Source: Candidatus Dormiibacterota bacterium
GTDB taxonomy: Bacteria > Chloroflexota > Dormibacteria > Aeolococcales > Aeolococcaceae
DNA length: 64,000 nt
Direction of reading: 5' to 3'
NCBI GenBank assembly: GCA_963823765.1
Contig: CAWGML010000003.1
Span: 99,329 to 163,328 of the forward strand
Shown here: in pieces, positions 1 through 64,000 of the stretch
How positions within the stretch are numbered: the first letter of the stretch is position 1
Layout: each line of letters opens with the position of its first letter
The notes under the pieces: generated by a model
The model's input: the letters and a program-made list of their open reading frames with translations, nothing else
The model's database searches: none
What the model was told of the DNA's origin: nothing
Translations under genes and position numbers: made by a program

Positions 1-1264
1 GGTTGCCGGCGATGGCCGCGTTGCTGGTGCTGGTGTTGAACCAGTACTGGAGACCGACGCGCTTGGTGCCGTTCGGGTCCCAGGTCTGGAGGTCGGCCTT
101 CGCCTTGGTCGGGTTGAACACGACATCCGGGTCCGAGTTGTCGCCGAGGTAGCTCTGCAGACCCTTGCTGATGACGCCACCGGTGGCCGGCTTGCAGGTG
201 ATGCCGCCCGGGCCACAGGCCACGTTGACCAGCTGGGTGCGGTCGATCGCCTCGCTGAAGGCGCGCCGTCCGGCCAGCGCGATCGGGTCGTCGATGTTGC
301 CGCCGGCTGGTGCGAACGGACCGGTGGTGAAGTTGAAGCCCACCCAGGTGGTGCGTCCACCGGGGATGTTGACGAACTGGCTCTTCAGCGCCGGGTTGGC
401 CTGGAAGTTGCGCACCGCGTCGAGCGGTGGGTACTGGTCCGCGGGGCCGACCGAGTCGAAGCCGCCGTTCTCGTACTTGGTCACCTGGCTGCCCTGGTCA
501 GCGAGGACGGTCATCTCGATGTCCGTCAGGTGGCCGGTGCTGCCGCCCCACCAGTTGGGGACGTTGCCGAAGGAGAGGTGGTCCTTGGGAACGTACGCAG
601 TCAGCTTGAAGGGGCCGGTGCCGATCGCCGTGGCGGGGTTGGTCCACCACGTCTTGTCGGTGTCGTTGGGGATGACCTTCTGGTCGACGACGTCCATCGT
701 CCAGAGCGCCACCTCGGTCAGCCAGTAGCCCGCCGGCGCGGTGAGCTTGGCCTGCACCGTGTACTGGTCCGGCGCGGAGAGGCCGGACAGCGTGGTCGCG
801 GTCGGGGGCGTGGCCGAGACGGCCGAGTAGCCCTCGACAGGCTGGAAGGCGATGGCGTAGCTGTCCTGGAGGCGCGCGGCGCGGTTCCAGCTGTACAGCA
901 CGTCGGCCGAGGTGACCGGGTCACCGTTGGAGAACTTGACGTCATGGCGCATGTGGAAGGTGTAGGTCAGACCGTCCGAGGAGATGTCCGGCATGCCCGT
1001 GGCGATGTACGGCACTTCCTTGAGCTTGTCATCGAACCTGTAGAGGCCGCCGAAGACGTTCTGAACCGGCGCGATCGAGACCGCGTCCGAGACGTGCCCG
1101 GGGTCGAGGGTCTTGATGTCGTCGATGATCGGGAACCTGAAGACCTGTGACGATGCGAGCTTTGCGGTGCTGCCCGAACTGCTGCTGCTGCCCCCGCCGC
1201 TTCCGCAGGCGGTGGCAACGAGCGCAGGTACGACCAGCGCCAAACCCAGACGGCGATATTTCAT
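1..1264 (-). CDS. Peptide/oligopeptide ABC transporter substrate-binding lipoprotein (SBP family 5), 3' end runs off the window
   Basis: Manual translation: MKYRRLGLALVVPALVATAC (lipobox) GSGGGSSSS, then FPIIDDIKTLDPGHVSD, GLYRFD, YTFHMRHDVKFSNGDPVTSADVLYSW, typical of OppA/DppA. GGGAG lies upstream of ATG 1264. Absent from the ORF track because no stop falls inside the window. Confidence 0.85.
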   Translation of the reverse strand, partial: MKYRRLGLALVVPALVATACGSGGGSSSSSGSTAKLASSQVFRFPIIDDIKTLDPGHVSDAVSIAPVQNVFGGLYRFDDKLKEVPYIATGMPDISSDGLTYTFHMRHDVKFSNGDPVTSADVLYSWNRAARLQDSYAIAFQPVEGYSAVSATPPTATTLSGLSAPDQYTVQAKLTAPAGYWLTEVALWTMDVVDQKVIPNDTDKTWWTNPATAIGTGPFKLTAYVPKDHLSFGNVPNWWGGSTGHLTDIEMTVLADQGSQVTKYENGGFDSVGPADQYPPLDAVRNFQANPALKSQFVNIPGGRTTWVGFNFTTGPFAPAGGNIDDPIALAGRRAFSEAIDRTQLVNVACGPGGITCKPATGGVISKGLQSYLGDNSDPDVVFNPTKAKADLQTWDPNGTKRVGLQYWFNTSTSNAAIAGN

Positions 1265-1426
1265 CCACATCTCCCGGCGGGCTCTCCTTCCCGCACCAAA
1301 TCATGACGCCGGCCACAGCGGCGGCTAGGGGCCGCATTCTGACAGTGGTCGGCGGCGGCCGCCATCACCCATTGGAATGATTTCTCGGGATCGCGCCAAG
1401 CCCGCCCGTATACTTTGCCCGGCCTC

Positions 1427-3994
1427 ATGTTTGGCTTCCTCGGTCGCCAGTCGCGGTCGCGCCGTCTCAACCGGCGCATCCTCATCGCCATGCTCGCGGT
1501 GGCCCTTCTGCCGCTGGCCGCCCTGACCGCGCTGGTCGGCGCCGACCTGACCGCGGTCAACCAGACCACGGTCGACGAGGCCCACCAGACCATCGTCGCC
1601 GACGCCGCTCAGCGCGAGAGCGGCGCCGCCACCGACGGGGCCGCCACCGTCCAGGCTCGCCTCGACGCCCTCGGCGAGGAGCTGGGGCAGCTGGCCAGCA
1701 CGGTCGACGCGCTGCTCCGATCCACCAAGCCCGCCGAGCAGCCCGCGCAGGTACTTCCCGGCGGGGCACGCCTGGTCAGCACGGCCAACCCGCCTACGGC
1801 CACCCTGGTGGGATCAGCGAGCAAGCTGCTCACCGCCGACGGCAAGCTCGCGGACTCGCTCGGGAGCAACCGCCCGGCGATCGCCGCGGCGCTGGAGTCC
1901 GTGCTCAAGCATCATCCCGAGCTGAGCGCGGTCTGGGTCTACAACAGCCCGCAGGCAGAGCTCACCGAGGTCCCGGTCACGGACCCGAAGATCCTGGCCG
2001 GGCTGGTTGCGACGCAGCGCATCGACCCCGGGCACCTCCTCGACCGTCCGTTCCGGGCGGCCTTCCCACGGGTGGAGCAGCCCCCCGCGGCCGGCGCCGG
2101 GGGTGGCCTCACCCAGACGTCGAAGACCCCCACCGGGCCTGCCTGGAGTGACATCGACACCTCCGCCTTCGGCAGCGGCACGTCCGTGACCGTGTGGACG
2201 GGCATGCCGTCGCGTGACTTCTACATCGGCGCCGAGCTGCCCAGCGCCGCCATCGCCGCGCTGTTGCCGGCTCCGCTCTCGAGCCTCCCCGACACCTACC
2301 AGGTGCTGCTCAGCCCGAGCGGGCGCTGGCTCAGCGCCGGCGCCGTGGCCAGCAGCGACTTCTCACTTCCCAGCGGGTACGAGGGCACCCCGGCGCGGGT
2401 GCCCGGGATCTCCACCAAACTTCTGTTGCTGCAGCAGCCGCACATGATGAAGACGCCGTTGCACGGCGTGGAGAAGGACCTCTTCACCGCGCCCATCGGC
2501 GGGCCCCGCTGGACACTCGCCAGCGTGGTGCCCGATCGCGAGCTCGCGCCGGCGCTCGCCTCGCTCGGCGACGGCATCCGCAGCGGCGTCCACCGCATCC
2601 TCATCCTCCAGGTGCTCCCGCTGGCCGTGGTGCTCGCGGTCATCGCGGTCATCCTCTCGGCTCTCTTCTCGCGCCGTCTCGTCGGCCCGGTCCGCGCCCT
2701 CACCACGTCCGCGGAGCGGCTCGCCCAGGGCCACACGGATGAGCCGGTCCCCCACCAGGGCGAGGACGAGGTGGGGCTGCTCAGCGAGGCGCTCGAGCGA
2801 ATGCGCCGCGAGATCAACGCCTCACGCGAGGCGCTGCTCGCGGCCGCCCGCGAGCTCGAGGGAAGGGTGGCCGAGCGAACCGAGGAGCTGCGCGACCGCA
2901 ACGAGGAGCTGGTGGCGCTCAACGCACTCGCGGCCACGCTGACCCGGTCGCTCGACCCTGCCGAGCTGCTCGCGGGGGCCGTGGAGGCGATGCGGGTGAT
3001 CCTGCCGGTGAGCGCGGCGGCGGGGTACACGGTGATCGACGGCGAGCCCAGCCTGGTGACCCATCACCCGAGCCGGCTCGGCGGTGCGCGCAGCGAGCTG
3101 GCCGCGGGCGTGACCGATGCCATGGAGACCGGCGGCCTCTCGATCCACACGTCCCTGGCGGGGCGGCGGGTGGCCATCCCCGTCGCGGCCGGCGGGTCAC
3201 CGCTGGGCGCGCTCGCCGCCCTCGTTCCCACCACGATCGAGGTCCCCAAGCGCATCCGGATCCTGCTCGGGGCGGTTGCCGACCAGGTCGGCCTGGCCCT
3301 GCGCACCGCCCAGTTCGCGGCCGAGGGACGCGAGCTGGCCGTCCTCGAGGAGCGCACCCGGCTGGCCCGGGAGATCCACGACACCCTGGCCCAGCAGCTG
3401 ACGGGCATCGTGCTCCAGCTGGAGGCGGCCGAGGCGTTGCAGAGCCGCAACGACAGAGCACGCTCGCGCACCTTGATGGTGGCCGCGCGCGAGCAGGCCC
3501 GCTTGGCGCTGCAGGAGGCGCGACGGAGCGTCTGGAACCTCCGGCCGATGCCACTCGAAGCAGCCGGGCTCACCGCCGCCGTGGCACTCGAGGCAGAGCG
3601 TTTCGGTGCCCGCACCGGCACCGCGGTGACCGTCCGCGACGACGGCGTCCCCCGCCACCTGGCGCTGTCGCCGCAGGCCGAGGTGGCTGTCTTCCGCATC
3701 CTCCAGGAGGCGCTCGCCAATGCGGGCCAGCACAGCCAGGCACACCATGTCGTGGTCGAGCTCCGGGCCGGCGACGGCGAGCTGACGCTGACCGTCAGCG
3801 ACGACGGCTCCGGGTTCGACGCCGGCGCCGAGCGCGTCGCGGGCCCGGGCGGTGGCAGCTTCGGGCTGGTCGGGATGCGCGAGCGGGCACGGCTCATCGG
3901 TGCCGAGCTCTCCGTCACCAGCCGGCACTCCGGCGGCACCACGGTGTCGGTCAGCGTCCCGCTCGAGCAGCAGGACACGGCGGCGTCGGCGTGA
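1427..3994 (+). CDS. Membrane sensor histidine kinase (extracytoplasmic sensor, HAMP, GAF-like, HisKA_3, HATPase)
   Basis: Two TM segments flank a large domain. H-box ERTRLAREIHDTLAQ, N-box QEALANAGQHS, DDGSGFD and FGLVGMRERA. TATACT at 1409-1414; start moved to ATG 1427. Confidence 0.9.
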   Translation: MFGFLGRQSRSRRLNRRILIAMLAVALLPLAALTALVGADLTAVNQTTVDEAHQTIVADAAQRESGAATDGAATVQARLDALGEELGQLASTVDALLRSTKPAEQPAQVLPGGARLVSTANPPTATLVGSASKLLTADGKLADSLGSNRPAIAAALESVLKHHPELSAVWVYNSPQAELTEVPVTDPKILAGLVATQRIDPGHLLDRPFRAAFPRVEQPPAAGAGGGLTQTSKTPTGPAWSDIDTSAFGSGTSVTVWTGMPSRDFYIGAELPSAAIAALLPAPLSSLPDTYQVLLSPSGRWLSAGAVASSDFSLPSGYEGTPARVPGISTKLLLLQQPHMMKTPLHGVEKDLFTAPIGGPRWTLASVVPDRELAPALASLGDGIRSGVHRILILQVLPLAVVLAVIAVILSALFSRRLVGPVRALTTSAERLAQGHTDEPVPHQGEDEVGLLSEALERMRREINASREALLAAARELEGRVAERTEELRDRNEELVALNALAATLTRSLDPAELLAGAVEAMRVILPVSAAAGYTVIDGEPSLVTHHPSRLGGARSELAAGVTDAMETGGLSIHTSLAGRRVAIPVAAGGSPLGALAALVPTTIEVPKRIRILLGAVADQVGLALRTAQFAAEGRELAVLEERTRLAREIHDTLAQQLTGIVLQLEAAEALQSRNDRARSRTLMVAAREQARLALQEARRSVWNLRPMPLEAAGLTAAVALEAERFGARTGTAVTVRDDGVPRHLALSPQAEVAVFRILQEALANAGQHSQAHHVVVELRAGDGELTLTVSDDGSGFDAGAERVAGPGGGSFGLVGMRERARLIGAELSVTSRHSGGTTVSVSVPLEQQDTAASA

Positions 3995-4590
3995 TCCGCG
4001 TCCTCGTCGCCGACGATCACCCGGTGGTGCGCCAGGGCCTGTGCACCATGCTCGAGCTGGAGGACGACATCGAGGTGGTGGGGCGCGCCGCGGACGGCGA
4101 GGAGGCGGTGATGATGGCTCGCCGCGAGCACCCCGACATCACCCTCCTCGACGTGCAGATGCCCGTGCTCGACGGCATCGAGGCGCTGCGCCGGATCCGC
4201 GCCGAGGACCCCGAGGCCCGCGTGATCGTGCTCACCACGTACCGCAACGAGGACTACATCTTTCCGTCGCTGCGCGCCGGCGCCCGCGGCTACCTCCTCA
4301 AGGACTCGTCCCGCGAGGAGCTCGCGGGGGCGATCCGCGCGGTCGCGGCCGGCGAGTCACTTCTCGACCCCGACATGGTGGACGCCGCCAAGGACGACGG
4401 CGGCCTCACCAGCAGGGAGCTCGAGGTCCTCAGCCTCATGGCCGACGGCCACAACAACGCGCACATCGCCACCACGCTCTACGTGAGCGAGAACACGGTG
4501 AAGACGCATGTCAGCAAGATCTTCGCCAAGCTCGGTTGCCGCGACCGGGCCGCCGCGGTGCTGGTGGGCTGGAAGCGCCACCTCATCTAA
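3991..4590 (+). CDS. NarL/LuxR-family response regulator
   Basis: VLVADDHPVVRQGL, LLDVQMP, GARGYLLKD and the HTH motif LTSRELEVL...TVKTHVSKIFAKL. GTGA overlap with the kinase stop. Confidence 0.95.
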   Translation: MIRVLVADDHPVVRQGLCTMLELEDDIEVVGRAADGEEAVMMARREHPDITLLDVQMPVLDGIEALRRIRAEDPEARVIVLTTYRNEDYIFPSLRAGARGYLLKDSSREELAGAIRAVAAGESLLDPDMVDAAKDDGGLTSRELEVLSLMADGHNNAHIATTLYVSENTVKTHVSKIFAKLGCRDRAAAVLVGWKRHLI

Positions 4591-4695
4591 TACAGGGGCA
4601 CCGTCTTCTCTGCGCGCCTCGCGCGCCGGCCCGCTTCGCTCGAGTCAAAGGCGATAGGCGCTGACGCGTCATGGACGCCATAAACTCCCGCCGCG

Positions 4696-5977
4696 ATGAC
4701 AGCGCAGATCGGGATCGGGATGGTGGGGCTCGGCACCGTCGGTGCCGCGGTGGCCCGGCGTCTTGTGGCGGAGTGGGAGCTTCTCGGCGCGCGTGCCGGC
4801 CTCACACCGGTGCTGCGCCGCGTGGCGGTCCGCGACCCGGGCCGGACGCGGGACATCGCGCTGCCCAATGTGCATGTCGACGGTGATGCCGACGCGCTCA
4901 TCGACGACCCCGCGGTCGAGGTGGTCGTGGAGGTGATGGGCGGGATCGAGCGCGCCACCGCGCTCATGGACCGCGCCCTGCGCGCCGGCAAGCCGGTCGT
5001 CACCGCCAACAAGGCGGCCCTCGCCGCGCAGGGGCTCGACCTGGCTGCGACAGCCCGCAAGAACTCGGTGTCGCTGCGCTTCGAAGCCGCCGTCGGCGCA
5101 GGGCTGCCGATCGTCGGCGTGCTGCGCGACAGCCTGCGTGGCGACCGGGTCAGCGAGCTGGAGATGATCATCAACGGCACCACCAACGTGATCCTCACAG
5201 CCATGGAGCGCGACGGGGCCGACCTCGATGCTGCGCTTCTCGACGCGCAGCAGAGCGGCTTCGCCGAGGCCGACCCGTCCGCCGACGTCGACGGCCACGA
5301 CGCCGCGGCGAAGCTGCTGTTGCTCAGCCGGCTCGCGTTCGACGCCCCGCTGAGCATGGACGACGTCGTCACCGTCGGGATCCGCGGGGTCAAGCGTGAC
5401 GACATCGGTTGTGCCGGGGTCCTTGGGGGCAGCGTCAAGCTGGTCGCGCACGCGCAGCGCGACGGGACGTCGGTGACGCTGTCGGTGCGCCCCACCCTGG
5501 TACGCGTGGGGCACCCTCTCCACGGGGTCGACGGCTCGGAGAACGCCGTGCTGATCAGCTCCGACCTCGCCGGCCGGGTCAGCATGCGCGGGACCGGTGC
5601 CGGCGGCGACAGCACCGCCAGCGCGGTGGTGTCGGACATCGTGGCCACAGCGATCAACCCGCGGCTGGTCCCGCCGCTGCCCGTCGCGACTGTGAGCGCG
5701 GGCGACGACGGCGCAGTCGAGCGAGGCGGTTATGTCCGGGTGCGTCTCAACCGCGTGGCCGACGCGGCTCAACTGGTGCTGCAGGCCCTCGAGGATCGTG
5801 GCCTGACGGTGGAAGCGTCGACACTGGTGCCCGACGCCGGCGGCGGCCCGGCGCAGCTCGCGCTGGTGACCGGGGTGGTGGCTCGCGACATGCTGGCGCA
5901 TGCATGCGAGACGCTCGAACTCGCTGCCCATGGTCGACGACGTGGTCACCGTCATGGATTGCGTGGGCCCGGGCTGA
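4696..5977 (+). CDS. hom: Homoserine dehydrogenase (+1 indel at 5918-5919 fuses it in frame to thrC)
   Basis: [49 protein letters not shown] and [11 protein letters not shown]. Deleting one A gives the C-terminus [21 protein letters not shown] with a TGATG overlap onto thrC. Confidence 0.88.
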
Positions 5978-7032
5978 TGTCGCTGCGCCAGGGCGTCATC
6001 GCCCGTTACGGCGACCGCCTGCCCATCACCGAGGCGACGCCGCACATCACGCTGTTCGAGGGTGAGACGCCCTGCGTGCCCGCGCCACGTCTGTGCGAGG
6101 AGCTCGGGCTGGCCGCGCTGCACCTCAAGCTCGAGGGTCTCAACCCCACCGGTTCATTCAAGGACCGGGGCATGGTGGTCGCGGTGGCGCGCGCGCTCGA
6201 GGAGGGCAGCAGGACGCTGATCTGCGCCAGCACGGGCAACACCTCGGCTTCGGCCGCGGCGTACGGCGCGCGCTTCGGGCTGCGGACTGTGGTGGTGATC
6301 CCGTCAGGGGCGATCGCTGCCGGGAAGCTGGTGCAGGCGCAGGTGCACGGGGCCGACATCCTCGCGGTCCCGGGCAACTTCGACCGCGCGCTCGAGGCGG
6401 TGCGCGAGCTCGCCGCCGACCGGCGCGTCACGCTGGTCAACTCTGTCAACCCGTACCGCATCGAGGGCCAGAAGACAGCCGCCTTCGAGGTCGTCGACGA
6501 GCTGGGCGACGCACCGGACGTGCTCGCCATCCCGGTCGGCAACGCCGGCAACATCACCGCGTACTGGCGCGGGTTCCGCGAATACTTCGCCGACGGCATG
6601 TGCTCGCGACTGCCGCGCATGCTCGGCGGCCAGGCAGCGGGCGCCGCCCCGCTGGTGAGCGGTGAGCCGGTGGCCGAGCCGAAGACGATCGCCAGCGCCA
6701 TCCGCATCGGCAACCCCGCGTCGTGGCAGGGAGCCATCGACGCCCGCGACCAGTCCGAGGGGTCCATCCTCGCCGTCGAGGATGACGCCATCCTCAGCGC
6801 GCAGCGCGACCTCGCCACTGTCGAAGGCGTCTTCTGCGAGCCGGCGTCCGCGACGTCGCTCGCCGTGCTGCGGATGGCTGTCCGGGAGGGCGTCGTGGCC
6901 CGCGGCAGCACCGTCGTCTGCGTGCTCACCGGCAACGGCTTGAAGGACGCGGCCACCGCGGCGGAGGGGCTGAGAGCACCAACGCCGGTCGACGGCGACA
7001 CCGCCTCGCTCGCCGAGGCGCTCGGCCTCTGA
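5977..7032 (+). CDS. thrC: Threonine synthase
   Basis: [14 protein letters not shown] (PLP lysine), [32 protein letters not shown] and [10 protein letters not shown]. Confidence 0.95.
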
Positions 7033-7940
7033 TGCGCGTCACCGTCAGGGTGCCAGCCAGCGTCGCCAACCTCGGCCCCGGGTTCGACGTCATGGCGCTG
7101 GCGCTGCAGGTGCAGAACGAGGTGGTGGCCACGGCCACCGACGACGGCGGCCTGTCGCTGGAGCTGGACCCCGGCGACGGTGACGGGGAGCTGCGCGACC
7201 CCGCGCGCAACCTCGTGGCACGCGGCTACCTCGCGGCCTGTGCGCAGCTCGACATCCCGGAGAGGGCGCGCGGCGTGGAGTTGCGCTGCGTCAACGCCAT
7301 CCCGGTGGCACGCGGGCTCGGATCGAGCGCGGCCGCGACGCTCAGCGGGGTGCTGGTCGCCGTGGCGCTGCACCGCGCACCCTGGGACGAGCGAACCATC
7401 CTCGACTGCGCGGCGAGCATCGAGGGCCACGTCGACAACCTCGCCGCGGCCCTGCTCGGCGGCCTCGTGATCTGCGCGCCCGGCGCGCAGGTGCAGCGCG
7501 TCGACGCGCCCGACGAGCTCCACGCCGTCGTCTTCGCGCCGCAGCAGAGGCTGGCCACCAGCGAGGCCCGGCGTGTGGTCGCGGCCCAGTTCTCGCGCGA
7601 GGACGCCATCTTCAACGGGGCCCGCTGCGCGCTGCTGGTGCGCGCCGTCGTCCTCACCGACTGGGCGGCGCTGCGCGAGGCCATGGACGATCGCTGGCAC
7701 CAGGCACAGCGCTCCGCGCTGTTCCCGCCGATGGGCGCCCTGATCGAGGCCGCGTACGCCGGCGGCGCTGACGGCGCCTGCCTCGCCGGGGCGGGGCCGT
7801 CCGTGCTGGCGCTCTGCGCGCGCGACCCTCAGCCGGTGGCGGCGGCGATGGAGGAGGCCGCTGCAGCCGCCGGGGTCGCCGGGACCGCGCTGCACCTGCG
7901 TCCGCGCAACTTCGGCGCGCGTGTCGAGGTGCGCGCGTGA
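7032..7940 (+). CDS. thrB: Homoserine kinase
   Basis: PASVANLGPGFD, GHMP motif IPVARGLGSSAA, EGHVDN and LAGAGPSV. TGATG coupling to thrC. Confidence 0.95.
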   Translation: MRVTVRVPASVANLGPGFDVMALALQVQNEVVATATDDGGLSLELDPGDGDGELRDPARNLVARGYLAACAQLDIPERARGVELRCVNAIPVARGLGSSAAATLSGVLVAVALHRAPWDERTILDCAASIEGHVDNLAAALLGGLVICAPGAQVQRVDAPDELHAVVFAPQQRLATSEARRVVAAQFSREDAIFNGARCALLVRAVVLTDWAALREAMDDRWHQAQRSALFPPMGALIEAAYAGGADGACLAGAGPSVLALCARDPQPVAAAMEEAAAAAGVAGTALHLRPRNFGARVEVRA

Positions 7941-9154
7941 ATGTCGTCGTGCAGAAGTACGGCGGCAGCAGCCTGGCCGGGATCGAACGGTTGCGCGCGG
8001 TGGCGGAGCGGGTCGCCAACACCTCCCGCGGTGCGGAGGGCGTCGTGGTGGTGGTGAGCGCGATGGGGGACACCACCGACCAGCTCGCAGCTCTTGCCCA
8101 TCAGCTCGACGAGGACCCGCCCTCGCGGGAGATGGACATGCTGCTGAGCACCGGCGAGACCGTCACCGCGCCGCTCCTCGCCATGGCGCTGCACGCGCGC
8201 GGGGTGGACGCCGTGTCGCTGACCGGCATGCAGGCGGGCATCCGCACCAGCGGCGCGCACCGCAGCGCGCGCATCACCGACATCGTGCCCGAGCGGGTCA
8301 TCGACCAGCTCGAGGCTGGGCGGGTGGCCATCGTGGCAGGGTTCCAGGGCGCGACCGACCAGCTCGACATCACCACGCTGGGACGGGGCGGCTCCGACAC
8401 CACCGCGGTCGCTCTCGCCGTCGCGCTGCACGCGCGCGAGTGCGAGATCTTCACGGACGTGCGCGGGATCCACAGCGCCGATCCGCGAGTCGTTCCGGAC
8501 GCGCGCCCGCTCGCGGAGATCGGCTACGAGGAGATGCTTGAGCTCGCCTCGGCCGGCGCCACGGTGATGCATCCGCGGGCGGTGGAGATCGGCGAGGCAT
8601 ACTCCATGCCGATCCGGGTGCGCTCCGCATTCGTCAACTCACCGGGCACCCTCATCCACAGGCAACCAGAGATGGAAGATCGCCCCAAGGTGCGTGGCAT
8701 CGCCCACGAGACCGACGTGGCCAAGGTGACGTTGCTTGGTGTGCCCGATCGCCCGGGGATCGCGGCGGCGGTGTTCGGCCCACTCGGCCAGTCGCACATC
8801 AACGTCGACATCGTCGTGCAGAACGTCAGCCACTCAGGCCACACCGACCTCTCCTTCACGCTGGCCGAGTCCGACCTGGCCCGGGCCCAGCCCGTGCTCG
8901 AACGCGTCGTCGGGGAGGTCGGCGCCGCCGGGTTCGACGCCGACCGCGGCATCGCCAAGGTGACCGTGGTGGGCTCGGGCATCCTGGGTGCGCCTGGTGT
9001 CTTCGCGCGCATCTTCGAGGCGCTCGCCAAGGAGTCAATCAACATCCGCATGATCAGCACCAGCGAGATCAGGGTCACCTGCATCATCGACCGCGAGCGC
9101 ATCGAGGAGGCTGTGCGCGCGCTGCACCGCGCCTTCGAGCTGGAGCTGCTGTGA
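7937..9154 (+). CDS. lysC: Aspartate kinase
   Basis: VQKYGGSS, VVVSAMGDTTD, TLGRGGSDTTA, TDVRG...ADPR and two ACT domains. Confidence 0.95.
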   Translation: MNVVVQKYGGSSLAGIERLRAVAERVANTSRGAEGVVVVVSAMGDTTDQLAALAHQLDEDPPSREMDMLLSTGETVTAPLLAMALHARGVDAVSLTGMQAGIRTSGAHRSARITDIVPERVIDQLEAGRVAIVAGFQGATDQLDITTLGRGGSDTTAVALAVALHARECEIFTDVRGIHSADPRVVPDARPLAEIGYEEMLELASAGATVMHPRAVEIGEAYSMPIRVRSAFVNSPGTLIHRQPEMEDRPKVRGIAHETDVAKVTLLGVPDRPGIAAAVFGPLGQSHINVDIVVQNVSHSGHTDLSFTLAESDLARAQPVLERVVGEVGAAGFDADRGIAKVTVVGSGILGAPGVFARIFEALAKESINIRMISTSEIRVTCIIDRERIEEAVRALHRAFELELL

Positions 9155-9167
9155 TCCCAGCGCCGCG

Positions 9168-10256
9168 ATGAGCCTCTCCGTGGGCATCGTCGGGCTGCCC
9201 AACGCGGGCAAGTCAACCCTGTTCAACGCACTGACCAGGGCGAACGCGACCGTCGGCAACTACCCGTTCACCACCATCGAACCGAACACCGGCATGGTGC
9301 CGGTGCCCGACACCCGGCTCGACAGGCTCGCTGAGCTGTTCCGGCCACCCAAGGTGATCCCGGCGATGGTGACCTTCACCGACATCGCGGGACTGGTGCG
9401 CGGGGCCAGCCGGGGCGAGGGCCTGGGCAACAAGTTTCTCGGTCACATCCGCGAGTGCGACGCCATCGCGCTGGTGGTGCGCGACTTCGAGGATTCCGAC
9501 ATCACCCATGTCGAGGGCAGCGTCGACCCGGTGCGGGACATCGATGTCGTCGAGCTGGAGCTGCAGCTCGCCGACCTGGAGTCGGTGACCAGGAGGCTCG
9601 AGAAGGTCGAGAAGACGGTGCGACTGCAGAAGGAGAAGGCGGCGGAGACCATCAGCCTTCTGCAACGCGTGCGCGACCACCTCGACAGTGCCGCTCCGGT
9701 GCGGACCATGCAGCTGGGCGCGGGTGACAGGGAGAGCCTGCGGGACCTCTGGCTCCTCACCGCCAACCCGATCGTCGTGGTTGTCAACGTCGCTGAGGGG
9801 GCCGCGGTCAGCGAGCCGTCCCCCGCGCTGCGTGCGCGCGCCGCCCAGAGCGGCGCCGACATCGTGGTCATCTCTGCGCGGATCGAATCGGAGCTCGCCG
9901 AACTGGACCCTGCCGACCGTGGTGCGTTCCTCGCCGACCTGGGCATCGCCGAGCCGGGGCTCGACCTCCTTGCCAGGCACGCGTACGGGCTGCTGGACCT
10001 GGTCACGTTCTTCACCGCAGGGGAGAAGGAGGTGCGCGCCTGGCAGCTCCGCCGGGGACTCACCGCGCTCGACGCCGCCGGCACGATCCACACCGATTTC
10101 GCCAAGGGGTTCATCCGCGCGGAGGTCAGCGACGCCGAGGACCTGCTCGCGGCAGGCTCGTACAACGCACTGCGCGAACAAGGCAAACAGCGGCTGGAGG
10201 GCAGGGACTACGTCATCCGCGACGGAGACGTCGTCCACTTCCGCTTCAATATCTAG
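9168..10256 (+). CDS. ychF: Redox-regulated ATPase YchF
   Basis: GIVGLPNAGKSTLFNALT, NYPFTTIEPN, DIAGLVRGASRGEGLGNKFL, FFTAGEKEVRAW and KDYVIRDGDVVHFRFN-type C-terminus. Confidence 0.97.
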   Translation: MSLSVGIVGLPNAGKSTLFNALTRANATVGNYPFTTIEPNTGMVPVPDTRLDRLAELFRPPKVIPAMVTFTDIAGLVRGASRGEGLGNKFLGHIRECDAIALVVRDFEDSDITHVEGSVDPVRDIDVVELELQLADLESVTRRLEKVEKTVRLQKEKAAETISLLQRVRDHLDSAAPVRTMQLGAGDRESLRDLWLLTANPIVVVVNVAEGAAVSEPSPALRARAAQSGADIVVISARIESELAELDPADRGAFLADLGIAEPGLDLLARHAYGLLDLVTFFTAGEKEVRAWQLRRGLTALDAAGTIHTDFAKGFIRAEVSDAEDLLAAGSYNALREQGKQRLEGRDYVIRDGDVVHFRFNI

Positions 10257-10337
10257 CGAAGGGGGAACTGCGTTCCCCCTCGGGCAGCCCCCAGCTCAGC
10301 GGTCTCGTCTCCGGCGAAGTGAATTCGCCTGCGCCGA
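10256..10337 (+). repeat. Copy 1 of an ~82-bp structured dispersed repeat, starting at the ychF stop codon
   Basis: Aligns along its length with 15929-16012. Hairpins GGGGGAAC-TGC-GTTCCCCC and GGCGAA-GTGAA-TTCGCC. Confidence 0.8.
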
Positions 10338-10371
10338 GGCTGAATCACGTGCCCGCGAGCGAAGGCAAGCC

Positions 10372-10525
10372 CGGCGCGATTCATCGCGCCGAGTGGGGAG
10401 TGAAGGCGTCCGGCTCTGCCGAACGGCTGAGAGGGGCGCATCGCCCCTCTGAAGGGCACAGGGGGCCCCCGCGCGGCAGAGCCGCGGGGGGAGAGGGCGA
10501 CCCCCCGCGGCTGTGCCGCGGGGGG
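10372..10525. repeat. Cluster of four GC-rich palindromes (REP/BIME-like)
   Basis: Stems at 10372-10391 (CGGCGCGA/TCGCGCCG), 10430-10450 (AGAGGGGCG/CGCCCCTCT), 10466-10491 and 10501-10525 (CCCCCCGCGGC/GCCGCGGGGGG). The last two are near-identical in opposite orientation. Confidence 0.6.
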
Positions 10526-10645
10526 ATCCAGGCGCCGGATGAGGTCGGCCTCGACGAAGACGTGAAGCCGGGGGTGGTGTGGGTTCCCGGCGCCTGCTGC
10601 CCATGGTCCCGATGAAAGGGTTACCCCCCACATCTAGTGGTCCCG
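10525..10645 (-). ncRNA. Candidate promoter-driven structured small RNA (unassigned)
   Basis: An extended -10 (TG-G-TACTGT, 10659-10651) precedes a non-coding stretch. The stretch folds into a CAGGCGCCGG/CCGGCGCCTG stem, an internal bubble and a CGGCTTC/GAGGCCG upper stem. Confidence 0.3.
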
Positions 10646-10751
10646 TCGAGACAGTACCACAGCATGCGGGGCCATGTGTGCTCGCGGACGGCGCGAGCGA
10701 TGCGGCGTGTCCCGCCCCCTCGGAGCCACTCCGGTACGCTTGCCCGCGCGC

Positions 10752-11171
10752 ATGGCCAAGAAGACCCGCAAGCAGAAGCAGCGCGCCGTCCAACGGCGCC
10801 CCAGCCCGGCGGTGGCGCCGCCCACGTCCAGCGCCCCCACAGGCGTGGCCGTCGAGGCCGAGGATCTCCAGCCCGCCCCCACGACCCTGGCCTCCCCCTC
10901 CGCCTCGGTCGCCGTCGACCTGGGCAGCGTCGAGCCCGGCCGGCGCCGGGTCGAGCGGGTGTCGCCCGCCGCTGCACCCATCGGCCGTGCCCGGCCCGCG
11001 CGCGGCCAGAACACCAGCTACATCCAGCCCCTCGACACCGAGGACGCAGCCATCCCATTCGACCGCGTTCCGTACGTGCCCGCCGACCTGCGCCGGGTGG
11101 CCGTCATCGCGGGGCTGATGATCGCGCTCATCATCGTTGCAGACATCATTGTCAGCAACGTGGTGAAGTAG
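10752..11171 (+). CDS. Hypothetical tail-anchored membrane protein
   Basis: Basic N-terminus (MAKKTRKQKQR), Pro/Ala-rich middle, and a single hydrophobic helix VAVIAGLMIALIIVADIIV followed only by SNVVK. TACGCT -10 at 10735-10740. Confidence 0.75.
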   Translation: MAKKTRKQKQRAVQRRPSPAVAPPTSSAPTGVAVEAEDLQPAPTTLASPSASVAVDLGSVEPGRRRVERVSPAAAPIGRARPARGQNTSYIQPLDTEDAAIPFDRVPYVPADLRRVAVIAGLMIALIIVADIIVSNVVK

Positions 11172-11176
11172 GCGCT

Positions 11177-12349
11177 GTGCGGGTAATCCTCTACACCGGC
11201 AAGGGCGGGGTGGGCAAGACGACGGTCGCTGCCGCCACCGCGGTCAGGTGCGCCAACCTCGGTCACCGCACGCTGATCATCTCGACGGACGCAGCCCACT
11301 CCCTCGGGGATTCCTTCGACATGGAGCTTGGTGACCACCCCACCAAGGTGGGCACCAACCTGTACGCGCAGGAGATCAACGCGCTGCACGAGATGGAGGA
11401 GCACTGGGAGCGCGTCCACCGCTACCTGATCGCCCTGTTCGCGTCGTGGGGCGTGGACGACTTCGTCGCCGAGGAGATGGCCACACCGCCAGGGATGGAG
11501 GAGGTGGCCAGCCTCATGTGGATCAAGCGCCACAAGGAGGAGGGAAAGTTCGACGTCGTCATCGTGGACTGCGCGCCCACCGGCGAGACCCTCCAGCTCC
11601 TCGCCTTCCCGGACGTGGCGCGCTGGTACCTCACCAAGATCTTCCCGCTCGAACGCAAGGTGTGGAAGGTGGCCAGGCCGATGGTGCAGCCTTTCACCAG
11701 CATCCCGCTGCCCACCGACGACATCTTCGGCCACGTCAAGGACCTGCTCTTCGACCTCGATGGCATGAAGAACATCCTCGGCGACCCCGAGGTGTGCACC
11801 ATCCGCCTGGTCCTCAACCTCGAGAAGATGGTCGTGAAGGAGGCGCAAAGAGCCTTCACGTATCTCTGTCTCTACGACTACCTCACCGACCTGGTCGTGG
11901 TCAACCGCGTCCTTCCCGACGAGGTCACCGACCAGTACTTCGACGCCTGGCACAAGTCGCAGAAGAAGTATGACGCGCTCGTCGACACCGCCTTCTCACC
12001 GGTGCCGATCCGGCGCACGCCCCTCTTCAACCACGAGATCGTGGGGCTGAAGTCGCTCGCCGAGATGGCCGAGGCGATATTCGGCGACACCGACCCCACC
12101 CAGCGCTTCCACACCACGGTGTCCCAGAGCCTCAAGAAGGTCGGCACCGGGTACGAGCTGCACCTCCAGCTTCCGTTCGTGGGCAAGGACGACGTCGACA
12201 TCACGCATCGGCCTGGTGAGCTCTTCGTCAGCGTGGGACCGTACAAGCGCGAGATCAGCCTGCCTCGGGTGCTCAACGGCACCAAGGTCACCAGGGGCAA
12301 GCTGGACGAGGGAGTGTTGCGGGTGACGTTCTCCGGGGCCGCGAGATGA
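11177..12349 (+). CDS. ArsA/Get3-family ATPase with C-terminal HSP20/alpha-crystallin-like domain
   Basis: Deviant Walker A GKGGVGKTT, STDAAHSL and switch II DCAPTGETL. Single ATPase domain plus a beta-rich C-terminus (YELHLQLPFVGKDDV...LPRVL...LRVTF). GTG start 11177. Confidence 0.9.
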   Translation: MRVILYTGKGGVGKTTVAAATAVRCANLGHRTLIISTDAAHSLGDSFDMELGDHPTKVGTNLYAQEINALHEMEEHWERVHRYLIALFASWGVDDFVAEEMATPPGMEEVASLMWIKRHKEEGKFDVVIVDCAPTGETLQLLAFPDVARWYLTKIFPLERKVWKVARPMVQPFTSIPLPTDDIFGHVKDLLFDLDGMKNILGDPEVCTIRLVLNLEKMVVKEAQRAFTYLCLYDYLTDLVVVNRVLPDEVTDQYFDAWHKSQKKYDALVDTAFSPVPIRRTPLFNHEIVGLKSLAEMAEAIFGDTDPTQRFHTTVSQSLKKVGTGYELHLQLPFVGKDDVDITHRPGELFVSVGPYKREISLPRVLNGTKVTRGKLDEGVLRVTFSGAAR

Positions 12350-12591
12350 CGGACGAGGGGTACTCCCCGCCCAAGCTGCTCAGCGACGCCGCCCGTCTGC
12401 TGGCCAACTCTCTCAGCGAGATCGTCCCGCCGGAGGCGCAGCTCCACCTGCTCAACGCGCAGCGCGAGCTGCTGCTCGCCGTCGCCGTGATCATCGAGCA
12501 CAACAGTGGCCGCACTCCGCGGCGGCCGCGTGCGCGCACGCCAGCCACCACGCGAGCGTCGCGGCGACCCAAGCGCGTCGAGCTCGATTGA
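12346..12591 (+). CDS. Small helical hypothetical protein (81 aa) coupled to the ArsA/Get3 gene
   Basis: ATGA overlaps at both ends; amphipathic core HLLNAQRELLLAVAVIIEH. Confidence 0.65.
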   Translation: MTDEGYSPPKLLSDAARLLANSLSEIVPPEAQLHLLNAQRELLLAVAVIIEHNSGRTPRRPRARTPATTRASRRPKRVELD

Positions 12592-13148
12592 GCCGGCGCG
12601 AGCGCCGGGCGCGCCGACCGCCGCACGTTGTCGTGGGCGGGGTGGTATGGCCGGTGCAGGGCGCGCAGGTGGCCATCGTCGACGGTCCACGCGTCCTGCT
12701 CCAGCTGCGGCCCTTCCCACCGGGCTGGGAGCTGCCCGGCGGTCACATCGAACCCGATGAGGACCCGGCTCAGACCGCGGTGCGCGAGGCCGAGGAGGAG
12801 ACCGGCTACCAGGTCACCATCCGTGGATTGGTGGGCGTGTACTCGTGGAGCGGCCTGCGCAACGCCGCCGATGCGGTGTTCCTCGCTGAGATAGCCGGTG
12901 GACGAGCGCGGTGGAGCATCGAGGCGATGCGCACGGTCTTCGTCAGCGCCGATCGGATTCCGCGCACAGCGTTTCCGTGGTGCCGGCAGCGGGTCTACGA
13001 CGCCCTGGCGCGATCGGAAGGCGCGCCCCCTGTGCATCGCGTGCAGCCGGTGACACCGCGCACGGTCGTGGCTTTCGGCACCAGCTGGCTGAGCGGTCCG
13101 CTGGACCGCCTCCGTGGGCGGAGACGACATGACGACGACGACGCCTGA
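12588..13148 (+). CDS. NUDIX hydrolase
   Basis: Nudix box GGHIEPDEDPAQTAVREAEEETGY. Confidence 0.9.
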   Translation: MSRRERRARRPPHVVVGGVVWPVQGAQVAIVDGPRVLLQLRPFPPGWELPGGHIEPDEDPAQTAVREAEEETGYQVTIRGLVGVYSWSGLRNAADAVFLAEIAGGRARWSIEAMRTVFVSADRIPRTAFPWCRQRVYDALARSEGAPPVHRVQPVTPRTVVAFGTSWLSGPLDRLRGRRRHDDDDA

Positions 13149-13193
13149 GCTCCCTCCCCTGGGGCGCGGCCGGCCCGGTTACGCTGCCCGGCC

Positions 13194-14183
13194 GTGAGCA
13201 GCGCCCTTCTCTTCGCAGCCGGCCTCCTGCTCATCGTCGCCGCGTCTGAGCTGTTCACCAACGCGGTGGAGTGGGCGGGCTTCCGCATGAAGCTGGCCAG
13301 CGGTGCCACCGGCTCCCTGCTCGCGGCGATGGGCACATCCCTGCCGGAGACGGTGGTGCCGATCGTCGCGCTGGTCAAGGCGGAGCCCTCCGCGCCGTCC
13401 GTGGCCATCGGGGCGGTGCTCGGCTCGGCCTTCCTGCTGCTGGGCATGGGAACCGCCGTGACCGCGTGCGCGGTGTTGCTGCGCAGTCGCAGGCGCCGTC
13501 TCGAGCTCGACGCGCCCCAGGTGCGCCGTGACCTCGGCCTCTTCGTGGGGGGGTTCTCGCTGGTGCTCATCGCCGTGCTGCTGCCGCGAACGCTGCGCAT
13601 CGTCCTGGGGGTGTGCCTGCTCCTCGCATACGCGCTGTACGTGCGCGCCACCCTGCGCGGCGGCTCACCGACCGAGACGAGGCCCGAACCGTTGCACCTG
13701 GTTCGCTGGCGCAGCGGTGAGCCGGCGTCCCTGTTGGTGGCGGTGCAGCTGCTCGTCGCGGTGGCGATGCTGATCGTCGGTTCCGACGTCTTCGTGAGCG
13801 CTCTCAACCAGGTGGCCGTCTCGCTGCACACCAACCCGCTGACACTCGCGCTGATCGTCATCCCGGTGGCCACCGAGCTGCCCGAGACTCTGAACAGCGT
13901 TCTCTGGGTCCGCAGTGGCGACGATCATCTTGCCTTCGGCAACGTCGCCGGCTCGGCGGCATTCCAGGCTTGCGTCCTGGGGTTCATCGGGCTCAGCTTC
14001 ACGCCGTGGCGGCCCGACTTCAACGGTGTCCTGGGCGGGCTGCTGACGTTGGGCACGGCCGTGTACCTGTTCGCGCTGCTCCGCGGCGGCTCGGCGCACG
14101 GCCGCTGGCTGGTCCTCGCCGGCCTTCCGTGGCTGGGATACGTGGTCGCCGAGCTGCTCGCAGGGGGCAGGCTGGGGGGCTAG
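13194..14183 (+). CDS. Sodium:calcium antiporter family (CaCA/YrbG-like)
   Basis: Alpha repeats AMGTSLPE and VATELPE; about 10 hydrophobic segments. Confidence 0.88.
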   Translation: MSSALLFAAGLLLIVAASELFTNAVEWAGFRMKLASGATGSLLAAMGTSLPETVVPIVALVKAEPSAPSVAIGAVLGSAFLLLGMGTAVTACAVLLRSRRRRLELDAPQVRRDLGLFVGGFSLVLIAVLLPRTLRIVLGVCLLLAYALYVRATLRGGSPTETRPEPLHLVRWRSGEPASLLVAVQLLVAVAMLIVGSDVFVSALNQVAVSLHTNPLTLALIVIPVATELPETLNSVLWVRSGDDHLAFGNVAGSAAFQACVLGFIGLSFTPWRPDFNGVLGGLLTLGTAVYLFALLRGGSAHGRWLVLAGLPWLGYVVAELLAGGRLGG

Positions 14184-14254
14184 CGGGGGACGCCGGGCCG
14201 CCCCGCCCCTGTAAGTTACGGCGGCCCACGCAACCATCACACCGAGGAAGCACG

Positions 14255-15160
14255 ATGAACCTGGAAGGCAAGATCGCGGTTGTCACCGGCAGCGGCCGCG
14301 GCATCGGCCGCGCCTATGCGCGCGCTCTCGCCGAGGCAGGTTGCGCGGTGGTGATCAACGACGTCGACGCCGAAGTCGCCGAGCAGACGGTCACGGAGCT
14401 GACCGAGAGCGGGGCCAAGGCGGTCGCGGAGGTGGTGGCTGTGGGCAGCACCGAGGCCGCCGAACGGCTGGTGCAGCGCGCGGTCGACAGCTTCGGCGGC
14501 ATCGACATCATGTGCACAAACGCGGGCATCCTGCGCGACCGCGTCGTCTGGAAGATGTCCGACGAGGACTTCGATGCGGTCATCGAGACCCACATGCGCG
14601 GCACATTCACCTGCGCGCGCGCGGCCGCCGTGCGCATGCGCGAGCAGGGACGCGGGGGTCGCATCGTGGTGGTCTCCTCGTGGGCCGGCCAGCGCGGCAA
14701 CTTCGGCCAGACCAACTACGCGGGCGCCAAGGCCGGCATCGCCGCGTTCGCGCGCACCTGGGCCATGGAGCTGGCGCGCGCCGAGGTCACCGTCAACGCC
14801 ATCGTCCCCAACGCCATCACCCGCATGATCGCCAGCATCCCGGGCATGGCGGAGATGGTCGACAACGCGGAGAAGGGCGAGCCCCTGCCCGACCTGATCC
14901 GCAAGCAGATGGGCATGGGCATGCCCGAGGACGTCGCCCCGCTGCTCGTCTTCCTCTGCTCGGACGCGGCCAAGGGCGTCACCGGGCAGTGCATCGGGCT
15001 GGGCGGCGACAAGCTGTCGCTGTGGTCGCACCCCCACGAGATCAGCGCCGCATATCGCGACGGTGGCTGGACGGCCGACGCCATCGCGGAGGTCTGGTCG
15101 TCCTCGGTGGGGGCGAACCTGGAGACGTACGGGATCCCGTTCCTCGGCGGCGGCCAGTAG
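14255..15160 (+). CDS. SDR-family oxidoreductase (FabG/MFE-2-like)
   Basis: TGSGRGIG, TNAGILRD and NYAGAK (YxxxK). GAGGAAG RBS before ATG 14255. Confidence 0.92.
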   Translation: MNLEGKIAVVTGSGRGIGRAYARALAEAGCAVVINDVDAEVAEQTVTELTESGAKAVAEVVAVGSTEAAERLVQRAVDSFGGIDIMCTNAGILRDRVVWKMSDEDFDAVIETHMRGTFTCARAAAVRMREQGRGGRIVVVSSWAGQRGNFGQTNYAGAKAGIAAFARTWAMELARAEVTVNAIVPNAITRMIASIPGMAEMVDNAEKGEPLPDLIRKQMGMGMPEDVAPLLVFLCSDAAKGVTGQCIGLGGDKLSLWSHPHEISAAYRDGGWTADAIAEVWSSSVGANLETYGIPFLGGGQ

Positions 15161-15179
15161 CAGCGTCTCACCCAGCGCG

Positions 15180-15926
15180 ATGAGCCTGCGCGACTTCGTG
15201 CTGGTTCTCGCCGGTGGGCTGGTGGCGGGCACGGCCAACACGATCGCCGGCGGCGGCTCGCTCCTGACATTCCCGCTGCTCGTCGCCCTCGGCCTGCCCC
15301 CGCTCGACGCCAATGTCACGAACACCGTGGGCATCGTTCCCGCGGCGCTCGGCGGCGTCATCGGCATGCAACGCGAGCTCCGCGGGCAGCGGGCGCGGCT
15401 GCTCGCGCTGCTGCCGTTCTCGGTGGTGGGGGCGACGGCCGGTGCGGTGCTGCTCCTGACCACCCCCGCGCAGGCATTCAACAGGGTGGTGCCGCTGCTC
15501 ATCCTCGTCGCCTGCGTCATCCTCCTCCTGCAGCGGCGCATCGCGTCCCTTCTCGAGGGGCGGCGCGCGCGCAGGGCCTGGCTGCTCCGCGCCGGCATGC
15601 TGGCCGCTGCCGTGTACGGCGGTTACTTCGGGGCTGCTGTCAGCGTCATCGTCCTCGCCATCCTCGCGGTCACCGTGGCTGATTCGCTGCAGCGGCTCAA
15701 TGCCGTCAAGGTCCCGCTGGCGGGCGCCATGAACCTGGTGTCCGGCATCGCGTTCTGCTTCTTCGCGCCCGTGCACTGGGCGTACGCGCTCGTGCTGGCG
15801 CCGTCGGCGCTGGTCGGCGGCCGGATCGGCGCCGCGGCGGCGCGGCGGATCCCCGACCAGCCGCTGCGCTACGCCGTGATCGTGCTCGGCCTGGTCGCCG
15901 CCGCGTGGCTGCAGTTCAAGCGCTAA
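15180..15926 (+). CDS. Sulfite exporter TauE/SafE family protein
   Basis: AGTANTIAGGGSLLTFP, ANVTNT, YGGYFGAA and LQRLNAVK; highly hydrophobic. Confidence 0.88.
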   Translation: MSLRDFVLVLAGGLVAGTANTIAGGGSLLTFPLLVALGLPPLDANVTNTVGIVPAALGGVIGMQRELRGQRARLLALLPFSVVGATAGAVLLLTTPAQAFNRVVPLLILVACVILLLQRRIASLLEGRRARRAWLLRAGMLAAAVYGGYFGAAVSVIVLAILAVTVADSLQRLNAVKVPLAGAMNLVSGIAFCFFAPVHWAYALVLAPSALVGGRIGAAAARRIPDQPLRYAVIVLGLVAAAWLQFKR

Positions 15927-15928
15927 GG

Positions 15929-16012
15929 GCGAAGGGGAAACTGGCGTTCCCCCCTCGGACACCCCCCAGCACTGCGGTGTCTACTCCGGCGACATGAAGT
16001 CGCCTGCGTCGA
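15929..16012 (+). repeat. Copy 2 of the ~82-bp structured dispersed repeat, 2 nt after the TauE stop codon
   Basis: Homologous to 10256-10337. The distal hairpin GGCGAC-ATGAA-GTCGCC shows a compensatory pair change relative to copy 1. Confidence 0.8.
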
Positions 16013-16082
16013 CGGGCGTCGACGGCGTCGACGGGCGAAGGGGACTCGCGATCCGGCACGCCCTGCCTGAGACAATGCGGCG

Positions 16083-16964
16083 GTGCTCATCGGCGCCCAC
16101 GTGTCGACGCGCGGCGGCATCCACAACGCGGTCGACAACGCCGTCGCCATCGGCGCCGAGGTGGTGCAGACGCACCCCACGTCGGCACAGCAGTGGCGCC
16201 CCTTGCGGCTCGACGAGGCCGTGCGCCAGGCCTACCTGGAGAGGTACGCGTCATCAGGACTGCGCGGGCACTACCTGCACGCCGTGTACCTCATCAACCT
16301 GGCCACGCCCAAAGAGGCCCTGCTGCGCCAGTCCACCGACTCGCTGGTGCACTACATGCGGATCGCCGAGCTGCTCGACGCCGACGGCGTCGTCTTCCAC
16401 CCCGGCTCACACCTCGGCGTCGGGTTCGATGGAACGCTTGAACAGGTGGTCACGGCGATGCGCGAGGTGCTCGACACCGTGCCGCGCTCGCCGGCCAAGC
16501 TCATCATCGAGAACAGCGCCGGTTCGGGCGGATGTGTCGGGCGCAGTTTCAGGGAGTTGGGTCGCATCGTCACGGCGGTTGGGTCGGACCGCGTCGGCGT
16601 GTGCCTGGACACCCAGCACATGTTCGCCAGCGGCTACGACGTGCGCACGCGCGAGCAGGTGACCGCAACCCTCGATCGGTTCGATGCCGACGTCGGGTTC
16701 CGCCGCCTGGCGCTGGTGCACGCCAATGACTCGCGCACGCCGTTGGGAAGCAATGTCGACCGCCACGCCAACATCGGCGAGGGCGAGATGGGGATCGAGG
16801 CCTTCGCGCTCCTGTTCGAGGATGGACGGCTCAACGGTGTGCCGTGGATCATCGAGGTGCCCGGCGAGGAGCACCGCGGGCCCGACCTGCCCAACATCAA
16901 CAGGCTGCGCGAGTGCGCGGGCCTGCCCGTGCGTGCCCACGGTGAGCCGGTGGTCTCGCGCTAG
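16083..16964 (+). CDS. nfo: Endonuclease IV (deoxyribonuclease IV)
   Basis: LIGAHVS, HAVYLINLA, VFHPGSH, ENSAG, CLDTQHMFASGYD, HANDS, DRHANIGEG and IIEVP zinc ligands. Confidence 0.95.
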   Translation: MLIGAHVSTRGGIHNAVDNAVAIGAEVVQTHPTSAQQWRPLRLDEAVRQAYLERYASSGLRGHYLHAVYLINLATPKEALLRQSTDSLVHYMRIAELLDADGVVFHPGSHLGVGFDGTLEQVVTAMREVLDTVPRSPAKLIIENSAGSGGCVGRSFRELGRIVTAVGSDRVGVCLDTQHMFASGYDVRTREQVTATLDRFDADVGFRRLALVHANDSRTPLGSNVDRHANIGEGEMGIEAFALLFEDGRLNGVPWIIEVPGEEHRGPDLPNINRLRECAGLPVRAHGEPVVSR

Positions 16965-17689
16965 TCCGGCGCGGGCGGCGGGGGCGGCCCAGGCGGCGGA
17001 GCGGCGCCCGGAGGGGCATGGACGATGCGGATGACAGGTCCCGCCAGGAGGGCCGCGAGGTTCACCGCCACCGCGAGGAACAGTGCAACGAGCACCAGGG
17101 TGAACCCGATGGCCGCGTGGATGTTGAAGAAACCACCCACACCGCCGACCTCCGCCAACCCGAGGTTCGGCGATCCGCTGGACATGTTGGCGAGAGCGCT
17201 GATCCGGTCCCGAATGGCGTCATGGACCACGCTGTTGTTGGCGATGACGAGGATGGCTGCGCCAAGGGCAGCGCCCAGCCCGACGGCGTAGCGCAGCGGC
17301 GAGCGGGCGAGCGTGGCGGCGATGCCGACGAGGATGAGCACGAGCACCACGACAAGCAGCGGCTGGACGCCCACTGTCGGTGTCTCGCTCGCGGTCGCCG
17401 AACCGCCCGCGGTCGTGGAACAGCTCGGTGGGATGCCCGCTGTGCTCGGCGCGCTGCCGGTCGTGAGGTTGAGCCCGCTGTAGCTGTAGAGGTCCGTGTT
17501 GGATATTGCCGACAGGCATGCAGACGTCGCCGCCCCGCCGGCAGCTCCGAGGGGCACAGATCCTGCCACTCCCTGGATTGCCGAGCTGTCGCAGGACACG
17601 CCGACGAAGGGCAGGAGGAAGCACAGCGCTGCGAGCACGAGCACGATCGGCGACGCACCGCGCGACGCCCTCTCGACGCTGGTTGGCAT
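16961..17689 (-). CDS. Hypothetical multi-pass membrane protein
   Basis: Four hydrophobic segments (LCFLLPFVGVSC...), Pro-rich C-tail and an upstream AGGGAGAG RBS. Confidence 0.7.
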   Translation of the reverse strand: MPTSVERASRGASPIVLVLAALCFLLPFVGVSCDSSAIQGVAGSVPLGAAGGAATSACLSAISNTDLYSYSGLNLTTGSAPSTAGIPPSCSTTAGGSATASETPTVGVQPLLVVVLVLILVGIAATLARSPLRYAVGLGAALGAAILVIANNSVVHDAIRDRISALANMSSGSPNLGLAEVGGVGGFFNIHAAIGFTLVLVALFLAVAVNLAALLAGPVIRIVHAPPGAAPPPGPPPPPAPD

Positions 17690-17787
17690 GGTGCTCTCCC
17701 TTCGCCTGTGTGTCCGCGCACTCTAGTGGCGGCGTGCGCTGTTGGGGCGATCCGTGGCACGCCGTCGCGCCGCTGTGACCCGGTCGC

Positions 17788-18144
17788 TCAGCCGACGCGA
17801 TCGCCGGGGCGGCAGTCCCCGTCGGGCCGCAGCAGTGCCACGGCCGCAGTACCGCGCTCGTAGGCGCCGAGAACGAGCACCTCACTGCGCACGGGGCCGA
17901 CCTGCCGGGGCGGCAGGTTCACCACGCCCACCACCAGCGTGCCCACCAGCTGTTCGGCTGCGTAGTTGTCCGTCAGTCGCGCCGATGACCGGCGCATGCC
18001 CACCTCTCCGAAGTCGATGAGCATCCGATACGCGGGGCGCCGCGCCTGCGGAAACGGTTCACACTCGACCACACGTCCCACGCGGATGTCGAGGTCGAAG
18101 AACTGTTGTGCGGCCACGGTCGGCGATTCTGGGGTCTCAGCCAT
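17788..18144 (-). CDS. csaA: tRNA-binding/export chaperone CsaA (OB-fold)
   Basis: LDIRVGRVV, PAYRMLIDFG, RRSSARLT..Y, VVNLPPRQVGPVRSEVLVLG and GDRVG. Confidence 0.9.
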   Translation of the reverse strand: MAETPESPTVAAQQFFDLDIRVGRVVECEPFPQARRPAYRMLIDFGEVGMRRSSARLTDNYAAEQLVGTLVVGVVNLPPRQVGPVRSEVLVLGAYERGTAAVALLRPDGDCRPGDRVG

Positions 18145-18188
18145 GGCTGTCTATACTGCCTGCGAGAAACACAATGTGGAGGAGTCGC

Positions 18189-18878
18189 GTGCGTGGCCCG
18201 CGCCGTCTGCTCGTCATCGGGACGTCGCTCGCCGTGCTGGCTGGGTGCGGCTCCAACACGACAGCACTCGACCCCGCTCAGCTTTTGCGAGACGCCAAGA
18301 AGAGCATCGACAGCGCCCCATCCGTGCACTTCGCGCTCACCAGTGAGGGGGTCAGCGGCACCGGCACCCTGATCACCGGCGGACAGGGCGACGCGCGCCG
18401 TCCCAACAGCTTTGCAGGCACGCTCGACGTCGTCGCCGCGGGCTTCCCTGTCACGGTGAACGTCATCTCCACCGGCGGGGTCTTCTACGCCCAGACGCCG
18501 CTGAGCTCCTCATACGACAGGACCGATCCGAGCGCGTACGGTTTCGGTGACCCCGCTCAGCTGCTCGATCCCACCCATGGCCTGTCGAGCCTACTCACCT
18601 CCTGCTCGGGCGCCACCAACAAGTCCGCGGACCTGCTCAACGGTGAGCAGCTCGATGAGGTGGGCTGCAGCATCCCCGGTGCGCTCGTCGCCAAGCTGCT
18701 CACCAGCGCCGACGCGTCGCAGCGAGTCCAGGCCACGGTCGGTGTGGACGCAGCCACCCACCAGCTGCGGCGCGTGGCCCTGCAGGGGCCATTCTTCGAC
18801 AGTGCCCACGCCAGCACGTTCACGGTTGTTCTTGACAAGTACGGCGAGAACGTGACGATCACGCCGCCGGCGGGCTGA
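18189..18878 (+). CDS. LppX/LprAFG-family lipoprotein
   Basis: GGAGGAG RBS and GTG 18189; lipobox LAGC; SVHFAL, DPAQLLDP..GLSSLL and C-terminal YGENVTITPP as recalled for LprG-type proteins. Confidence 0.8.
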   Translation: MRGPRRLLVIGTSLAVLAGCGSNTTALDPAQLLRDAKKSIDSAPSVHFALTSEGVSGTGTLITGGQGDARRPNSFAGTLDVVAAGFPVTVNVISTGGVFYAQTPLSSSYDRTDPSAYGFGDPAQLLDPTHGLSSLLTSCSGATNKSADLLNGEQLDEVGCSIPGALVAKLLTSADASQRVQATVGVDAATHQLRRVALQGPFFDSAHASTFTVVLDKYGENVTITPPAG

Positions 18879-18879
18879 G

Positions 18880-20670
18880 GTGGCCGGCGCCGACGGGCCG
18901 CGCCCGCGCGGGGCCTATGTGCGGCTCGGGTTCGCCAGCGCGGGCGTCCTTCTCGGCGCCGCCGACACGTACGTCGTGGTGGTGGCGCTGCCGGCGATCA
19001 TGTCGTCGGTCGGCATCGACCTGGCGCACCTCCAGCAGGCCACACCGATCATCAGCGGTTTCCTTGTCGGCTACGTCGCCGCGCTGCCGGTGATGGGCCG
19101 GCTCTCGGACATCCACGGCCGGGCCCCTGTGCTCAGCGCCTGCCTGCTGCTCTTCGCCGGTGGCTCACTGATCACCGCGTCGGCGACCACCCTGGGCGGC
19201 GTGGTGGTGGGGCGCACCCTGCAGGGCGCGGGCGGCGGAGGCTTGGTGCCCGTGACCCTCGCGCTCGTCGCCGACGTGTGGCCGGTGCGGCGGCGCGGGG
19301 TCCCGCTGGGTGTGGTCGGCGCCGTGCAGGAGTTCGGGAGCATCGTCGGTCCGCTGTACGGTGCGGCGCTGACCGCCGTGAGCACGTGGCGCGCCATCTT
19401 CTACGTCAACATCCCACTCGCCGCAATGATCGCCACAGGTGTGGGACGAGCGGGTCGACGGACCCGCCCCCTTCGGGATGGGCGGCCGGACGTGCTCGGA
19501 CGTGCTCTCGCGTTGGTGTGCGGCGTGGCCACCGTCCTCGCTGTGGCGAGGCCTCCCGCGCTGGCCGACGACGTGACCGTCGGAGGCGCCTTCACCCCGC
19601 TCTTGGCGGACCTGCCGATCACCTCGCCGGTCGCGCTCATCGCGCTCGCCTGTGCCGTCGCGTTCGTGGTGCGAGAGCTCACTGCCGGTGCCGCCGTCCG
19701 GCCGATGTTGCCGTTGCGAGGTGTCCGGCGCGGCCTGCAGCGTGTCGACTGGCCTGGGGGCGCGCTGGTGGCGGCAACACTCGGCTGCATCGTGGTTGGG
19801 TTCGCCACCGCCGACCCGCAGCGGGGCGTGCTCGGCAACTCCGCCCCGGTGCTGCTCCCGGCCGCGTCCCTCCTGGCCCTCCTCTTCGTGGTGCGTGAGC
19901 TGCATGCCGTCGAGCCACTCGTCGATCTCCGCGCCCTGCGCGACCGCGCAGCCGCGGGCTCGCTGCTGACCAACCTCGCCGTCGGGGCCGCCCTGATGGC
20001 AGCGCTGGTCGACATCCCCGTGTTCGCGCGTCTGACGGTCGATCCCGATTCACAGGTTGCCGCGGCGCTCGTGCTGGGGCGGTTGCTCGTCGCCGTCCCG
20101 GTCGGAGCCGTCGCCGGCGGCCTCCTGGTCGGACGCGCCGGGTACCGCCTGGTGGCGGCCGCCGGGATGCTGCTCAGCGGCTCGATGTTCGCGCTCATGG
20201 CCGGCTGGTCTTCCGATGCGCTGAACGACCCGCTGGCCGGCATGGGATGGCTGCATGCCAGCGACCTCGTGCTGGTTGGCTGCGGGCTCGGGTTCGGGCT
20301 GTCGATCGTGCCGATCACCGCGGCCATCCTGGCCGCGGTCCCGCAGCGGCTCCACGGCGTGGCCGCGTCGCTCACCGTGGCGGCGCGGATGGTCGGCATG
20401 CTCGCCGGTCTCTCGTTGCTGACCGCCATCGGCCTGCGACGTTTCTACAGTCTGCAGGCGATGCTGCCGGACCCCGCGCGCCTCTGCCCCAAGACCCCGC
20501 TCAACTGCGCCGCGTTCAACACGCTGGAGACCGCCGCGGCCGTCGACGAGCTCCACGTCATCTTCGTGGGCGCTGCGGTGTGCTCGCTCATCGCCGCCGC
20601 CACCGCTGTGGCGCTGCTGCGCGGCCGGGGCACGGCGCGCTCCGCGATCCTCGGGGTGGGGGTGGGATGA
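18880..20670 (+). CDS. MFS transporter, P55/Rv1410c-like (14-TM DHA2)
   Basis: GVLLGAADTYVVV, GYVAALPVMGRLSD, LVPVTLALVADVW, GAVQEFGSIVGPLYG and WRAIFYVNIP match recalled Rv1410c motifs. Confidence 0.88.
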   Translation: MAGADGPRPRGAYVRLGFASAGVLLGAADTYVVVVALPAIMSSVGIDLAHLQQATPIISGFLVGYVAALPVMGRLSDIHGRAPVLSACLLLFAGGSLITASATTLGGVVVGRTLQGAGGGGLVPVTLALVADVWPVRRRGVPLGVVGAVQEFGSIVGPLYGAALTAVSTWRAIFYVNIPLAAMIATGVGRAGRRTRPLRDGRPDVLGRALALVCGVATVLAVARPPALADDVTVGGAFTPLLADLPITSPVALIALACAVAFVVRELTAGAAVRPMLPLRGVRRGLQRVDWPGGALVAATLGCIVVGFATADPQRGVLGNSAPVLLPAASLLALLFVVRELHAVEPLVDLRALRDRAAAGSLLTNLAVGAALMAALVDIPVFARLTVDPDSQVAAALVLGRLLVAVPVGAVAGGLLVGRAGYRLVAAAGMLLSGSMFALMAGWSSDALNDPLAGMGWLHASDLVLVGCGLGFGLSIVPITAAILAAVPQRLHGVAASLTVAARMVGMLAGLSLLTAIGLRRFYSLQAMLPDPARLCPKTPLNCAAFNTLETAAAVDELHVIFVGAAVCSLIAAATAVALLRGRGTARSAILGVGVG

Positions 20671-22055
20671 GCGTCGAGCTCCGCGAGCACCAGCTTCCGC
20701 TGACCGAGCAGTTGCTCATCGAGGCCGTCGCGGACGCGGCGACGACAGCGGGGATCGAGACCTACCTGGTGGGCGGCTTCGTCCGCGATCGCCTGCTCGG
20801 ACGCGCTGTCAAGGACATCGACCTGCTCGCCGTCGCTGACGACGGCGCGCGCATCCTCGAGGAGGTCGCGAAGCGTTTCGGGTGGGCGCCTCCGCAGCGG
20901 TTCGAGCGTTTCGGCACCGGACAGGTGCGCGGGGGCGGCTTCGTCGTCGAGGTGGTGCGCGCCCGCTCGGAGAGCTACGACGCGAGCTCGCGCAAGCCGG
21001 AAGTGCTTCCCGGCACGCTCGAGCAGGACATCTGGCGCCGCGACTTCACGGTCAACGCCCTCTGCCAGACCCTGCAGGGCCGGGTGATCGACGTGACCGG
21101 CCGGGGGCTCGACGACCTGCGCCGGGGCGTGTTGCGCACACCACTCGACCCCGAGCAGACCTTCAGCGAGGACCCCCTGCGCATGTTCCGCGCCGCCAGG
21201 TTCGCCGCGCAGCTCGGCTTCACGCTGGCACCCGGGCTCACCGTGGCGATGAGCCGGATGGCGGGGCGTTCGTCGATCCTCAGCGCCGAGCGGGTGGCCG
21301 AGGAGTTCCGTCGCCTGCTGCTGTCCGACCACCCCCGAGCCGGCCTCGAGGTGCTGCGCGACGGCGGCCTGCTCACCGTGTGGCTCCCCGAGCTCGAGGC
21401 GATGGTGGGTGTGGAGCAGGGCGGCTTCCACATCTACGACGTCTTCGACCACAGCGCGCACACGGTGGCTGATGTGCCTGCCGACCTGGTGACCCGGCTC
21501 GCGGCCCTGCTGCACGACGTCGGCAAGCCACCGACCCACTCCGTGGAGTCCGGCAAGCACACCTTCTACGACCATCCCGCGGTCGGGGCCGCGATCACGA
21601 CCAACCTGCTGTCGCGCCTGCGCTTCAGCAACGACGAGATCGCCGCCACGGCCCTGCTGGTGCGTCATCACCTCCGGCCCATCCAGTACGAGCCCCGGGA
21701 GTGGGGTGACTCGGCGGTGCGCCGCCTGGTGCGCGACATCGGCGACCAGCGCGATCGTCTGCTCGACCTCGCACGCGCTGACACGCACGCCTCGTCGTAC
21801 CCCGACACCGATGCCATCGACGAGCTCGAGGAGCGCATGCGGCGGCTCGACGCGGGCGGCGCTGTGTCGCACCTTCGCGCCCCCCTTGACGGCAACGAGA
21901 TCGTGCGCCTGGCGGGCGGTCGCGCACCTGGACCGTGGGTTGGACGCGTCCAACGCGCCCTCGAGGAGGCGGTGCTCGATGGCGCCATCGCCTCGGACGA
22001 CCCGGATGACGCGCGACGCTGGCTGGAGCGCCACCCCGACCTGCTCGCCGGCTGA
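20667..22055 (+). CDS. cca: CCA tRNA nucleotidyltransferase / poly(A) polymerase family with HD domain
   Basis: LVGGFVRD, KDIDL, RRDFTVNAL, EDPLRMFRAARF and ALLHDVGKP. Confidence 0.9.
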   Translation: MSVELREHQLPLTEQLLIEAVADAATTAGIETYLVGGFVRDRLLGRAVKDIDLLAVADDGARILEEVAKRFGWAPPQRFERFGTGQVRGGGFVVEVVRARSESYDASSRKPEVLPGTLEQDIWRRDFTVNALCQTLQGRVIDVTGRGLDDLRRGVLRTPLDPEQTFSEDPLRMFRAARFAAQLGFTLAPGLTVAMSRMAGRSSILSAERVAEEFRRLLLSDHPRAGLEVLRDGGLLTVWLPELEAMVGVEQGGFHIYDVFDHSAHTVADVPADLVTRLAALLHDVGKPPTHSVESGKHTFYDHPAVGAAITTNLLSRLRFSNDEIAATALLVRHHLRPIQYEPREWGDSAVRRLVRDIGDQRDRLLDLARADTHASSYPDTDAIDELEERMRRLDAGGAVSHLRAPLDGNEIVRLAGGRAPGPWVGRVQRALEEAVLDGAIASDDPDDARRWLERHPDLLAG

Positions 22056-22099
22056 GCCACTCACGGCCGGCGCCGCTGCGAGCCTAGACTACGCGGTCC

Positions 22100-22540
22100 A
22101 TGCTGAGCCGTCTGCGCTTCCTCAAGCGCCTTGCCGTCGACCTGCCCAGGCAGGCACGCCTCGCCTACTGCCTGATGCGCGATGACCGCGTCCCGCTGCA
22201 CACCAAGGTCGCGTTCGGCGCGGGGATCGCGGTCATCGTGACCCCGTTCATCGACCTGCCGGCGGCGATCCCCGTCGTCGGCGAGCTCGACATGGTGGCG
22301 CTGTCGTTGCTCGCATTGCGCCTGTTCATCGCCGCATGCCCGGACGACGTCGTCGTCGACCTGGAGCAGCAGATCCTCGAGGGCCGCAGCGTCTTCGACG
22401 AGGACCTGCGCTCCGGCGAGCGCGTCGCCACGGCGATAGCGCGACGTTTCGACCGCTCCGACCCGGGGCCGGGCCACCCTGTTGATTCCAGCCGGACAAC
22501 GTCGCCAGAGGCGACCGAGCAAACGGGAGTTGGCGCGTGA
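22100..22540 (+). CDS. YkvA/DUF1232-family protein
   Basis: DDRVPLHTKV..., TPFIDLPAAIPVVGELD motif. Confidence 0.75.
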   Translation: MLSRLRFLKRLAVDLPRQARLAYCLMRDDRVPLHTKVAFGAGIAVIVTPFIDLPAAIPVVGELDMVALSLLALRLFIAACPDDVVVDLEQQILEGRSVFDEDLRSGERVATAIARRFDRSDPGPGHPVDSSRTTSPEATEQTGVGA

Positions 22541-22983
22541 AGGTGCTGTTCGTCAAGGAGGTCCAGGGGACCGCCAAGGCAGGTGACGTCAAAGAGGTAT
22601 CGCCGGGGTACGCCCGCAACTACCTGCTCCCGAAGAGGCTCGCGGTGGTCGCTGACGACCGTGCCATCGAGCAGATCAAGCAGCGCGAGGAGGCCACGCG
22701 GCGGCGCGTCGAGAAGGCGCTGACCGAGGCGCGTGAGTCGGCGGCACGGCTCAAGAAGCTGACCGTCACCATCTACGCCAAGACGGGAGAGGGCGGCCGG
22801 CTGTTCGGCTCGGTGACCAACGCGGACATCGCCACCCAGCTGAAACGCGAGGCGGGCCTCGACATCGACAAGCGCAAGATCGAGGTGGAGCCTCCGATCA
22901 AGTCGCTGGGTCCGCACGAGGTCACCGTCCAGCTGCACACGGAGGTCACAGAGACACTGCGCGTCGTCGTCGCCGCGCAGTGA
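22537..22983 (+). CDS. rplI: 50S ribosomal protein L9
   Basis: MKVLF, GYARNYLLP, GRLFGSVTNADIA and LHTEV. Confidence 0.97.
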   Translation: MKVLFVKEVQGTAKAGDVKEVSPGYARNYLLPKRLAVVADDRAIEQIKQREEATRRRVEKALTEARESAARLKKLTVTIYAKTGEGGRLFGSVTNADIATQLKREAGLDIDKRKIEVEPPIKSLGPHEVTVQLHTEVTETLRVVVAAQ

Positions 22984-24350
22984 CCTCGCAACCGGCCTCC
23001 GACATCGCCGTCAACCTCACCGGGGCGATCACGTCCGGCCGCGTGCCACCCAGCGACCTCGGCGCCGAGCGCGCGGTTCTCGGCTCGCTGATGATCGACC
23101 AGGCGGCCATCGCGGAGATTCGCGACTTCCTCGAGCCCGAGGACTTCTACGCGGAGCGCCACGCCCACATCTACAGAGCGGCGACGGCACTGGCCGATCG
23201 CGGTGACCCGATCGACGAGGTGACGCTGCAGTCGCAGCTCGAGCGCGGCCCCGGCCTCGGCCGCGCCGGCGGTCTCGACTACATCTCCGAGCTGACCCTC
23301 GAGGTGCCCACGGCGGCATCGGTCCGCCACTGGGCGGAGATCGTCATCAACCACGCGCTGCGCCGCCGGCTCATCGCGGCCGGCGGCGAGGTGGCCCGTC
23401 TGGGGTTCGACAACGCGGTCACCGCCGCCGACGCCATCGAGTCCGCGGAGCAGCGCATCTTCGCGATCAGCCAGGCGCGACGCGGCAACGAGGCGGTGCA
23501 CATCGCCAAGCTCGTCCACGACACCTGGGAGATGCTCGAGGAGCGCCTCCAGCGCAAGGAGCTGATCAACGGCGTGCGCACCAACTACGCACGCCTGGAC
23601 GGTCTCACCCAGGGCCTGCAGCCGCAGGAGCTGGTGATCCTCGCCGCGCGCCCGTCGGTGGGCAAGACGTCGTTCGCGCTCAACATCGCTCGCAACGCGG
23701 CGGTCCTTGCACGCGTGCCGGTGGCGATCTTCTCGCTCGAGATGAGCCGTCAGGCGCTTGCCCAGCGGCTCATCTGCAGCGAGGCGACGGTCAACTCCCA
23801 CGTGCTGCGCAGCGGCCAGGCCAGCCAGCTCGACTTCCAGCGCATCGCGGCCGCCATGGACAAGCTGACCCAGGCGGAGCTGTGGATCGACGACACCCCG
23901 CGGCTCTCGATCGCGACCCTGCGAGCGCGTGCGCGGCGCATGAAGTCGCAGCACGGGATCGGGCTGGTGATCATCGACTACCTGCAGCTGATGCAGGGCG
24001 GCCGCCAGGAGTCACGCGTGCAGGAGGTGTCGGACATCTCCTCGGGCCTGAAGGCGGTGGCCAAGGAGCTCGAGGTGCCGGTGCTGGCGCTCTCGCAGCT
24101 GTCGCGGGCCAGCGAGCAGCGCAACGACAAGCGTCCCCAACTCTCCGACCTGCGCGACTCCGGCGCCATCGAGCAGGACGCGGACGTTGTGCTGTTCCTC
24201 TATCGCGAGGGGATGCACAAGCCCGACGTCGACAAGGCGCGCACCGACCTCATCGTCGCCAAGAACCGCAATGGGCCGGTCGGCGACATCGAGCTGATCT
24301 TCAACGCCGAGCAGACGACGTTCAGGGAGCCCTACCCGCACGACGAGTGA
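22980..24350 (+). CDS. dnaB: Replicative DNA helicase
   Basis: AERAVLGSL, LAARPSVGKT, FSLEM, IDYLQLM, LSQLSR and DLRDSGAIEQDADVV. No intein. Confidence 0.97.
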   Translation: MTSQPASDIAVNLTGAITSGRVPPSDLGAERAVLGSLMIDQAAIAEIRDFLEPEDFYAERHAHIYRAATALADRGDPIDEVTLQSQLERGPGLGRAGGLDYISELTLEVPTAASVRHWAEIVINHALRRRLIAAGGEVARLGFDNAVTAADAIESAEQRIFAISQARRGNEAVHIAKLVHDTWEMLEERLQRKELINGVRTNYARLDGLTQGLQPQELVILAARPSVGKTSFALNIARNAAVLARVPVAIFSLEMSRQALAQRLICSEATVNSHVLRSGQASQLDFQRIAAAMDKLTQAELWIDDTPRLSIATLRARARRMKSQHGIGLVIIDYLQLMQGGRQESRVQEVSDISSGLKAVAKELEVPVLALSQLSRASEQRNDKRPQLSDLRDSGAIEQDADVVLFLYREGMHKPDVDKARTDLIVAKNRNGPVGDIELIFNAEQTTFREPYPHDE

Positions 24351-24421
24351 TCAGGGGTGTTGCGGGCGGACATGACGCGGACAAAGTGCTGACAGCATAA
24401 GCATTTTCTGCAACCTGAAGA

Positions 24422-24450
24422 TTGCAACACGAACAGGTGTTCGCTATCAT
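24422..24450 (+). promoter_or_regulatory. Sigma-70-type promoter with a Gram-positive-type LexA (SOS) box in the spacer
   Basis: TTGCAA (24422-27), 17 nt, TATCAT (24445-50). CGAAC-AGGT-GTTCG at 24430-24443. Confidence 0.8.
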
Positions 24451-24457
24451 CAAACGC

Positions 24458-25669
24458 GTGGTCGCGCAACTCGCTCCGTCGCCGACTCCGCTCAGCACAG
24501 CGGTGGACGCGCTGGTCGCCGAACCCCTCGATGGCCTCTCCGACGGCGCGCTGGGCAGCGACATCATCGACATCCGCCGCGAGATCGACCGGCTCGAGGG
24601 CGAGTGTCTTCGCCGTCTGCATCGCTTCGATCGCAGCCACGGGGCACTGGCGGAAGGCGCGGTCAGCACCGTCTCCTGGTTGCGCGCCAGCTGCGGTGTC
24701 ACCGGCGCCGTCGCAGCCCAGCGCGTGGGCATGGCCCGCATGCTCGCTGACCTGCCGACGCGCGAGCGACAGCCTGTGTGCGGGGCGCGCCTCCTTCACC
24801 AACATCGGGCTCATCGCCAGGCTGGCTGAGGACGTTGGCGTGCAGCGCGTACGAACGGTCGAGGACACGCTGGTCACCGCGGCTGAGCAGCTCGACCCCG
24901 GGCGGATGCGCTACCTCGCCCTCTTCACCCGGATGAACTCGATGCCGACGGAGCCCTGGAGAGGGAAAACAGGAACCACGACCGCCGCTGGTTCGCCTGC
25001 GACCAGACATTCGGCGGCGTCTTCGTGCTTCGCGGTGAGCTCGACGCGGAAGGAGGCGCGCTTCTCAAGACCGCCCTCGACGCGCTCTGCCCACCGTCAG
25101 GACCGGATGACTCGCGCACGGGTTCACAACGGCGTGCCGACGCACTGGTCGATCTCGCGTCGCGACAGCTCCAGGACGGCTCCGTGCCCTCCGTGCACGG
25201 TCAGCGGCCGCACCTGACGCTCACCGCGAGCATTGAGACGCTGTCACGACAGCCTGGCGCGGGTTCGGCAGATGTGTGTGGCATCGGACCGGTGCACGCC
25301 GAGACCGCGCGCCGGCTGGCGTGTGACGCGGTGTGCACGGTGCTGGCGGTGGCACCGGGCGTGGACACCACGGCGACGGGCCTCCCGCCAGGCCTCAAGC
25401 CGTTGGCGGCCGGCCGGGCCACCCGCATAATCCCGCCGCCCATTCGCACGGCACTGCACGCGCGCGACAGGGGCTGTCGCTTCCCGGGTTGTGACCGTCC
25501 GCCGCAGTGGACTGACGGCCACCACATCGAGCACTGGGCTGACCTCGGAGAAACGGAGGTGGACAACCTCGTGAGCCTGTGCCGGAGGCATCACCGCTTC
25601 GTGCACGAGAAAGGGTGGGAGGTTCGTCTCGACGAACAGGGCACCCCCGTCATCACGCCACCTCCCTGA
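24458..25669 (+). pseudogene. DUF222/HNH endonuclease (REP13E12-like), interrupted by two compensating frameshifts (~24760 and ~24936)
   Basis: Three joined segments give ...MLADLPT/ASDSLCAGRASF...RYLALFTR/LDADGALERE...QRRADAL...RDRGCRFPGCDRPPQWTDGHHIEHWADLGETEVDNLVSLCRRHHRFVH. May be intact if the indels are sequencing errors. Confidence 0.8.
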
Positions 25670-25710
25670 ACGGACGCTGCGCCGGTCGAAGTGCGGCGGT
25701 CAGTTGACCG

Positions 25711-25980
25711 TCACAGCGTCCACTGCAGCAGAGCGATCACGCCGACACCGGCGATCACTGTCATGGCCAGCATGAGCAGACAACCGGAGCAGCAGGAGAA
25801 GCGTCGTCGTCTGCGTGCGTACTCGTAGCCGCCCACCGCCGGGTACACGCGACGGCCGAAGCGCGTGGTGTACCGAGACACGATGGGGTAGGCACGTTCG
25901 AGGTGGGGGCGAACCCGACGGTGGCGCAGGATCCGCATGACGATGATGTCCACGAGCAGCCAGCGAAGAAACACGGGCAC
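25711..25980 (-). CDS. Small hypothetical membrane protein (89 aa)
   Basis: AAGGAG RBS and GTG; Arg-rich core then CCSGC and a C-terminal hydrophobic helix. Confidence 0.5.
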   Translation of the reverse strand: MPVFLRWLLVDIIVMRILRHRRVRPHLERAYPIVSRYTTRFGRRVYPAVGGYEYARRRRRFSCCSGCLLMLAMTVIAGVGVIALLQWTL

Positions 25981-26145
25981 GGTATGGCGCTCCTTGCGTT
26001 GATGGCGGCCGTCTCGAGCGGCCCGACCAGTGCATACCCCTCGGTACCGTCCACCACACATGGGGGTCAGGAGCCCCAGTTGCGCACGCCGGTTGCGCGT
26101 TCCCGCGCCGTAGAGTCGCGGCCACAGACCACGGAGAACGTACCA

Positions 26146-26736
26146 ATGGCAGAACGAGACGTATTCATCTTGTCGGAGCAGGCACTTGCGGACGTGATCG
26201 CGCAGATCCGCGACGACCAGTGGGAGCAGCGCAGGCCGGAGTGGTTCCAGACCGGCGGCCAGGGGGACGCCTCGCTGCGCGACATCGTCAACTACCACGC
26301 CTACGACTCGGCGTGGGTGCCCGACGTGCTCGCCGGCAAGACCATCGCCGAGGTGAGCGACGTCCACGAGCACCTCAAGACGGGAGCACACCCGGACTAC
26401 CGCGCTGCCAGTGATGCCGCGATCGCGGCGGCCCGGGCCCTGGAAGACCCGGAGCGGGTGGTCCACCTCTCCTACGGCGACTTCCCCGCCCGCGAGTACC
26501 TCCGTCATTGCACGTCCTTTCGCGGCTTCCGGGTGTTCGACATCGCCCGGTGGATCGGGGCCAGCACCAAGATGCCCCCCGAGCTGGTGCGGAGCATGTG
26601 GGACGAGCTCAGCCCCGACATGGACGCCTGGCGCGCGATCGGCGTCTATCGTGAGGCCGTCCCCGTCACCGAGGACGCTCCGCTCCAGGATCGGCTGCTC
26701 GCCAAGTCCGGGCGCAACCCCAGACCAGACGCCTGA
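26146..26736 (+). CDS. TIGR03086/maleylpyruvate-isomerase N-terminal (DinB superfamily) metal-binding protein
   Basis: QW..., SLRDIVNYH, VHLSYGDFPAREY, FDIARWIG and LQDRLLAKSGRNP. GGAGA RBS. Confidence 0.75.
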   Translation: MAERDVFILSEQALADVIAQIRDDQWEQRRPEWFQTGGQGDASLRDIVNYHAYDSAWVPDVLAGKTIAEVSDVHEHLKTGAHPDYRAASDAAIAAARALEDPERVVHLSYGDFPAREYLRHCTSFRGFRVFDIARWIGASTKMPPELVRSMWDELSPDMDAWRAIGVYREAVPVTEDAPLQDRLLAKSGRNPRPDA

Positions 26737-26762
26737 CCTACCCGGTCGATGGTGGCTCGTCG

Positions 26763-27968
26763 CTACCCGAAGGCCACGAGCCGGTTCGTGGCCGGCACGA
26801 CGAGCAGCCCGTCGCCGGCAGCCATGGTCGCCCACGCCGCGGGGCTGTTCTCATCCATCGGGCTGGCTGGCGCTCCGAGCCTCTTCTTGGCCACAACCTT
26901 ACCGGTGGCCGGGTCGAGGACGAAAAGGCTGCCGGTGGTCGACCCGACGTACACATACCCGCCCACGCTGAACGGCGCCGAGATCAGGTGACCACTCGCG
27001 GCAAAGGACCACAGGGCCTGTCCCGTGCTCAGCGACTGCGCCCGCAGTGTGCGATCGGAGTACGAGAGGACGTACACGTGGTCGCCCATGAACGACGGAG
27101 GCGCGGAGTTGGAGGCTCCGGTGAAGGTCCCCGCCGGCGCGCCGTTCGAGGCGCGGAGAACGACGTTGGGGCCCGGGTTGGTGCCCGTGCCGCGGACGTA
27201 CACATGGCCCTTGTACGCGGCGTTGGAGCGGCCACCGCCACCAAAGCAGCTGGTGTTGTGGTGCCACGCGACCGATCCGGTGAGGTTGACGGCGTACGTC
27301 TGCTCGCAAGCCCCTGACATGAAGAGGCGCGAACCGTCGACGGCCGGCGGGTCGAAGGAGGAGAGGTAATCGAGCTGAACCGACCACAGGGCGGATCCGT
27401 CGCTCTCGTCCAGCGCCAGCACCCGGCCGCCTGAGTCGGCCTCGGGCACGTACACGACACCTCCGCTGGCGGTGAGCGGGGCCCCGGCGCTATTCCACCC
27501 GGGTTCGAGGGGGACATTCCACACGAGGCCGCCCGTCACCGCGTCGAAGGCCCGCACGCGATCCTCGTCGCTGACGACGTAGATTCGGCCGTTGTCATAG
27601 GCGGTCGCCGAGAAGTCGTATGGACCGGCAAGGGCGATCGGGCCCCACAGAGTGGCGCCGTTGCGGGCGTCGAGCGCATAGAGCTTGGAGCCGTACGCGC
27701 CCGGATTGGCCGGGGTCGCGTTCCCCACGGTCACGAACACGCGTCCCCCGACGATGAGGGGGTACGACACCAAGCCGTGGAGGTCGCGGGTCCACCTCAG
27801 CGCGGCGGTCGGCGCGAGCCGCATGCCCGAGGCAAGCGTGTGCTGGGCGTTCTGCGCGAACGACGTGGCCGTGTACTCGACGTCAGAGGCTGCGCGCGAA
27901 GGGGTTGACTGGAAAGCCAGCCAGGTCGGAGCCATGAGCGCGACCAGCGCCCACCCACGTCCACGCAC
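26763..27968 (-). CDS. Secreted PQQ-binding-like (BamB-type) beta-propeller protein
   Basis: Signal-like N-terminus; repeated ALDARNGATLW, AFDAVTGGLVW, ALDESDGSALW and LDPATGKVV blades. Confidence 0.82.
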   Translation of the reverse strand: MRGRGWALVALMAPTWLAFQSTPSRAASDVEYTATSFAQNAQHTLASGMRLAPTAALRWTRDLHGLVSYPLIVGGRVFVTVGNATPANPGAYGSKLYALDARNGATLWGPIALAGPYDFSATAYDNGRIYVVSDEDRVRAFDAVTGGLVWNVPLEPGWNSAGAPLTASGGVVYVPEADSGGRVLALDESDGSALWSVQLDYLSSFDPPAVDGSRLFMSGACEQTYAVNLTGSVAWHHNTSCFGGGGRSNAAYKGHVYVRGTGTNPGPNVVLRASNGAPAGTFTGASNSAPPSFMGDHVYVLSYSDRTLRAQSLSTGQALWSFAASGHLISAPFSVGGYVYVGSTTGSLFVLDPATGKVVAKKRLGAPASPMDENSPAAWATMAAGDGLLVVPATNRLVAFG

Positions 27969-28240
27969 ATCCGTCCCTCATCCGCCGTGCAGGGCACGAT
28001 CATGCGCCGGCGGTACCGGGGTCCGATCCCGTTCAGGACCGATGCTACCCCCGCGTAACGTCCATACTGGATCCGCACCCTCTGATCTGACGGCGGTGCA
28101 ACGCGTAGCGAACGCGTCGTAAGCGTGCAACGCTTGAATCGACCAGTTTTCGCGCCGGTGTAATGCTTTGTTGACGCGGGTCGTTAATAGGGGTGACGGA
28201 CCGCCGACCGTCCCGAATCGCTCGGTACATCGGTGGTTGA

Positions 28241-29323
28241 ATGGCTGACGTGAGGAGAGTCATGACCCGCGTTCGCGCCGTGCTCGGCTCGAAGTGGCTG
28301 CGAATTGGCGGGACGCTCGTCGGCGTCGCCTTTCTGCTCCACAACGTGGACATGGCCAAAGCCGGTCGCAGCATCATGGGTGCCGACTGGCGCTGGGCCA
28401 GCCTGGCCCTCGCCCTGACCGCCATCGCCTGCCTCGCCTCCGTCTTCGAGTGGGGCGTCCTGCTCCGCAGCAGCGCCGGCCTGGGCGTCCGCAACCCCGG
28501 CACTGACGCGGGCCACCGCCAGCACCACCATCTCTTCAGCTGGGGCCGGCTCTCCTCGTCGTACCTGCAGAGCCTGTTCTTCGCCCAGCTGCTCCCGGCC
28601 GGCGTGGGCGGCGACGCGATGCGCACGGTGGAGATGGGCAAGGTCGTCGGCCACGGCAAGATCCTCGCCTCGCTGGCCGGCAGCCGGATGGCGGGCACCA
28701 TGGGCATGGCCTTCTGGGGCCTCGCCGCGGCGGTCCTGCTGCGCGGCTGGATCGGGATCGGCTCTCTCATCGGCGCCTGCGTCTTCGCGGGCGTCATGGT
28801 GCTGGCCTGGATGGCCGCACTGGCCGCGGATCGCATCGTCGGCCGCCACTTCTTCGAGCGCAGCTCCCGCGCCTTCCTGCGCACCCTCAGCTCTTTCGCC
28901 CAGACCTTCTCCGGGTACCGCCGCCACCCCCACGCCATCGCACAGTGCATCGTGGTCGGCGCCGCTGGTTGGGGCGTCAACATCCTTGCGCTCGACATCT
29001 TCGCCCGCGCCATCGGGGTCGACGTCAGCTGGACGGTCTTCGCCGTCGCAATCCCGGTCACGCTGGTGGCCACCCTCACCCCCTTCTCGGTGAACGGCCT
29101 CGGCATTCGCGAGGGAGTGCTGGTCGGCATGCTCACCCACGCGGGTGTCTCGACAGGACACGCGGCCGCCATCGCGGTGCTCGTCGACCTCCAGATGCTG
29201 CCCTTCGGGATCCTCGGCGCGGGGTTGTGGATGCGCCACCGCCGGCGCAGCTCCGTGCCCTCCATCGAGGAGGTGGCGAGCGCCAAGTCCAGCGCCGTGC
29301 ACGAGGTCGCCCACGCCGCCTGA
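28241..29323 (+). CDS. Lysylphosphatidylglycerol synthase TM / flippase-like (YbhN/UPF0104) membrane protein
   Basis: FFAQLLPAGVGGDAMR and PFSVNGLGIREG motifs. Alternative start ATG 28262 has a GAGGAG RBS. Confidence 0.85.
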   Translation: MADVRRVMTRVRAVLGSKWLRIGGTLVGVAFLLHNVDMAKAGRSIMGADWRWASLALALTAIACLASVFEWGVLLRSSAGLGVRNPGTDAGHRQHHHLFSWGRLSSSYLQSLFFAQLLPAGVGGDAMRTVEMGKVVGHGKILASLAGSRMAGTMGMAFWGLAAAVLLRGWIGIGSLIGACVFAGVMVLAWMAALAADRIVGRHFFERSSRAFLRTLSSFAQTFSGYRRHPHAIAQCIVVGAAGWGVNILALDIFARAIGVDVSWTVFAVAIPVTLVATLTPFSVNGLGIREGVLVGMLTHAGVSTGHAAAIAVLVDLQMLPFGILGAGLWMRHRRRSSVPSIEEVASAKSSAVHEVAHAA

Positions 29324-29439
29324 CGGCCTGCCCGGGCAAGCGCGGCAATCGTGGCCTGACCGCAGGCTGCAACGGACGGCAACGCCTCGTTGACGGCTCG
29401 GCCGTGTTGAACTCGCAGCCAATACACTCGGCACGAACC

Positions 29440-30543
29440 ATGACCGGTCAGTTGAGCGACTTCCTGGCTGCCCATGCCGAGCGGGTCGCCGACGTCATGC
29501 GGCGCGCCGGCGTGGAGCAGGAGAGCCGCGCGTCCGCGAGCGGTGACCGCGGTCACCGCCAGTTCATCAACGCCGTCCTGGTGGCGCTCACCGCGGACGA
29601 CCTGCGCCCCCTCACCGCGTTCTTCGACCTGGGCGGCGACAGGCCGGCCGGCATCGACCAGCGCCTCGAATCCGCGCTCTCCCGGCTTGCCGCGCTGCGC
29701 CGGGCCTCGATCGAGGTCGCCGCGGATGAGGTCTCCGGCGAGGAGCGCCTCTCCCTGTCGGAGGCCGCCGCCGAGGAGGTGAGCCAGGTCGGCCGCCACC
29801 TCGCAGCCACGGTCACATCGGTCCTGGCGGGGCGGCTCACCACGATGACGACGTCGAGCAGCGCCCGCGGCACGTCGATGAGCATCACCATGCACGAGCT
29901 GCGCAGGCCGCTCACCATCCTCAACAGCTACGGGCAGCTGCTCTCGACCGGGATGCTCGGCCAGCTCCCCGAGACGGCGATGGTGGCCATCGAGGGGATC
30001 ACGGCCAGCACCGAGATGATGGTGCGGATGGTCAACGCCATCGCGGAGGTCTCCCGTCTCGAGGACCCGGACGACCAGCTCAACTTCGAGGTCATCTCCG
30101 TCGACGAGATCGTCACAGGCGCCGTGGACCACGTCAGCATGGAGGCCAAGCTGCGTGACACGGTGATCGAGACCGACATCCAGCCGGGGGTCACCATCCG
30201 TGGCGACCGCCGGCGGCTCACCTTGGCCCTCACCAACATGGTGGGCAACGCCGTCAAGCACGGCCCGCCCGGGTCGTCGATCGCCGTGCGCGCGTTCGGC
30301 GACGACAACGGCGCTCACTTCGTGGTTCGCGACCAGGGGCAGGGCTTCCCCAACGAGGACGCCAGTCACCTCTTCGACAAGTACTTCCGGTCCGTCGCCG
30401 AGCGCCAGCGCAAGGTGCCGGGCAGCGGCCTGGGGCTGTTCATCGTGAAGACGGTGGCCGAACGGCACAATGGCGAGGTCTTCGCCCGATCCGCGGCCGG
30501 CGAGGGAGCGGAGTTCGAGATGATCATCCCGATCCACCAGTAG
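29440..30543 (+). CDS. Soluble orphan sensor histidine kinase (HisKA + HATPase)
   Basis: MHELRRPLT, NMVGNAVKH, RDQGQG, LFDKYFR and GSGLGLFIV. No TM segment and no adjacent regulator. Confidence 0.88.
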   Translation: MTGQLSDFLAAHAERVADVMRRAGVEQESRASASGDRGHRQFINAVLVALTADDLRPLTAFFDLGGDRPAGIDQRLESALSRLAALRRASIEVAADEVSGEERLSLSEAAAEEVSQVGRHLAATVTSVLAGRLTTMTTSSSARGTSMSITMHELRRPLTILNSYGQLLSTGMLGQLPETAMVAIEGITASTEMMVRMVNAIAEVSRLEDPDDQLNFEVISVDEIVTGAVDHVSMEAKLRDTVIETDIQPGVTIRGDRRRLTLALTNMVGNAVKHGPPGSSIAVRAFGDDNGAHFVVRDQGQGFPNEDASHLFDKYFRSVAERQRKVPGSGLGLFIVKTVAERHNGEVFARSAAGEGAEFEMIIPIHQ

Positions 30544-30586
30544 AACGGGCGGCGAGCCGCGCTGCGCTCCCGCCGGAGCGCGATCC

Positions 30587-32004
<1,418 letters not shown>

Positions 32005-32008
<4 letters not shown>

Positions 32009-32020
32009 CGTACACGTCAA
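32005..32020. promoter_or_regulatory. Palindromic putative operator TTGACGT-AC-ACGTCAA
   Basis: Perfect 7-bp inverted repeat ending 1 nt before the -10 TACACT (32022-27) of the downstream dehydrogenase gene. Confidence 0.5.
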
Positions 32021-32034
32021 TTACACTCCCGGCG

Positions 32035-32904
32035 ATGGAGGGAGGAGCGGCGGCCGGTCCGCTGTGCGTCGTGGGCGCGGGTGCCATGGGCGGCCAGATC
32101 GCTCACCAGGCCGCCCTGCACGGCGTCGAGGTGCGCCTCTTCAGCCGCAGCCGAGAGCGCCTCGACCAGGCCCAGCGGCAGTGCTCCGGACTGCTGCGCA
32201 AACGGGTCGAGAAGGGCAAGCTCGACGCCGACCACTGCGAGGCGGCGCTGCAGCGGGTCAGCACCACCAGCAGCCTCGACGAGGCCGTCACCGGGGCGGC
32301 CGTGATCATCGAGTCGGTCGCGGAGGACCGCGAGGCCAAGCGCACCGTCATGGAGGCGATCGGCCGCTGCGCCCGCCCCGAGGCGATCATCGGCACCAAC
32401 AGCTCGACGTTGCCGAGCTCGATGTTCGCGGACGTTGTGCCCAACGGCGAGCGCCTGCTCAACATCCACTTCATGAACCCCGCGCTGGTGATGCCGCTCG
32501 TCGAGGTCGTTCGTGGCGCGCACACCAGCGACGGGACGGTGCGGGCCACGATGGACTTCGTGCGCGCCATCGGCAAGGCACCGGTGCTCGTCGAGCGCGA
32601 GACGTTCGGGTTCGTCGCCAACCGCATCCTCTTCATCGCCATGCAGGAGGCCTTCCGGCTCGTCGAGGACGGCTTCGTGTCGGCCGAGGACTGCGACCAG
32701 GCGGTCCGCGACGGCCTGGGCTGGCCGATGGGGCCGTTCGCCCTCGCCGACCTCGTCGGGCTGGACGTCGTCGAGGCGATCCTGTCGGAGGGCCACCGTC
32801 AAACCGGCGAGGAACGCTGGGCTCCCCCGGCTCTGCTTCGCGAGCGCGTGGCCCGCGGCGAGCTCGGCCGCAAGAGCGGCCGGGGGTTCACGCTGGGGAA
32901 CTGA
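32035..32904 (+). CDS. 3-hydroxyacyl-CoA (3-hydroxybutyryl-CoA) dehydrogenase family
   Basis: VVGAGAMGGQIA, ESVAE, GTNSS, IHFMNP..MPLVEVV, GFVANR and PMGPFALADLVGLD. Confidence 0.92.
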   Translation: MEGGAAAGPLCVVGAGAMGGQIAHQAALHGVEVRLFSRSRERLDQAQRQCSGLLRKRVEKGKLDADHCEAALQRVSTTSSLDEAVTGAAVIIESVAEDREAKRTVMEAIGRCARPEAIIGTNSSTLPSSMFADVVPNGERLLNIHFMNPALVMPLVEVVRGAHTSDGTVRATMDFVRAIGKAPVLVERETFGFVANRILFIAMQEAFRLVEDGFVSAEDCDQAVRDGLGWPMGPFALADLVGLDVVEAILSEGHRQTGEERWAPPALLRERVARGELGRKSGRGFTLGN

Positions 32905-33778
32905 TCGCCAGGCTGAAGTGCTCGAGTACGTCGGCGACGCCCGCCTCCGCCGGCCCTGCGCAGGTCGCATCGGCCGCGGCGAGCACCTCGGGGCGGGCGG
33001 CGCGCACGGCCACCCCGATCCCGGCGGCAGCCAGCATCTCGATGTCATTGGGTGCGTCGCCGACGGCGACCGCGTCACGCAGGGCCACTCCCACCCTCGC
33101 GCAGACCAGCTCGATCGCCAGGGCCTTGTTGACACGGGGGCTGACCACCTCGACGAAGGCATCCGTCGAGCGGGTGACCCGGGCACGCCCGCCCAGCCCG
33201 TCGCTCATCGCCCGCACGCACGCTTCCACGACCGCCGGGTCGTCGCTGACGCAGACCACCTTGGTGCTGCCGTTGTGGACAACATCGGCAAGATCATCGA
33301 CGAAGTGGATGGGAACGCCGGCGATGGCCGCGTACAGGTGGGCTTCCGGCCGGTCCTGCTCGCAGTAGAGCTGGTCGCCGGCGTAGGCCTGCCGATGCCA
33401 GCCGTGCGCGCGGGCGATGTCGATCGCCGCCATGGCAACGCTCGGCTCGAGCCCTTCCTCGAAGATGACCGCGCCCGCGGCCTCGCCACGCGGCAGCTCG
33501 CGCACCAGCGCACCCTGGTAGCACACCAGCGGCTGGCTCACGCCGAGCTCGAGGGCCCAGGGCAGCGCAGAGGCGTACATCCGCCCGCTGGCGAGGATGA
33601 CAGGAAAGTGAGCGGCGGCATGGCGAACGGCCTCCCTTGTGCGTGGGTGCAGGGCCAGGTCGCCGTCGATGAGGGTGCCGTCGATGTCGAGCACGACGGC
33701 GCGCGGCGTGAAGGCGGCCGGCAGGTCGCGGATCGGCGGTGGGGATGCGCGGCGACCGATGCCGCCTGTGGCGCTCAC
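32888..33778 (-). CDS. Cof-type HAD-IIB hydrolase
   Basis: LDIDGTL, ASGR, VNKALA and VGDAPNDIEML. GTGA overlap with the upstream gene. Confidence 0.9.
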   Translation of the reverse strand: MSATGGIGRRASPPPIRDLPAAFTPRAVVLDIDGTLIDGDLALHPRTREAVRHAAAHFPVILASGRMYASALPWALELGVSQPLVCYQGALVRELPRGEAAGAVIFEEGLEPSVAMAAIDIARAHGWHRQAYAGDQLYCEQDRPEAHLYAAIAGVPIHFVDDLADVVHNGSTKVVCVSDDPAVVEACVRAMSDGLGGRARVTRSTDAFVEVVSPRVNKALAIELVCARVGVALRDAVAVGDAPNDIEMLAAAGIGVAVRAARPEVLAAADATCAGPAEAGVADVLEHFSLAISSPA

Positions 33779-34773
33779 GCGGCGGGAGGCGGCGCGCCGG
33801 CGTCCCAGGCGTCCGGGTTGACGCAGTTGCTCGGGAGCCGCCCGTCGAGGGCGTCGAGCGCGTTCTGCGCGGTGAGCCGCGCCATGGCGGCGCGGGTGGC
33901 GACGGTGGCGCTGCCGAGGTGCGGCGACAGGACGGCGTTGCGGCAGTCGACCAGGCCTGGCGCCAGACGAGGCTCGTTCTCGTACACGTCGAGACCGGCG
34001 CCGGCGATCCACCCCTCGCGCAGCGCGCGCACCAACGCGACCTCGTCGACGACGGGCCCGCGCGAGGTGTTGATGAGGATGGCGCCGTCGCGCATGGAGC
34101 GCAGCGCGCGCTCGTCGATGAGGTGGTGCGTCGTCTCCGTCAGCGGGACGTGCAGCGAGATGACGTCGGCGGTGGTGAGCAGCTCGGCCAACGCCAGCTC
34201 CGTGACGCGGTCGCGGATGTCCGCGTCGACAGTCACCTCGACATCGGTGGAGTACGCGACACGCATGCCGAAGCCGAGCGCGCGGCGCGCCACCGCCTGG
34301 CCGATGCGCCCGAAGCCGACGACCCCGAGAAGGGCTCCGGTGAGCTCCATCCCGAGCATGTAGTCGGGCTCCCAGCCGGCGAAATCACCCGAGCGGACGG
34401 CGGCGTCGCCCTCGCAGGTCCGGCGCGCCGCCGCGAGCAGGAGCGCCATCGCGCAGTCCGCCGTGGCGTCGGTGAGCACCCCGGGGGTGTTGCCGACCAC
34501 GATGTGCCGCTCCGTGGCAGCCGCCACGTCGACGTTGTTGTAACCGACTGCGTAGAGGCTGACGCAGCGCAGCCGGGGAAGGCCGGCGTCGAGCACCTCG
34601 ACCGTGATCGGGTCTCTCAGCTGGGGGCAGAGCACGTCGACGGGCTGTGCACGCAGCCGCTCGGTCAGCTCGGCGGTGGGCGCGATGCGGCCCAGAATGG
34701 TGAGCGACGCGCGCGGGCGCACCATCTGCTCGAACGGCGCCGGCAGGGCGAGCGTGCAGAGGATGTCAGCCAT
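33775..34773 (-). CDS. D-isomer 2-hydroxyacid dehydrogenase (glyoxylate/D-glycerate reductase-like)
   Basis: AVGYNNVD, NTPGVLTDATAD, GFGRIG, INTSRGPVVDE, GLDVYENEP and PHLGSAT. Confidence 0.92.
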   Translation of the reverse strand: MADILCTLALPAPFEQMVRPRASLTILGRIAPTAELTERLRAQPVDVLCPQLRDPITVEVLDAGLPRLRCVSLYAVGYNNVDVAAATERHIVVGNTPGVLTDATADCAMALLLAAARRTCEGDAAVRSGDFAGWEPDYMLGMELTGALLGVVGFGRIGQAVARRALGFGMRVAYSTDVEVTVDADIRDRVTELALAELLTTADVISLHVPLTETTHHLIDERALRSMRDGAILINTSRGPVVDEVALVRALREGWIAGAGLDVYENEPRLAPGLVDCRNAVLSPHLGSATVATRAAMARLTAQNALDALDGRLPSNCVNPDAWDAGAPPPAA

Positions 34774-34842
34774 CGCGCCCGATCTTAGGTGGCGTGCCGC
34801 CGGGCCGTCGTCGACGAGATCTCGGGTACAATCAACAACGTC

Positions 34843-36090
34843 TTGCGCTCATCCTTTCGCACGCGGTCGCACAGGCCGCCGGTCGCGAGGCCCCGTCCCG
34901 CCGGGTTCGGCGTCGACGAAGAGGCCGCGACAGAACCGCTGCAACAGCCCGCTCCGTTCGACAGGCTGGGGCTCAGCGCTGCCATGCTGACCACCGTCGG
35001 TGAGATGGGCTTCACCATGGCCACTCCGATACAGGCGGGCGCGATCCCACCCGCCATGCGCGGCCAGGACGTCATCGGCCAGGCGCACACGGGCAGCGGC
35101 AAGACGGCGGCGTTCGGCATCCCGATCATCGAGCGGTTGGACCCGGGCAAGGGCTCGGTGCAGGCGCTGATCCTCTGCCCGACGCGCGAGCTCGCGGTGC
35201 AGGTGCACGAGGAGATCACCGTCCTCGCCGCGCGGCACGGCATCTCCTCGGTGGCCATCTACGGCGGCGACTCGATGACGCGACAGGTCGACGCGCTGCG
35301 TGCCGGAGCCCACGTCGTGGTGGCCACCCCCGGCCGGCTCGCCGACCACATCCAGCGCGGCTCGCTCAGCCTGCAACGGGTTCGGTTCGCCGTCCTCGAC
35401 GAGGCCGACCGGATGCTCGACATGGGGTTCGCCCCCGACGTCGAGAAGATCCTGCGGCAGTGCCCCACCGACCGTCAGACCATGCTGTTCAGCGCCACCA
35501 TGCCGGAGTGGGTGAGGCGGCTGGCGTTGCGCCACATGCGTGACCCGGTCACGGTGGCGATCAGCATCCGGCCGGAGATCACCGCCGGGGTCCGCCAACT
35601 CTATGTGCAGACGACGTGGGCCGACAAGGTGGACGTGATGATGCGCATCCTCGACCAACCCGACGTGGTCATGTCGCTCATCTTCGTGGAGACCAAGCGC
35701 ACCGCCGACCTCCTGCAGGCGCAGCTCGAGCGTCGCGGCCAGAGCGTCGGGGTGCTGCACGGTGACCTAACCCAGAAGGAGCGCAACGCCGCCATGGCCG
35801 CGTTCGTCGCCACCCACGTGAAGCACCTCATCGCCACCAACGTGGCCGCCCGCGGGCTCGACATCGACGACATCTCGCACGTCATCAACTACGACGTGCC
35901 CACCACCCCTGACGAGTACCTCCACCGGGTGGGACGCACGGCACGGGCGGGCCGCACCGGCGTGGCCATCACCCTGATCACGCCGAGCGAGATCCTCAAG
36001 CTGCGCGACGTGGAGAGGCACGCGCGCACCACCATCGAGGCAGCCAGCCTCGAGGACTTCCCGGTCCAGGCCGCGCCCGCGGCGAGCTGA
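34843..36090 (+). CDS. DEAD-box RNA helicase
   Basis: Q motif TPIQ, GSGKT, PTRELA, TPGRL, DEAD, SAT and HRVGRTARAG. Start set at TTG 34843, 10 nt after TACAAT (uncertain). Confidence 0.93.
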   Translation: MRSSFRTRSHRPPVARPRPAGFGVDEEAATEPLQQPAPFDRLGLSAAMLTTVGEMGFTMATPIQAGAIPPAMRGQDVIGQAHTGSGKTAAFGIPIIERLDPGKGSVQALILCPTRELAVQVHEEITVLAARHGISSVAIYGGDSMTRQVDALRAGAHVVVATPGRLADHIQRGSLSLQRVRFAVLDEADRMLDMGFAPDVEKILRQCPTDRQTMLFSATMPEWVRRLALRHMRDPVTVAISIRPEITAGVRQLYVQTTWADKVDVMMRILDQPDVVMSLIFVETKRTADLLQAQLERRGQSVGVLHGDLTQKERNAAMAAFVATHVKHLIATNVAARGLDIDDISHVINYDVPTTPDEYLHRVGRTARAGRTGVAITLITPSEILKLRDVERHARTTIEAASLEDFPVQAAPAAS

Positions 36091-36125
36091 CCCAGCGCCC
36101 CACCCGCTCGGCTAGGGTCAGCGCG

Positions 36126-36905
36126 ATGAGCGGGCTGGCCATCCACGACACCGGCGAGGGACCCGTCCTTCTGTTGCTGCACGCATTCCCTCTCGACGCC
36201 TCGATGTGGGATGGCCAGGTGGCCGCGCTGAGCGGGCGATACCGCTGCCTGCGGCCGGATTTCTGGGGGTGCGGCGCGTCGCCGTCGCCACCGGTGGGGA
36301 CGACGATCGACGGTCATGCGGCGGACGTGCTGCGCGCGCTCGACGAGCGCGGCGTCACCGAGTTCGCTGTGTGCGGCGCATCGATGGGCGGATACCTGGC
36401 GTTCGCGCTGCTCCGCGCGGCCAGCGAGCGGGTGCGCGCCGTGGTCCTGTCCGGCACTCGCGCGGCGGCCGACGACGAGGCGGGACTGGCGGCGCGCCGC
36501 AGGATGGTCGAGGACATCCGCGCCGGCGGGGTCGAGGCGATCATCGAGGTGATGACCGAGCGGATGCTGTGCGCGCGCTGTCGTGCCGAGGTGCACATCG
36601 CGGACCCCGTGCGCGGCCGCATGCGTCGCTGCAGCGCCGAGGGGGTCGTCGCCGCCATCGAGGCGGTCGCCGGCCGACCGGACAGCACCCCCATGCTGCG
36701 CGACATCCGCGTGCCCGCCCTGGTGGTGTGCGGGACCTCCGACGTGATCGTCCCGATCGACGAGGCTCGCGCGATGGCCGGTGCCATCCCGGGCGCGCAG
36801 TTGCATGAGTTCGAGGGCGCCGCTCATCTGCCCAACCTCGAGCAGCCCGCCGCCTTCAGCGCGCTGCTCGGCAACTTCCTCGATGCCGCCACAGCGAGGG
36901 CCTGA
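36126..36905 (+). CDS. Alpha/beta-fold hydrolase (enol-lactonase-like)
   Basis: LLLHAFP, nucleophile elbow GASMGG, GTSD and AAHLPNLE. Confidence 0.88.
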   Translation: MSGLAIHDTGEGPVLLLLHAFPLDASMWDGQVAALSGRYRCLRPDFWGCGASPSPPVGTTIDGHAADVLRALDERGVTEFAVCGASMGGYLAFALLRAASERVRAVVLSGTRAAADDEAGLAARRRMVEDIRAGGVEAIIEVMTERMLCARCRAEVHIADPVRGRMRRCSAEGVVAAIEAVAGRPDSTPMLRDIRVPALVVCGTSDVIVPIDEARAMAGAIPGAQLHEFEGAAHLPNLEQPAAFSALLGNFLDAATARA

Positions 36906-36933
36906 CCCGCCCACGCGCGCCACCCCGGACCCC

Positions 36934-38223
36934 GTGGTGGAGGCCCGGACGACCTCGCGCGTCCGCGGGGCGCTGCGCACCGTCGCTGTCGATGTCTCGC
37001 CGCTCCGCGACTTCCGCGACTTCCGGCTGCTGTTCATCGGCCAGGGGGTCTCGTTCGCCGGCAGCATGATCACGTACGTCGCCGTCCCTTTCCAGGCCTA
37101 CTCGCTCAGCCACTCGTCGCTGGTGGTGGGACTGGTCAGCCTCAGCGAGCTGGTCCCGATCCTGGTGGTGTCGTTCGTCGGGGGTGCCCTCGCCGACGCC
37201 ATCGACCGCCGCCGCATGGTGCGTCTCACCGAGGCGGCGCAGTGCGCCATCAGCGCTCTCCTCCTCATCAACGCCGCGCTGCCGCACCCGCAGCTGTGGA
37301 TGCTCTTCCTCGCGGTCGCCGCGGCGGCGGCGACGGATTCCCTGCAGCGGCCGTCCCTCGACGCGCTGGTGCCGAGGATCGTCCCCTCCGACCGGCTGAC
37401 CGCCGCATCCGCGCTCGAGGGCCTGCGGGGCAACCTCGGGCACGTGGTCGGGCCCCCGGTCGCCGGCCTGCTCATCGCGACCGCCGGCCTGCCCGCGACC
37501 TTCGGCGTCGACGTGGCCACCTTCGCCGTCTCGCTGACCGCGCTCAGCTTCATGAACGCTGTTCCGCCGCCGGCGGACGCGGCCGGCGTGAGCCTCGCGG
37601 GCATGCTGGCGGGGCTGCGCTACGCAGCGCGGCGCAAGGATCTGCTCGGCTCCTACCTCATCGACATGAACGCCATGTTCTTCGGCATGCCCATGGCACT
37701 CTTCCCGCAGATCGCCAGCGGCTTCGGCGGCCCGGCGGTGCTGGGCGTGCTCTACACGGGGCCGGCGGTCGGCTCGCTCCTGGCCAGCCTGGCGAGCGGC
37801 TGGACCCGGCTGGTCAGGCACCACGGGCGCGCGATCGCGTGCGCGGCGGCCGCCTGGGGTGTCGCCATCATCGGCTTCGGGTTCGCGCCGACGCTGTGGC
37901 TCGCGTTCATCACGCTGGTCGCCGCCGGGGCGGCCGACATGATCAGCGGCATCTTCCGCGGCACCATGTGGAACCAGACCATCCCCAACTCGATGCGCGG
38001 CCGGCTCGCGGGCATCGAGATGATCAGCTACACGTCCGGACCGGCCCTGGGGAACCTCGAGTCCGGCGTGGTCGGCTCCCTCGCCGGTGTGCGCGCATCG
38101 GTCGTCAGCGGCGGAGTGCTCTGCGTGGCGGGGACCCTGGCGCTGTGCGCGGTGCTGCCCACCTTCTGGAGCTACCGCCGGGACGCGTCGTCAGAAGAGG
38201 TGGTTGAGCCAGGGGCGGGGTGA
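36934..38223 (+). CDS. MFS transporter (EntS/DHA3-like)
   Basis: RDFRLLFIGQ, GGALADAIDRRR, NAMFFGMP and RGRLAG; about 12 TM segments. Start uncertain. Confidence 0.88.
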   Translation: MVEARTTSRVRGALRTVAVDVSPLRDFRDFRLLFIGQGVSFAGSMITYVAVPFQAYSLSHSSLVVGLVSLSELVPILVVSFVGGALADAIDRRRMVRLTEAAQCAISALLLINAALPHPQLWMLFLAVAAAAATDSLQRPSLDALVPRIVPSDRLTAASALEGLRGNLGHVVGPPVAGLLIATAGLPATFGVDVATFAVSLTALSFMNAVPPPADAAGVSLAGMLAGLRYAARRKDLLGSYLIDMNAMFFGMPMALFPQIASGFGGPAVLGVLYTGPAVGSLLASLASGWTRLVRHHGRAIACAAAAWGVAIIGFGFAPTLWLAFITLVAAGAADMISGIFRGTMWNQTIPNSMRGRLAGIEMISYTSGPALGNLESGVVGSLAGVRASVVSGGVLCVAGTLALCAVLPTFWSYRRDASSEEVVEPGAG

Positions 38224-39408
38224 CCAGCTGAACATCGCGCTGGCGCGGCGAACCGCGCCCTGCCGGCGCTCCTCGACGACACCCGCTCGATGCAGCGCCG
38301 CGACGCTGACGTCGCCGAGCAGGATCGAGCCGAGCGCGGCGGCGTCGAGCACGATGTCCGGCGTTGCATCCGTCCTCGCCGCGGTGGCTGTTTCGAGGCC
38401 GCCCTCGAGACGGTAGCGGCCGGCAACATCCGGGCAGGCGTCGTCACGCACGTCGATGACCAGGGCGCCCTCACGCGAGTAGCGGCGCGCCTCCAGCAGC
38501 GCCACCACGTCGACGATGCGCAGGTGGAGGTCGTCGCGCATGCTCACACGCAGCCGCCGCGGGTCCGCGAGCAGGTGCTGGATGGGGTCGTCCGGCCAGA
38601 ACCTCCACATCTCGACGTGCTCGACGAGGTCCATCTCGAGCACGTGTCGCCACAGGGCCAGGTGCGCGTCGAGGTTCAGCGCGGTCAGCTCGTTGACATG
38701 GACCAGCCCGTCGGACAGGCCCTCCTGCCAGCGCAGCTCCAGCCGGTAATTGACAAAGCCGTCGACAACGCCGGCGCCGTCCTCGTGGACGACCACCGCC
38801 ATCGGGGCGATCTGCCCCTCCGCCTTCCCGGTGCGAGCGATCATGACCTGCAGGTGGCGCTCGCTGCGCAGGATCCCCCCGGTGCGGTCCGCCTGGCGGC
38901 TCTCCACGTCGCGCCACACCGGGATGGCGTCCTGGAGTGGATGGAAGCGGACCCTTCCAGCGTCGTGGAATGGGACCCGCAGCGCCGCGTGTGCCGTGTC
39001 GATCTCAGCCTTCCCGATGTGGCTGGCGACGCCGTACCCGAAGCGGCGGTAGATGGAGCTCTCCGACGCACCCAGGCCGAGCACGGGGACGCCGCGCTCG
39101 CGAGCACCGGTGAGCAGCCGGTCCATCATCGCCCGCAGGGCACCGCGCCGCCGTGCCGTCGCCGACACAGCCACCCAGGTGACACCGTCCATGGCCACGC
39201 GTTCGCCGCCTGGCAGGGTCAGCGGGAAGTCGATGACCGCCGCCGCACCGACATCCTCGCCGTCGAGCCGCGCCATGATGGCGCGGTCGAGGACATTGTG
39301 GACGTGTTCCATGCCGGGCTCCGGCGCCTCACCCCAGAAGCCGTGCGCGGCGCGCACGAAGCGCTCCATCTCGCGCTGCGGGACGTCGACGATCTGCACG
39401 GCGGTCAT
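38191..39408 (-). CDS. Eis-like GNAT acetyltransferase
   Basis: VAVSATARRRGAL, ASESSIYRRFGYG, LRIVDVVALLEARRY and a C-terminal SCP2-like region. Confidence 0.88.
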   Translation of the reverse strand: MTAVQIVDVPQREMERFVRAAHGFWGEAPEPGMEHVHNVLDRAIMARLDGEDVGAAAVIDFPLTLPGGERVAMDGVTWVAVSATARRRGALRAMMDRLLTGARERGVPVLGLGASESSIYRRFGYGVASHIGKAEIDTAHAALRVPFHDAGRVRFHPLQDAIPVWRDVESRQADRTGGILRSERHLQVMIARTGKAEGQIAPMAVVVHEDGAGVVDGFVNYRLELRWQEGLSDGLVHVNELTALNLDAHLALWRHVLEMDLVEHVEMWRFWPDDPIQHLLADPRRLRVSMRDDLHLRIVDVVALLEARRYSREGALVIDVRDDACPDVAGRYRLEGGLETATAARTDATPDIVLDAAALGSILLGDVSVAALHRAGVVEERRQGAVRRASAMFSWSPRPWLNHLF

Positions 39409-39449
39409 GACCGCCGGATCATAGGGCCGAGCGCTGACCGGCTCGGCGC

Positions 39450-40637
39450 TCAGACGCCCGCGCCGACCGCCTCGGTGGCGACGCCGGACGGCACCATGCA
39501 GAACCCCTCGTAGTCGATCGGCTCGGTGATCGTCGGGTTCTCACCGCACACCGGGCAGGTGGGGTCGCGCGGGATGCGGAACTCGCGAAAGCGCATGTCG
39601 AGCGCGTCGATGTGCAACAGGCGACCGGCCAGCGGCTCACCGATGCCCACGATGAGCTTGACCACCTCTGCGGCCTGGAGCGTGCCGACGATGCCGGGCA
39701 GCACGCCGAGGACACCGGCCTCGGCGCACGACGGGGCCTCCTCCGGTGGCGGCGGCGCCGGGTAGCGGCAGCGGTAGCACGGCGAGGCGAACGGCAGCAC
39801 TGTCGTGACCTGGCCCTCAAACCGGAAGATGCCGCCGTCGACGAGCGGCTTGCGCGCGAACAGCGCGACGTCGTTGGCGAGGTAGCGGGTGGGGAAGTTG
39901 TCGCAGCCGTTGACGATGATGTCGTACTGGTCGAACAGCGCCCGGGCGTTCTCGCCGCTGAGCATCTCGTTGTGCTGCACGACGCGCACGTCGCTGTTGA
40001 GCGCCTCGATGGCGATGCGCGCCAACTCGGTCTTGCGCATGCCCACGCGGTCGCGCGTGTGGATGACCTGGCGCTGCAGGTTGGAGTCGTCGACGACGTC
40101 GAAGTCGACCAGCCCGATGGTGCCGACCCCGGCGGCAGCGAGGTAGAGGGCGACAGGGCTGCCGAGGCCTCCCGCGCCGATGAGCAGCACCTTGGCGTCG
40201 AGCAGCTTTGCCTGGCCCTCCTCGCCCACCTCGGGGATGAGCAGGTGCCGGTTGTAGCGGCGCTTCTGGTCGGCGGTCAGCACGTGCGGGGTGTCGAAGT
40301 CGAAGCCCGCCTGCTTCCAGCCGTTGAAGCCACCGCTCATCGAGCGCACATCGGTGTAGCCGAGCTCCCGCAGCGCCCGGGCGGCGAGCAGCGACCGCAC
40401 CCCCCCTGCGCAGTACAGGGTGATGGGCCGGTCCTTGGCGGGGACTCGGTCCTCGATGTGGAGCTCGATGAACCCCTTGCTGAGGTGCAGCGCGCCGGGG
40501 ATGAAGCCGGCCTCGTACTCGTCGCGTTCACGGACGTCGATCAGCGTGCGCGAGCTCCGCTCCTTGGCGACCTGCTGCGGGGTCACCTCGGGGATGACCC
40601 GCCGGGCGTCGTCGAGAAGGTCGCGAGAGTTGGGCAC
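39450..40637 (-). CDS. moeB: Molybdopterin-synthase adenylyltransferase MoeB/MoeZ-like with N-terminal rhodanese
   Basis: Rhodanese YCAGGVRS; ThiF motifs RYNRHL, GAGGLGS, SNLQRQ, DNFPTRY, CYRC and CPVC. Confidence 0.9.
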   Translation of the reverse strand: MPNSRDLLDDARRVIPEVTPQQVAKERSSRTLIDVRERDEYEAGFIPGALHLSKGFIELHIEDRVPAKDRPITLYCAGGVRSLLAARALRELGYTDVRSMSGGFNGWKQAGFDFDTPHVLTADQKRRYNRHLLIPEVGEEGQAKLLDAKVLLIGAGGLGSPVALYLAAAGVGTIGLVDFDVVDDSNLQRQVIHTRDRVGMRKTELARIAIEALNSDVRVVQHNEMLSGENARALFDQYDIIVNGCDNFPTRYLANDVALFARKPLVDGGIFRFEGQVTTVLPFASPCYRCRYPAPPPPEEAPSCAEAGVLGVLPGIVGTLQAAEVVKLIVGIGEPLAGRLLHIDALDMRFREFRIPRDPTCPVCGENPTITEPIDYEGFCMVPSGVATEAVGAGV

Positions 40638-40726
40638 GAGCGGATGGTACCCAATACCCGACCAATTCAGTCGTGATTCGCCGCCGCCACTGCCCGGTGC
40701 GAGCCTCCGGCCTAGACTGCGGCCAC

Positions 40727-42232
40727 GTGATTGGCTTGCGCGACCTGCTGCGTGCAGCCGGGTTGGGACCGGCGACGCCACCAGGCACGGACGTCGAGGT
40801 CACCGCCGTGACCCACAACTCGCGTGCCGCAGGCCCGGGCTCCCTCTTCGTGGCCGTGCCCGGGCGCCGCCAGGACGGCCACGCGCACGCCGCTGCCGCG
40901 GTCGCGCGGGGCGCGGTGGCGGTCGTCGCCGAGCGTGCCCCGGACCCGCCGCTGCCGGCCGGCGTGCTTGTGGCGATGGTCGCGGACTCACGCGTGGCCC
41001 TCAGCGCCCTGGCGGCGGCCTTCCACGGCCACCCCTCGCGTGCCCTCACCATCGCAGGCGTCACCGGCACGGACGGCAAGACCACCACCGCCACTATGCT
41101 CTGGGCCGCCTGGCGGGCGGCGGGCCTGCACAGCGGGCTGATCTCCACGGTGGACTTCCGCGATGGCGACATCGTGGCGCCCAACACCACCCGCGTCACC
41201 ACCATGGAGGCGGTGGAGACGCAGCGCAGGCTTGCCGACCTGCGCGAGTCCGGGTGCACGCACGTCGTCGTCGAGACCTCGTCGCACGGCCTGGAGATGC
41301 ACCGCGTCGACGATGTCGAATACCGCCTCGCCGTCTACACGCGGATCACGTCCGAGCACCTCGACGTGCACGGCGACCGCGCCGGCTACCTGGCCGCCAA
41401 GGCGCGCCTGCTCGAGATGGTGGGCAGGCGCCCCGACGGCGTCGCCGTGCTCGACCGCGACGACGACTTCGGCTACCCCCGCCTGGCGGCGATGCCAGTG
41501 GCGCGGCGGCTCACCTACAGCGTCGCGGACTCGGATGCGGACCTTGTCGCACGCGACATCACCGCCGGCCCGGGTGGGGTGCGGCTGCGAGCGCACACCC
41601 CGTGGGGTACGGCGGAGCTGCAGCTGCAGCTGGCCGGTCGTTTCAACGCGGCCAACGCCCTCGCCGCGATCGCCGCGGCGTGCGCCAGTGGCGCATCGCT
41701 CGATGCCGCGGTCACCGGCATCACCACGCTGGGCCGCGTCCACGGGCGAATGGAGCGCGTCGACGCCGGACAGCCGTTCAGCGTGGTCATCGACTACGCC
41801 CACACGGCCGATGCCCTGGAGAAGGTGTTGACCGAGCTTCGGGTCGCGACCGCGGGCCGGCTGTGGGTGGTGTTCGGCTCAGCGGGCGAGCGTGACGTCG
41901 ACAAGCGCCCCGCCATGGGCGACGTGGCCGGGCGGCTCGCCGACATCGCGGTCGTCACCGACGAGGATCCCCGCGCCGAGGACCGCCTCGCCATCTGCGA
42001 GCAGATCGCCGCCGGTGCGGAGCGTGCCGGCTCGCGCCGGGGCGACACGCTGCACGTCATCCCCGACCGCGCTGAGGCCATCGCCTTCGCCCTCAGCGCC
42101 GCGACGCCCGGCGACACCGTGCTCCTGGCCGGCAAGGGCCACGAGAGCTCCATCATCGGCGCCGACGGCAGCGTGCCGTGGGACGAGCGCGCGGTCGCCG
42201 AGCACGTGCTGCGGCGGCAGGGCGCGGGCTGA
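40727..42232 (+). CDS. murE: UDP-MurNAc-dipeptide amino acid ligase MurE
   Basis: DGHAH, GVTGTDGKTTT, ETSSH, TSEHLDVH, GRFNAAN, GRME, DYAHT, ERDVDKR and AGKGHE. Confidence 0.93.
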   Translation: MIGLRDLLRAAGLGPATPPGTDVEVTAVTHNSRAAGPGSLFVAVPGRRQDGHAHAAAAVARGAVAVVAERAPDPPLPAGVLVAMVADSRVALSALAAAFHGHPSRALTIAGVTGTDGKTTTATMLWAAWRAAGLHSGLISTVDFRDGDIVAPNTTRVTTMEAVETQRRLADLRESGCTHVVVETSSHGLEMHRVDDVEYRLAVYTRITSEHLDVHGDRAGYLAAKARLLEMVGRRPDGVAVLDRDDDFGYPRLAAMPVARRLTYSVADSDADLVARDITAGPGGVRLRAHTPWGTAELQLQLAGRFNAANALAAIAAACASGASLDAAVTGITTLGRVHGRMERVDAGQPFSVVIDYAHTADALEKVLTELRVATAGRLWVVFGSAGERDVDKRPAMGDVAGRLADIAVVTDEDPRAEDRLAICEQIAAGAERAGSRRGDTLHVIPDRAEAIAFALSAATPGDTVLLAGKGHESSIIGADGSVPWDERAVAEHVLRRQGAG

Positions 42233-42249
42233 GGGAGAGCCGCTGGCGA

Positions 42250-42940
42250 CTACCCTCGGTCGGAGCCGCCGTTCACCACTGCCAGCGCAAAGCCGTCGTA
42301 CCCCTTGCTCCCCACCGTCTGGATGACGGTTGCGGTGACCTGAGGCTCGCTGCCCATGAGCTCCAGCACCGCCCTGGTGCCGACGACGCCGGGGTCGCTG
42401 CTCTGCGCGTCGATGACCGAGCCGCGCCGGATGGCGTTGTCCACGACGATGACGGTGCCGGGATGGCCCAGCTTCACCGCCCAGCGGAAGTACTCGGGGC
42501 TGTTCACCTTGTCGGCATCGATGAACACCAGGTCAAAAGGCTCGTGATCCCCCTTGTCCAGCTCACCGAGAGTGTCCAGCGCGGGACCGAGAACGATGTC
42601 GACGATGTCGCCAAGCCCGGCCCTGTCGATGTTGGCGCGGGCCACCTCCGCGTGGTGAGGGTCGACCTCCAGCGTCACCAGCTTCCCACCCCTCGGAAGC
42701 GCCCGGGCCAGGCAGATCGTGCTGTAGCCGCCCAGGGTGCCCACCTCGAGGAACTCGTCGCGCCCCGGCCATGCGCGCCAGCAGGTGCAGCAGCCTTCCC
42801 TGCAGGGGCGTCACCTGGATCTGGGGCAGGCCCGCCTTGGCAGCATCGTCGAGCGCCGCCCGGAGATCCGGGTCGTCACCGATCACGAGCCCCTCGAGGT
42901 ACTCGTCGACAGCGGTCCATCGCTCTGCTGGCTGCTCCAC
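42250..42940 (-). CDS. Class I SAM-dependent O-methyltransferase (+1 indel at 42752-42753)
   Basis: WTAVDEY...PQIQVTPLQGRLL joins to LEVGTLGGYSTI...FIDADK...DNAIRRG...KGYDGF after removing one base. Confidence 0.85.
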
Positions 42941-43006
42941 TCTCTTCGACGGCCTCCGGTTGTGTGCTCTGTCTGACACGCACATGCTGCCATCACGGGC
43001 GATCGA

Positions 43007-44125
43007 ATGAGCGACGTGCCACCCGACGACGACTTCCGGCGCGACCGCGATCCTCGCGCGCGCCGGAACGCCCGGGTCGCCGGGGCTGTCGTCGCCATCG
43101 GCCTCGCCGCGCTCCTGGTCGCGCTGGCGGTGGCGCGCAACCAGGCGCCGGCGAGCAAACGGGTGGCCGGCGCCACCCCGAGCCCGCTGGCCCGTGCCGG
43201 GCCGAGCCCGGTGGCGGCGGCGCCCACCCCTCCGTCCCTCAGGCCCACACCGGTGCCCTCCCAGCCGGTGCTGGGCTTCGGCTTCAGCGCCGCGTATGAC
43301 GCGCGCAGCCATCAGCTGGTGACCTTCGGTGGGGTCGACAGCTACGACCAGACCTGGCTGTGGGACGGCCGGCACTGGACGCTCGCCCGGCCTCAGGTCA
43401 GCCCGGCCGGCCGCTTTGGGGCGGCTTCGGCCTTCGACCCGCTCACCGGGGTGGTGATGGTCTACGGCGGGCGGCTCGGTCCCGGCGAGGTGGTCGACGA
43501 CACCTGGGCGTGGGACGGGGCAAGCTGGCGCGAGCTCGACGGGGGCGTCGGCAACCCGCCGCTGGGCGAGGCGTCAGAGATGGGGTGGGACGACGCGCGT
43601 CAGCAGATGGTGCTGGTCAGCACGCAGGAGGGGAGCAACCGTCAGACCTGGACATGGGACGGCTCGCGCTGGGTGGAGCAGGTCCGCGGTGCTTTGCCGC
43701 AGGGCGTCGATGTGCTCGGGATGGCCGAGGACCCGGTGACGCGCACGCTGCTGGCGGTCCTGTGCTGCGATCCCTCCGACGGCACGACGTCCACCTACAC
43801 CTGGGACGGGGCGGCCTGGCATCGGCTCAGCACGCACACCACTCCCGCCTTCACGGTGGGCTTGGTCGTCGACCCGCAGAGCGGCCGCCTCCTCATGTTC
43901 GGCGACCCGTCGGTGGTGCCCGCGAAGCAGCTCTGGTCGTGGTCGGGCAGGGACTGGACGCTGGTCGCCGGTGCGCGGCTGCCGGTGTTTCCGACGCGTG
44001 CTGTGACCGACACGGACACCGGCAGCGTGGTGATCGTGGGCTCCGCGGTCGAACCCGTGCAGGGAAACCCCCAGCCGATGCAGGTGTGGTCGCTGAACGG
44101 CACCGCCTGGCGGCAGCTCGGCTGA
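43007..44125 (+). CDS. Membrane-anchored/secreted kelch-like beta-propeller protein
   Basis: One TM segment, a Pro-rich linker and six or more T(W/Y)xWDG repeats. Confidence 0.75.
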   Translation: MSDVPPDDDFRRDRDPRARRNARVAGAVVAIGLAALLVALAVARNQAPASKRVAGATPSPLARAGPSPVAAAPTPPSLRPTPVPSQPVLGFGFSAAYDARSHQLVTFGGVDSYDQTWLWDGRHWTLARPQVSPAGRFGAASAFDPLTGVVMVYGGRLGPGEVVDDTWAWDGASWRELDGGVGNPPLGEASEMGWDDARQQMVLVSTQEGSNRQTWTWDGSRWVEQVRGALPQGVDVLGMAEDPVTRTLLAVLCCDPSDGTTSTYTWDGAAWHRLSTHTTPAFTVGLVVDPQSGRLLMFGDPSVVPAKQLWSWSGRDWTLVAGARLPVFPTRAVTDTDTGSVVIVGSAVEPVQGNPQPMQVWSLNGTAWRQLG

Positions 44126-44188
44126 CGAGGCCGACACAGAGGGTCCGTCGCGAGCGTACGCTCGTGGTCCACTTGAGGAGGGCTGACG

Positions 44189-44566
44189 ATGCTCGAAGGG
44201 GCGAAGGCTCACGCCACGCTGCCGGCGATGGACATGCAACGGGCAACCGCGTTCTACACCGAGAAGGTGGGCGCGCAACCCGGCGACGCGGCCGAGGGCG
44301 CGTCGTTCTTCTCGTTCGGCGATTCGGTGTTCACGATCTACCCGACACCCAACCCCAATCGTGGTGGCCACACGCAGATGGGGCTGCGCGTCCCGGATGC
44401 CCGTGCGGCGGTGGAGGAGCTGCGGTCTCGTGGCGTGGTGTTCGAGGAGTACGACCTCCCGGGGCTGAAGACGGTCGACGGCATCGCGGAGATCGGTGGT
44501 GGCGGAGCGGCCGCGTGGTTCAAGGACACCGAGGGCAACATCATCGGCGTGGTGCAGATTCCCTGA
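44189..44566 (+). CDS. VOC/glyoxalase family protein
   Basis: AFYTEKVG, VEELRSRGVVFEEYD and AAWFKDTEGNII. GAGGAGG RBS. Confidence 0.9.
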   Translation: MLEGAKAHATLPAMDMQRATAFYTEKVGAQPGDAAEGASFFSFGDSVFTIYPTPNPNRGGHTQMGLRVPDARAAVEELRSRGVVFEEYDLPGLKTVDGIAEIGGGGAAAWFKDTEGNIIGVVQIP

Positions 44567-45143
44567 TCGGCTTGCTCACGGTGAGGATGCCCGCGCCGGC
44601 GTGCGCGGCCATCATCGATGGGTCGGCAGCGAGCGCAACCACAGCCGCCTGAGCATCCTCGTCGCTGACCAGCGCCCACAGCGCGCCGCCGGGCAGCAGC
44701 AGGGGGAGCGCCAGCGTGCAGAGTCGCAGCGGTGGTGCCGCCGCTCGTGACAGCACGGCGTCGTACCGCTCTCGATGGCTCGGATCGGCCGCCATCTCCT
44801 CGGCACGTCGTGCCGCCACCGTGACGTTGTCCAGCTCGAGCAGCCCGCAGACGTGCACCAGGAAGCCCGCCTTGCGGCGATCGGCCTCGATGAGGGTCAG
44901 CGCCACGTCCCGACGCAGGATGGCGACGATGACGCCGGGGATGCCGGCCCCCGAGCCCAGGTCGGCGCACCGGCTCCCCTCCGCCAGGTGGGCCGCAGCG
45001 AGCAGCCTGGTGCTCTCGGCGACGTGCCGATCCCAGGCTCGGTCGCGGGGCACGGCGGTGAGGTTCAGCCGCCGGTTCCAGAGGTCGAGCTCGTCGAGGT
45101 ACCGGTCGAGAGCGCGGCGCTGGCCGGGTGTTGGGAGAGGCAC
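44541..45143 (-). CDS. rsmG: 16S rRNA m7G527 methyltransferase RsmG
   Basis: WNRRLNLTA, HVAES, DLGSGAGIPG, IEADRRKAGF, RAEE and SRA. Confidence 0.9.
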   Translation of the reverse strand: MPLPTPGQRRALDRYLDELDLWNRRLNLTAVPRDRAWDRHVAESTRLLAAAHLAEGSRCADLGSGAGIPGVIVAILRRDVALTLIEADRRKAGFLVHVCGLLELDNVTVAARRAEEMAADPSHRERYDAVLSRAAAPPLRLCTLALPLLLPGGALWALVSDEDAQAAVVALAADPSMMAAHAGAGILTVSKPIRESAPRR

Positions 45144-45213
45144 CGGGTCACGGTATGTGACCTACCAGTGGTGAGTCGCGCTCCGGCGTCGTCCATGCGA
45201 TGATGTCCTCTCC

Positions 45214-45396
45214 ATGACGACCCTCGACACGTGCCCACGTTGCCGCGCGGAGCGTCTCGCGGTCGTCTACTTCGATGCCAACGACGAGCCCATCGGCGGG
45301 CACATCCAGTGCCCCGACTGCGGTCCGCGTCACTCCGAGGAGCTGACCTTCGACGCCACGGTCGGCGACAGGCTCTTGGAGCGCAAGGCCTCGTAA
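45214..45396 (+). CDS. 60-aa zinc-ribbon microprotein
   Basis: Two CxxC knuckles, CPRC and CPDC, 23 residues apart; fills an otherwise empty gap. Confidence 0.6.
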   Translation: MTTLDTCPRCRAERLAVVYFDANDEPIGGHIQCPDCGPRHSEELTFDATVGDRLLERKAS

Positions 45397-45499
45397 CACA
45401 TCGCCGCGTGCCGCGCGGGTTCGACCGCGCCGCAACGGTGCGATGACGGCGCGGTGACAGCGACCGGCACTCTGTGGAGACTGTCGCACAGTCGGGCGC

Positions 45500-46693
45500 G
45501 TGCATCTGTCGGTTCGTGGTCGCACGCTCGCCGCGGTCGTGGTCGCGGCCGCCCTGCTCGGGGTCGCGGCTCCCGCACGTGCCGACAGCGGGACCAGCGT
45601 GGGTGCGGCGCGGCAGAACCTCGCCCAGGCGCAGCAGCACGCCCGCCAGGCAGGCACCGCGCTGGGGGCGGCACAGCAGCAACTGGCCGGCGCGCAGGCA
45701 CAGCTGGCAGCTGTCCAGGCCCGCGTGGCCTCCCTGGACGCCGCGGTGACAGCCGACACGGCCCGGGTTGCGGCGCTCGACCAGCAGGTGCAGGACGACA
45801 AGGCCCAGCTCGCCAGCTACATCCGCAGCGTCTACAAGACAGGCGGCGCTGAGGGCGCGCTCGCCTACCTCGTCTCCGCATCCAACCTCGGTGACGTCTT
45901 CCAGCGGGCCGCCGAGCTCGACCGCGTCAACCAGGCGGGCAAGATCCTGCTGGCACGGATCGCCGCGGCCGAGGCCGCCGCCCGGCAGGCACTGGCCGAT
46001 GCCACGACAGCGCGGCAGCAGGCCCAGGTGGCGGCGCAGCAGGCTGCGACGGCAGAGGCCGTCGTCGCGGTGGAGACGGACCAGCTGCAGGCTGCCGCGA
46101 TCGCCGCCGACCAGCAGGTGGGCGCCGCGCAGCACCGGCTCTCCGTCGCGCAGGCCGCCGCGGCCGCGCAGGCCAGGGCGGCGGCCGCCGCTGCTGCTGC
46201 GGCGGCGGCTGCTGCCCGCGGGAACGGCACGGTGTTCACGCCCGTCCCCGGGCCGGCCTTCACTGTCGACACCGATCTCACCAAGCCGTCCGGGGAGACC
46301 GCCGCCAGGCTCGATTCCTTCCTGAGCGGCAGCGCGCTGGCGGGGCTGGGCGCGAGCTTCATGAGCGCCGAGACCACCTACCACGTCAGCGCGCGCTACC
46401 TGGTGGCGCATGCCATCCTGGAGTCGGCCTGGGGCACGAGCGCGATCGCACAGGACAAGCACAACCTGTTCGGTTACGGCGCCGATGACTCCAACCCGTA
46501 CGCAGATGCGGTGAGCTTCCCGACGTTCGCAGCGTGCATCAGGTTCGTCGCCCAGAAGGTGGCGCAGGATTACCTGTCGTCGAGCGGTCGCTTCTACCAT
46601 GGCCCGACGCTGCGCGGCATGAACGTCGACTACGCGAGCGACCCGTTGTGGGCATCGAAGATCGCGCGCATCGCGAGCACCATCCCGGACTGA
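45500..46693 (+). CDS. Secreted peptidoglycan hydrolase: coiled coil (PcsB/CwlO-like) + GH73 glucosaminidase
   Basis: Signal peptide ending APARA; Ala/Gln coiled coil; HAILESAWG, NLFGYGA and YASDPLWASKI. Confidence 0.85.
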   Translation: MHLSVRGRTLAAVVVAAALLGVAAPARADSGTSVGAARQNLAQAQQHARQAGTALGAAQQQLAGAQAQLAAVQARVASLDAAVTADTARVAALDQQVQDDKAQLASYIRSVYKTGGAEGALAYLVSASNLGDVFQRAAELDRVNQAGKILLARIAAAEAAARQALADATTARQQAQVAAQQAATAEAVVAVETDQLQAAAIAADQQVGAAQHRLSVAQAAAAAQARAAAAAAAAAAAAARGNGTVFTPVPGPAFTVDTDLTKPSGETAARLDSFLSGSALAGLGASFMSAETTYHVSARYLVAHAILESAWGTSAIAQDKHNLFGYGADDSNPYADAVSFPTFAACIRFVAQKVAQDYLSSSGRFYHGPTLRGMNVDYASDPLWASKIARIASTIPD

Positions 46694-46730
46694 TCGTCGG
46701 CGGGACCACGCTGCACTAGACTGCGCCGAC

Positions 46731-48464
46731 GTGCAGCACCCCATCGGCGAACACGGCCTGCTCGCCGACGGACGGACCGCGGCGCTGGTCGACCCGAGCG
46801 GGAACATCGCCTGGCTGTGCTGGCCTCGCATCGATTCGTCGCCGTGCCTGCTCGGCATCCTCGACGCCGACATCGGCGGCCTGTTCACGGTGGCGCCCAC
46901 GCACCCGGGCGCGACGGTGGCGGAGCGTGGCTACGTGCCCGGCACGTTGATCCTGCGCACGGTCTGGCGTGCCGATGGAACCGAGCTCGTGGTGCACGAC
47001 GCACTCGCATGTGATGGCAGCCCGCGCTTGGTGCGCAGCATGCGTGCTCGCGGCCGAGTCGACGTCGGCGTGCGTGTGGCCCTCTCCCCTGACGCGGCGC
47101 GCGCACCCGCCGACGTGGCCATTGAGAGCTCGGTGCTGCGGGTTCGCGGCGGCGCCATCGACGTCGCGGTCCACGCCCCGGCGCCGTGGACGGTGGACGG
47201 GGCCGGGGTCGCAAGTTGCCGGTTCACCGTCGACTCGATCGAGTCCGCCGTGGTGTTCTGCGACAGCCGCGCGGCGGCCCACCCGGTCTCGATGGACGGT
47301 ACGCGAGAGTGGTTCGCGCAGCACGGCGCTGCGACCTCGGCGCCGCCGAGCCCGCTCGCGGAGCGTTCCCTCGGCAGGGAGGCGGCGCAGCGGTTGCAGG
47401 GTCACAGCGCTGCCGTGCTCGCCGGCGTGCGGCAGCGCGGCGGAGGCATCGTGGCGGCGCCGACCACGTCGTTGCCCCAATGGCCCGCGAGCTCGCGAAC
47501 CTGGGATTACCGCTACAGCTGGCTGCGCGACACAGCGCTGGCCGGCCTGGCCATGCTGCGCTGTGGGATGACCGCGGACGCGTTCGGTCTGGGGGACTTC
47601 ATCGGCGCAGCGGTGAGCACGATGCCCCCCGCGGTGCTGCTGCGCGTCGACGGCACCACGCCGCCTCGAGAACAAGTTCTCGACCACCTCCGCGGCCACG
47701 GCGGCGCGCGTCCGGTGCGCATCGGCAACGCCGCGTCCGAGCAGCCCCAGCTCGACGTCGCCGGGGAGGTGCTCGAGCTCGCCGCGGAGCTCGCCGCGCG
47801 GGACCTGCTGCCGGGTTCCCTGCGCGAGGGCGCGGTGCGCGTGGCGGATTGGACAGCCGCCAACTGGCGCCGGCCGGACCACGGCATCTGGGAGATTCGC
47901 GGGGCGCCGCGTCACTACACCCACTCGCGGGTGATGGCGTGGGCCGGGCTGCAGAAGGCTGCGGCGCTCGCCGAGCGCGGCGTGGTCAGGGGCGACGCGC
48001 AGCGCTGGCAGCGGGCCGCGGATGACATTCGCGACGCGGTGCTGCGCCGTGGCGGCGCGCTGACGCTGACCGACGCGGGCGGCGGACCGGACGCGGCCCT
48101 CGCTCAGGCCGCGATCGTCGCGTTCCTCGACGGTGGCGACGCGCGCCTGCACGCCACCCTGGACAGCATCACCGCCACCCTGGATCGCGATGGCCTCATC
48201 GAGCGACACCTCCCCGAGGAGGACGCCACCAGCGATCCCTGTGGGCCCTTCCTGTTCGCCACCTTCTGGCTGGCGGAGGCACTGGAGCGCTGCGGTCGTG
48301 ACGGCTCACGACACTTCGCCACCGCCCTGGCGGCACGCGGCTCCGTCGACCTCTTCGGGGAGGTCGCCGACCCGCGGGATGGCTCGCCGCTCGGCAACTA
48401 CCCGCAGGTGCAGAGCCACGCCAGCTTCGTGCTGGCCGCGACGGCGTCGGAGCCTTATCGCTAG
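46731..48464 (+). CDS. Glycoside hydrolase family 15 (trehalase/glucoamylase-like)
   Basis: AALVDPSGNIAWLCWPRIDS, AAPTTSLP, WDYRYSWLRD, DHGIWEIR and GNYPQVQSH. Confidence 0.9.
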   Translation: MQHPIGEHGLLADGRTAALVDPSGNIAWLCWPRIDSSPCLLGILDADIGGLFTVAPTHPGATVAERGYVPGTLILRTVWRADGTELVVHDALACDGSPRLVRSMRARGRVDVGVRVALSPDAARAPADVAIESSVLRVRGGAIDVAVHAPAPWTVDGAGVASCRFTVDSIESAVVFCDSRAAAHPVSMDGTREWFAQHGAATSAPPSPLAERSLGREAAQRLQGHSAAVLAGVRQRGGGIVAAPTTSLPQWPASSRTWDYRYSWLRDTALAGLAMLRCGMTADAFGLGDFIGAAVSTMPPAVLLRVDGTTPPREQVLDHLRGHGGARPVRIGNAASEQPQLDVAGEVLELAAELAARDLLPGSLREGAVRVADWTAANWRRPDHGIWEIRGAPRHYTHSRVMAWAGLQKAAALAERGVVRGDAQRWQRAADDIRDAVLRRGGALTLTDAGGGPDAALAQAAIVAFLDGGDARLHATLDSITATLDRDGLIERHLPEEDATSDPCGPFLFATFWLAEALERCGRDGSRHFATALAARGSVDLFGEVADPRDGSPLGNYPQVQSHASFVLAATASEPYR

Positions 48465-49300
48465 CCGCCCTGAGGCGGCACGATCCCGCTGGTGCGCACC
48501 ACCTCGATGCCGCGCTCCTCGAGCCCCCGGATGATGACGTTGATGCCGATGCTGTCGCTCGTCATGTGGCCTGTGACCACCAGTGTGTCGCCGGGGTCGC
48601 GCGAGGCGCGGAGCCTCTGCAGGTCGTCCTCGTCGACGTGCATCGAGAGGATGGTGTCGACACCGGCGCGGAAGTATTCGGTGAACACCGGGAAGCCGCC
48701 GTTGGTGCCGCCGGCGATGGCCACCGTCCAGCGACCCAGGGGGTTGGCCGTCGACCCCAGCCACGCCTCCGGCCGGGCGTGTCCATGCGAGTACTCGGCG
48801 AACTCGTCGAACCAGTGGAGACAGTCACCGACCGTGGCGCCGGCGGCGTCGTGACGACGCAGCATCCCGATGACCGCGTTGCGGGTGATGATGTCGCAGG
48901 CGAGGTGCACGTTGCAGAGCGGCATGCCGAAGAGGCGCGCGCTGTCGACGATGGCGTTGACGTTGCTCATGTGGGTGCGCCGGGTGATCGCCTCGAGCCG
49001 TGCGCCGATCGCCTGCTCGGCGGCGTCCGTGGCCACGCCCTCAGCGGTCATCTGCTCGAGCTGGCGACTCCTGACCAGGTCGGTGAACCGTGTGCGCGTG
49101 CGGTCACCGAGCGGGTGGTGCGCGATGACCGCGTCGAAGCCGTTCTGCTGCGCCCACAGGACCTCCGTGAGCGAGATGTCGACACCGAAGAGGACGCGGT
49201 GCACGTCGGACGGTGCCTCGACGTACACCTGCGAGTCGAGCGGCACGCCTGCGCAGCCTGCGAGCTGAGCGGACCACTCGAGGATGTCCTGGAGGTTCAC
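48461..49300 (-). CDS. NIF3/DUF34-like dinuclear metal-centre protein
   Basis: RVLFGVD, AVIAHHP, CNVHLACD, AGGTNG, MH and GHMTSDSIGIN. Confidence 0.7.
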   Translation of the reverse strand: MNLQDILEWSAQLAGCAGVPLDSQVYVEAPSDVHRVLFGVDISLTEVLWAQQNGFDAVIAHHPLGDRTRTRFTDLVRSRQLEQMTAEGVATDAAEQAIGARLEAITRRTHMSNVNAIVDSARLFGMPLCNVHLACDIITRNAVIGMLRRHDAAGATVGDCLHWFDEFAEYSHGHARPEAWLGSTANPLGRWTVAIAGGTNGGFPVFTEYFRAGVDTILSMHVDEDDLQRLRASRDPGDTLVVTGHMTSDSIGINVIIRGLEERGIEVVRTSGIVPPQGG

Positions 49301-49965
49301 CCGCAGACGCCCGCGGACGGGGCGACGCCCGGTCGGTGGAAGCCGATGTGCACGCCGTCGGGCCGCACCGCCAGGCAATCCATGGACTTCGAGAGCGCCT
49401 CCAGCGCGGCGTTCGAGGCGAAGAGGGCGGTGAGGTTGAGGGACGCGGAGCCGCGGGGATCGAGACGGTCGCCGATGAACCCGGGGATGCCGAGCTGGCC
49501 GACCGCGTAGTCGACCGCCTGCGCGGTCACCTTGGACGCGCCCCCGGCATCGCTGAAGAGCAGCGCGAAGCTGGCCACCGCGGTGACGCCGAAGGGCCCG
49601 ACGCTGGTGTCCGCCGACACCACCACGTCACCGTTGCGGATGCGCGCCTGCGGGTTGCGGTAGCGGTCCGGCGACGGGTTGCGGGCGGTGGCGATCACCG
49701 TGAGGTCGCGCTCGCTGAGCGCGACGACCGCGTGCTCGCCGTCGAGCAGTTGCGTGGCCGCGTCGCCGCTCAAAGCGGCGGCGATGACGGCCTCGCTGCT
49801 GCCGTGCGCGGTGCCGCCGGGGGGCGAGCCGAGGTTCGGCGCCGCGAGCGCGCGCGACGCGAAGATCACCCCCGCGACAACCAGGGCTGCCACGAGAACC
49901 AGGCCGAGACAGCACCCCCGCACGAGCCCCGCCTGCCCGGAGCGCGACCGTCTGCGCGCGATCAT
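49297..49965 (-). CDS. Hypothetical membrane-anchored protein
   Basis: GCCLG plus a hydrophobic anchor, then a beta-rich (possibly LmeA/TULIP-like) region; TATGAT 9 nt upstream. Confidence 0.65.
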   Translation of the reverse strand: MIARRRSRSGQAGLVRGCCLGLVLVAALVVAGVIFASRALAAPNLGSPPGGTAHGSSEAVIAAALSGDAATQLLDGEHAVVALSERDLTVIATARNPSPDRYRNPQARIRNGDVVVSADTSVGPFGVTAVASFALLFSDAGGASKVTAQAVDYAVGQLGIPGFIGDRLDPRGSASLNLTALFASNAALEALSKSMDCLAVRPDGVHIGFHRPGVAPSAGVCG

Positions 49966-49984
49966 CTGCTCCCGATCATAGGCG

Positions 49985-52393
49985 TCACTGCGTGGCGATG
50001 AGACCGCGCTCGCGCGGCACCAACCGCAGCGCGCGCCGGCCACGAAAGGCGGCGTCGCCCCAGGTCAGCGAGAACTGCTGGTTGCGGACCCAACGCTTGG
50101 AGAGGTCGTGGTGGTGCGCGGAGAAGCGATGCCCCGACTGCCCGGGGTAGAGGACGCCGGTGCAGCCGCTGTCCCAGCCGCCGACGTCGAACACCTGCCG
50201 CCACGAGGGAGCGAACACGCGGGTGGCGAAGTCGGCGCCGGGCCGCGCGCCCGTCGCCATGACGGTGTCCACGCTTCCGCCCACGATGATGTCCGGCGCG
50301 TTGAGCAACGGGTGCAGCACGCGGCGCACGGCCAGCGGATGCCGCAGGGGCAAGCGGTGCAGCCTGCCCCAGCGCCAGCGGCGCACGCGGCCCAGGCTGC
50401 GGCGCAGGTCCGCCACCGCGTCCTCGAGCGCGTCAGCCGCGACCTGGCTCCAGGTGGTCAGGCCGTCGAACATCAACTCGTCTCCCGCCTCCCAGCGTCC
50501 GACCAGCATCGGCGTGACCCTCCCGGTGAGGTTGGCGGGGTACGGGAAGAGCGGATGACTGAGGTCGAAGCCGGCGGCGATTCCCCAGGCGTCGCCGCAC
50601 AACGGCCGGAAGGCGTGCTCGGCGAGGCGGAGCATGAAGGCCTCGTACACGGTGGGCTCGACACGGTCGGGCGCCATCTGGCCGTCCCAGGCCACCAGCC
50701 GCAGCCTCATCGACTCGGCGAGCTCGACGGTGCAGCGGATCGAGCCGAGCAGCCGAGCCACCATCGTCGCCGGCGGCGACACGATGTCCATCTGCACGCT
50801 GCGCATGTAGTGCGCATCCATCCGGTCCTCGCTGAGCAGCTCGCGCAGCCGGCGCGCTCGGTACCCGGCCATGTAGTCGTTGGCGATGTAATGCGCAAAC
50901 CCGTCGCCGACGATGCGGTTGTTGGCGGTGATCACCAGCCCATCCGGGGGGTCGAGCTGCTGCGGAACCTCGTCGACCGTGAGGAACCGCTCCCAGAGCA
51001 CGCCGCCATCCCAGCCAGGCGTCGGCAACCCCGACGGACGTCGACGGCGTACCGGGATGCGGGCGTTGCAGAAGTAGCCGATGTGCCCGTCGATGTCGGC
51101 GTAGACAGCGTTCTGCGAGGGCGCGTCGAGGCTTGCGAAGGCGCTCCGGAAGCTCTCCCAGTCGCCGGCGCGCTGCAGCCTGAGCACTGTCTCGGACGCG
51201 CAACCGGGTGTCAGGGCGGTCCACTGCAGGGCAAGACCCAGCCACCGGCCACCGCTGACGTCGTCGCAGCGCTCCACCACCGGCCCGTGCCGGGTGATGA
51301 CCACCTCCTCCACCTCGTCGGGGCGATCCTTGACACGGATGACCTCACGCGCGATGCGCGACGGCTGCCAGCCGTTCTCGGTCCGGAACCGGTTGCCGGC
51401 GGGCGCATCGAACTGCTCGACAACGAGGTCCTGGCAGTCGGCGAAGGAGTTGGTGTAGCCCCAGGCGATGCGCCGGTTGTGGCCGATGATCGGGAACGGC
51501 TGTCCGGCGAACGTGACCCCGGTGCTCTCGAAGTCGTCGCCCGCGCGGACATGTGCGGCGAACCACACCGACGGCAGGCTGGGCTCCAGGTGGGGGTCGT
51601 TGCAGAGCAGGGCGCGGCCGGTCATGGTGTGCTTGGGGGCCACCGCCCACGCGTTGCTCGCCCCCACCGCGCTGGGCAGCCAGCGGGCCGCCTCCTGGTA
51701 GAGGGCCAGCAGCTCCTCGCCGGCCCCTGGCCCTGCGCTGGCCGCGGTGTCGGCGAGGATGGTGGGGTTGCTGTCCGGGTACACCAGCTCGAGCCGTGCC
51801 GCGATCTCCGGCCCCACCTCCTGGACCAGGCGCAGCCGCTGCACCTCGTTGTCCCAATTCAGGCTCAGGCCCAGGGCGAGCAGCTTGGCGCAGGCGATGC
51901 TGTCGACGGGACGCCAGGGCTCCGGGCGGATGCGCAGCAGCGAGAACTCGACGGGCAGGCGCCGGCCACCGTCGATGACCGCGTTGACACCGGCGGCGTA
52001 CGCCTCGAGCATGCCCAGCACCTCGCCGTCGAGGAGGTCAGCCTCCTCCTCGGCGACGCGGCGCAGCCCCACGCGGCGGAGGAATCGGTCAGCGGTGAGC
52101 CCCTCCAGCCCGGCGATCTCACTGATGCGGCCCGAGGCCACCCGTCGGGTGAGGTCGAGCTGCCAGAGCCGCTCCTGGGCATGGACGATCCCCATGGCGT
52201 AGGCCGCGTCCTCCATCGAGGCGGCGTCGACATGGGCGACGCCGACGCGGTCGCGGAAGACGCTGGCCGGGCTGCGCAGACCGGCGACGGTCATGGTTCC
52301 CCGGGTCATGGGCAACCGGCGGCGGACCAGCCTTGTGACCGCCGCCAGGGCCGCGACGACGATCGCGGCCGCGACGACGAGGGCGACGATCAA
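49985..52393 (-). CDS. Penicillin acylase family (Ntn hydrolase, peptidase S45)
   Basis: RDRVGVAHV, HAQERLWQLD, beta-chain start GASNAWAV, NDPHL, TANN and PGQSG. TTG start with GGGGAG RBS. Confidence 0.92.
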   Translation of the reverse strand: MIVALVVAAAIVVAALAAVTRLVRRRLPMTRGTMTVAGLRSPASVFRDRVGVAHVDAASMEDAAYAMGIVHAQERLWQLDLTRRVASGRISEIAGLEGLTADRFLRRVGLRRVAEEEADLLDGEVLGMLEAYAAGVNAVIDGGRRLPVEFSLLRIRPEPWRPVDSIACAKLLALGLSLNWDNEVQRLRLVQEVGPEIAARLELVYPDSNPTILADTAASAGPGAGEELLALYQEAARWLPSAVGASNAWAVAPKHTMTGRALLCNDPHLEPSLPSVWFAAHVRAGDDFESTGVTFAGQPFPIIGHNRRIAWGYTNSFADCQDLVVEQFDAPAGNRFRTENGWQPSRIAREVIRVKDRPDEVEEVVITRHGPVVERCDDVSGGRWLGLALQWTALTPGCASETVLRLQRAGDWESFRSAFASLDAPSQNAVYADIDGHIGYFCNARIPVRRRRPSGLPTPGWDGGVLWERFLTVDEVPQQLDPPDGLVITANNRIVGDGFAHYIANDYMAGYRARRLRELLSEDRMDAHYMRSVQMDIVSPPATMVARLLGSIRCTVELAESMRLRLVAWDGQMAPDRVEPTVYEAFMLRLAEHAFRPLCGDAWGIAAGFDLSHPLFPYPANLTGRVTPMLVGRWEAGDELMFDGLTTWSQVAADALEDAVADLRRSLGRVRRWRWGRLHRLPLRHPLAVRRVLHPLLNAPDIIVGGSVDTVMATGARPGADFATRVFAPSWRQVFDVGGWDSGCTGVLYPGQSGHRFSAHHHDLSKRWVRNQQFSLTWGDAAFRGRRALRLVPRERGLIATQ

Positions 52394-52480
52394 CCGGCTC
52401 CCCCACGTGACTCGGCCCGATGGTACCCGCCCGAGGGATGGCCACCCGGCTCGTCGCCGCGTCCTACACTCGCACGCCTG

Positions 52481-53603
52481 ATGGGCCGTCGCACGCCACT
52501 CTACGACCGCCACGTCGCCGCCGGGGCGCGGATGGTGGACTTCGCGGGCTACGACATGCCCCTGCAGTACAGCGGCATCCGCGATGAGCACGTGGCGGTG
52601 CGCCAGCGCGCCGGCATCTTCGACGTCAGCCACATGGGCGAGGTGGGCATGACGGGTCCCGGTGCACCGGGCTTCGTCCAGCGCCTGGTCACCAACGACG
52701 TCGGCCGGTTGGTGCCCAACCAGCTGCTCTACTCGGTGATGTGCAACGACGCAGGGGGCATCGTCGATGACGTCATCGTGCTCCGCGGTGGGCGAGAGAA
52801 TCATTTCATCGTCGTGGTCAATGCGTCGACAAGGGAGAAGGACGTCGCCTGGATGCGCGAGCACGCGCCCTCCGACCTCGAGCTGCACGACCTCAGTGAC
52901 GAGCTGGCACTGATCGCGGTGCAGGGTCCACGGGCCGTGGACGTCCTCGAGCCGCTCGCCCGCATGGACGAGAGAGGCCCGTCGCTGCGAGAGCTGCGCC
53001 CGTTCTTCGCCTCCGGCCTGTCGCTGGCCGGGGTCACCGACGCGCGCGTCCAGAGGATCTCGCGCACCGGCTACACCGGCGAGGACGGTTTCGAGATCTA
53101 CATCAACTCCAGCCGTGCCGGCGTGGTGTGGGACGCGATCATCGAGGCGGGGGCGCCGCATGGGTTGGTCCCCGCCGGGCTGGGGGCACGCGACACGCTG
53201 CGGCTGGAGGCCGGGCTGCGCCTGTACGGTCAGGACATGGACGAGGACACCGACCCCTACAGCTGCGGGCTCGGCTGGACCGTGAAGCTCGACAAGGGCG
53301 ACTTCGTCGGCCGTCCGGCGTTGCAGGAGTTGCGCGAAGTCACCGCCTCGCCGCCTCATCGGCCTGCGCCTCGGCGCGCGCAGCATCGCCCGTCACGGCC
53401 ACGCCGTGTTCCAGGACGACGTCGAGATCGGCACCGTCACCAGCGGAACGTTCGGCTTCACCGTGGGCACGGCGGTGGCGATGGCGTCCGTCGACCCGGA
53501 CTTCACCCGCGGCGGCGAGATCGCCGTCGACATTCGAGGAACCCAGGCGCCGGCGGAGGTTGTCCCGCTGCCGTTCTACAAACGACCCAAGGGGGATGGT
53601 TGA
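52481..53603 (+). CDS. gcvT: Glycine cleavage T protein (+1 indel at 53337-53338)
   Basis: RTPLYD, FDVSHMGE, RTGYTGEDGFE and GARDTLRLEAG; after the indel, RRLIGL...GTVTSGT...VPLPFY. Confidence 0.92.
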
Positions 53604-53981
53604 GTGCCCGATCTCAGCGAGTACCGGTTCACCGAGAGTCACGAGTGGGTGCATGTGGAAGGTGGCGTGGCCACCATCGGCATCAGCGACCACGCCCAGT
53701 CCGAGCTGGGTGACGTCATCTTCGTCGAGCTGCCCGCCGTCGGCACCGTCCTCAAGGCCGGCGACAAGTTCGGCGCCATCGAGTCGGTGAAGGCCGCGAG
53801 TGAGCTGTACGCGCCCGTGGGCGGCACGGTCACCGGCGTCAACGACGAGCTGTCCGACGCGCCGGAGCGTGTCAACGCCGACCCCTACGGCGAGGGCTGG
53901 ATGGTCCGCCTCAACAACGTCGACGACAGCGGCGCCACGCTCCTCGACGAGGCGGGTTACAAGGAGATCGGCGGCGCCTGA
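53604..53981 (+). CDS. gcvH: Glycine cleavage H protein
   Basis: TESHEWV, GISDHAQSELGDV, lipoyl-Lys ESVKAASE and NADPYGEGW. Confidence 0.96.
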   Translation: MPDLSEYRFTESHEWVHVEGGVATIGISDHAQSELGDVIFVELPAVGTVLKAGDKFGAIESVKAASELYAPVGGTVTGVNDELSDAPERVNADPYGEGWMVRLNNVDDSGATLLDEAGYKEIGGA

Positions 53982-53988
53982 GCGGCGA

Positions 53989-54702
53989 TCAACCGCAGGG
54001 GAGTCGGCCCATGTCTCCGAAGAAGGACACCGCGGCCGAGCTGACACTCCCGACGTGGGCAACCGCCGTGGAGACTGGGCAGGCACGGGCGATGTGGCCG
54101 GGGAGGTATATCCAATCCCTGCCGGACCCAGACGTGTTTCCCGCCCGAATCGAAATCGCATTCGACAGCGACGTCCGGAATGGAACCTCGAATGTCTGAT
54201 TGTTGGCGGTCATCTGCTCCACCAGCCCATCCACGAACCACGGGATCGAGGCGTCCTTTGCTCCAGGCATCACCTCGACGGTCACCGTGACAGCGCAGAC
54301 CGTCCGGTTCGTCGGTCCCTCGTACACGCATGCCGTCGACTGATACCCGACCTCGAATGAGGTCACCTTCACGACGGTGGGTGCCGCCGGTCCGGGCCGG
54401 GGCGTCGAGGTGTGGACGGGTGTCGGTACCGGCGTGCGGTGCGGTGTCGGTGTCGGACCGGCGGTCGGCGAGGCCGAAGGCGTCTCGCTCGAAGCGGGCG
54501 TGGCCGTCGAGGACGGTGGGGAGGGATCCGCGGATCCACTCGGCTCAGCGGCGCGTGCCGACAGAGGCTGGGGCTTGAGATCGTCGGGCTGCCGCTGCCC
54601 GAGTTCGAATGCCACGAACCCCCCGACGAGCGCGCCGGCCAGCACGCCGGCGAGGGCGAGCTCGACCACGAACTTCGTCCGAGAGGTGCCCGAGTTGTCC
54701 AT
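53989..54702 (-). CDS. Hypothetical membrane-anchored protein with Pro/Ser/Thr-rich linker
   Basis: GGAAGG RBS and ATG 54702; N-terminal TM segment, PTPTP linker, Cys-containing beta-rich domain. Confidence 0.6.
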   Translation of the reverse strand: MDNSGTSRTKFVVELALAGVLAGALVGGFVAFELGQRQPDDLKPQPLSARAAEPSGSADPSPPSSTATPASSETPSASPTAGPTPTPHRTPVPTPVHTSTPRPGPAAPTVVKVTSFEVGYQSTACVYEGPTNRTVCAVTVTVEVMPGAKDASIPWFVDGLVEQMTANNQTFEVPFRTSLSNAISIRAGNTSGSGRDWIYLPGHIARACPVSTAVAHVGSVSSAAVSFFGDMGRLPCG

Positions 54703-54850
54703 GACCTTCCGGGCGCGCCAACCGTTTGGACGCCCGAATCTTCCCCCTCCCACCGCGACAGGGTAGCAGCGACTGCCCTGTTCACCGGGGAACTCCTCCC
54801 GGCCGGCCTGTACTTTGTCCACGATGACGTGAGACATGCGTCCACGACGT

Positions 54851-54880
54851 CCGGAGACAGGACAACCGGAGACAAGACAA
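54851..54880. repeat. 15-bp tandem duplication abutting the tRNA 3' end
   Basis: CCGGAGACAGGACAA followed by CCGGAGACAAGACAA (one mismatch), 1 nt from the tRNA CCA. Confidence 0.75.
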
Positions 54881-54881
54881 A

Positions 54882-54958
<77 letters not shown>

Positions 54959-55094
54959 GCGACTGGGAGGGCTCGGAGTCTACCGGAAGGCTCACGGCGA
55001 CTCCGTCGCTCACCACGACCGGCCGGGTGCTCGTGGATCGCCGACGCGGTGCTTTGGTAGACTCCGGGTGTCCCCGCGGGGGCATGCAACAAAG

Positions 55095-55175
55095 CTTTCC
55101 TGTATCCGGCGCTGCCTGCCAGCCACCTCGGCACAGCCCCAGTCCGGATGCCGCAAGCCCAGGGGAAAGGAGGTG
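55095..55175 (+). promoter_or_regulatory. Probable S6:S18-binding rpsF leader (autogenous r-protein regulator)
   Basis: The lower stem CTTTCCTG/CAGGGGAAAG abuts the SD (GGAGGT). The upper stem is ATCCGG/CCGGAT, with an unpaired CCG at 55151-53. Promoter -10 TAGACT at 55058-63. Confidence 0.65.
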
Positions 55176-55180
55176 CGCGC

Positions 55181-55654
55181 ATGGTGCGCGACTACGAGCT
55201 GATGTACATCGCCCGGCCGGAGCTGGACGACGAAGGCCTGCAGGCGGCCGCCGAGTTGGTCGAGCAGCTCATCACCGGAGCCGGGGGAACGGTGGTGCGC
55301 ACCACCAACTGGGGCCGCCGTCGCCTCGCGTACGAGGTCGACCACCTCCGTGACGGCCACTACATGCTCCTGCACATCCGCCTCGACGGGACCCGGGTGC
55401 GCGAGGTGGAGCGCGCCCTGGCCATCCACGAGACGGTGTTCCGTCACCTCCTCGTGGTCCGCGAGGGCGGCGACGAGGCCGAGCCCGATGCCGTCGACCG
55501 TGCCGCCCCCGACGCCGCGGAGACGGGCGAGCCCGCGCTCACGCGTCAGGCAGTTGTCGCGGCCAATGGCGATGATGACGACGACGATGAAGACGACGAC
55601 GACGCAGACGACGAGCCTGCCGCGCTGGTCGCCGCCACCGAGGAGGAGAACTGA
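55181..55654 (+). CDS. rpsF: 30S ribosomal protein S6 with long acidic C-terminal tail
   Basis: RDYELMYI, WGRRRLAYEV, GHYML and FRHLLV. AGGAGGT RBS. Confidence 0.95.
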   Translation: MVRDYELMYIARPELDDEGLQAAAELVEQLITGAGGTVVRTTNWGRRRLAYEVDHLRDGHYMLLHIRLDGTRVREVERALAIHETVFRHLLVVREGGDEAEPDAVDRAAPDAAETGEPALTRQAVVAANGDDDDDDEDDDDADDEPAALVAATEEEN

Positions 55655-56130
55655 TGTCTGGCTCGCTCAACCGCGTCATGCTCATCGGCCGCCTGACCCG
55701 CGACCCTGAGCTGCGCTTCACACCCAGCGGCACCGCCGTCTGCAACCTGGCGCTCGCCACCAACCGCTACGGCCAGGACGCCAGCGGCGAGCGGCGTGAG
55801 TTCACGGACTACCACGACATCGTGGTCTGGAACCAGGGCAACCGCAAGCTCGCCGAGCTGTGCGGGCAGTACCTCCAGAAGGGCCGGATGGTGTACATCG
55901 AGGGCCGCCTGCAGACCCGCTCGTGGGATGACAAGGACACTGGCGCCAAGCGCTACAAGACCGAGGTGAACGCCAACGACGTCCAGTTCCTCGACAGCCG
56001 CCAGGACGGCGAGGGCGGTGCCCGCGGCGGAGACCTCGGCCAGCCCGCCACCGCCGGTGCCACGGCCGGCGCCCCGGCGCTTGGCGGCAACTCGGGCGGC
56101 GATGTCGACCCGGATGACATCCCCTTCTAG
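55654..56130 (+). CDS. ssb: Single-stranded DNA-binding protein
   Basis: LNRVMLIGRLTRDPELRFT, YIEGRLQTRSW and C-terminal DDIPF. Confidence 0.97.
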   Translation: MSGSLNRVMLIGRLTRDPELRFTPSGTAVCNLALATNRYGQDASGERREFTDYHDIVVWNQGNRKLAELCGQYLQKGRMVYIEGRLQTRSWDDKDTGAKRYKTEVNANDVQFLDSRQDGEGGARGGDLGQPATAGATAGAPALGGNSGGDVDPDDIPF

Positions 56131-56361
56131 ATGCCTGATTACGATCGCCGCCGCCGCAAGGTCTGCAGCTTCTGCCTGGAGCACATGGAGGTCATCGACT
56201 ACAAGGAGGTGGCGCGCCTGCGCCGCTACCTCAGTGATCGTGGCAAGATCCTGCCGCGGCGCATGACCGGCACGTGCGCGCGCCATCAACGACGTCTGAC
56301 CACGGCGCTGAACCGCGCCCGCCACATCGCCCTGCTTCCGTTCCAGGCGGAAGTTCGCTGA
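56131..56361 (+). CDS. rpsR: 30S ribosomal protein S18 (Zn-binding C+ form)
   Basis: [27 protein letters not shown] and ARHIALLPF. Confidence 0.97.
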
Positions 56362-56404
56362 GGGGCAGTTTCCCCTCGATATTCCTCATATACTGGCGGC
56401 GGCC

Positions 56405-57442
56405 ATGCGCCGTCCGGCGACACGTTTTCTCCACGTCCTGCTCAGCGTCCCGGTCCTCGCCAGCGCGATGGTGATCGCCGCCTCGCCGACCGCCCACGCC
56501 CAGGCGGCGGCTCCGCGACCGTTGGTCGTGGTGATCGATCCTGGTCACGGTGGCGCCGTCAACCCTGCCCAACCTGACATGCCGTTCGACCCGGGCGCGA
56601 TCGCCCCGAGCAACGGTCTCGAGGAGAAGGACGCCACGCTGGCTGTGTCGCAGCGGCTGCGCCGGCTGCTGCAACAGGACGACGTCAACGCCATCCTCAC
56701 GCGCTCGACGGACATCTCGCTGGACGTCCAGCAGCGCAGCGACACCGCCAACAACAATCATGCCGCCGTCTTCGTCAGCGTGCACTTCAACTCGTTCACC
56801 AACGGCGGCCCCAACGGGTCCGTGGTGCTCTACCCGAAGGACACCGATCTCGCCTTCGCGCAGACCATGAGCGACGCGATGGCCACGTACCTCGCACCTC
56901 TCGGCGTCGCCGACGACGGTGTGGTGCTGCGAGACAACTGGTGGATCCACACGCAGATGCCCACCGTCACGGTCGAGCCGGCATTTCTGAGCAACACGCG
57001 CGAGGCGTCGCTGATCGCCACGCCAGGCTTCCAACAGGTGCTGGCGATGGCCATCCGAGCCGGGATCGAGCGATATGACCCGCAACTGCTGCAGCGCAAG
57101 GCCGAGATCGTGGCGTGGAACCTGGCCCACCCCGACCACCCGGTGATCCCCGCCACCAAGCCGGTGGCTGTGGCCACGGTGGCCGCCGCGCCGTCCGCGT
57201 GGTCGGGCACGGTGATCCGCTACACGCTGCTGCTGGCCCTGCTGGCGGCGGTCATCCGCTGGCCCCGGGCAGCGTGGGTCATGGTTCGCGCCGACCTCCG
57301 CATGACGCGCGCGGCGCTCGATCGTGTCCTGGTGCACCGCAACGCGAAACGTCGACGGCGCCGGGCCGTGGCGCTGCGTGCGCTCGAGGCGCATGCGCAG
57401 CGATTCGCGCGGCCCCACCACATCTACGACGAGCTGTACTGA
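56405..57442 (+). CDS. N-acetylmuramoyl-L-alanine amidase (Amidase_3) with C-terminal membrane anchor
   Basis: IDPGHGG, EKDATL, VSVHFNS and VEPAFLSN; signal peptide and a late hydrophobic helix. Confidence 0.9.
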   Translation: MRRPATRFLHVLLSVPVLASAMVIAASPTAHAQAAAPRPLVVVIDPGHGGAVNPAQPDMPFDPGAIAPSNGLEEKDATLAVSQRLRRLLQQDDVNAILTRSTDISLDVQQRSDTANNNHAAVFVSVHFNSFTNGGPNGSVVLYPKDTDLAFAQTMSDAMATYLAPLGVADDGVVLRDNWWIHTQMPTVTVEPAFLSNTREASLIATPGFQQVLAMAIRAGIERYDPQLLQRKAEIVAWNLAHPDHPVIPATKPVAVATVAAAPSAWSGTVIRYTLLLALLAAVIRWPRAAWVMVRADLRMTRAALDRVLVHRNAKRRRRRAVALRALEAHAQRFARPHHIYDELY

Positions 57443-57526
57443 TCGACCTTCCGGCGCGTCCGGCAGGTCGCCGGCGGACGCTTGGTAGACTGCTCGCAGT
57501 CGTCAACGAGCACGTTGGGAGCAGAC

Positions 57527-58708
57527 ATGGCCTTCGCACAGCAGCTCCGCGTTCCCGGTCCGACCCCGCTTCCTGAGCGCGTCGTGCGTGCGGCGAGCCG
57601 CCCCATGATCAATCATCGCGGCCCCGAGTTCGCCGCGCTGCTGCGTGACATCGAGGAGGGGCTCCGCTGGGCCCTGCGCACCGAGAACGACGTGCTCATC
57701 TACCCGTGCAGCGGCACGGGCGGCCTCGAGGCCGCGGTCGTCAACCTGCTCAGCCGTGGCGAGCAGGCGCTGTTCTGCACCATGGGCTCGTTCGGCGACC
57801 GCTGGGCGGACATCGCCACCGCGTACGGCGCGGATGTCCTCCGGCTCAAGGTCACTCCCGGCGAGCCGATCGACCCCGAGGACGTCGAGCGCATCCTGGC
57901 CGAGCACCCCGATGCCACGACCGTTTTCGTCACCCACAACGAGACGAGCACCGGCGTGACCAACGACATCCTGGCGATCGCCGCAGTGGTCAAGGGACGC
58001 GGCAAGCTGCTCGCGGTCGACTCGGTCAGCGGTGCCGGCTGCCTGCCGCTGGAGACTGACGGCTGCGGCATCGACGTGCTCATCACCGGCTCGCAGAAGG
58101 GCTGGATGGCCCCGCCCGGAGTGACCATGCTGGCGGTCAGCGAAGCCGGCTTCGCGCGGGCGGAGGCGACGACGACGCCGCGTTGGTACCTGGACTTCGC
58201 TCGCGAACGCAAGTTCCAGCAGAAGTCGCAGACCTACAGCACCCCGGCGGTGTCGGTCCTGTACGCGATGCAGGAGGGGCTGGCGATGATGCGCGAGGAG
58301 GGCATCGAGGCCGTGTGGGCCCGTCATGCGCGCGTGGCCGACATGGTGCGCGCCGGCGTGGACGCGCTCGGCCTCAAGCTCCTGGCCGCGGAGGGCCACC
58401 GCAGCAACACCGTCACCGCGATCCACAACCCCGTCGACGGACCCGACACGCTCAAGGAGTTGCTCACCGTCCTGCGCACGCGCCACGGGCTGGTGCTCGC
58501 CGGCGGCCAGGGCGACCTGGCCGGGAGGATCTTCCGGATCGGCCACCTCGGGATGATCGAGGAAGGCGACGTGTACAGCATCCTCGCCACGCTCGAGCAG
58601 GGACTGCATGAGACCGGGATGCGCAGCCGCGTCGGCCTCGCCGTGCCCGCCGCCCAGCAGGTGGTGCGCAGCGTCCAGGCCAGTGGTCAGCCGGCCGGGG
58701 TGGGCTGA
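57527..58708 (+). CDS. Class V PLP aminotransferase (serine/alanine-glyoxylate type; candidate phosphoserine aminotransferase)
   Basis: PGPTP, HRGPEF, SGTGGLEA, HNETSTG, VDSVSG, GSQKGWMAPPG and FRIGHLG. Confidence 0.9.
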   Translation: MAFAQQLRVPGPTPLPERVVRAASRPMINHRGPEFAALLRDIEEGLRWALRTENDVLIYPCSGTGGLEAAVVNLLSRGEQALFCTMGSFGDRWADIATAYGADVLRLKVTPGEPIDPEDVERILAEHPDATTVFVTHNETSTGVTNDILAIAAVVKGRGKLLAVDSVSGAGCLPLETDGCGIDVLITGSQKGWMAPPGVTMLAVSEAGFARAEATTTPRWYLDFARERKFQQKSQTYSTPAVSVLYAMQEGLAMMREEGIEAVWARHARVADMVRAGVDALGLKLLAAEGHRSNTVTAIHNPVDGPDTLKELLTVLRTRHGLVLAGGQGDLAGRIFRIGHLGMIEEGDVYSILATLEQGLHETGMRSRVGLAVPAAQQVVRSVQASGQPAGVG

Positions 58709-60345
58709 GCATCCAGGCAGAGGCGCCGCTCTCGGAGGACTCGTCGGCCGCACGTCAGGACGTCGACGTTCTGCGCATCCTGGTCGCGGACCCCATCGCC
58801 GCGGACGGTGTGGACCGCCTCCGCGCGGCCGCGGAGGTGGACGTGGCCACGGGCCTCGCCCCCGCCGAGCTGATCGCGCGCATCGCCGGCTACGACGCGT
58901 TGGTGGTGCGCAGCGAGACCAAGGTCACCGCCCACGTGTTCGCCGCCGCGACCCGCCTTCGCGTGGTGGGACGCGCGGGCGTGGGCGTCGACAACATCGA
59001 CATCGAGGCGGCCACGCGTCACGGCGTGCTCGTCCTCAACGCGCCCACCGGCAACACCATCGCGGCCGCGGAGCATGCCGTGGCGATGTTGCTGGCCCTC
59101 GCGCGCAACATCCCCGCCGCCGACGCCTCGCTGCGCGCCGGTCGCTGGGAGCGCTCCAAGCTCATGGGCGTCGAGCTCCGGGACCGCACCCTCGGTGTGC
59201 TCGGGCTCGGCAAGATCGGCTTCGAGGTGGCGCGCATCGCCGGCGAGGGACTGCGCATGCGCGTCCTCGCCCACGATCCCCTGGCGACGCACGAGCGCGC
59301 AGAGCAGTCGGGAGCGGAGCTCGTGGACATGGAGACCCTGCTGACCGAGAGCGATGTTCTCACCGTCCACGTCCCTCTCACCGAGCACACTCGCGGTGTC
59401 ATCGGGGCCGCGGAGCTGCGTCGCATGCGCCCCGGCGCGCGGGTCATCAACGTCGCCCGCGGTGGGATCATCGACGAGTCGGCGCTCGCGGAGGCGGTGC
59501 GCGACGGCGTCATCGCGGGTGCAGCCATCGACGTGTTCACCACGGAACCGGTTCCCGAGGGGCACCCGCTCATCGGGGTTGACGGCATCATCGTCACCCC
59601 GCACCTGGGGGCGAGCACGGCCGAGGCCCAGGTCAACGTCGCGGCGGACGTCGCCGACCAGATCGTCGAGTACCTGCGCGGCGGCTCGCCCCGTTACGCG
59701 GTCAACGCCCCCGCGGTCAACCCCGAGGAGCTGGCTCGGTTGCGGCCCTATCTCGAGGTGGCCCGCAAGATGGGCTCTCTGGCGGCGCAGCTCAGCAGCG
59801 GCGGCGTGCAGAGGGTGATCTGCAGCTACGCCGGGGAGCTCGCCGAGGTCGACACCACCCTGGTCACCGCCGAGGTGCTGCGCGGCCTGCTCGGCCACTT
59901 CTCCGACGCCCGGGTCAACGCCATCAACGCCAAGACGGTGGCCCGCTCCATGGGTGTCGACGTCGACGAGCACACCACCACGCGCAGCGTCGACCACGCC
60001 AACTCGGTGTTCGTCGAGGTGGTCGGTGAGCGGCGCCTGCTCGTGGCCGGCACGCATTTCGACGGCGCCCCCCGGATCACGCGCATCGACGACTTCCGCG
60101 TCGACATGCAGCCCTCGGGCACCTTTCTGGTGGTGCAGCACGAGGACCGGCCCGGTGTGATCGCGGCGGTGTCCTCACTTCTGGCCAGCAACGACATCAA
60201 CATCGCGCGCATCGAGCTGGGTCGTGATCATCCGCGCGGGCGAGCCGTCATGCTCATGGAGATCGACGACGCGATCGACGCCGCCCTGCTCGAGCGACTC
60301 GCGTCCGTCGCGAAGCTCGAGCAGCTGCGCCAAGTTCGGCTGTAA
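58705..60345 (+). CDS. serA: D-3-phosphoglycerate dehydrogenase (with ACT domain); no canonical start codon
   Basis: RILVADPI, RAGVGVDNID, GLGKIG, NVARGG, PHLGAST and HEDRPGVI. The start is probably CTG 58705 or CTG 58771. Confidence 0.9.
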   Translation: MSIQAEAPLSEDSSAARQDVDVLRILVADPIAADGVDRLRAAAEVDVATGLAPAELIARIAGYDALVVRSETKVTAHVFAAATRLRVVGRAGVGVDNIDIEAATRHGVLVLNAPTGNTIAAAEHAVAMLLALARNIPAADASLRAGRWERSKLMGVELRDRTLGVLGLGKIGFEVARIAGEGLRMRVLAHDPLATHERAEQSGAELVDMETLLTESDVLTVHVPLTEHTRGVIGAAELRRMRPGARVINVARGGIIDESALAEAVRDGVIAGAAIDVFTTEPVPEGHPLIGVDGIIVTPHLGASTAEAQVNVAADVADQIVEYLRGGSPRYAVNAPAVNPEELARLRPYLEVARKMGSLAAQLSSGGVQRVICSYAGELAEVDTTLVTAEVLRGLLGHFSDARVNAINAKTVARSMGVDVDEHTTTRSVDHANSVFVEVVGERRLLVAGTHFDGAPRITRIDDFRVDMQPSGTFLVVQHEDRPGVIAAVSSLLASNDINIARIELGRDHPRGRAVMLMEIDDAIDAALLERLASVAKLEQLRQVRL

Positions 60346-61094
60346 TGGCCGGCGAGGCGCTGCGCGCCGAGACGGTGCAGGTCACCGGGGCGGGCGGCGA
60401 CTCCATCGAGGCCTACCTTGCTCGGCCCCTGGCAGCGGGCCCGCTGGGTGGGGTGGTGGTCATCCACCACATGCCCGGGTACGACCCCGCCACCAGGGAG
60501 ATCACCCGGCGCTTCGCGGCGATGGGCTACAACGCGATCTGCCCGAACCTGTACAGCCGCGAGGCCCCGGGCGCCAGCCCTGACGACGCGGCCGCGGCTG
60601 TCCGGGCGGCCGGCGGCGTGCCCGACGACCGTCTGGTCGGCGACGTCGGAGGAGCCGCATCACACCTGCGCTCGCTCGACAGCGCCAATGGACGGGTGGG
60701 GGTGATCGGCTACTGCTCGGGAGGCCGGCAGTCGTTCCTGGCGGCGTGCAGCCTGTCCCTGGAGGCCGCCGTCGACTGCTACGGCGCTTTCGTGGTGGCC
60801 CCGCCGCCCAGCGACCTGCCCCTGCGCGCCCGTCCCCTCGTCCACCTGGCGCCCCAGCTCTCGTGCCCGCTCCTCGGGTTGTTCGGCGCCGAGGACACGC
60901 ACCCCTCGCCGGACGAGGTGGCCGAGCTCGATCGCCTCCTCACGGAAGCGGCCAAGCAGCACGAGTTCCACGTCTTCGAGAACGCCGGCCACGGGTTCTT
61001 CGCCGTCGACCGGCCTATGTACAGGCAGGAGGCAGCGGTGAAGGGATGGAAGCTGATCGCCGAATTCTTCGGCAGGCACCTGGCGACGAGGTGA
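60345..61094 (+). CDS. Dienelactone hydrolase family protein
   Basis: Cys nucleophile GYCSGG, GAED and GHGFF. TAATG coupling to serA. Confidence 0.9.
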   Translation: MAGEALRAETVQVTGAGGDSIEAYLARPLAAGPLGGVVVIHHMPGYDPATREITRRFAAMGYNAICPNLYSREAPGASPDDAAAAVRAAGGVPDDRLVGDVGGAASHLRSLDSANGRVGVIGYCSGGRQSFLAACSLSLEAAVDCYGAFVVAPPPSDLPLRARPLVHLAPQLSCPLLGLFGAEDTHPSPDEVAELDRLLTEAAKQHEFHVFENAGHGFFAVDRPMYRQEAAVKGWKLIAEFFGRHLATR

Positions 61095-61098
61095 TGCC

Positions 61099-61347
61099 AT
61101 GTGCACGTACGTGACCAAGCGCGTGACCCTGGATGGCAGCAGTGGCAAGGGCCCTGACGGCTGGTTCGACCTGACCGACGCCAGCGTGTACCTCGATCAC
61201 CCGGTCCATGCCGGCGCGGAGCACACCCTGAACATCGACTTCCTCAACCCGCAGGCGGGTCCCGCGGCACGGGTCGCCGTCGAGCTCACCCCCGACTGCG
61301 CACGCCGGCTGGCCGCCGCCATCCAGGCCGTGCTCGGACCCGGCTGA
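61099..61347 (+). CDS. Small conserved protein (DUF6295-like)
   Basis: MCTY, SGKG..GW, YLDHPVHA..EHTLNIDF and RVAVEL. Family name from recall. Confidence 0.7.
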   Translation: MCTYVTKRVTLDGSSGKGPDGWFDLTDASVYLDHPVHAGAEHTLNIDFLNPQAGPAARVAVELTPDCARRLAAAIQAVLGPG

Positions 61348-62317
61348 CCACCGGGGCGCGTGGACGCGGCGCCGTGGCGGAGCGCAGCTTCCTGAGCGGG
61401 GTGGCGGCGCGCAGCAGGCGAGTGTCTGCATAGGCGACGCCGCTGCCGCTGGCTCGCAGCCACACCGTCCACCAGGAGAGCAGTCCGCGCTCGAGGAGCC
61501 AGGCCGGCGCGCAGAGAGACGTGTACCACGGGAAGACGGCGCGCCCCCCGGCACGACGCCTGCCTCCCTCGGCGGCGGCGATCACCACAAGCGCGGCGGC
61601 GGCGGCCGTCCGTCTGCCACCGCGCGCCACCGCCGGGAGGACGCACAGCATCGCCGCCAGGCGGAGCGGCTGCGCCAGGTCGTCGTAGGCCTGTCGCGGC
61701 CGCTGCGCGAGGAAGTGGCGCACGGTGGGTGGGCGCCGGGCCACGAGCAGGCCCGGTGCGACGTGCACCCGCCCGCCGCCGGCCACCACGGTGCGCACCA
61801 GCTCGCAGTTCTCGAAGAGGACGTTGCCGTCGTAGCGCGGGGTCGCGCGCAGCGCGCTCCGCCGTACCACAAGGGTGCCCGGCCAGTCGTGCGCGATCAG
61901 GCGGTTGAGCAGGATCCGGCCCGTGTCCCAGGCAGCGTGCCAGGACATCGGCTCGAAGTAGTTGGCCGGCAGCACGAGGTCGTAGCCCTCCAGCGCGATG
62001 GCGGCGCGGGTCAGGGTGTCGCCGTCCCAGCGCACGTCGTCGTCGGCGATGACCACGGTGTCGTGGCGCGCGTGACGCAGGCCGGTGAGGACAGCCCATG
62101 CCTTGCCGTTGGCGCAACGGTCCCGTTCCTCGGGCGGGAGGTGCACGGCGACGCCCGCGAACAGCGCAGCGTGCCGCTCGAAGATCGGGCCCGGCGAGCC
62201 GTCGACGATGACCATGTCGACCTGCGCGGCGAGGCGACGCAGGTACCGCGCCAGCTCTCCCTCGGACTCCGCCGCTGCGTGGTCGCGGCGCAGGGCGAGG
62301 AGGTAGGTGAGCGTCAC
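61286..62317 (-). CDS. GT-A fold glycosyltransferase family 2
   Basis: VIVDGS, ANGKA, IADDDVR (DxD), DWPGT, YDGNVLFEN, RQAYDD and C-terminal TM segments. Confidence 0.82.
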   Translation of the reverse strand: MTLTYLLALRRDHAAAESEGELARYLRRLAAQVDMVIVDGSPGPIFERHAALFAGVAVHLPPEERDRCANGKAWAVLTGLRHARHDTVVIADDDVRWDGDTLTRAAIALEGYDLVLPANYFEPMSWHAAWDTGRILLNRLIAHDWPGTLVVRRSALRATPRYDGNVLFENCELVRTVVAGGGRVHVAPGLLVARRPPTVRHFLAQRPRQAYDDLAQPLRLAAMLCVLPAVARGGRRTAAAAALVVIAAAEGGRRRAGGRAVFPWYTSLCAPAWLLERGLLSWWTVWLRASGSGVAYADTRLLRAATPLRKLRSATAPRPRAPVVSRVRARPGWRRPAGVRSRG

Positions 62318-62922
62318 CGGTTGGCGATCACCTCGATGTCGATCGGTTTGAAGCTGCCGTTGTTGGACTGTTCGGCCGAACAGGCGGTGATGCCCACCAC
62401 GAGCGCGCTCTCCGCACGGAGGACCATCCGCGCGCCGGCACCCGACAGCGGCGGGCGCACGCTGAGCTCACCGCTGTCACCGATGGCGACGTTCATGAAC
62501 ACGTTGAGCGTCGCGGTGATGTCCCGCTCGTCGACCTCCATCGGCGCGAGGCTCGAAGCCAGGTTCTCGAGGCAGCTGGGATGGTGGCCTCGGTAGCCGT
62601 GCAGGATGGTGAACATCTCGGCGCTGCAGGGCGCCAGCAGGATGTCGTGCACGCCGCACGTGTCCTCGACGATGCTCATCAACCGTCGGCTGTGTCGCGA
62701 CCACAGGACGCTCCCGGTGGTGAGGCGGAGCCTGCCGTTGTAGTCCATGGTGCGCCCCGAGCTGAGGCCGTCGGTGAGGTCGTCCTGCGGGAAGCAGGTG
62801 AGATCGGCGACCTGTTCGCCCTGCGGGTCGATGACCACCAGGAGCTCACCCGACTGTAGGCGCACCGCGGTCCCGCTCTGCGGAGGGATGCGTCGCTGCA
62901 GCGAGGTCGAGAAGAGGCTCAC
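62314..62922 (-). CDS. DUF1989 / urea-carboxylase-associated family protein
   Basis: DPQGEQVADL, LSSGRT, DTCGVHDILLAPC, HPSCLENL, NVFMNV and TACSA. GTGA overlaps on both sides. Confidence 0.88.
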   Translation of the reverse strand: MSLFSTSLQRRIPPQSGTAVRLQSGELLVVIDPQGEQVADLTCFPQDDLTDGLSSGRTMDYNGRLRLTTGSVLWSRHSRRLMSIVEDTCGVHDILLAPCSAEMFTILHGYRGHHPSCLENLASSLAPMEVDERDITATLNVFMNVAIGDSGELSVRPPLSGAGARMVLRAESALVVGITACSAEQSNNGSFKPIDIEVIANR

Positions 62923-63614
62923 GAACCGACCCGCACGTGGAGGGGACAGCGCCACCCCTCACCCACGGCATCACCGGCGTACTGGCTCGCCTCAGATATC
63001 GCGCCGTGGTCGCGCAGGGTGGGGTTGACCGAGCCCTGCAGACCGGCATCGCGGCCACGGATCACCGTCCGCATCCGCTCGTATGCCCCCCGCTCGCGCA
63101 ACGCGGTGAACTGTTCATGGGGGTTGAACACCAGGGTGGGCCACGCGAACCGGCGCGCCCAGCGGGAGCTGCCGGCGTGCAGGCCGATGACGAAGTACGC
63201 CGTGCCCGCGACGCTGAACGAGAAGTCGGGGTCGCCCGGGTCCGCGCTGACGCGGGGATCCCATGCGTGCGCGACGTGGTCGAGGTCGTGAAGGTGCTGG
63301 AGCTGGCGCCAGAGAAGCGCGCTGAACCGCGCCTCGCTCATCGCCCCGGGCTGGTTGAAGACCGCCACCAGCGACGTCAGCTCGCCGGGGACGATGCGTT
63401 CGCCGAAGAGGGTGAGGTCCGCGTTGAGCGCTCGCGCTGCCCCGACCGTGCCGAGGCGATCGTAGAGGTGCAGCTCGTAGGCATTGCGGCGCACCACCGA
63501 TCGCGCGCCCAGGCAGGGGTGCCCGTCACCACCGGCGAAGCCCTCGAAGGCTCCGGTCACGAGCTGCAGGAGGGGCGCGTCCGAGGCTCCCGCCGCCGCA
63601 GACGTTATAGCCAC
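62919..63614 (-). CDS. YqcI/YcgG-family heme-dependent oxygenase (GntA-like guanidine N-hydroxylase family)
   Basis: HPCLGA (FPC-type Cys), FSFSVAG..YFVIGLH, SR..RRF, LVFNPHEQF, RD..LQG..NP and EASQY. TAACAT -10 6 nt upstream. Confidence 0.82.
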   Translation of the reverse strand: MAITSAAAGASDAPLLQLVTGAFEGFAGGDGHPCLGARSVVRRNAYELHLYDRLGTVGAARALNADLTLFGERIVPGELTSLVAVFNQPGAMSEARFSALLWRQLQHLHDLDHVAHAWDPRVSADPGDPDFSFSVAGTAYFVIGLHAGSSRWARRFAWPTLVFNPHEQFTALRERGAYERMRTVIRGRDAGLQGSVNPTLRDHGAISEASQYAGDAVGEGWRCPLHVRVGS

Positions 63615-63733
63615 ACTACAATGTTACTGTATAGCTATCTCTTCAGGTATCCGGCGGTGACGGCGCTCGCTCACGCTGGCAAACGCATCGCAGACCCCGC
63701 GCAAGGAATCTGCGTTCCGGGACGTTTCTATCA

Positions 63734-63841
63734 GTGGGTCGGCGGTCGCGTGGCTGTCGAGAGCAACTGCCTTTCAGGAAGGGAGACCGAGGCGGGGGGA
63801 TGCACTCCCTGCTACCTCACTGCTGGCGCCGCCCGACCCAC
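63734..63841 (+). ncRNA. Candidate ~108-nt long-hairpin RNA or leader (strand uncertain)
   Basis: GTGGGTCGG/CCGACCCAC closing stem extends with bulges through GAG/CTC, AGCA/TGCT and GGGAG/CTCCC. Confidence 0.35.
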
Positions 63842-63887
63842 CACCACCCTCGCTGCGGTCGGGGCCTCTTCGCTCAGACTGGCGCGC

Positions 63888-64000
63888 ATGGCAGACGTGC
63901 GACCACTCCGAGGGATCCGCTTCAACCCCGCGGTCGTGCACCTCGGCGGCGTCCTCGCGCCCCCGTACGACGTCATCGACGACGCGCAGCGCGAGGCGCT
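63888..64000 (+). CDS. DUF1015-family protein, 5' fragment
   Basis: MADVRPLRGIRFN...VLAPPYDVI, the typical DUF1015 N-terminus. Confidence 0.8.
   Translation, partial: MADVRPLRGIRFNPAVVHLGGVLAPPYDVIDDAQREA

Follow-up and report, generated by a model that had tools for sequence, protein, structure and literature searches.

A large share of nitrogen is stored in guanidino compounds such as arginine, guanidine, agmatine and metformin-type pollutants, whose guanidinium group is very stable. To our knowledge, few routes that open this group have been described. A locus of an uncultured soil bacterium (Dormibacterota; genome of 2.65 Mb, 82.6% complete) raises the question of whether a predicted guanidine hydroxylase, a DUF1989 protein and a glycosyltransferase-like protein form one pathway, and of what this pathway might do. 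The locus is situated in a stretch of 64,000 nucleotides that was analysed as a whole (the window). Three minus-strand genes were found at 61286-63614, in the order YqcI/YcgG, DUF1989 and GT2-like, exactly where the initial annotation had placed them (Table 1). HMM searches returned the same three families that had been assigned earlier: the YqcI/YcgG protein scored 173 bits with PF08892 (cut-off, 27 bits), the DUF1989 protein scored 173 bits with PF09347, and the GT2-like protein matched PF00535, PF13506 and PF13641 (GT2, GT21 and GT2_3) with about 30 bits each, just above the cut-offs. With moderate confidence, we propose that the three genes constitute a single operon, which would serve a so far uncharacterised pathway of a small molecule or a lipid head group and have a two-enzyme module as its conserved core.

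Table 1. Positions of the genes, gene junctions and upstream block at the locus
Feature	Position	Strand	Size or reading	Basis
YqcI/YcgG	62919-63614	(-)	231 aa	PF08892 and NF041366
DUF1989	62314-62922	(-)	202 aa, single-domain	PF09347
GT2-like	61286-62317	(-)	343 aa	PF00535, PF13506, PF13641
GTGA stop/start overlap YqcI/DUF1989	62919-62922	(-)	YqcI TGA 62921-62919, DUF1989 GTG 62922-62920	
GTGA stop/start overlap DUF1989/GT2-like	62314-62317	(-)	DUF1989 TGA 62316-62314, GT2-like GTG 62317-62315	
Conserved block	63604-63635	(-)	-10-like TAACAT and GTG start	alignment of five Dormibacterota loci

The chaining of the genes by GTGA overlaps, which had been described earlier as translational coupling, could be read directly in the sequence at both junctions. 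Tight junctions were also present in the Dormibacterota relatives L001 and L084-L086; the YqcI/DUF1989 overlap was kept among relatives, and the DUF1989/GT2-like GTGA junction recurred in L001, L084 and L085. A reductase partner gene was not found in the operon. Upstream, a TAACAT box (63626-63621) sits 6 nt ahead of the YqcI GTG start (63614-63612), leaving no space for a Shine-Dalgarno sequence. When the five Dormibacterota loci were aligned, TA(A)(C/T)(C/A)T, the GTG and flanking bases (about 32 nt) were retained, while the rest of the spacer diverged. Because of this pattern of conservation, the leaderless start suggested by the initial annotation is plausible, and the block is a plausible candidate promoter of a leaderless transcript; it may also contain operator half-sites. 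A consensus scan of 61000-64000 for two-hexamer sigma-70 promoters and terminators detected neither, and no significant minimum-free-energy z-score was obtained for the conserved intergenic element.

Enzymes of the YqcI/YcgG family use a thiolate-bound heme to N-hydroxylate guanidines (PMC12866846, PMC11177257), as the initial annotation had assumed, and the family comprises more than 4000 members, some of which make N-hydroxyarginine (PMC11177257). Among 26 homologs of the window protein, C34 (within an HPC motif), S150, R151, R154 and V162-F169 (VFNPHEQF) were invariant. In a profile alignment, the C34 motif fell on the 'YPC' motif of AglA, whose Cys44, like Cys47 of ChmN, is the axial heme ligand. 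At the sequence level, the protein resembles AglA only remotely (profile E value of 4e-5); phmmer found no match to the YqcI protein in the PDB, and AglA was reached only by profile and fold searches. An AF2 model of the protein (pLDDT of 90) matched AglA structures 9ubb, 9ub5 and 9ub3 in Foldseek with TM scores of 0.79-0.80 and E values of 1e-10, and the next matches were the heme domains of NO synthases (NOS), which were nonsignificant (E of about 0.1). We infer from family membership that the only YqcI protein of the source genome is a thiolate-heme guanidine N-hydroxylase of the GntA-like subfamily. It has the Pfam family, the invariant N-terminal cysteine and the sandwich fold in common with AglA, GntA, DcsA, ChmN, AmbT and Mhr24. 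All characterised members, however, belong to gene clusters for antibiotics or toxins, and DUF1989 accompanies none of them, whereas it accompanies the window protein.

The name GntA requires caution. The window protein scored 254 bits with the NCBIfam model GntA_guanitoxin (NF041366; cut-off, 145 bits), but its neighbours are DUF1989 and GT2 genes rather than the toxin cluster of GntA, and the whole subfamily matched. Since the model hit 26 out of 26 tested members of this DUF1989-linked subfamily, drawn from many phyla, guanitoxin synthesis does not follow from the name.

The DUF1989 protein, the only one encoded in the source genome, aligned with 3oru and with Tdm (9q59; zinc-site residues from PMC12560246) such that C99, C117 and C181 form a predicted Cys3 zinc site, together with H114; the three cysteines were invariant in 28 DUF1989 homologs. 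Tdm has the same Cys3 site and neighbouring histidine, and its substrate bears an N-O bond. It is, however, a protein of about 790 aa with an additional DUF1989-like domain and GcvT, whereas the window protein is a bare domain. The window protein thus does not have the architecture of the trimethylamine N-oxide (TMAO) demethylase Tdm, in which DUF1989 is fused to a GcvT-like C-terminal domain; the score with the Tdm model NF053776 was 89 bits (cut-off, 1100 bits).

The second comparison is CgdAB, which the literature describes, in agreement with the initial annotation, as a heteromeric DUF1989 enzyme (PMC11271267). It is the only characterised stand-alone DUF1989 enzyme and acts as a catabolic deiminase of N-activated guanidine (PMC11271267, PMC11410670). 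Domain and zinc site are common to both, and in both cases the attack may be on a guanidine carbon that an N-substituent has activated. CgdAB consists of two paralogous subunits, while the window contains one gene of the homomeric type, which scored well below the UAAP1/UAAP2 cut-offs (110 bits for TIGR03424, cut-off 285; 89 bits for TIGR03425, cut-off 206). Unlike the CgdAB system, the window also lacks a carboxylase, an allophanate hydrolase and a guanidine riboswitch. A urea/guanidine carboxylase was not found in the 82.6%-complete source genome either, where TIGR02712 yielded partial matches to biotin carboxylase and BCCP with no carboxyltransferase part. Rfam searches for a guanidine riboswitch (whole window at gathering score; 63550-64000 at E ≤ 1) returned only one distant tRNA. 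The earlier statement that carboxylase, riboswitch and second DUF1989 gene are missing thus held for the genome (carboxylase and DUF1989) and the window (riboswitch), and no partner for a standard pathway turned up elsewhere in the genome.

We analysed 80 related YqcI loci from 11 phyla. DUF1989 was located near YqcI in 76 of them, was co-directional in 71 and was no more than 300 nt away in 65. Fusion of the two into a single protein occurred in four independent clusters; the fusions were encoded on long contigs and included RefSeq proteins from Nannocystis. Among the best 150 DUF1989 representatives, no protein combined all three families. Cultivable organisms with a YqcI homolog include Humibacillus xanthopallidus, Chryseobacterium takakiae and Terrabacter ginsenosidimutans. 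The three orthologs were adjacent, in an all-or-none manner, in the genus genomes G000, G002, G005 and G012 and in none of 10 genomes from other genera of the order, and the pair is a patchy, accessory trait among close relatives. Both families were also matched in the control genomes of Bacillus subtilis and Deinococcus radiodurans. In B. subtilis, ycgG presumably lies close to ycgI, with the permease gene ycgH in between. Within the literature library that was searched, the pair was not the subject of any paper, and YqcI/YcgG and DUF1989 were nowhere named together. The adjacency in at least 11 phyla and the occasional fusion therefore argue for a real, unstudied and testable pathway. A single common pathway is not assured, because each phylum can have its own neighbourhood: in Gemmatimonadota the pair is accompanied by genes for a PLP decarboxylase and for PLD-like and MprF-like proteins, in Bacteroidota by an ATP-grasp-like open reading frame. 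Mostly the pair has no biosynthetic neighbours. Recurrent neighbours in Chthoniobacterales (TamA/TamB-like genes, a CDF transporter and others) were dismissed as lineage synteny.

The GT2-like gene was linked in 21/80 YqcI loci from six phyla, in co-directional, divergent and convergent arrangements. The linkage is not peculiar to this genome, but the trio that had been proposed as a unit stood only in part: the YqcI-DUF1989 pair is the conserved core, with the GT2-like gene as a facultative addition. Its product is predicted to be a divergent GT-A-fold glycosyltransferase. D39/S41, D92/D94 (DXD) and Q205-R206-x-R208-Q209 were invariant, with D92-D93-D94 conserved, and an AF2 model (pLDDT of 91.8) matched the membrane GT2s PcManGT, ArnC, BcsA, HAS and DPMS in Foldseek (E of 2e-8). 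The protein resembles membrane GT2s (PcManGT, DPMS, ArnC, GtrB and the hyaluronan and cellulose synthases) in GT-A fold, DXD motif and C-terminal helices, which are long and occupy 199-289 in the model. It differs from them in an identity of only 10-20%, in a QRxRQ motif that replaces QxxRW and in weak hydrophobicity; the best 19-residue Kyte-Doolittle window reached 1.37, and homologs reached up to 2.46. Membrane association of the C-terminal helical region can only be inferred. The last ~30 aa were modelled with low confidence and overlap a convergent DUF6295 gene.

In genomes of Actinomycetota without YqcI, members of the GT2 family instead come after the gene of a diiron HDO oxygenase or of a CYP152 P450; all 12 tested actinomycete genomes encoded the GT2-like protein without YqcI. 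Overall, 86/96 GT2-like genes had the gene of an iron oxygenase (YqcI, HDO or CYP152) at a distance of no more than 4 kb, and the partner label was clustered in the GT2 tree. The HDO proteins adjoining GT2-like genes were closest to the N-oxygenases RohS, HrmI and SznF. There is precedent for a YqcI enzyme replacing an HDO guanidine N-oxygenase (PMC11177257), namely SznE/SznF and ChmM/ChmN; similarly, one GT2-like family stands beside YqcI in some phyla or beside a methyltransferase-HDO in Actinomycetota. Unlike those systems, the window has neither a cupin N-nitrosating domain nor an NRPS. Because the relative G008 has kept the GT2-like gene while losing YqcI and most of DUF1989, the transferase has a role that does not depend on the pair. 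That YqcI and HDO replace each other next to a single GT2 family suggests that N-oxygenation and glycosyl transfer are connected in a way that has not been studied.

The analysis established which genes are present, their catalytic residues and their coupling, as well as linkage across phyla and the fusions; the following route is proposed on this ground. As a first step, predicted from family membership, YqcI/YcgG would N-hydroxylate the guanidino group of arginine, or of an arginine- or guanidine-derived compound, using O2 and taking electrons from a housekeeping ferredoxin system. The second step, by analogy, would fall to the homomeric zinc DUF1989 enzyme, which would deiminate the N-hydroxyguanidine or cleave its C-N bond, so that N-hydroxylation would take the activating role that N-carboxylation holds for CgdAB. 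The GT2-type transferase, as an optional addition, may finally move a sugar onto the product or onto a membrane or lipid acceptor. DUF1989 could also act ahead of the hydroxylase.

The chemistry suggested in the initial annotation, glycosylation of a hydroxyguanidine or hydroxyurea or release of NO, stays hypothetical. Several more specific readings were weighed. The operon might make a guanidino metabolite that is both glycosylated and N-oxygenated, or it might modify the head group of a membrane lipid; the GT2-type enzyme would then act on an acceptor that is lipid-linked or hydroxylated, and the pair would tailor the head group. Every characterised YqcI member is biosynthetic (PMC12866846), and the fold of the GT2-like protein is closest to membrane GT2s that are processive or whose acceptors are lipid phosphates. 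The genomic context fits in some lineages: in Gemmatimonadota, the pair lies among genes for an MprF-flippase-like transmembrane protein, a PLD/cardiolipin-synthase-like protein, a GT2-like protein and a DABA-decarboxylase-like PLP enzyme, and in Micromonospora the GT2-like gene comes after a fatty-acid peroxygenase CYP152. However, a GT2-like gene is missing from the vicinity of 59 of the 80 pair loci, the window GT2-like protein is only weakly hydrophobic, the Dormibacterota trio lacks flanking lipid genes and DUF1989 would have no clear role, and we consider this biosynthetic function possible but doubtful. Somewhat less probable still is a catabolic or detoxifying function, in which the pair would release nitrogen from guanidine or a guanidino compound independently of ATP and dependent on O2, by N-hydroxylation and subsequent DUF1989 hydrolysis, the GT2-like protein being unrelated or loosely connected. 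The catabolic nature of CgdAB, the scarcity of biosynthetic neighbours and the patchy distribution are in line with it; the absence of a linked transporter, urease, allophanate hydrolase or nitrogen regulator and of a guanidine riboswitch, as well as the recurrent GT2-like linkage in six phyla, argue against it.

It is distinctly improbable that the pair releases NO, HNO or hydroxylamine. By analogy with the first half-reaction of NO synthase, YqcI would make N-hydroxyarginine, from which DUF1989, as a Zn/Fe enzyme like Tdm, would release a reactive nitrogen species together with citrulline or ornithine. Known YqcI members do form N-hydroxyarginine (PMC11177257), Tdm handles an N-oxide (PMC12560246) and NOS heme domains follow AglA among the fold matches, but those matches are nonsignificant, analogy is the sole basis and NO-responsive genes are absent nearby. 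A standard guanidine carboxylase/CgdAB pathway with its partners encoded elsewhere has membership of DUF1989 in the CgdAB family as the sole point in its favour and is contradicted by the lone DUF1989 gene, the missing carboxylase and riboswitch, the CgdA/CgdB-type scores far under the cut-offs and the linkage to YqcI instead in 11 phyla, which makes it highly improbable.

The NCBI model currently names the DUF1989-linked YqcI proteins, including the Nannocystis fusions, 'guanitoxin biosynthesis GntA', a systematic database error, as there is no sign of toxin synthesis. Tentatively, the pair may represent a widespread, previously unrecognised route for breaking or transforming the guanidinium group, in which O2-dependent N-hydroxylation would replace ATP-dependent carboxylation and be followed by cleavage by the zinc DUF1989 enzyme; the products might include hydroxylamine, hydroxyurea or NO-type species, and in some phyla the route might feed an envelope glycoconjugate via GT2. 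If this is true, a module present in at least 11 phyla would assign functions to two large families, covering most YqcI/YcgG and stand-alone DUF1989 proteins.

Both the ORF listing and the sequence placed all three genes co-directionally on the minus strand. The GTGA overlaps by which the initial annotation had chained them were both present, and the HMM check returned profile matches for the YqcI/YcgG, DUF1989 and GT2 calls alike. The operon is bordered upstream by a divergent DUF1015 gene and downstream by a convergent DUF6295 gene (61099-61347), past which lie genes for a dienelactone hydrolase, SerA and a class-V aminotransferase. At its 3′ terminus, the GT2-like ORF runs into the DUF6295 gene for 62 nt (61286-61347); relatives of the GT2-like protein are ~320 aa long, and the ~30 residues by which the window protein exceeds them were modeled with low confidence. 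The dienelactone hydrolase and DUF6295 genes (60345-61347, between SerA and the trio) vary in presence among the Dormibacterota relatives (L001 and L084 to L086), L001 lacking both and L086 lacking DUF6295, so that the downstream border of the trio reads as a small indel hot spot.

Features of the trio operon and its upstream flank (window coordinates)
Feature	Position	Strand	Details
YqcI/YcgG gene	62919-63614	minus	231 aa; PF08892, 173 bits (profile search)
DUF1989 gene	62314-62922	minus	202 aa; PF09347, 173 bits (profile search)
GT2-like gene	61286-62317	minus	343 aa; three GT2-type Pfam families at ~30 bits, barely above cut-offs
GTGA overlap, YqcI stop/DUF1989 GTG start	62922-62919	minus	sequence
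GTGA overlap, DUF1989 stop/GT2-like GTG start	62317-62314	minus	sequence
Non-coding element	63720-63850	plus	~130 nt; lies shortly before the DUF1015 start (63888)

A TAACAT box (63626-63621) precedes the GTG at 63614 by 6 nt, a gap too short for any Shine-Dalgarno sequence. Alignment of five Dormibacterota loci showed that the box, the GTG and ~32 nt surrounding them were kept while the remaining spacer diverged; no two-hexamer promoter was found by consensus scan. Because of this conservation and the missing space for a Shine-Dalgarno sequence, a leaderless YqcI transcript is a plausible prediction.

The element upstream of DUF1015 occurs once in the source genome. Five or six genomes of the genus carry it at 81-90% identity, always ~40 nt before DUF1015, even in one that has no trio in the vicinity. 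The element is closed by a long stem (GUGGGUCGGCGG/CCGCCCGACCCAC) and contains inner hairpins with variable loops and constant stems. No Rfam match was found for it, and its folding z-score was not significant. Covariation was too sparse for a verdict, and we regard the element as a putative leader RNA or riboswitch of the DUF1015 gene.

YqcI relatives were examined in 80 loci (34-75% identity). A DUF1989 homolog was present in 76 of them and co-directional in 71, and in 65 it began no more than 300 nt from the stop codon of YqcI, frequently overlapping it. Eleven phyla are represented (Dormibacterota, Verrucomicrobiota, Gemmatimonadota, Actinomycetota, Bacteroidota, Pseudomonadota, Rhodothermota, Planctomycetota, Myxococcota, WPS-2 and Acidobacteriota, the last from the reverse search with the GT2-like protein). 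Searched sensitively with the DUF1989 protein as the query, a set of 1.8 billion representative proteins yielded four natural fusions, with YqcI N-terminal and DUF1989 C-terminal; their contigs are 74 kb to 1.6 Mb long, and RefSeq Nannocystis proteins are among the fusions. Close orthologs of all three genes were found together and adjacent in three other same-genus genomes among 25 relatives but in none of 10 genomes of other genera of the order. One relative (G008) kept the GT2-like gene and a 63-residue 3′ DUF1989 remnant and lost YqcI. Linkage, fusions, co-occurrence and loss across genomes establish the YqcI-DUF1989 pair as a functional unit and the trio as an accessory block that is inherited and lost together. 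In the G008 locus (L169; contig 95, ~170-2940), the intact GT2-like gene lies beside SerA, and the final 63 DUF1989 codons are followed immediately by the conserved intergenic element and DUF1015; this locus is a natural decay of the trio operon.

Characterized YqcI/YcgG members N-hydroxylate guanidino nitrogens and require an external ferredoxin/reductase (PMC12866846, PMC11177257). The AlphaFold model of the window YqcI (pLDDT 90) superposed on one of these, AglA, with a TM score of 0.79-0.80 (E 1e-10). Cys34 in the HPC motif, S150, R151, R154 and the VFNPHEQF motif were invariant in 26 homologs, and a profile placed HPC on the AglA sequence "YPC"; in AglA, the axial ligand of the heme is Cys44 (PMC12866846). 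The equivalog NCBIfam NF041366 ("guanitoxin biosynthesis GntA"; cut-off 145) scored 254 bits; it also matched 26/26 tested homologs from many phyla, and the Nannocystis fusions P0271 and P0272 are named GntA in RefSeq. The GntA naming of this subfamily is probably a systematic over-annotation.

The DUF1989 protein could be aligned to structures 3oru/3siy and to the trimethylamine N-oxide (TMAO) demethylase Tdm, in which three Cys, with a His nearby, are the zinc ligands (PMC12560246). These correspond to C99, C117 and C181 (invariant in 28 homologs) and H114. The guanidine carboxylase/CgdAB pathway was rejected: the source genome (82.6% complete) contains a single DUF1989 and a single YqcI gene and no urea/guanidine carboxylase, the urea carboxylase model matching only biotin-carboxylase and BCCP-type pieces; CgdA/B-type models scored below cut-off (TIGR03424, 110 versus 285 bits; TIGR03425, 89 versus 206); and an Rfam search of the window detected no riboswitch. 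These searches bear out the absence of all three pathway components claimed initially.

In the GT2-like model (pLDDT 91.8), long helices follow a GT-A domain, and the nearest folds were the membrane GT2s PcManGT, ArnC, DPMS and GtrB, as well as hyaluronan and cellulose synthases; the family retains DGS, DDD and QRxRQ motifs. As the window protein is only modestly hydrophobic, its membrane association is no more than predicted. GT2-like homologs were close to the pair in 21/80 YqcI loci from six phyla. Dormibacterota have the gene downstream and co-directional, WPS-2 upstream and co-directional; one Rhodothermales genome carries it between the two members of the pair, and it is divergent in Chthoniobacterales and convergent in Gemmatimonadota. 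With arrangements this diverse, a functional link is favored over frozen synteny. In the reverse search, however, the GT2-like gene occurred apart from the pair: the best 80 loci were mostly from Actinomycetota (~50% identity), with no YqcI/DUF1989 within 5 kb. There, an "iron-containing redox enzyme" (PF14518) of the diiron oxygenase (HDO) type, whose nearest solved relatives are the N-oxygenases RohS, HrmI and SznF, preceded the GT2-like gene in 38/80 loci, often with a methyltransferase; a CYP152 fatty-acid peroxygenase lay within 4 kb, many directly upstream, in 25 Micromonospora loci. This oxygenase-glycosyltransferase operon is uncharacterized in its own right (examples among L087 to L161: L149:3964-5001, L138:3569-4816 and L090:3214-3957). 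None of 12 actinomycete genomes with such loci contained a YqcI homolog. In a maximum-likelihood phylogeny built from 96 GT2-like proteins, partner type was strongly clustered, the YqcI-linked clades lying apart from the actinobacterial HDO clade, in which the CYP152 clade is nested. The YqcI enzyme ChmN takes the place of the SznF-type HDO domain as guanidine N-oxygenase (PMC11177257). On this precedent, YqcI and HDO could credibly be exchanged next to a single transferase family; the case is circumstantial, since partner type also tracks taxonomy.

Gemmatimonadota pairs are accompanied by genes for an MprF-flippase-like membrane protein, a PLD/cardiolipin-synthase-like protein, the GT2-like protein and a diaminobutyrate-decarboxylase-like PLP enzyme, an extended cluster that looks like lipid head-group chemistry. 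The order in L023:3490-9707, and in L008 and L037, is MprF-like, PLD-like, YqcI, DUF1989, GT2-like (convergent), PLP enzyme. The PLP enzyme also lies beside the GT2-like gene in Chthoniobacterales (ten loci overall), and UDP-galactopyranose mutase, galactokinase and GT4 genes occur in some Chthoniobacterales and Rhodothermales loci. For some lineages, these neighbors hint at the chemistry of glycoconjugates or lipid head groups, but not all loci share them. An ATP-grasp-like ORF (350-400 aa) with weak, carbamoyl-phosphate-synthase-like similarity and no Pfam match flanks the pair in L066:4834-5970, L052, L060, L064, L070, L075 and L076, directly upstream and co-directional in Bacteroidota and on the opposite strand in one Rhizomicrobium.

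The analysis itself documents the gene identities, the catalytic residues, the coupling, the linkage and the fusions. In the proposed mechanism, a heme YqcI enzyme would N-hydroxylate a guanidino group, and a zinc DUF1989 enzyme would then hydrolyze or rearrange the product, by analogy with CgdAB. N-hydroxylation lowers the basicity of guanidine and could thus constitute an ATP-free activation. CgdAB itself acts on guanidine only once N-carboxylation has made it reactive (PMC11271267, PMC11410670). The GT2-type transferase would glycosylate either the product of the pair or a membrane acceptor; its acceptor need not be that product, since the GT2-like gene occurs without the pair in Actinomycetota and G008. 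The literature searched contained no paper naming both YqcI/YcgG and DUF1989 and nothing on the pair. The initial observation is real and its interpretation partly supported: the component families are known, and the YqcI-DUF1989 pairing with its coupling to GT2 is an undescribed variant. With the window trio, a conserved and so far unstudied module gains another instance, and the function of this module is directly testable in cultivable carriers.
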